Under the pieces are notes generated by a model. It was given only the letters and a program-made list of their open reading frames with translations, did not search any database and was not told the DNA's origin. This document shows positions 1 to 24,939 of a DNA stretch of 24,939 bases, one piece after another; position 1 is the stretch's first letter; every line of letters begins with the position of its first letter. This DNA is from Abditibacteriaceae bacterium (GTDB taxonomy: Bacteria; Armatimonadota; Abditibacteriia; Abditibacteriales; Abditibacteriaceae), in contig JANPJS010000319.1 in NCBI GenBank assembly GCA_031425655.1, forward strand, positions 1 to 24,939, in the 5' to 3' direction. Position numbers and translations under genes: made by a program.

Positions 1-11
1 CAGAATGACAA
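1..11. repeat. Tail of a GTCATTCTGAG-type palindromic repeat (truncated by window start)
   Basis: CAGAATGACAA is the exact reverse complement of TTGTCATTCTG at 24871-24881. Confidence 0.7.
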
Positions 12-43
12 CCCTTCTTGAATTTGCCTGCCTGACACACTCC

Positions 44-58
44 ACTGCGTAAGGTGAA
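44..58. mobile_element. Right terminal inverted repeat of family-B MITE (element truncated by window start)
   Basis: ACTGCGTAAGGTGA at 44-57 is identical (14/14) to 17395-17408, the right end of the complete copy. Confidence 0.65.
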
Positions 59-188
59 AGCCAAAAATACATGGCGAAAAATCGCCTGACCAGTAAAAAC
101 GCCTTCGATATGCTGGTCAAAAAAGCGATTCGCTCGTAGGCCGCGCGGCGCCACATCCTCTTTACCAACTGAAACCGCGCTCGATGGC

Positions 189-217
189 TTGCTTTTCGCG
201 GCCCGGCGGCTTAATCT
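189..217 (+). promoter_or_regulatory. Sigma70-type promoter, probably producing a leaderless trpA mRNA
   Basis: TTGCTT (189-194), 17-nt spacer, TAATCT (212-217); ATG at 226 lies 8 nt downstream with no SD. Confidence 0.55.
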
Positions 218-225
218 TTTCTTGC

Positions 226-1038
226 ATGACCCGACTGCAAGACACATTTCATCAATTGAAGGCGCGCAACGAGCGCGCCTTCGTGCCGTTCGTCACCTGC
301 GGCGACCCCGATTTAGCCACGACAGAATCACTGGTGCGCGCTTATATCGCAGCCGGCGCCGACATCGTGGAAATCGGCATCCCTTTCACCGATCCGCTGG
401 CCGATGGCCCGACGATTCAACGCGCTTCCGAGCGCGCTTTAGCCGGCGGCGTGACGATGGACGATGCGCTCGAACTGATCGCCGAAATGCGCCGCGAAAC
501 CGATGTGCCGCTGGTTCCGATGACTTATATCAACCCGGTTTATCAAATCGGCTACGCCCGCTTTGCCGCGCGTTGCGCCGACGCAGGCGCCGACGCGGTG
601 ATTATTTCCGACTTGCCGCCCGAAGAAGGCACCGATTGGGTCGCAGCAGGCCGAAAACACGGCATCGGCACGATTTTCCTTGTCGCGCCGACTTCCGACG
701 AAGCGCGTGTCGAAGCCGTCGCGCGGGCCGCGTCCGGCTTCGTTTACGCGGTCGCACGCATGGGCGTAACAGGAGCCAAAAGCGACGTTCCGCCCGAAAT
801 CGGCGGCTTGATTCAGCGCATTCGCCGCCACACTGCGACGCCAATTTGCGCCGGATTCGGTTTCTCTTCACCCGCGCAAATCGCCGCGACGTGCCGCGAA
901 ACGGATGTGGACGGCATCGTCGTCGCCTCGGCCTTGATTGACGTTTTTGAAAACGCGCCGGGCACGAATCAGGAGCGTGTTCGCATCACTTCCGCGAGAG
1001 CGAAAGAATTGAAAGACGCAACACGAATTCACAATTAA
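226..1038 (+). CDS. trpA: Tryptophan synthase alpha chain
   Basis: Motifs FVPFVTCGDPD, EIGIPFTDPLADGPTIQ, MTYINPV, DLPPEE, FLVAPTS, GVTG, GFGFS. Start moved from 184 to 226 (MTRLQDTF), matching typical TrpA N-termini. Confidence 0.97.
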   Translation: MTRLQDTFHQLKARNERAFVPFVTCGDPDLATTESLVRAYIAAGADIVEIGIPFTDPLADGPTIQRASERALAGGVTMDDALELIAEMRRETDVPLVPMTYINPVYQIGYARFAARCADAGADAVIISDLPPEEGTDWVAAGRKHGIGTIFLVAPTSDEARVEAVARAASGFVYAVARMGVTGAKSDVPPEIGGLIQRIRRHTATPICAGFGFSSPAQIAATCRETDVDGIVVASALIDVFENAPGTNQERVRITSARAKELKDATRIHN

Positions 1039-1039
1039 A

Positions 1040-1352
1040 ACGGCAAGGCGGAAAGGGCGTAAAGACGAAAAAGAGGTTCAGAGATTTCAAAAATGGTATC
1101 GAATTGCTCTAAGAGTCTGTGTTCAAATAAAGTTATTTTGGGTAAAAACGGCCCCATGGCAAAAAATGGATTGGCAAAAAATGGGGGAAAGAGTGGAATT
1201 GATCCCCCGCAATGCCATAGATGCCCTTATTTTTTGCCAATCCATTTTTTGCCAATCCTTTTTGGCTCTTCAAAGGCAACGGCCTGAATAACTTTATTTG
1301 ACCACAGGCTCTAAAAGTTCTTTCCGTCTTCTCGCCCTTCCCGACTTTCCGT
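1040..1352. repeat. 9-mer-periodic imperfect palindrome (arms 1040-1071 and 1321-1352) enclosing a MITE
   Basis: Left arm ACGGCAAGGCGGAAAGGGCGTAAAGACGAAAA vs reverse complement of right arm ACGGAAAGTCGGGAAGGGCGAGAAGACGGAAA: 26/32 by manual alignment. Confidence 0.6.
1113..1311. mobile_element. MITE family A copy 1 (IS5-family-like ends, TAA target duplication)
   Basis: 25-bp TIRs (1113-1137 and 1287-1311, 23/25 match), TAA on both sides (1110-1112, 1312-1314), perfect internal 26-bp inverted repeat 1157-1182/1229-1254; second copy at 11500-11682. Confidence 0.85.
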
Positions 1353-1373
1353 CAACTCAAACCGAGAAACATC

Positions 1374-2129
1374 ATGCAACTGACGATTCTTCAAAAACGC
1401 CGATTTTTCGAGCAGGGCTTTTTGCACATTCCCGGTGTGGTTCCGCGCGTCATGGTGGACGCGGCATTGCGCGCCATCAATCACTCGCTGGGCGAAGGCT
1501 TGCCTTCCGAAGACATTGCCAAAACGCGTTCGCAAACCTATTGCCGCGAGTTGACCGGGCAGCCTGTTATCGCCGATTTGCTGAACAAAACTCCGGCGTG
1601 GTCGCTGGCTGAATCGGCGCTTGAGGAAGGCAAACTCAAGCCATGCGGCGGCGGCCAAATCGCCATTCGTTTTCCCAGCTTTCAAGACCCGCCAAAACCG
1701 CCGCATCCGCACGTTGACGGAATGTATACGCCCAACAACGGCGTCAAAGAAGGCACGATTTCCAACTTCACGATGTTAGCCGGCGTGCTGCTCAGCGACC
1801 TCACCGCGCCGTTTTCCGGCAATTTCACGGTTTGGCCGGGAACGCACCATTTGTTTCAAGATTACTGGCGAGAACACGGCTCGGAATCGCTGCTCGACGG
1901 AATGCCGAAAGTGGAAATGCCCGCACCGCTGCAAATCGAAGGCAAGGCCGGCGACATCGTTTTAGTGCATTGGGCGACCGCACACAGCGCCGCCATCAAC
2001 ATTTCGCCGCACGTTCGCTACGCGATTTTCTTTCGTCTCAAGCACGAAAATCACGACGCGCATCCGCTCGAAACCATGCAAGACATCTGGATGGACTGGA
2101 ACAATTTACGAGTTACGAATGACGAGTGA
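1374..2129 (+). CDS. Phytanoyl-CoA dioxygenase (PhyH)-family Fe(II)/2-oxoglutarate dioxygenase
   Basis: FFEQGFLHIPGV start, HxD (PHVDG), GNFTVWPGTH, KAGDIVLVH..TAHSA, distal Arg (VRYAIFFR). Confidence 0.85.
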   Translation: MQLTILQKRRFFEQGFLHIPGVVPRVMVDAALRAINHSLGEGLPSEDIAKTRSQTYCRELTGQPVIADLLNKTPAWSLAESALEEGKLKPCGGGQIAIRFPSFQDPPKPPHPHVDGMYTPNNGVKEGTISNFTMLAGVLLSDLTAPFSGNFTVWPGTHHLFQDYWREHGSESLLDGMPKVEMPAPLQIEGKAGDIVLVHWATAHSAAINISPHVRYAIFFRLKHENHDAHPLETMQDIWMDWNNLRVTNDE

Positions 2130-2165
2130 CGAATTTAAACTCGTCACTCGTCATTCGTAACTCGT
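2108..2165. repeat. Heptamer-periodic perfect palindrome
   Basis: ACGAGTTACGAATGACGAGTGACGA (2108-2132) is the exact reverse complement of 2141-2165; 8-nt loop; built from ACGAGTT/ACGAATG/ACGAGTG 7-mers. Confidence 0.9.
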
Positions 2166-2169
2166 CATT

Positions 2170-3006
2170 ATGAAGACTTTTTCTTCCGCTACTTACCACG
2201 CCCGCGCCATCGTGCTGCGGGTGCGCGTTTTGGGCGAAAAAGACCGCGTGATGACGCTGCTTTCCGAAGAGCGCGGCAAATTCGACGCAACGGCGCGCGG
2301 CGCACGCGGGCCTAAAGGCAAGTTGATGGGCGTGGCACAGCCGTTCATTTTAGCGCGCTTTTTAGTCGCGCACGGACGCAGCATAGACATTGCCACGCAA
2401 GCCGAAATCGAGAACGCGCATCCTCATATCGCTACCGATTTATTAAAAAGCGCGTGGGCGACTTATTGCTGCGAATTGAGCAGCTTTCTGCCCGAACATC
2501 TGCCGGAAAACGAATTGTTTTTTCTGCTGCGCGATACGCTCAGCGCTTTTGATTTAGCCGCGCCGGAGCAAGTCGAAAGCATCGGGCGCTGGTTCGAGGC
2601 GCGTTATCTGGTGCTGCTCGGCTACGCGCCGCAAATCGGACGCTGCGTGGCCTGCGATAAGAAAATCGTCGTGCCCGCGGACGATGCAGCGCGGCGTTTG
2701 ATTTATTCGCCCAGTCTGGGAGGAACTTTGTGCGGCGACTGCGCCAACCGCGATGCGCAGCGCCTCGCGGTCAACGTGCAGGCGCTGCGAGCTTTGCATC
2801 GCTTGAGCCGCGCCATGGAACCCGCACCCGTCGAGCTAACCGGAAATGCGCGCCGCGATCTGCGCGATTGCTTGCGGCGCGGTCTGATGGCGCACCTGGA
2901 GATCAAACCGAAGTCGCAAGCCTTCTTGGACGAAGTGACTCACGACCTTGCTCTTCAAGCTCCGGTGGAAACTCTCGTCCCGCCAAACGACTCAAATGAC
3001 GTATAA
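2170..3006 (+). CDS. recO: DNA repair protein RecO
   Basis: N-terminal AIVLR..LGEKDRVMTLLSEERGK..ARGAR OB-fold pattern, LGYAPQ, zinc finger CVAC...CGDC, C-terminal HLEIKPKS. Confidence 0.93.
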   Translation: MKTFSSATYHARAIVLRVRVLGEKDRVMTLLSEERGKFDATARGARGPKGKLMGVAQPFILARFLVAHGRSIDIATQAEIENAHPHIATDLLKSAWATYCCELSSFLPEHLPENELFFLLRDTLSAFDLAAPEQVESIGRWFEARYLVLLGYAPQIGRCVACDKKIVVPADDAARRLIYSPSLGGTLCGDCANRDAQRLAVNVQALRALHRLSRAMEPAPVELTGNARRDLRDCLRRGLMAHLEIKPKSQAFLDEVTHDLALQAPVETLVPPNDSNDV

Positions 3007-3060
3007 TTATTAGGCAGAAACGGCTCGACCTCACCTCCAACAGCTCAGGGGGATCGCATT

Positions 3061-3915
3061 ATGATGGACGACACCACCGGCACCACACAACCCGACATTT
3101 TATCGAATTCCAACTCCGCTCCGGCCAATTTCGGCGGCGAAATGGACGACCCTGCCGATCAGCCTCAAGACGCCGGCAGCGGCGATTTGCGCTGGGTTTG
3201 GCGCGAGGTTCGCAAGCGCGTCTTCATCAAACTGCCGTTTTCCCTCGGAGTAGCCGAAGCTCTCCAAGCCGCCACGCCGATCATCCTGGACTTGGACGAC
3301 GACACCTTCGTAGTCGGACTTTCATCGCGCGATTATCCTTTGTCGAGCCATTTGATGGGCACCAACGTGCGCAACACCATTGAAAATATCCTGCGTTTGG
3401 CTTCGCATCGCTCCATTCACTTCGAGGTGATCGAAGGCTCGACCATCGAAGAATGGAACGAAGTCAAACGCCGTCGTTCGCGGGCCAGCGAAGCCGTCAT
3501 CGCGATGGCTGAGCAGAAGGTCGAAGAGCATCACTACGAAGACGTAATTAACCAGATCATCGGCGAAATCCGTCGTCGCATCACGGCTTCGCGGGATCGC
3601 GGCCTGCCCCAGGTGCGCGCTCAGTTGATGCTTGATGTCGTTCCGTCGCTCGGCGATGCCACGGAAATGTTGTTCCATGACCCTGATACGCACGATGCGC
3701 GGCGCGTGATGGCGCGGGCCATAGATCGCGTTGCCAACTTTATTGATGTGCCGCCGGTCATGCTCGCCCTCGAAATCGAGCGCTACCGCCGCGAGCAAAA
3801 AGCCGCACCTCTGCCGCCCAGAGTCGCAGCAATTGCAGCGGTCGCAGCGGCAGCATCGCCTAAAACACCACCAGACACGGCGCCCGCGCCGGTTGCCGAA
3901 GCACAAAATTCCTAA
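3061..3915 (+). CDS. Hypothetical protein; N-terminal domain resembles DnaA domain I/DciA-type fold, C-terminal part helical
   Basis: Long ORF with coding-like codon usage, GGGGA SD-like motif upstream, TATAAT at 3002-3007. Fold call is from pattern only. Confidence 0.8.
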   Translation: MMDDTTGTTQPDILSNSNSAPANFGGEMDDPADQPQDAGSGDLRWVWREVRKRVFIKLPFSLGVAEALQAATPIILDLDDDTFVVGLSSRDYPLSSHLMGTNVRNTIENILRLASHRSIHFEVIEGSTIEEWNEVKRRRSRASEAVIAMAEQKVEEHHYEDVINQIIGEIRRRITASRDRGLPQVRAQLMLDVVPSLGDATEMLFHDPDTHDARRVMARAIDRVANFIDVPPVMLALEIERYRREQKAAPLPPRVAAIAAVAAAASPKTPPDTAPAPVAEAQNS

Positions 3916-3920
3916 TTGCG

Positions 3921-6020
3921 GTGCCTTTTCCCTTGCCTGATTCCAATCTCGAACCTGCCGCCGATTCTGAAATCGTTGAAGCTCAGCCGGAACCTCATCC
4001 TGAATTTCTCTCGCAAGCCTCCGTGCCCGCCAAGCGGCTGCCTTTGGCCGCGATTTTCGTGGTAACTGTGACGGCGGCTTGCCTACTCGTCGCTGCTTTG
4101 AATCGTCCGGCGCAAGAAACCGCACAAACTAATCCAACAGCCGCGCCGCCGGCGACAGTCGCGCCAAGCACCGATTCGAGCATTTCGCCCTACCTTTTAC
4201 AACCGACGCCTTCGAGCGCAACGCAGCCGCGCCCGGCACCTGTTTTGGCCGCGCCGAGCGTTGCCGCCGCGCCGAGCGGAATTGCCGCGCCGACCATCGC
4301 GCCTTCTTCGCCGGCGAAACCCATGTTCACGCGCGGCGAAGCGGCTTTGGCTGCCGGCAATTTGGAGGAAGCTAAAAGCGCTTTTGAAGGCGCTCTGGCT
4401 GCCGATTCCGAATTGGCGCTCGCGCATTTACGACTGGCAGGCATCGCGATAGCCAAAAACGATGGCCCCGGCGCCGTCAGGCACCTGGAAACCGCCGTCA
4501 AACTGACGCCACGCGACATCGCGCCGCGCCTTGAACTCACTAATTTGCATTTGCAAATGCGCCAACCTGCCAAAGCCGAAAACGCGGCGCGCGAGGCCGT
4601 GAAATTCGCCGCCGACGCGAAATCGAAGCGCGCCGCGCAGGGAAATCTGGCGCAAACTTTGGCCATGACCGGCAAACACGCAGCGGCTTACGCGCAGTGG
4701 ACGGCGTTAGCCAAAAGCAATTCGCGCGATGCCGAAGCCGCGCTCGCAGCCGGTGTTTTGGCCGCAGGCGCGCTGAAAAAGCCCGGTGAAGCGCGCAAAT
4801 GGCTGGCGCAAGCGGCCAAAGCGCCGGTCACTGATCCCGATGTCACGGCAAGCATCGCCGGAATTTTAGCGCGCAATAATCAGATCAAAGATGCCGAGCG
4901 GCTGCTCAGCGAGGGCGTGCGCAAATTCCCGCAATATATCCCGCTCAACATCGCGTTAGCCGAAGCGCGTTTAGCGCGCGGCGATGCCAAAAACGCCGCT
5001 GCCGCCTTAAAATCCGCGTTGGCGCGCGTGCCCGGCGCGGCAGCTAACGGCCAAGCAAAAGGCGAGCTTCATCTGGCGCTGGCGAAGGTTTACGCGGCGC
5101 AAGAGCAATGGAATCCGGCGCAGCAGGAAGCCCAAAAAGCCGCATTATTGACGCCTAAACACCCCGCGCCGCAAGCTTTGCTGGCCCGCTTGCGTTTCGC
5201 CGCCGGTGATGAAAAAGGCGGCATTGAAGCATTGCGCCGCGTAGTCCAGTTCGACCCGCAAAACGGCGGCGCACGCCTCGAATTGGCCCGCGCTTTAGCA
5301 GCCACAAAGCAATTTCCCTTAGCCAAGCAAGAATTGGAAGCGTTGCTCAAAGCGCATCCCAAAAGCCCCGATGTGCTGGCTGCTTTTGCCGATGTCGCCG
5401 AAGCCTCCGGCGATAAACAAGGCGCCCTGAAACATTGGACAAGCGTGGCGGGCCTCGCTCCAAAAGAACCGCTACCCGCGTTGCACCAAGCGCGGCTCAT
5501 GGAGGCGCTCGGCCAAAATGATAAGGCGCTCGAACGCTATCGCTTTGTGCTAAAAATGATTCCCAACGAGCCAAATGCCCTTTTTGGCGCCGCGAAAATC
5601 GAAGAGAAATCCGGCGACGAAATGCGGGCGTTGGCGCATTTGAAAGCGCTGATTGCCGCGCAACCGGGCTTGGAGCCGGCTTACGAACCGTTGGTGCGCT
5701 TGGCCAAAAAGAAGAATCAAATGCCGGCGACGGTGAGTTTTCTGAAGCAGCAACTCGCTAAAAATCCCGACCAACGCGCGGCTTACACCGCGATTTTAGA
5801 GGATGCCGAAGCGCGCGGCGATGCTGAAAGCGGACGCAAATTCGTCAAGAGTTTCATTGATAAATATCCGAAATTAGCCGCGCCGCGCGCCGCCATTGAC
5901 ACCTTCGATTTGCGCCGCGCCAAAAAAATGCTGTCCGATTTAGAAAAGCGCGATTCCACGCGCGAACCGCGCGGTTCGACGCTGCCGACTCCGCCGCCCG
6001 ATAAGCCGGCCACGCCATGA
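3921..6020 (+). CDS. Membrane-anchored tetratricopeptide-repeat protein
   Basis: One TM segment (LAAIFVVTVTAACLLVAAL), Pro/Ala linker, many ~34-aa TPR-like units (A..A..A...P...A...LA). Confidence 0.88.
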   Translation: MPFPLPDSNLEPAADSEIVEAQPEPHPEFLSQASVPAKRLPLAAIFVVTVTAACLLVAALNRPAQETAQTNPTAAPPATVAPSTDSSISPYLLQPTPSSATQPRPAPVLAAPSVAAAPSGIAAPTIAPSSPAKPMFTRGEAALAAGNLEEAKSAFEGALAADSELALAHLRLAGIAIAKNDGPGAVRHLETAVKLTPRDIAPRLELTNLHLQMRQPAKAENAAREAVKFAADAKSKRAAQGNLAQTLAMTGKHAAAYAQWTALAKSNSRDAEAALAAGVLAAGALKKPGEARKWLAQAAKAPVTDPDVTASIAGILARNNQIKDAERLLSEGVRKFPQYIPLNIALAEARLARGDAKNAAAALKSALARVPGAAANGQAKGELHLALAKVYAAQEQWNPAQQEAQKAALLTPKHPAPQALLARLRFAAGDEKGGIEALRRVVQFDPQNGGARLELARALAATKQFPLAKQELEALLKAHPKSPDVLAAFADVAEASGDKQGALKHWTSVAGLAPKEPLPALHQARLMEALGQNDKALERYRFVLKMIPNEPNALFGAAKIEEKSGDEMRALAHLKALIAAQPGLEPAYEPLVRLAKKKNQMPATVSFLKQQLAKNPDQRAAYTAILEDAEARGDAESGRKFVKSFIDKYPKLAAPRAAIDTFDLRRAKKMLSDLEKRDSTREPRGSTLPTPPPDKPATP

Positions 6021-6331
6021 AGCGCCTCGAACTGACTTGGATGGTTTTCGCGCAATTCATTCATTTGGCGTCACTTTGGACTTGGGCGCGCATACTGGAT
6101 ATTCTCCGCGAAACGTCCGTTGGCCCCGCTGAAGCAAAGGCAATCTGGCCGACCTTTGTCATTTTATTGGCGTTGATTTATCCCATTCTGCTTTTGTCTT
6201 GCAGCGGCGCGGCGTGGGTGAAATACGCGAAGCGCGAAACCAATCTGGCGCTGATGTTGATTTCGCTGCCGCTATTTCTTTCGCTGCCGGTCGTGACCTA
6301 CGGTTTCGTCATGTTTATGGCGCTGCGGTAA
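6017..6331 (+). CDS. Small integral membrane hypothetical protein (about 3 TM)
   Basis: ATGA overlap with the TPR gene stop; three hydrophobic segments. Confidence 0.7.
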   Translation: MKRLELTWMVFAQFIHLASLWTWARILDILRETSVGPAEAKAIWPTFVILLALIYPILLLSCSGAAWVKYAKRETNLALMLISLPLFLSLPVVTYGFVMFMALR

Positions 6332-6335
6332 GCAT

Positions 6336-8033
6336 TTATCTCTTCAACCACGCCATTAATTCAACGATAGATTTGGTGTTGAGAATGTCCGCTTTTTCGC
6401 ACCACGCGCGCCGCGCCGTGATGATGCCCAACGCCACATTATCCAGCATTCGCGTCGAATGAGCATCGGTATTGATGGATAAAAGCACGCCGGCTTCGCG
6501 CGCTGCAAAAGCGTGTTCGTCGCTTAAGTCAAGACGCTCGCTGCAATTGATTTCGAGCGCCGTTTTTGTCGCGGCGGCGGCTTCGATGAGCGCCGCGACA
6601 TTCACCTGATAGCCGGGCCGCACGCCCAAAACGCGCCCCGTCGGATGCGCGACAATGTCCACCGCAGGATGGCTGAGAGCGCGCACCATGCGCGCGGTTT
6701 GCGGCGCTTCGTCCATGTTGAAACCCGAATGCACGCTGGCGATGACGATGTCGAGTTCGTGGAGAATTTCGTCATCGAGATCGAGCGAACCGTCGCGCAA
6801 AATGTCGCATTCCACGCCGCGCAAGATTTTTATGTCCGAAAATTCGGCCTGCACTGCGTTGATTTCATCGGCCTGCGCACGCAATCGTTTGGCGTCCAGG
6901 CCGCCGGCCATCGCCAAAGCCTTCGAGTGGTCGGAAATGACGTGATATTCGTAGCCGCGCGCTCTGGCGCCTTCGACCATTTGGCGAATGCTGTGGCGCC
7001 CGTCGCTCCACGTCGAATGCGCGTGCAATTCGCCGCGAATGTCGCTCTGCGTGATGAGATTCGGCAGACGATGCGCGATGGCCGCCTGCCATTCGCCGCG
7101 CGATTCGCGCAGTTCCGGCGCAATGAAATCGGCGCCCAGCAGCGCGAAAATCTCGATTTCATCGGCGCCCGCGACACGTTGTTTATCTTTAAAAACGCCT
7201 TCGGGCCACAGTTCTAATCCGAGCGTTGCTGCGCGTTGCTGCGCCTCCACGATGTGTCCCGTCGTTCCTGTGTGAAAGAACATCTGAGTGCCGAATTGCT
7301 CGCGCGGCCAGCATCCCAAATGCACCGCTATGCCGGAGCGCACCTGCACCTTCGCGTGGTGATTGTTCTCCTGTTCTACTGCCAACACGAAAGGCAATTT
7401 CACAAACGCCGCGACCGTCGCCGGGTCATTGGTGGTTTGCACGAGGATATGGATGGCATCGGAGGTATCGCAGCCGCGCCGCACCGAACCGGCGACTGAA
7501 ACGCGGTCTACGGAAGCGATTTGCGCAACCGCATCGGCCACGCGTTCGGCCAGATTTAAAGCATCGCCCAAAGGCAGGCGGCGCGTCATCTGGGCCACGC
7601 GTTGCAGCGCATTTTCCAGATTTTTCAGCGAGGCCGGGCCAAAACCGGCCACTTTTTTGATGGTTTCATCGGCCATCGCGCTTTTCAACATTTCAACGCT
7701 GCCAATGCCCGCTTCAAAGAGCGCGGCGACACGTTTTGGCCCCAGTCCCGGCACTTCGAGCAGTTCCAACAGGCCCGGCGGATACTTTTCCTTCAAGCCT
7801 TCGAGCAAGCGCACTTGCCCGGTCGCTAAAAACTCGCGCGCGATGCCCGCCGTTCCTTTGCCCAAACCTTCGATGCTTTCCAGCGTGTCCGCCATGTCTT
7901 CAATCGGCTGCGACAAAGCTGCGATGGCTTCCCCGGCGCGGCGATATGCGCGAATTTTGAACGGGTTGTCTCCGGCTAATTCGTGATAATCGGCGATGGC
8001 ATCGAATGTCTGGGCTAAGGCAGCGTTTTGCAT
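6336..8033 (-). CDS. polX: DNA polymerase X family/PHP domain fusion with non-canonical polymerase active site
   Basis: NPFKIRAYRRA, HhH motifs IEGLGKG and VPGLGPKR, GSVRR, IAPELRE; PHP motifs LHAHSTWSDG, SDHS, GVECDI, SVHS, AHPTGR, NTDAH. Confidence 0.95.
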   Translation of the reverse strand: MQNAALAQTFDAIADYHELAGDNPFKIRAYRRAGEAIAALSQPIEDMADTLESIEGLGKGTAGIAREFLATGQVRLLEGLKEKYPPGLLELLEVPGLGPKRVAALFEAGIGSVEMLKSAMADETIKKVAGFGPASLKNLENALQRVAQMTRRLPLGDALNLAERVADAVAQIASVDRVSVAGSVRRGCDTSDAIHILVQTTNDPATVAAFVKLPFVLAVEQENNHHAKVQVRSGIAVHLGCWPREQFGTQMFFHTGTTGHIVEAQQRAATLGLELWPEGVFKDKQRVAGADEIEIFALLGADFIAPELRESRGEWQAAIAHRLPNLITQSDIRGELHAHSTWSDGRHSIRQMVEGARARGYEYHVISDHSKALAMAGGLDAKRLRAQADEINAVQAEFSDIKILRGVECDILRDGSLDLDDEILHELDIVIASVHSGFNMDEAPQTARMVRALSHPAVDIVAHPTGRVLGVRPGYQVNVAALIEAAAATKTALEINCSERLDLSDEHAFAAREAGVLLSINTDAHSTRMLDNVALGIITARRAWCEKADILNTKSIVELMAWLKR

Positions 8034-8312
8034 AAAAAAATTCCCGTATTGACAACTGGCATCGGCCTTCGGGCCTTTGCCATACTGAGCAAAGACGCAA
8101 CCATGCCGGCCCTGCGCCCGCGCGCGATTTGCAGCGCAACGCAGTTCCCATCGCCGAAAAATCAGAAGATTTCGCGCGCCGATTTCCTAAATTAGCGCAC
8201 ACGGGCAGCCAAACTATCGAACCATTGCGCGACAACGTGCCGCCCGTTTTGCTGCAACCGGCGGCGCTGGAAAACGAGGCCGATTTTCCGCGAGAAGTGC
8301 TCCGGCAACGCT

Positions 8313-8321
8313 TGATAGAAT
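8313..8321 (+). promoter_or_regulatory. Extended -10 promoter element
   Basis: TG-A-TAGAAT ending 21 nt upstream of ATG 8343. Confidence 0.4.
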
Positions 8322-8342
8322 CTCGTCAATAACATCCATTTT

Positions 8343-9203
8343 ATGCAACGTCGCCATGTTTTTCTCGCCGGTTTGCTGGTTTTAACTTTGAGCGGAGCGC
8401 GCCTCATCGCGCAGGCTCCGACCGAAAATAGCGACGGCCCGGACGAAGCCGGCAAAGAATTCATGGCTTATCTGGCGCGTCAGGATTTTGACAGCTTGAA
8501 AAATATCGTGGCGCGCGATTCGTTTCGTCAACTCGGCGATGACGGTGTGAATGCGCTGCTCCATGATTTGCGTTTGGTGCCCGACCGCTGGACGGCGACG
8601 ACCGATGAAAAAGGTGACAGCTCCGTAACCCCGATTTTCGACGCAAAACCTGTGGTTTGCCGGAAAGAAGGCCCGTTTTGGCGCGTGGACGCCATCGCAA
8701 CGACCGTGCGCTGGCGAAAATTAGATGCTATCGCCGGGGCGCGGCGCATCGTGCGCGATTATTCGACGCTGCCTCAATTCGGCTCCGAATCACGCGCGAC
8801 GTGCCTGTCTAACCTTCAATCCATCGCTCTGGCAATGCGCCAATATCAGCAGGATTACAAAGACGCTTTTCCGCCCGCACCGCGCTGGAACGAGAGTCTG
8901 GCGCCCTATGTGCGCAATGAAAAAGTGTTTCACTGTCCGGCTGCCGGCAAGCAGGTTTACGGCTACGCCATGAATTCAAAACTTCCCAACCGCCCGCCCG
9001 CCGCCGCGTCGGCCTTAGCCGTCATTTACGAAAGCGCGAGGTTGGAGCGCAACGCTCATGACGCCGGACAGAATTTAGTTTTTCGCCACGAAGAGCGCAC
9101 TCACGCCCTTTTCAGCGATGGCACGGTTCGCCCTTTATTACGGCCTCGCAAACCGCCGTTTCAACTGCCGAAAGGGCCACCCGGCGATAAATCGCCGGGC
9201 TGA
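8343..9203 (+). CDS. Secreted protein with C-terminal DUF1559-like/H-X9-DG domain
   Basis: Signal peptide ending IAQA; CLSNLQSIALAMRQYQQDY, FHCP, YGYAMN and RH-EERTHALFS-DG (H-X9-DG); no prepilin GFTLIE motif. Confidence 0.8.
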   Translation: MQRRHVFLAGLLVLTLSGARLIAQAPTENSDGPDEAGKEFMAYLARQDFDSLKNIVARDSFRQLGDDGVNALLHDLRLVPDRWTATTDEKGDSSVTPIFDAKPVVCRKEGPFWRVDAIATTVRWRKLDAIAGARRIVRDYSTLPQFGSESRATCLSNLQSIALAMRQYQQDYKDAFPPAPRWNESLAPYVRNEKVFHCPAAGKQVYGYAMNSKLPNRPPAAASALAVIYESARLERNAHDAGQNLVFRHEERTHALFSDGTVRPLLRPRKPPFQLPKGPPGDKSPG

Positions 9204-9400
9204 AAGACCAAGCCTCTTCGAGGCTCACCAAAACACCGTTCCTACAGCCCCGCAGCACAGGCGCGTAGCACAGCCCCGCAGGGGCTTTGTATTTCAGCCC
9301 GGCGATTTATCGCCGGGCGGCACAAGCACAAGGAGATGGAGGGAGCGAGTCGCAACGCGGCTCTTGGCACCGCTACCATAGTTTCACCGCGTGATAGGAG
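9172..9400. mobile_element. Family-B MITE copy lacking its left end, with REP-doublet cargo
   Basis: Arms 9176-9208 and 9289-9321 match 17206-17238/17322-17354; 3' part GAGTCGCAACGCG...CCGCTACCA.AGTTTCACCG matches 15423-15476. Confidence 0.85.
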
Positions 9401-9411
9401 TTATCAAGCCA

Positions 9412-9445
9412 AAGCGGCCCGCAGCGAAACTGCTGCGGGCCGCTT
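9412..9445. terminator. Intrinsic terminator-like hairpin between convergent genes
   Basis: AAGCGGCCCGCAGC-GAAACT-GCTGCGGGCCGCTT, perfect 14-bp stem; U-tracts are short. Confidence 0.7.
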
Positions 9446-9459
9446 CGTGTGACGTGAAT

Positions 9460-11382
9460 TTACTCGCCCTTGCTACGGAAAGTCTTGCGACCACCAAGTG
9501 ATAGGCCGAGCAGAACTTGCGAACCGCTGCCTTTGAAATGGTTATAAGTGGCGACTACGTCTAACGCGCTGCTCAGCGTGCGATAAACGCGCACGGCAAA
9601 CTCGCCGGGCTGCCCTACCGATGTTCCCGAATTCGACAAGCGCGCGTGTTCGATGTAAACGTCGAAACCGGTGCGCTCGTAGATAAACGGCAGCGCCACG
9701 CCGATGGTGCGCAGCTTACGGCGGAACGGGTCTTTGCCCACTTCACCGTAAAGCTCGACTTTGTTGCGCACAAGCGGAACTGCGAAATCCAATGTGAAGC
9801 CGGTCGTGCTGGACACGGGCGAATCTTTGTAGCGCAGCATATTCAAGCCGAAGTTGCCGAAGCTTTTTTGCGCCGACAAACGCCCGTAATAACCTTGCTG
9901 ACGGCCCTTGATGTCGTAGGGAATGTAACGCGGAAAAGCGTCGTAGAGGTAGGAAACTTCAAGTCCGTAATCGCGCCCCAATTTCGGCACGAAGCGCAAA
10001 GCGTCCATAACTTCACGGCCACCGGAGCGCACCATCGAGCCGTAAAACGAAGCGCGAATAGGCCCGGCCAAATATCTCTGGCGTCCACCGATGACGGCAA
10101 AACGCTGATCCTGATACGTCAACATGGCCTGTGGAACCACGATGCGGTCGCGCTTCACACGTCCGCCAATGCCGTCGAATTGAAACAATTGCGGCGCCAG
10201 CACAATATCGCCCGCTATTTTGCCCTGCTGTGCAAAAAGATGAAGACGGCCAAAAACACCGCGCAGGCTGTCGCTTCCCACCAAGCCGATGGCGCGATAA
10301 TCTACGCCGCTGATTTTTCCGTTGCCGGCGTCCACTTCCTCGAAGTGCTTGGTCGCCGCGGCCACATCAATATCGGCGCCGGTCGCGGCTGCGCCCGCTG
10401 CGGCTGCCTGATCCGCAACGACGTTAGCTGCGGTTCCGGCATCAGGATTTCCCGTCGCCTGAGCCAACAGCACGCTTTTAGTTGCCTGGGCAGCCATGCT
10501 TGTGATTGCGGGCGCTGCGGAAACAGCAGACGCTGCCGCGCGCGACGGCCCGCCAAGCTGCGAATTGAGGCGCACCACACGGCGCCCGCCCACCAAAGCA
10601 CCGCCGGGCGGAAAAGTCGGCAAAGGCGTCGGCGACACTACGCCACCGGACGGCACAAATGGGTTGGCACCGCTGTTAATGACTTCGGGACTGGCGGTAA
10701 TAAGGTTGGAATCAAGACTGACTTCGGCGGGTGCCAGACGCTCGGAAACCTGACCTCTGGAGCCGGCGAACGGCCCATTTTGCGGCGCTTGCGTCACATC
10801 GCCGCGCGCAACTAAGGGCGGTGCGAGGCCAATTTCCGATATGGTGTTGTCCACATTGGTGCGCACCCAATGCCCGACCGGCACATCCACGGTGCGCGTT
10901 CCATCTTTGTTGCTAACGCTCATCGAGCCGGAATAAAGGCTGTATTCGCCGCTTCCGTCGGGTTTCGCTTCAATGATGGCCACGCTGCCTTTAATTTCAG
11001 CAGCGCCGGTTCCGGTGGAAACGAAGGTTTTACGGTTGCCGGGGACTTTCACTTTCACAAAGAGGATGCGGCCCTTTTCTACGAAGACGCGCGTGGTATC
11101 GGCAGTCAGAGCTTGAATATCCACCGAAGAAAGCTGGCCTAAATTCGCAGTTGAGCCGTCGTCAAAGCGAATACCGGCTCCGCTGCGTTTTCCGGTGCGA
11201 AGCGCATCGCCCGGAGCCAGAGGGGTGCCTTTTTTGGCCGCCGTCCATGCACCGGCGGCTCGCTTATCAACCGCGTTTTGCACAGCGGTGACACTGGCCA
11301 CTTGCGCCTGTGCGCTGTGCGCGGAGATAATTCCGGCGATCCATAACACGCCTGCGCTGATAATTTTGTTTCGAGTGTTCAT
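9460..11382 (-). CDS. Secreted FecR-domain protein with low-complexity linker and probable C-terminal beta-barrel
   Basis: Signal peptide (SAHSAQA), FecR pattern GDALRTG..SGAGIRFDDGST..LG..S, TGAAEIKGS; C-terminal ~280 aa of alternating amphipathic strands; GGAG SD. Confidence 0.82.
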   Translation of the reverse strand: MNTRNKIISAGVLWIAGIISAHSAQAQVASVTAVQNAVDKRAAGAWTAAKKGTPLAPGDALRTGKRSGAGIRFDDGSTANLGQLSSVDIQALTADTTRVFVEKGRILFVKVKVPGNRKTFVSTGTGAAEIKGSVAIIEAKPDGSGEYSLYSGSMSVSNKDGTRTVDVPVGHWVRTNVDNTISEIGLAPPLVARGDVTQAPQNGPFAGSRGQVSERLAPAEVSLDSNLITASPEVINSGANPFVPSGGVVSPTPLPTFPPGGALVGGRRVVRLNSQLGGPSRAAASAVSAAPAITSMAAQATKSVLLAQATGNPDAGTAANVVADQAAAAGAAATGADIDVAAATKHFEEVDAGNGKISGVDYRAIGLVGSDSLRGVFGRLHLFAQQGKIAGDIVLAPQLFQFDGIGGRVKRDRIVVPQAMLTYQDQRFAVIGGRQRYLAGPIRASFYGSMVRSGGREVMDALRFVPKLGRDYGLEVSYLYDAFPRYIPYDIKGRQQGYYGRLSAQKSFGNFGLNMLRYKDSPVSSTTGFTLDFAVPLVRNKVELYGEVGKDPFRRKLRTIGVALPFIYERTGFDVYIEHARLSNSGTSVGQPGEFAVRVYRTLSSALDVVATYNHFKGSGSQVLLGLSLGGRKTFRSKGE

Positions 11383-11499
11383 ATCCCGCTCCGGTGTGCG
11401 CGGATTATACCCGCGCTTGCTGCTGAGGCTTAAATACGTTGGCTATATCATATCACGCCGCGCGGGTTTTTGCCCTGAATCCACGTGTGGAAAGGTTAA

Positions 11500-11682
11500 G
11501 AGTCAGTGCTCAAAAAAAGTTATTCAGTCCGTTGCCATTGAATGGCAAAAAATTGAGTGGCAAAAAAGGGTGAGAAAGTGGGATTTCTCATCCGAAATGC
11601 CATTGACGCCCTTATTTTTTGCCACTCAATTTTTTGCCATCGGGTCGTTTTTACCCCAATAATTTTATTCGAGCACAGACTC
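11500..11682. mobile_element. MITE family A copy 2 (shell inverted relative to copy 1)
   Basis: 25-bp TIRs (21/25), TAA at 11497-11499 and 11683-11685, perfect 26-bp internal inverted repeat 11542-11567/11615-11640. Confidence 0.85.
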
Positions 11683-14180
11683 TAAGATTTCGCATCGCCC
11701 GGCTCGCGCGTGCCGGCAGGCAGCGCCAGCATATCTTCGGCGCCGTCCTCGGCCAATGCCTGAGCGCCCGTCGTGAGTTCGCCGGCAGACGGCGTAATCG
11801 GCGAGGGCAACTGCCGGCCCCAGTGCTTGTCTTGCTCCGGCGCGCCTTTCAAGCCATGCACGATGAAAACTTCCACATCCTGCGATTTGCCTTTGATGGA
11901 AGCGCCTTTTGGTTCGGCCTCAACAATGCCGCCCGCCGCCTCGTAAGTGGCCGCCGAACACATGATCCATGAGCCGAACTCTTTGTTTTTGCCTTCCAAA
12001 CGCGAGGCTAAGTTGACTGTATCGCCCAACGCGGTGTAGTTGAAATGATTGGCTTTTTCGGCTCCGATGGCGCCCGCGATCATTTCGCCGGTATGGACGC
12101 CGACGCGCATATAAAACTCCACGCCGGTTTCCTCGCGGAAGCGGGCGCACTCTTCCTGCATGGCGATGGCGCATAAAAGCGCCTGGGCCGCGTGATCGTA
12201 GCGCGGCAAAGGAAAGCCGAAAAACGCCATCACCGAATCGCCGATATATTTGTCCACGTTGCCGCCGTGTGCGTTGACAATCGTCACCATGCGGTCGAAG
12301 TAATCGTTCAAGGCTTCGACGACTTCTTCCGGCTCGTGCTCTTCCGAGTAACTGGTGAAGCCTTCCAGGTCGGTAAACAGCATCGTCGCCGTCAGACGAC
12401 GCGGGCGCACATATTGGTTTTCCGGCTGCGCCAGAATTTCGTCGCGCACTTCGGGCGACATGAAACTGCCCAATTGGGCGATGGTTTTACGCCGCTCGAT
12501 GGTTTCCGCCGCAAAAAGCAGCATTAAAACCGTCGCCGATGTCAAAGCCGCGCTTACGCCGGGATACACGGTAATAACCCAGAGGTTTTTCACCAGAAAA
12601 AGCATTTTGCCGGCTTGCCAGAACAAAATCAGCGGCAATGAAACCAAAAGCGCGTAAACACTGAACCAGAGCCACGAATGCAGCCACCAGCCCAGTCCAA
12701 CTTTGCTGGCTTTTTTCTGCATCGTGCGCGCCAGATTGTTCACCCAGCCGCGTAATATGACCGTCCACAGGCAGGCGATTAACGACAAACCGTAAATGCT
12801 GGCGATTGTCCAATGCGGCGCGATGGTGCGGATAAAAGCGCCATCAAGGAACATGGCCGCGACCGTGGCATGAAGTTCGACACCGGAAATTTTTGCCTCG
12901 GCGCGTCCAAATCCGCTTTTCCGTGCGCCCTGTTCTAAAAAGAGCGGCATGGAGAAGTTGTCCTTCAAAATATGAGCGGTCGCTCCCACGAAAACGATGC
13001 GGTCTTGAAAATGCTTTTTCAAATCCGCGTCACTGTAACCTGAAGTCCGCACGCGGTTGTTTTCGTCTACTTCCTCGACGCCAAGCACCGCCGAATAAGA
13101 ATACGTGTTAAAGGTGCCGGGTGGCCCCCACCAATGAATGGGCGTTGTGAAATAAACCGGAGAAGTCGGCAATGACGGCAAATTCAAGGTCAGCGGCACG
13201 GGCCGCGCCGCGCCGTTCAGCGTGGGCCAGACGCCCTTTTTCAAAGCGGTTTCGTAGCGACCATCGGGCCGCGCATCCACCATCTTTTGATACGTCGCGG
13301 CGGCTAAAATGCCGACACCACCGATATTCACGCTGCGATCATTAAATTCGCCGCGAAAAGGATAGCGCCGAGCGCTGTCGTCCAAATCATAAGGCAAATA
13401 GTTGATGCCCAAATCGGGAGTTTGCTCATCTAAGCCTAAGCCACTGAATGTTTCGTAGGCTCGCTTTAATTTCGGATCGCTCTGCAATTCCTTGCGATGG
13501 ATTGCCGCCCACTGGTCGTAATCGCTTTGCGCTAATGGCGAATTCAGCGAGATCATCATGGCCGTGGCGGCGGCGCCGGCCCGGCTCTCCTCCATCGTGT
13601 CGAACGAAGGGAGAATCACGTTGCCGGCATCGGCCATTGCTTGCGCTAAGGTCGCGTCTGCAATGATGTCGCGCTTGTCGTTGAAATCGAAGTCGAGGAC
13701 GATGACTTTGGCGCCAGCTTTTTTCAAGCGGCTAACCAGACGGGCGTGCCATTCGCGCGGCCACGGCCAGGTTTCGTAAGAATTGAGCGATTTTTGGTCT
13801 ACTCCGACAATCGCAATTTTGTCATAACAAGCGGGCACGCGCGGCCCGCGATTGGTGAAGCGCGAATCGTAAAGGCGAAGCTCCAGACTTTCCAGATTTT
13901 GCCAGAAAGGCAGCCACCATTCGGCTTCGCGCGCCCGCGCATAGCGCCCCTCGAAGTGCTGAGCTTGCAGCACGAAAAACTGCGAGATGATAAGCGCGAT
14001 GATAATGGCCGCCATTTCGAGCCGGCGCGCTTGAATCCAGGCGCCAAAGTGAAAGCGCAACGAATCGGGCTTTGGCGCGCGAGGCGTGCGCCGCGCACGC
14101 TGGCGATCCGCTTCCGCTTCGGGCAGCGACCGCGTGCCTCTTCGTCCCAGACTCCGGTTTTTGCGAGATTCATCGCTCAT
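11682..14180 (-). CDS. CHASE2-domain transmembrane class III adenylate cyclase
   Basis: CHASE2 motifs IAIVGVDQKSL, WPWPR, DRIVFVGAT, GVELHA; TM helices; cyclase motifs LFTDLEGFT, VDKYIGDSVMAFFG, NYTALGDTVNLASRLE (Lys/Thr pattern of adenylate specificity). Confidence 0.95.
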   Translation of the reverse strand: MSDESRKNRSLGRRGTRSLPEAEADRQRARRTPRAPKPDSLRFHFGAWIQARRLEMAAIIIALIISQFFVLQAQHFEGRYARAREAEWWLPFWQNLESLELRLYDSRFTNRGPRVPACYDKIAIVGVDQKSLNSYETWPWPREWHARLVSRLKKAGAKVIVLDFDFNDKRDIIADATLAQAMADAGNVILPSFDTMEESRAGAAATAMMISLNSPLAQSDYDQWAAIHRKELQSDPKLKRAYETFSGLGLDEQTPDLGINYLPYDLDDSARRYPFRGEFNDRSVNIGGVGILAAATYQKMVDARPDGRYETALKKGVWPTLNGAARPVPLTLNLPSLPTSPVYFTTPIHWWGPPGTFNTYSYSAVLGVEEVDENNRVRTSGYSDADLKKHFQDRIVFVGATAHILKDNFSMPLFLEQGARKSGFGRAEAKISGVELHATVAAMFLDGAFIRTIAPHWTIASIYGLSLIACLWTVILRGWVNNLARTMQKKASKVGLGWWLHSWLWFSVYALLVSLPLILFWQAGKMLFLVKNLWVITVYPGVSAALTSATVLMLLFAAETIERRKTIAQLGSFMSPEVRDEILAQPENQYVRPRRLTATMLFTDLEGFTSYSEEHEPEEVVEALNDYFDRMVTIVNAHGGNVDKYIGDSVMAFFGFPLPRYDHAAQALLCAIAMQEECARFREETGVEFYMRVGVHTGEMIAGAIGAEKANHFNYTALGDTVNLASRLEGKNKEFGSWIMCSAATYEAAGGIVEAEPKGASIKGKSQDVEVFIVHGLKGAPEQDKHWGRQLPSPITPSAGELTTGAQALAEDGAEDMLALPAGTREPGDAKS

Positions 14181-14195
14181 ATGGTTCTGAAAGTT

Positions 14196-14223
14196 AGAGT
14201 ATCAGATTTCGACTCGATGCCAA
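14196..14223 (-). promoter_or_regulatory. Possible sigma70 promoter for the cyclase
   Basis: On the minus strand TTGGCA, 16-nt spacer ending in TGA, then TACTCT. Confidence 0.35.
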
Positions 14224-14228
14224 TTAGC

Positions 14229-15275
14229 TTAGCGAATCGGAGTCGCTTCCGATTCGAGGGCTTCACTTTGAGCAGACACCACGTTGTTGCTTTTATTTTC
14301 AAGAAACAAGTCTCGGATGACTTTTTCGACGGCCACATCTTCGACCGTCAAGTCTTGCACCGGCAGCAACGATAGCAGCGCGCTGACTTGTTCCGGCACT
14401 TGGTCGCGCGGCACGGCGATGGTGATTTGGTGTCCATCCGTTTCCACTTCGGCTGCGATAGCTCTCACCTTCTCCAACTCGGCTGGTGTCGCTTCGCGGC
14501 TCAAAGTGAGGCGAATTGCCCGCCGACTGGCGCCGCCGGCCATTAAGCTGCGCAGTTCGCCATCGAAAACGGTGCGGCCTTCGTTAATGACTACGACTCT
14601 TTTGCACAGCGCTTCAATGTCGCCGGTGTAATGCGAAGTCAGGATGACCGTGGTGCCGGTGCGCTCGTTGTAATCGCGCAGAAATTCGCGCACGCGCACC
14701 TGCGAAACGACATCGAGGCCAATAGTCGGCTCGTCTAAAAACAAAACTTCCGGCGCGTGCAGCAAACTGGCGGCGATTTCACATTTCATGCGCTCGCCGA
14801 GCGATAATTTACGCACCGGGACACGCAAAAGCTCTTTTAGATCGAGTAATTCCGTTAATTCCTCGACTTTGGCGCTGAAGGTGTTGGCGGGAATGTCGTA
14901 AATGTCACGGTTGAGCAGAAACGAATCGTAGGCGGGCAAGTCCCACCACAACTGGTTTTTCTGGCCCAGCACCAGCGAAAAGCGTCGTTGCAGCGCCGCT
15001 TCGCGCTTCCACGGAACGTGTCCCAAAACTTCGACGCGACCGGACGTTGGATGCAAAACACCGGACAGAATCTTCAGCGTCGTCGTTTTTCCGGCCCCGT
15101 TAGGGCCGAGGAATCCCACAAACTCGCCGCGTTCGATGGTGAAAGACACGTCTTCCACCGCCGTTTTGGTTTTGTATTCGCGCTTGAACAATCCGCGCAG
15201 AGAACCGGCTAATCCCGGTTGTTTGACGTGAGTCGTGAAGCGACGCGTGAGATGCGAAACGATAATAGCAGACAC
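14229..15275 (-). CDS. ABC transporter ATP-binding protein (ABC-2/NatA-like)
   Basis: Walker A GPNGAGKTT, LSLGERMK signature, FLDEPTIGLD, TSH. Start placed at GTG 15275; the 15302 start uses the MITE terminal base. Confidence 0.93.
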   Translation of the reverse strand: MSAIIVSHLTRRFTTHVKQPGLAGSLRGLFKREYKTKTAVEDVSFTIERGEFVGFLGPNGAGKTTTLKILSGVLHPTSGRVEVLGHVPWKREAALQRRFSLVLGQKNQLWWDLPAYDSFLLNRDIYDIPANTFSAKVEELTELLDLKELLRVPVRKLSLGERMKCEIAASLLHAPEVLFLDEPTIGLDVVSQVRVREFLRDYNERTGTTVILTSHYTGDIEALCKRVVVINEGRTVFDGELRSLMAGGASRRAIRLTLSREATPAELEKVRAIAAEVETDGHQITIAVPRDQVPEQVSALLSLLPVQDLTVEDVAVEKVIRDLFLENKSNNVVSAQSEALESEATPIR

Positions 15276-15301
15276 GAGCTTCAGTGTAACCTTGTAGCTC
15301 A

Positions 15302-15476
15302 CTCACCTTACGCGGTCGAGGTGTGGTAAGGGCCACCCAGCGATAAATCGCCGGGTGGCCCAAGTGGCACAAGCACAAGGCGATGGGGTTCTCAGGCCTT
15401 TGCTCTGGTTGGTGGAGGCAGTGAGTCGCAACGCGACTCTGGGCACCGCTACCAGAGTTTCACCGTGTAAAGTGAG
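15302..15476. mobile_element. Family-B MITE copy with collapsed single-hairpin cargo
   Basis: Left end CTCACCTTACGCGGT, right end ACCGTGTAAAGTGAG (13/15 complementary); single GGCCACCC.GCGATAAATCGCCGGGTGGCC hairpin at 15331-15360; no clean TSD. Confidence 0.8.
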
Positions 15477-15498
15477 TTATTCACGATAAACAGTCACG

Positions 15499-15528
15499 AA
15501 AAAACCTCCGCTTTTCAGCGGAGGTTTT
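15499..15528 (-). terminator. Rho-independent terminator of the GlsB/YeaQ gene
   Basis: AAAACCTCCGCT-loop-AGCGGAGGTTTT stem with a T6 tract on the minus strand. Confidence 0.85.
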
Positions 15529-15543
15529 AATTGGTGGCAGTTT

Positions 15544-15810
15544 TCAAACTACGCTTCGACGCCCGCCGCCGGTTACAGCGCGCAGAAGCGCAATCAGAAT
15601 ACAGGCGCCGAGGATGCCGAAGATGAGGCCACCGATGCTGAACTCGGTGCCTTGCGGCGCCATACCGACCAGAGGCGCTACAAAACGTCCGATCACGGCG
15701 CCGACTAAGCCAACCACGATGTTCGCCAACGCGCCCATTGACGCATCGGTGCCCATCACTTTCGAGGCAATCCATCCAATAAACGCTCCCGCCAGAATAA
15801 CCCAAAGCAT
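15544..15810 (-). CDS. GlsB/YeaQ/YmgE family (transglycosylase-associated) stress membrane protein
   Basis: MLWVILAGAFIGWIASKVM...NIVVGLVGAVIG...ILGACILI; AAGGAG SD before ATG 15810. Confidence 0.92.
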   Translation of the reverse strand: MLWVILAGAFIGWIASKVMGTDASMGALANIVVGLVGAVIGRFVAPLVGMAPQGTEFSIGGLIFGILGACILIALLRAVTGGGRRSVV

Positions 15811-15950
15811 TGTAAACACGCTCCTTGATTTGCGCTTTTTGAACAACGCGCTTGAAATCCCTTGAGGCAACTTGCGTGCCGGATTTGCATCAGAACAAAC
15901 GCGCCTGTCAAAGCCGGGCGCGAACAACTTTTGTATTTTGTAAATCAACC

Positions 15951-17144
15951 ATGAAGTCCGATTCTCAAGAAACGCCCTTCGATTCGCAAATGAGCGACGA
16001 TTTGCAATCGCGCCGCGCCGTGCCGACTCACGTCCCGGTTCGCATCGGCCCATCCGCATCGCCGGCGGATGATTCACCCGTTGCACCGCCCCTTGTCGCG
16101 CCGGTTACAGCGCCGCCAACTCCCCAACCGCCTTACGTCGCCTCGCCCGCGCCGGCTAAAGAAGGCGTTCCGATGCCGGTTATTCTTGGCTTGGCGATGG
16201 CATTAGGCGCGATTTGCGTGGTCGCCGCGTCCATCGGAATGCGGCGCGTGATTAAGCCGGTGGCTCCGGTCAATTCGACGGTCGTCGCACCGCCACGCGG
16301 CAATGTCGTGATGCAAAGCCCCGAACTCGTAATTAAACATCCCACAGCGCTGGCCACGCCAACTTCGCCCCCGCAAGTCGAAACCAGCGTGTCGGAAGCC
16401 ACGCCATCGGTCGAAATCAGCGAATTGCCGCCGATCACGCCGTCTGAGGAACCAACATCGGCTGCACCAAAAACGCCGCGCGATGCACGTCCAAACTCTA
16501 ATTCCACGTCGCCCACCGATTCGCCTTCACCACTTGAAAAAGCAGCTTCGCCCGACGTTTATCCGCCGACCGACACGCATCGCGGTAACCGCTTTGAGAT
16601 TACTCCGCCGCCCGGCTTCCGCCTGCGCCAAAGTGGACGTCGCACTATCTGGCAGCGCGACGACGGCGCACAAATCTTAGTCGAAACGGGCAAAGCCGGC
16701 GACGGCTCGCCGCGCGCCGGATGGCAAAAGCTCGACCGCGATTTGGCCCGGCGCTACGGAAAACGCTATCGCTCAATGGGTATTCACGAAGGCACCTTAG
16801 CCGGTCAACCGGCGGCGATCTGGGAATTCGAGCTAACCGGCAAAGACGGCATCACGCGCCGCAAAATAGACGTGGGCATCAAAATCAATGGTCGCGGCTA
16901 CGCCGTGCTGGGCGCCGCACCGAAAGATAAATTCGACAGCATACGCGACGACATCGAACAAGCTCTCGGCTCGTTTCGCGTCAGCGAATCCAACGATTCG
17001 CCGGAAGAAACCGAAAACGATACGCCGCGCGCCAAACCGCGCCCGCGCCCGCGCTTGCGCCCCACGCCCGAACCGAGCGAAACGAATGGAATCAGCCCTC
17101 TGCCTCAGCCCGAATCAACCCTCGCCGCTGAACGAGGCTACTGA
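15951..17144 (+). CDS. Single-pass membrane protein with Pro-rich linkers and a PsbP/Mog1-like extracytoplasmic domain
   Basis: One TM (VILGLAMALGAICVVAASI); globular region FEITPPPGF...IWEF...GYAVLG...FD..IEQALGSF. Start at ATG 15951 preferred over TTG 15852. Confidence 0.72.
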   Translation: MKSDSQETPFDSQMSDDLQSRRAVPTHVPVRIGPSASPADDSPVAPPLVAPVTAPPTPQPPYVASPAPAKEGVPMPVILGLAMALGAICVVAASIGMRRVIKPVAPVNSTVVAPPRGNVVMQSPELVIKHPTALATPTSPPQVETSVSEATPSVEISELPPITPSEEPTSAAPKTPRDARPNSNSTSPTDSPSPLEKAASPDVYPPTDTHRGNRFEITPPPGFRLRQSGRRTIWQRDDGAQILVETGKAGDGSPRAGWQKLDRDLARRYGKRYRSMGIHEGTLAGQPAAIWEFELTGKDGITRRKIDVGIKINGRGYAVLGAAPKDKFDSIRDDIEQALGSFRVSESNDSPEETENDTPRAKPRPRPRLRPTPEPSETNGISPLPQPESTLAAERGY

Positions 17145-17464
17145 GAATTTAGAATGGAGAATGCAGAATTGAGAAGCTCACCTTACGCAGTAGGTTATGG
17201 TGAGCGCCACCCGGCGATAAATCACCGGGCTGAAACACCAAGCCTCTTCGAGGCTCACCCAAACACTGTTCGCACAGCCGCACAGCCGCGCGTCATAGTC
17301 CCGCAGCCCCGCAGGGGCTTTGTGTTTCAGCCCGGTGATTTATCGCCGGGTGGCACAAGCATAACGTGGCTCTTTGCAGCGCTTACCATAACCTACTGCG
17401 TAAGGTGAGTGAGAAGGTAAAAACCCAGCCTTTCTCAATTCTGCATTCTCCATTCTAAATTCTC
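17143..17464. repeat. Heptamer-periodic (AGAATNN) palindrome interrupted by a MITE
   Basis: 17143-17175 is the exact reverse complement of 17432-17464 (33/33). Confidence 0.9.
17177..17409. mobile_element. Complete family-B MITE with 31-bp TIRs, 7-bp TSD and REP-doublet cargo
   Basis: TIRs 17177-17207/17379-17409 (30/31); TGAGAAG duplicated at 17170-17176 and 17410-17416; inner perfect 33-bp inverted repeat 17206-17238/17322-17354. Confidence 0.9.
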
Positions 17465-17528
17465 TTAGATTGCTCCCATGTGATGAATCGGATAAACCCT
17501 TTGCGAATTCTCCACGGAAAAACATCAC

Positions 17529-18584
17529 ATGAAATATCGCATTGGCGTAATTGAGGGCGACGGCGTCGGCCCCGAAGTAGTGAGTTGGGGCGTCAGCATT
17601 TTAGAAGCGGCCTCGCGGCTGGGCGGCATAGAACTGGAGTTCGTCAAAGCGCCGGTCGGCGGCACGACGTTTCTCGAAACCGGCAAGGTTCTGCCGGAAG
17701 AATCGCTGCAAACGCTGCGCGGCTGCCACGCGATTCTTAAAGGCCCGATGGGACGCCCCGACATCGAAGCCGGCGTCGTCGAGCGCGACGGCATTTTGGC
17801 GCTGCGTCAAATTTTCGGACAATACGTTAATTTGCGTCCGGTGAAACTGTTTCGCGGCATCGAAGCGGCCAGCCCTCTCAAAGATGAACTGCTGCGCAAA
17901 GGCGTGGATTTCGTCATCGTGCGCGAAAACTCGGAAGGTCTGTATTCCCGCATGGGCGGCCTGACCGACACCAGCGCCACCGACATTAATCTTTTCACCG
18001 AGCGCGGCGTGCGGCGCATTCTTGAATTTGCGTTCGCCCTTGCGGAAAAGCGCGACAAACGCTTGATTTCCGTAGATAAAGCCAACGTTTTATCGGCCTC
18101 GCTGTTTTGGAGGCGCAAATTCGAGACGATGGCTGGGAGTCATCCCGACATCAAATGCTCGTCGCAGCTTGTGGATTCGTTCTGCCTGCTGGTTTTGCAA
18201 GACCCGTCGCCGGCACGCTGGGACGTGGTCGTGACCGACAATATGTTCGGCGACATTATCGCCGACGAGGCCGCCGCCATCGTCGGCAGTTTGGGCATGA
18301 GTCCGTCGGCGAATCTTAATCCCGGCGGCATCAGCATGGTTGAGCCGGTGCATGGCTCGGCGCCCGACATCGCCGGCAAAGGCATCGTCAACCCCTTAGC
18401 GACCATTCTTTCCTGCGCCCTGATGCTGCGCCACTGCTTCGACCGCGACGATTTAGCCGATAAAATCGAGCGCGCCGTGCAAAAGGCTTTGGACGAAGGT
18501 TTCCGCACGCAGGACATCGCCGCCGGCCAATCGGCCTGCACAACCGAGCAAATGGGAGAAGCCGTTTTGAAGCATTTGCTCTGA
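17529..18584 (+). CDS. leuB: 3-isopropylmalate dehydrogenase
   Basis: GDGVGPEV, ER..ILALRQ..NLRPV, VRENSEGLY, VDKANVL, DNMFGDI, EPVHGSAPDIAGKG. Confidence 0.9.
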   Translation: MKYRIGVIEGDGVGPEVVSWGVSILEAASRLGGIELEFVKAPVGGTTFLETGKVLPEESLQTLRGCHAILKGPMGRPDIEAGVVERDGILALRQIFGQYVNLRPVKLFRGIEAASPLKDELLRKGVDFVIVRENSEGLYSRMGGLTDTSATDINLFTERGVRRILEFAFALAEKRDKRLISVDKANVLSASLFWRRKFETMAGSHPDIKCSSQLVDSFCLLVLQDPSPARWDVVVTDNMFGDIIADEAAAIVGSLGMSPSANLNPGGISMVEPVHGSAPDIAGKGIVNPLATILSCALMLRHCFDRDDLADKIERAVQKALDEGFRTQDIAAGQSACTTEQMGEAVLKHLL

Positions 18585-18595
18585 AAAAGGATAAA

Positions 18596-19432
18596 ATGCT
18601 CGACCTCAAATGCTTCGACGCCATCGGTTTTAAAGCGGCGGATTTTCACGAATTCAACCGCTATCTCGACATGGCTCGTCTTAAAGGCCAGCATCCGTCC
18701 TCGGAGCGAGGCGCTTACACTTACTGGCCGGTCGGTTCGGGCATCGAAATTTGGGCGGCTTCCGACAAGCAAACACGCCCATTGAACAGCAATCCGCACT
18801 TTTTGGGCAGCAGCCGCATCGAAGCGCGCGTGCTGGAAATGGTAGACCTCGCTTCGACGCTCGAAGGCGCGCTGCGCGTGCATCTCAACCCGCGCGATGC
18901 GACCGCGCCGCACTATCCGTTCCTCTTCAACGTGCCGAGTTGGGATTTCGCGCGCCCATTGCTTAAGGAGCAGAAAGCAAAAACAGCCGGGCCGCTCATC
19001 ATTACGTTTCAGCTCACGGCGTTTGCCGACGAGCTTGAATGTTACGATAGCGAAGAGACATATTTAGCCGCTCAACGACTTCGGCAGCAGCGCGAACACG
19101 AAGAATTAGGCACTGAAGACGAGGGCGAGTCGTTAGACGAGGCACTTCATTTCATCCCTACCGGTCTGATGGTCAGTGGAGGGGAAAAAGCGCAGCCGCG
19201 CGCCGCGTTTTCCGGCGAAATCGTGAGCGGCCACGTTTTGACTAATCCCATCACCAATCAGAAGACGCTTCATTTGGGCGTGAAAACTTTGGGCATGATT
19301 GTGGATGTGGTGGCCGATGCCGCGATTGTCAAAGGCCGCCCCAAAAACCACGGCATCGCTGCCGGCCACTTCTGGCTCAGCGGACGCACCGTCGAAGAAA
19401 TCGAAGCCACCAACAAGCGCCTGCGCCTCTGA
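18596..19432 (+). CDS. Hypothetical protein (weak resemblance to DUF3881-type proteins)
   Basis: AAGGA SD, tightly packed between leuB and nagZ; N-terminal F.AIGF and C-terminal G.FWLSG patterns. Confidence 0.8.
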   Translation: MLDLKCFDAIGFKAADFHEFNRYLDMARLKGQHPSSERGAYTYWPVGSGIEIWAASDKQTRPLNSNPHFLGSSRIEARVLEMVDLASTLEGALRVHLNPRDATAPHYPFLFNVPSWDFARPLLKEQKAKTAGPLIITFQLTAFADELECYDSEETYLAAQRLRQQREHEELGTEDEGESLDEALHFIPTGLMVSGGEKAQPRAAFSGEIVSGHVLTNPITNQKTLHLGVKTLGMIVDVVADAAIVKGRPKNHGIAAGHFWLSGRTVEEIEATNKRLRL

Positions 19433-19440
19433 TTCTAATT

Positions 19441-20418
19441 ATGCCTTTGAAACTCGAAGAAATTTCACAACTTTTGATGATCGGCATCCCCGCCGATAAC
19501 GATTTGTCCGCTGTCGAAGCTTTGCAGCCCGGCGGCGTAGTTTTGATGGGCCGCAACGCCGGCACGCCCGACGAAGTGCGCCGATTGACGCGACGCATCG
19601 CCGAAATGTGCAAACTTGCACCGCTGATTGCAACGGATCAGGAAGGCGGTCGCGTGCAGCGCCTGACGCAAGGCTTCACGCCGATTCCGCGCATGAGAAA
19701 GTTGGCGCAGCAAGGCGCGCAGCAAGTGGGCATCACGGCGGCGACAGTCGCCGCCGAATTGCGTGATGTCGGCGTCAATTTCAATTTCGCGCCGGTTTGC
19801 GACGTGCCCGTTCATCCCGACGACACCGTGATCGGCGACCGCGCTTTTTCCAGCAACCCGATTCAGGCTTCGCTTTTGGCCGCCGAATACATTCGCGGCG
19901 CGCAGCCGACGGTGCTTTGCTGCGCCAAACATTTCCCCGGACACGGCGGCGTGGGCGTAGATTCGCACCTCGCTCTCCCAACTTTCAGCGGCACGCGCGA
20001 CGAATTAAACCCGCATTTGCAGCCATTTCGCGCCGCGATTGCCGCCGGAGTCGCCGCGATTATGGTCGGGCACATTTCGGTGCCCGCCGTGGACGATTCG
20101 GGCGCACCAGCCACGCTTTCCCCTCCGCTGGTGACAGCAATCCTGCGGGAAGAATTAAATTTTCGCGGCCTTGTCGTCACCGACGACCTTGAAATGAAAG
20201 CCTTGCCGCAAGACATGCCGGGCACTGTCGCCGTGCGCGCCTTGCAAGCCGGGTGCGACTTGCTTCTCTATTGTCACGCGCCCGAAAAAGCCCGCGCCGC
20301 GCGCGAGGCCATCGCCGCCGCTTTAATCAGCGGCGAACTCGACGACACCCGCGTGCGCGATGCCCTCGAACGCGTGCGCTGGGCCAAAACCCGCGCCGGA
20401 CTTATCGAGCAAAAGTAA
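19441..20418 (+). CDS. nagZ: Beta-N-acetylhexosaminidase (GH3)
   Basis: DQEGGRVQR, FAPVCD, IGDRAFS, KHFPGHG....DSH, VTDDLEM. Confidence 0.92.
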   Translation: MPLKLEEISQLLMIGIPADNDLSAVEALQPGGVVLMGRNAGTPDEVRRLTRRIAEMCKLAPLIATDQEGGRVQRLTQGFTPIPRMRKLAQQGAQQVGITAATVAAELRDVGVNFNFAPVCDVPVHPDDTVIGDRAFSSNPIQASLLAAEYIRGAQPTVLCCAKHFPGHGGVGVDSHLALPTFSGTRDELNPHLQPFRAAIAAGVAAIMVGHISVPAVDDSGAPATLSPPLVTAILREELNFRGLVVTDDLEMKALPQDMPGTVAVRALQAGCDLLLYCHAPEKARAAREAIAAALISGELDDTRVRDALERVRWAKTRAGLIEQK

Positions 20419-20490
20419 GCAAAACCAATTCAAAAATGCCTTACGTTTGGTCTCCGCCTGTTCGATGGAATTAAAAGCGAGTAACCGGCG

Positions 20491-22377
20491 CTATTTTCCG
20501 AGCAGCGGTTTATCCACGGACGATCCCCACGCGCGAAGAATCTCCATTGCCACCTCACGCACCTGTGAGGCTGCCTTTTCATCACGTGCCAGGCGGCGGG
20601 CGGCATCAAGGGCTGCGTCGCGGCTCTCCAGACGACTCCACCAGAGCATCGAACTCTTATCGGCTACCACCTTCTTAATAATTTGGCCCGCCAGCACGCG
20701 ACAGGACGTATCCGCGTCTTTTTCCAAAACATCCGCAAGCTGCGGCAAGTGCCACAAAGTAGGATGCTGTTGAAGGACGCGCAGAATTTGAATGCGAGAA
20801 GCTGCTTGAGATTCCTTAACGAGCGCCGTCAGTAGAGCACGTTGAATGCGATAAGAATGAACCTCGCCTAATGCCCCAGTCGCTTGGCGCCGCGTGCTGG
20901 CGTCCGCGCTTTGCAGAGCCGCAACGCGGCGGCTGATTTCTTCATCGGTCAGAAATAAATCGCCGGCTGCTTCAGCCGGCGCATGGTCGGCGTTGATTTT
21001 TTCGCGCAATGCAGCACGACCCTTTGAAAGCCACCAGCCGCGAGCCGCATCAATAGCAGCCAACCGTTGAGCCACACTGTTTTCGGGCCGATAACCGAAG
21101 TCACGGCCAGTCAGCTTTTGAAACTCTTCGATGGCAACATCGGCATCGGAAAACGGCTGCGATTCAACCCGCCCAAAACCGCGCGAGCCAGTCATTTTCG
21201 TTGATTCCAGTGCCTTAGCCAAAAGCGGAATCGCCCAGTTTTTGCCGTAGCGCGCAGCATAACGCACTTCATCGCCTAAGTTCCAGCCGCTGCGATCAAG
21301 CTGCCCCGTCGCCTCAAACTGGCGTGCCATTTCCTGATAAAGCGCGCGGTCGCCGTAGCGAAGCAGAATGGTGTAATCGCCCTCGCGGCTTTGTTGCTGG
21401 CGAAACCGGGTAAATGCGGCGCGAATCGGCTCCTGAGGATCAATTTTCTGCATCGCCTCGACGATGGGGCTGTTCAAGCCGTAGCGATCTGCGGCCAGCA
21501 GGCTGCGCATCTCTGCGATGACGTCTTCCGGGCCTTCCAACATGGCAAGCATTTGCAGCGCATGAATTTTGTCATAGCCGCGCAGCGTGAGGTTCTGCTC
21601 GCGCAGGCCAAGCTGATTGCGAATCATTTGCGCCTGCGTTTTTCCCTCACTCAATTTCCACCATGCGCGCACGTTGGCCACGGCTGATTCGCGGCGCGCG
21701 GGCGTATCGTTGTGCAAATGCGTGGAAGTCGAGCCGTCATGATAAAATTCGCAGCCGACTATGCGTTCCAGGCACTTCATCGCCAGGTCTTGTCGGCGCA
21801 GCACGAAGTAGATCGGATAAAAGCTGCGCTGCCACGCGATGGTTCGCGTTGGCGTGTCGTCATCTAATGCTTCGATCAAATCGGGAATAGCTGGCGGCCC
21901 AATGGCTACCAGTTGATCGGTTGCCATCGGCGTGTCCGCAAGCGAGAAAATTTCTGGATAACCGGGATCGGAAAACTGCCGGCCTCCGACTTCGCGCAGT
22001 TGAAAAATCCAGGTGCGAATGACTTCTTCCGGCGTTCGTTCGCTCGCCGCTTTTTGCAGAAACGACGGCAGCGCCGCGGTGGCTTCGCGCTCAAGAGGCA
22101 CAATGAGAGACTGAAGTTGCCGGTCATAGCGGCTGCCCCGATAATCGGCGAGCAGCTTTTTACAGGTTGCCTGAAACTCCGCGCGCGAGCCGCCAGCTTG
22201 CAACTTGAGCATAGCCGGGCGTAGTATCAACCAAGCCGCGTCGTTGATTTTGCTTTCGGTTTGTGCCGTCGCCTGATTGCTCATTGTCAGGAATCCCGGC
22301 GCGCCGAGTAACCAAACATAGCAAGCCAACGTCGCCAAGCCGTGTTTTGAAACCGTGTATCGCTTCATATTTCTCAT
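20491..22377 (-). CDS. Exported hypothetical protein with HEAT/PBS-like helical repeats
   Basis: Signal-like N-terminus ending ATAQ; LVAIGPPAIPDLIEALDD, RRQATGALG, AIPLLAKAL. Start could also be 22368. Confidence 0.75.
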   Translation of the reverse strand: MRNMKRYTVSKHGLATLACYVWLLGAPGFLTMSNQATAQTESKINDAAWLILRPAMLKLQAGGSRAEFQATCKKLLADYRGSRYDRQLQSLIVPLEREATAALPSFLQKAASERTPEEVIRTWIFQLREVGGRQFSDPGYPEIFSLADTPMATDQLVAIGPPAIPDLIEALDDDTPTRTIAWQRSFYPIYFVLRRQDLAMKCLERIVGCEFYHDGSTSTHLHNDTPARRESAVANVRAWWKLSEGKTQAQMIRNQLGLREQNLTLRGYDKIHALQMLAMLEGPEDVIAEMRSLLAADRYGLNSPIVEAMQKIDPQEPIRAAFTRFRQQQSREGDYTILLRYGDRALYQEMARQFEATGQLDRSGWNLGDEVRYAARYGKNWAIPLLAKALESTKMTGSRGFGRVESQPFSDADVAIEEFQKLTGRDFGYRPENSVAQRLAAIDAARGWWLSKGRAALREKINADHAPAEAAGDLFLTDEEISRRVAALQSADASTRRQATGALGEVHSYRIQRALLTALVKESQAASRIQILRVLQQHPTLWHLPQLADVLEKDADTSCRVLAGQIIKKVVADKSSMLWWSRLESRDAALDAARRLARDEKAASQVREVAMEILRAWGSSVDKPLLGK

Positions 22378-22406
22378 TCCGAAATTATCTCAGTCAGTTT
22401 CTTACG

Positions 22407-22443
22407 AAAAAACGCCGCGGAGCAAGTTGCTCGGCGGCGTTTT
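22407..22443 (-). terminator. Rho-independent terminator of the redoxin gene
   Basis: AAAACGCCGC..GAGCAA/TTGCTC..GCGGCGTTTT stem with a T6 tract on the minus strand. Confidence 0.8.
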
Positions 22444-22458
22444 GGTGCTTGTTTCAGG

Positions 22459-23826
22459 TTAGCGGCGGCGTTTGGCGACCGTTTTCTTCTTAGCTTTCGC
22501 CGGCAATTTCGCGCTTGAGGCAGCGAGTGCTTTGCTGACCGCGAGGCCCAACTCCGGGCCGCGCGCATCAAGCGAAACGATTTTTCCGTCGCGGCCTACG
22601 ACGATGCCCATGGGAATTCCCGTCACGCCATACAGCTTGGGCATGGCGCCCTCGAAGTTTTTGCCGTCGAAAATTTGGCGCCACGGAAGCTTGGCTTGCT
22701 GAATAAAGCCAGTCAAAGCGGCTTTGTCCTCGTCCAACGATATACCGATAACATCGAAGCCTTGTGCGTGATACTTTTTATAAGTGGCGATGATGTTGGG
22801 CATCTCGATAAGGCACGGCTGGCACCACGTCGCCCAGAAGTCGAGCAGCACGACTTTGCCCTTATATTGATCTAATGAAATCGCTTTGCCGGCGAGGTCT
22901 TTCGCTGAGAATTTGAAAGGCGCAACGCCCGGCTTGAGGCGCGGGTCGTAATTGGGCGCGTCGAGCGAGTCGGACGGCTTGGCGCCGGCGGGCGGCGTGA
23001 ATTTGAGCAGCGAAGGCACCAGCATGGCGTCGGCCTGCACGTTTTGATGCTCTTCGACGCCGCTGATTTTCATTTCGTTGCCGCTGCGATCTTTGCCGCT
23101 TTGCTCCATCGTCACGCGGCGAATCAGGTGATCGTCGTGGCCGGCGAAGAACGTATATATCACCTCGGCGCGCGGCGTGCGCAGTGTGGCGACCAGCGCG
23201 TCCATATTGATGCCGCCGATTTGCGAAGCTTCGCCGACCTTCAATGAGACTAAAGCGCCTGCGGTTTCCTTTAGCAAATCCTGTCCGGAAAGCCAGAAAT
23301 CCAGTCCCGGCCCAACGCCGCTGGCCCGCGCCAAAGCCAAATCCGCCGGCGCCGGCACCTGCGCCGGAATGTCACGCTTGAGATATTTTTCCTTGACCTG
23401 CGGCAGCGACACGAAAAAGGTGCGGCCATCTACGGCGAAGATGGACGTGCCCTGCTCGTCGGTGCGCTTAACCAAAGCCTTGTCGGGGCGCTGAAAAGCC
23501 ATCTGCACTTTGAACGCAATTGGTTTTTCGCGGGCGCCGGTGATGGTGGTCTGCATCGTGTCGGCGTAGGTTTTCAGGTTCTTGTAGGCGCCGCTGATCT
23601 GCTGCAACAGCACTTTAGCGGCGTCGTCAATTTGCGGCGCCGGAACCGCTGGAGCCAGTTCCAATGGGCCTTCGGCAGCGGTGTCGGGCGGCGTTGAGGG
23701 CACCGTTGCGGGTGGAATCCCAACCGGCGGCGTTTCATCGGCAGCCAAAGCCGCGCCGGTGGCCCAAGCCACGCCAACGGGAAGCAAAAGCGCCGCAACA
23801 GCGGCGCGATGAGTCAAAAATCGCAT
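22459..23826 (-). CDS. Exported LolA-like (DUF2092-type) domain fused to a TlpA/ResA redoxin
   Basis: Signal peptide; QQISGAYKNLKTY...FQRPDK...DGRTF...FTPPAGAK; GKVVLLDFWATWCQPC. GGAGA SD before ATG 23826. Confidence 0.88.
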   Translation of the reverse strand: MRFLTHRAAVAALLLPVGVAWATGAALAADETPPVGIPPATVPSTPPDTAAEGPLELAPAVPAPQIDDAAKVLLQQISGAYKNLKTYADTMQTTITGAREKPIAFKVQMAFQRPDKALVKRTDEQGTSIFAVDGRTFFVSLPQVKEKYLKRDIPAQVPAPADLALARASGVGPGLDFWLSGQDLLKETAGALVSLKVGEASQIGGINMDALVATLRTPRAEVIYTFFAGHDDHLIRRVTMEQSGKDRSGNEMKISGVEEHQNVQADAMLVPSLLKFTPPAGAKPSDSLDAPNYDPRLKPGVAPFKFSAKDLAGKAISLDQYKGKVVLLDFWATWCQPCLIEMPNIIATYKKYHAQGFDVIGISLDEDKAALTGFIQQAKLPWRQIFDGKNFEGAMPKLYGVTGIPMGIVVGRDGKIVSLDARGPELGLAVSKALAASSAKLPAKAKKKTVAKRRR

Positions 23827-23880
23827 AAATTTCTCCAGATGAATAGGCGATGCTTGAACGGCGCCGCCACACATAAAATC

Positions 23881-23902
23881 GGCGCGCCCGAATGGGCGCG
23901 CC
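23881..23902 (-). terminator. GC-rich hairpin, possible terminator
   Basis: GGCGCGCCC-GAAT-GGGCGCGCC, followed by GATTTT on the minus strand. Confidence 0.45.
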
Positions 23903-23974
23903 TTATGGATTTTAACTTAAGTTGCTACTTATGGCGCCTTTTGGTGCCAGGGCAATAGGTAGCAACTTGGGTTA

Positions 23975-24769
23975 TTACGGCCCGATTCCAAGTCCCGTCT
24001 CGGCCTGCACCGGCACTGCGATATTCTCAACTTTGTCGAAATAGCTTATTTTAACCGTCATGGACGGCACCTTGCGCGACAGTTTATAAGTCTCGGTTAT
24101 GTTGTAAATACCGAGCATATAGCTGCTTTCCATGCTATCGCGCGTGCCGCCAATCGGCTTGCCCGCCGCATCGAAAAACGCGAATTTGATGATGCGTTCG
24201 AGGCTCTTTCTGGCGTGCAAATCAACGATTAAACCGTTTCCGTCGGGTTTTACCGAAGAAATGTCGAACTGCACCGGGCCAACCGTGATTTTGCTGCCTT
24301 TTTTCAGCGGCACGTTCTTCTGCTCAACCGTTTTAGGCGCCGAGCCGCAGTTCAGCATCAGCGTTCCGGAAAAGCGGATTTTCGTGGCGTCTTTGGCCGG
24401 TAAGCCCGGCGCTTGCACTTCGAGGCAGCAATACTTGCCGTTTTCGCTGATTTTCGGGCCAAAAGCGCCCAGCCAGTCATCGGCATCCGGCGCGTGGCCA
24501 AGCGGCCCGAAAAGGTCGGTGCCTTTATCGTCGGTGAAAAGCTCAAATTTGCAAGCATCGCGCTCGACGCCGATGAAAACCTGCCCCGGCTTTTCCAAAT
24601 ACATCATCAGGCGCGTGCCTTCGCCATGCACATAAAGGATGTCCTTCACGCCTTCCGGGACTTTTTCGCCGATGCGAATGCCTGCGACACTGATCTTCGC
24701 ATCGGCGGCGTAGATTACACGCGGAGACGCCACCACCGCCAGCAAAGCAGCAATCACAAACGTTTTCAT
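23975..24769 (-). CDS. Exported beta-rich hypothetical protein
   Basis: MKTFVIAALLAVV signal peptide, GAGGT SD before ATG 24769; the longer 24877 start lies inside a repeat. Confidence 0.78.
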   Translation of the reverse strand: MKTFVIAALLAVVASPRVIYAADAKISVAGIRIGEKVPEGVKDILYVHGEGTRLMMYLEKPGQVFIGVERDACKFELFTDDKGTDLFGPLGHAPDADDWLGAFGPKISENGKYCCLEVQAPGLPAKDATKIRFSGTLMLNCGSAPKTVEQKNVPLKKGSKITVGPVQFDISSVKPDGNGLIVDLHARKSLERIIKFAFFDAAGKPIGGTRDSMESSYMLGIYNITETYKLSRKVPSMTVKISYFDKVENIAVPVQAETGLGIGP

Positions 24770-24870
24770 GGGACACCTCAGTTTAATCTCTCGTCCTGCC
24801 CAGAGGGCACCCGACGCCAAGTCGCTAAGAAGCAGTCTGAAATGTCTGTCACGGAGTCCGGCAAAGGGTT

Positions 24871-24939
24871 TTGTCATTCTGAGCTTGCGAAGAATCTCAG
24901 CGTAATGGGTGCGAAAACGCCGAGATTCTTCGCAAGCTC
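24871..24939. repeat. GTCATTCTGAG...GAAGAATCTC palindromic repeat, truncated by window end
   Basis: GAGCTTGCGAAGAATCTC (24881-24898) is the exact reverse complement of 24922-24939. Confidence 0.85.

Follow-up and report, generated by a model that had tools for sequence, protein, structure and literature searches.

The region ahead of a leuB-like gene in the window (the whole 24,939-nt stretch of DNA analyzed here) is probably a stack of selfish repeats in three layers, in which a 233-bp carrier of a REP doublet, ended by insertion sequence (IS) termini, moved as one unit into an existing heptamer palindrome, in a genome where hairpins have probably been capped by such ends repeatedly. A sequence-only reading of the same DNA had described a four-level nested palindrome. 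The nesting is genuine, but it has three layers: positions 1-46 of the Acido-Lenti-1 model span hairpin A, the linker and hairpin B, so the small hairpin that had been counted as a separate fourth level belongs to each REP arm as its second hairpin. The two small hairpins, which had been taken for tetraloops, are 6-bp stems with 3-nt loops (AGCCTC-TTC-GAGGCT and AGCCCC-GCA-GGGGCT).

Architecture of the nested array

The outer layer, the oldest in our reconstruction, is formed by two arms of AGAATNN heptamers (17143-17175, plus strand; 17432-17464, minus strand) that are complementary at 33/33 positions, as had been reported. The first 2 nt of the left arm lie inside the upstream stop codon (TGA, 17142-17144) and the array ends 64 nt ahead of the ATG at 17529, in agreement with its proposed placement. 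Within this palindrome lies the 233-bp element (17177-17409), which has no ORF of note and whose TIRs match cognate IS ends. We confirmed that the left TIR (17177-17207, plus strand), a near-exact copy of the right one (17379-17409, minus strand), pairs with it at 30/31 positions, the mismatch falling at 17202. The TGAGAAG target-site duplication had also been placed correctly; its copies, both on the plus strand, occupy 17170-17176, where arm meets loop in the heptamer palindrome, and 17410-17416. The remainder of the palindrome's original loop follows at 17417-17431 (plus strand).

The innermost layer comprises a left REP arm (17206-17255, plus strand; hairpin A at 17210-17229, a linker, hairpin B at 17241-17255), a spacer (17256-17304, plus strand) whose first 16 nt mark the MITE-borne subfamily, and a right REP arm (17305-17354, minus strand; hairpin B at 17305-17319, hairpin A at 17331-17350). 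The perfect inner pairing noted before was reproduced (33/33 between 17206-17238 and 17322-17354) and stands at 46/50 across the full 50-nt arm. The right REP arm is joined to the right TIR by a linker (17355-17378), identical in the siblings on contigs C326 and C23, that consists of the REP flank ACAAGCA and then an IS left-end remnant extending to the purine-rich stretch that precedes the transposase ATG (17369-17378, minus-strand reading). All three layers also occur singly in the genome, which bears out the claim that they are independent families. Elsewhere in the window are a sibling REP doublet with the same spacer (9174-9404; right IS end eroded, left end absent) and a sibling MITE with a single hairpin A (15302-15476; right end degenerate, no exact duplication).

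When the window was shuffled by codon blocks 30 times, its longest perfect inverted repeat came to 14-20 nt. A fold of the array as RNA, a check named in the sequence-only reading, gave a predicted -214.5 kcal/mol for the 322-nt rod (z = -24), a stability that arises because the layers are nested. Misassembly of the locus was rejected, since error-free Logan contigs of run X1 (records 2 and 5) cross both junctions without mismatch; as X1 may be the source data, these contigs argue only against local misassembly.

Removal of the MITE and one copy of the duplication leaves a site that is predicted to fold as a single plain hairpin (-55.9 kcal/mol) with a 16-nt loop, which upholds the proposed order of insertion, the MITE entering a pre-existing heptamer palindrome. 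The loop is 7-18 nt in 11/12 sister palindromes; the heptamer family comprises 52 arms and 12 inverted pairs in this genome, and arms are present also in genomes G001 and G003. The 17176-17417 joint of an empty allele was absent from the Logan contigs of runs X1-X4 (X2-X4 had no coverage of the site), and a search for an orthologous empty site found none, the same-genus genomes not holding the two flanking genes adjacent. Other joints were rejected as empty alleles, those at 17170/17177-17431 coming from sister heptamer palindromes and that at 17416-17168 from contig C86.

The 233-bp element and its parent insertion sequence

The 233-bp element is a MITE. It is short and non-coding, has TIRs and a duplication of fixed length at many sites, and its ends and duplication are common to an autonomous IS whose ends occur in this genome and in relatives. 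The end motif YTSAYSTTACGCRG has 138 occurrences in the genome versus 3 in a reversed control, and a weight-matrix scan identified 193 strong ends and 52 pairs spanning 58-403 bp. The claimed 7-bp duplication holds beyond this locus: it is exact in 20/51 testable pairs, the flanks differing by at most one mismatch in 27/51 and by at least two in 24/51, compared with a mean of 0.5 and a maximum of 5 exact duplications in 20,000 flank shuffles. Seven base pairs is also the modal length (duplications of 4, 5 and 6 bp numbered 1, 1 and 4, and those of 8-10 bp 0), and the family's duplication consensus is TTANTAA.

Bacterial MITEs such as Nezha, RUP, Correia/NEMIS and ERIC, in the accessible text of PMC3184786 and PMC3733652, are alike in being 70-300 bp long, non-coding, intergenic and strongly folding, and in sharing TIRs and a duplication with an IS that acts in trans. 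Unlike those elements as described there, one set of IS ends here encloses several unrelated, free-living hairpin families. The right TIR is 93-95% identical over 40-44 nt to MITE arms around different cargo (contigs C286, C191 and C259), and the right arm of the 233-bp MITE can be aligned with the IS left end as far as the bases preceding the transposase ATG. Within five IS copies the left end agrees with the right at 20-24/31 positions, versus 30/31 in this MITE; near-identical ends (at least 28/31) were found in 18/80 elements, the median being 22/31. Score-based sorting of MITE arms into left- or right-end origin was mostly ambiguous, the arm type of the 233-bp element being the only one to align convincingly (to the left end).

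The parent IS can be identified, seems to be recent, and survives as intact copies in relatives. Ten left ends, 99-100% identical and each opening a transposase reading frame, lie at contig breaks in this genome, as do twelve right ends, and an exact 7-mer joins 7/10 left ends to a right end. A Pfam DDE_Tnp_1 search of the genome returned 10 other transposases, the cognate one not among them; the IS body is unassembled here, so the activity of its transposase rests on the identity of the ends. Relatives hold five full IS copies of 1097-1174 bp (~1.13 kb), and an intact 360-aa protein from one of them (L050) matches both translated ends of this genome's IS, as judged by eye. Thus the search for a transposase gene that had been suggested yielded cognate ends and an intact transposase in a relative, but not this genome's own gene body.

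The sequence-only reading had likened the TIRs to the ends of IS4-family, ISPepr1-like elements. As given in the accessible part of PMC2266710, the ISPepr1 subgroup does share the 7-8-bp duplication, YT ends, the YREK motif and AT-rich targets, and the L050 ORF contains the complete motif as Y-QR-R-WKV-E-EYHKSL-K (Y-2-R-3-E-6-K). Size and HMM scores disagree: the same source gives ISPepr1 as 1.5-1.6 kb, and the L050 transposase scored at most 103.7 bits against IS4 HMMs, below the cut-off. The end signature YT-AA-YTT---A (Table 1 of PMC2266710) is incomplete in this IS, which has 6/8 defined positions by a count made by hand. Membership in ISPepr1 was set aside; the earlier comparison thus came close as regards behavior but is wrong or unproven as to family.

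The L050 transposase passes the NCBIfam model transpos_IS701_2 (NF049921; 328.7 bits, cut-off 250), a family counted with ISAba11-type elements among the nearest known systems, and falls below the cut-off of the IS701 HMM NF033540 (117 versus 150); it is 27% identical to ISAba11-family and 30% identical to ISCysp20-family transposases. IS701 as described in the accessible part of PMC2266710 has a 4-bp duplication, no Y of YREK and a length of 1.4-1.55 kb, whereas this IS has a 7-(8-)bp duplication, the Y, and a length of 1.1-1.2 kb. Multi-copy homologues with the common end CT(C/G)A..TTACGCA were found in Chthonomonadaceae, Caldilineaceae, Dehalococcoidia and Latescibacterota, and homologues in several phyla have 7-bp, sometimes 8-bp, duplications as read by eye. 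On these characters the clade appears to fit neither the IS701 nor the ISPepr1 definition, and we flag it for that reason.

Hairpin cargo of the MITE family

At least four hairpin families, unrelated to one another and present as free copies too, are found between the IS ends. By interior, the 52 elements divide into 23 with the GTCATTCTGAG hairpin family, 12 with the CCCCTCACCC/CCCCCAACCC families, 7 with 9-mer arms, 4 with the REP doublet, 3 with other interiors and 3 shells of 58-88 bp, and every cargo family has free loci in the genome as well. The other cargo families may be linked to GIY-YIG, DUF559 or GxxExxY genes. An internal palindrome is present in 41/49 longer elements versus 2.9% of intergenic 160-mers, a comparison in which the copies are not independent, and 49/49 interiors are unlike the IS body (best local score 26, three relative IS copies compared). 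The search pattern for SRM given in the accessible text of PMC11893778, applied with Ssn/SRM hairpins in mind as the identity of the commonest cargo, matched 0 of the 52 elements exactly and 1 with one mismatch.

End motifs are also found in relatives (117 in genome G012, 85 in G037 and 28 in G002). Short pairs sampled from G012, G037 and G009 numbered 28 among the matches listed, one of them mis-cut; within this set, 13/27 have a 7-bp duplication and 11/22 of the longer pairs have a palindromic interior, in which other repeat families are found. In the Latescibacterota genome of locus L095 (G125), 4/5 short pairs combine a local variant of the ends with perfect 7-bp duplications. Their GTCATTCTGAG-type interior was recognized by eye, the palindrome scores of 15-23 being under the threshold, and since the interiors are one family we count them as one event. 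Among the matches listed, genomes G123, G126 and G127 have only full-length pairs or single ends and G124 has one short pair that lacks a duplication; three of the five distant genomes with the IS have no short pairs among these matches.

Like a REP/REPIN, the innermost repeat is a multicopy, intergenic, inverted doublet able to form a hairpin. The REP arm has 52 matches at 29 loci in the genome and 0 in a reversed control. Its left and right copies in the 233-bp MITE score 18.1 and 25.9 bits (the latter with E 0.0011) against Acido-Lenti-1 (RF01687; described in PMC2864571, as far as that text is accessible), for which the gathering cut-off is 37; two sibling arms, one of them at 9272-9317, score 37.5. 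Canonical REP/REPIN systems with a Y1 transposase are alike in their inverted doublets of two-hairpin arms, present here at about 29 loci. They differ in that the GTAG/GTGG foot is absent from the arms here, a cognate Y1 gene is absent from the assembly, and this copy rides on a DDE-type MITE.

We kept 27 doublets or near-doublets from 38 clusters, having dropped 11 that were single hairpins or weak matches. The spacer of the 233-bp copy is common to 8/27. Remnants of IS ends accompany 7/8 doublets with this spacer versus 0/19 others (Fisher P = 9e-6); the ends of four of the seven were identified by score and those of three, which are eroded, by eye, and with the four scored doublets alone P is about 0.004 (calculated by hand). 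In a tree of 20/27 doublets, which left out 7 truncated free copies, the eight spacer doublets form a clade with support of 0.94 that is partly driven by the spacer itself. Together, the spacer marker and the clade suggest that one REP lineage acquired IS ends and was then dispersed along with them. For the REP, the earlier proposal that repeats insert into one another is not supported: we saw no sign that the REP entered the MITE at this locus, and the doublet is common to six IS-end-associated siblings. The siblings of this subfamily differ in arm variants and junctions, a point against the explanation we favor. From these comparisons, the REP doublet appears not to have inserted here but to be the inherited cargo of a small MITE subfamily.

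These observations bear on an unlikely alternative, a hierarchy of mutual targeting in which the hairpins' own nucleases (Y1 for REP) deliver them into empty IS shells and the structure of palindrome loops guides the IS transposase to them. The existence of 58-88-bp shells with no large cargo means that cargo could have entered shells rather than been capped; empty 86-88-bp shells on contigs C186 and C327 have perfect 7-bp duplications, although such shells may be deletion products between two apex hairpins. One cargo family has the shell's apex hairpin flanking the cargo on both sides. Against delivery into shells, the REP cargo goes back to a single spacer lineage and not to repeated insertions, and cargo carries flanking DNA that is known also beside free copies (C205, C193).

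The Y1 gene flanked by REP arms that had been proposed as a check was found for the repeat class and not for this genome. Acido-Lenti-1 is a dispersed repeat in 19/100 same-phylum genomes, with up to 54 matches, and RF01687 matches adjoin or bracket IS200-like Y1 genes at 5/29 loci examined, in 4 genomes (3/5 had been chosen for their spacing), which is in favor of mutual targeting. To its detriment, none of the six Y1 genes in this genome, whose assembly is fragmented, is flanked by this REP. Pattern searches of metagenomes for a Y1 gene next to the exact REP gave 0 and 3 loci, with no Y1. The placement of RF01687 repeats beside IS200-like Y1 genes resembles that of class 3 TnpA-Y1, which in Acidobacteria and Planctomycetes has atypical multicopy hairpins on its flanks according to the accessible text of 10.1101/279083; membership of the present repeats in class 3 is putative. 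We suggest that the Acido-Lenti-1 'sRNA' of Rfam may be a DNA repeat linked to Y1 transposases.

Origin, target choice and the leuB-like gene

In the explanation we favor, the DDE transposase of the IS would have moved the 233-bp element as one unit to the edge of the heptamer loop, generating the 7-bp duplication. MITEs of this kind would arise repeatedly when DNA of IS ends is linked to a hairpin repeat already present in the genome, and the capped hairpin would then spread by DDE transposition. Arms may be copied and shuffled through template switching or recombination across the long stem; a left TIR that reads as a 30/31 copy of the right one would fit arm copying. The IS prefers AT-rich, TTANTAA-like sites, which, in a genome of 57% GC, cluster in and around tandem-unit palindromes. 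Preference for AT-rich targets and tolerance of intergenic insertions likely account for most of the nesting, leaving a residual bias toward palindrome loops.

A further step is possible, and we put it forward tentatively: this IS clade builds MITEs from host hairpins, REPs thereby gain a DDE route, and the transposase favors palindrome loops, so that nesting feeds itself and has arisen independently in at least two phyla. If so, REP-type repeats, which normally depend on single-strand nucleases, would gain a second, DDE-driven means of spreading.

To our knowledge, the origin of bacterial MITEs whose interiors are unrelated to the parent IS is an open question. With an identifiable parent IS and interiors traceable to free repeat families, MITE origin and target choice become directly testable in this system. 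IS231 mobile cassettes show that transposon ends can mobilize foreign DNA, their passengers being genes that lie between complete elements. TIMEs and other non-autonomous mosaics (accessible text of PMC4133298) are alike in this ability, but TIME passengers are genes between whole elements whereas here non-coding host hairpins lie between bare ends. MITEs and REPs themselves, and the nesting of IS in REP and of REP in palindrome, are already known from PMC3184786, PMC3733652 and PMC3116915, in the parts available. Intergenic nesting of repeat in repeat is likewise described for REPs within longer palindromes and Neisseria mosaic elements (PMC3733652) and for insertion of IS1397 and IS621 into REPs (PMC3184786); as these texts describe them in their accessible parts, such cases differ from the present one, where the REP is enclosed by the IS ends and the whole carries a duplication of its own. 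The accessible literature, with most subscription journals and ISfinder outside its scope, does not describe several REP families enclosed by IS ends. What stands out here is that the same IS ends surround several unrelated hairpin families in this genome and one in another phylum, by which a transposon likely turns resident repeats mobile.

The choice of target was assessed at end flanks that were non-coding by our own gene calls. Heptamer arrays lie at 8/146 such flanks versus 1.6 expected (P = 2e-4). The expectation rises to 4.6-4.9 after motif matching (P = 0.10-0.12) and to 6.8 after AT matching, a control that is partly circular because AT-rich windows often are heptamers here; P over these controls ranges from 0.10 to 0.37. 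Of the claim that the repeat families target one another, the independence of the families stands, and the targeting is unproven, since the heptamer enrichment is not significant once TTANTAA is allowed for; the same result weighs against structure-guided insertion. Evidence in favor of the latter is that 6/30 reconstructed empty sites lie near the center of a long palindrome versus 4.8% of motif-weighted controls (P = 0.003; about 0.01 by hand with the 233-bp locus removed), and that further elements are nested within MITEs (C177, C259, C312 and L139). TGAGAAG agrees with 3/6 positions of the duplication consensus, so sequence preference explains the element's own site poorly. A bias toward palindrome loops, through targeting or survival, is possible.

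Ends also cluster: C86 has three of them in 320 bp, C326 has two MITEs separated by 14 bp, and mosaics of 367-403 bp occur. Such clusters, and the frequent origin of one element's two arms from different end variants (the median identity of 22/31), could instead reflect composite collapse, in which two IS or MITE copies flank a hairpin repeat and internal deletions leave the outer ends, with no capping step. We judge this quite improbable: each family would need two insertions and two precise deletions, non-palindromic DNA should have been captured too, yet most interiors are palindromes, long pairs (0.7-15 kb) with matching duplications did not turn up, and some elements have near-identical ends.

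A role for the 320-nt rod as a regulatory RNA element under selection, controlling the leuB-like gene, is very hard to credit, for although its fold is very stable and it sits between co-oriented genes, as do 36/44 MITEs with both neighbors called, a rod is absent from the leuB upstream regions of 14/14 relatives, four relatives that keep the gene order have another palindrome (two) or none (two) in the gap, and a promoter-like motif lies downstream of the rod. The reading of the rod as a conserved leuB regulatory RNA was rejected. The rod could shield or end the upstream transcript, yet it sits upstream of the predicted leuB promoter. We regard it as likely neutral, and the locus itself is probably neutral too.

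The gene concerned (17529-18584, plus strand) is a leuB-like member of the isopropylmalate/tartrate dehydrogenase family, under both leuB cut-offs in its best matches, NF002898 and TIGR00169 (328.6 < 393 and 321.9 < 353.2 bits). A strict sigma-70 scan gave no promoter match at this gene. The promoter-like motif (17470-17498, plus strand; TTG-N3, 17 nt, TAAAC), whose function we presume, is positioned 3' of the rod, which speaks against the rod being part of the leuB leader. A loose TTS-N3-N16-18-TAAAM pattern, for which no chance control was made, is present in 7/10 relatives. With the motif echoed in relatives, the leuB-like gene likely has its own promoter past the rod; the TAAA of this motif is invariant in 11/11 aligned upstream regions.

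Motif at the apex of hairpins

A motif of ~20 nt with the core CCCRRAGGGCRCCCG occurs 270 times across the host genome versus 0 times in the reversed control. The CCCRRAGGGCRCCCG motif stands where the loop or apex would be in many unrelated hairpin families, with examples at window 24799-24808 and at the loci L034, L035, L038, L137 and L149. A variant of this motif, present in 8 copies, takes the place of the apex of hairpin A of the REP arm in several of the sibling copies. The CCCRRAGGGCRCCCG motif is a true fourth layer, but elsewhere, as it is not present at this locus (window 17143-17464).

Repeats adjoining Y1 transposase genes

We observed that IS200-like Y1 transposase genes are adjoined by matches to the Rfam Acido-Lenti-1 "sRNA", mostly on both sides (L210, L211, L212, L199, L201). 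Because of this arrangement, we propose that Acido-Lenti-1 is likely a REP-type DNA repeat rather than an sRNA. Three Y1 genes of the host genome (L028, L029 and L031) are flanked by hairpin repeats of their own. As the hairpin flanking L028 scores 34 bits against Rfam CRISPR-DR28, that Rfam family may be a REP. The repeat type of L029 was found again within a MITE of a relative (L141).

Parent IS clade and associated MITEs

The NCBIfam label of the parent IS clade is IS701, yet its members have 7-8-bp duplications, a full YREK and a length of 1.1-1.2 kb (L050-L129 and host contig ends), and 446 stretches related to this clade are present in the genome collection. In two IS copies, L044 and L050, the right TIR contains the stop codon.

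The closest sibling of the MITE at this locus, L035 (G000:C86:7750-8065), sits within a cluster of three ends; the 7-mer in its right flank is identical to the duplication at this locus, and its left flank differs. Further TIR-like or palindromic elements are nested within MITEs at G000:C177:4968-5250, C312:20464-20830, C259:23510-23912 and L139. Another MITE of a relative, L157, contains part of its left end in three tandem copies.

Other repeats in the window and before leuB

Elsewhere in the window, a TIR-like element surrounds tandem-unit palindromes in two copies (1107-1317 and 11496-11687), and we found a second heptamer palindrome (2108-2165) and a GTCATTCTGAG-type hairpin (24881-24939). 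The contig opens with a MITE end (1-58). Inspection by eye of the orthologous gene junction before leuB in two relatives (L004, L008) showed that it is occupied by a different, 9-mer-armed palindrome.
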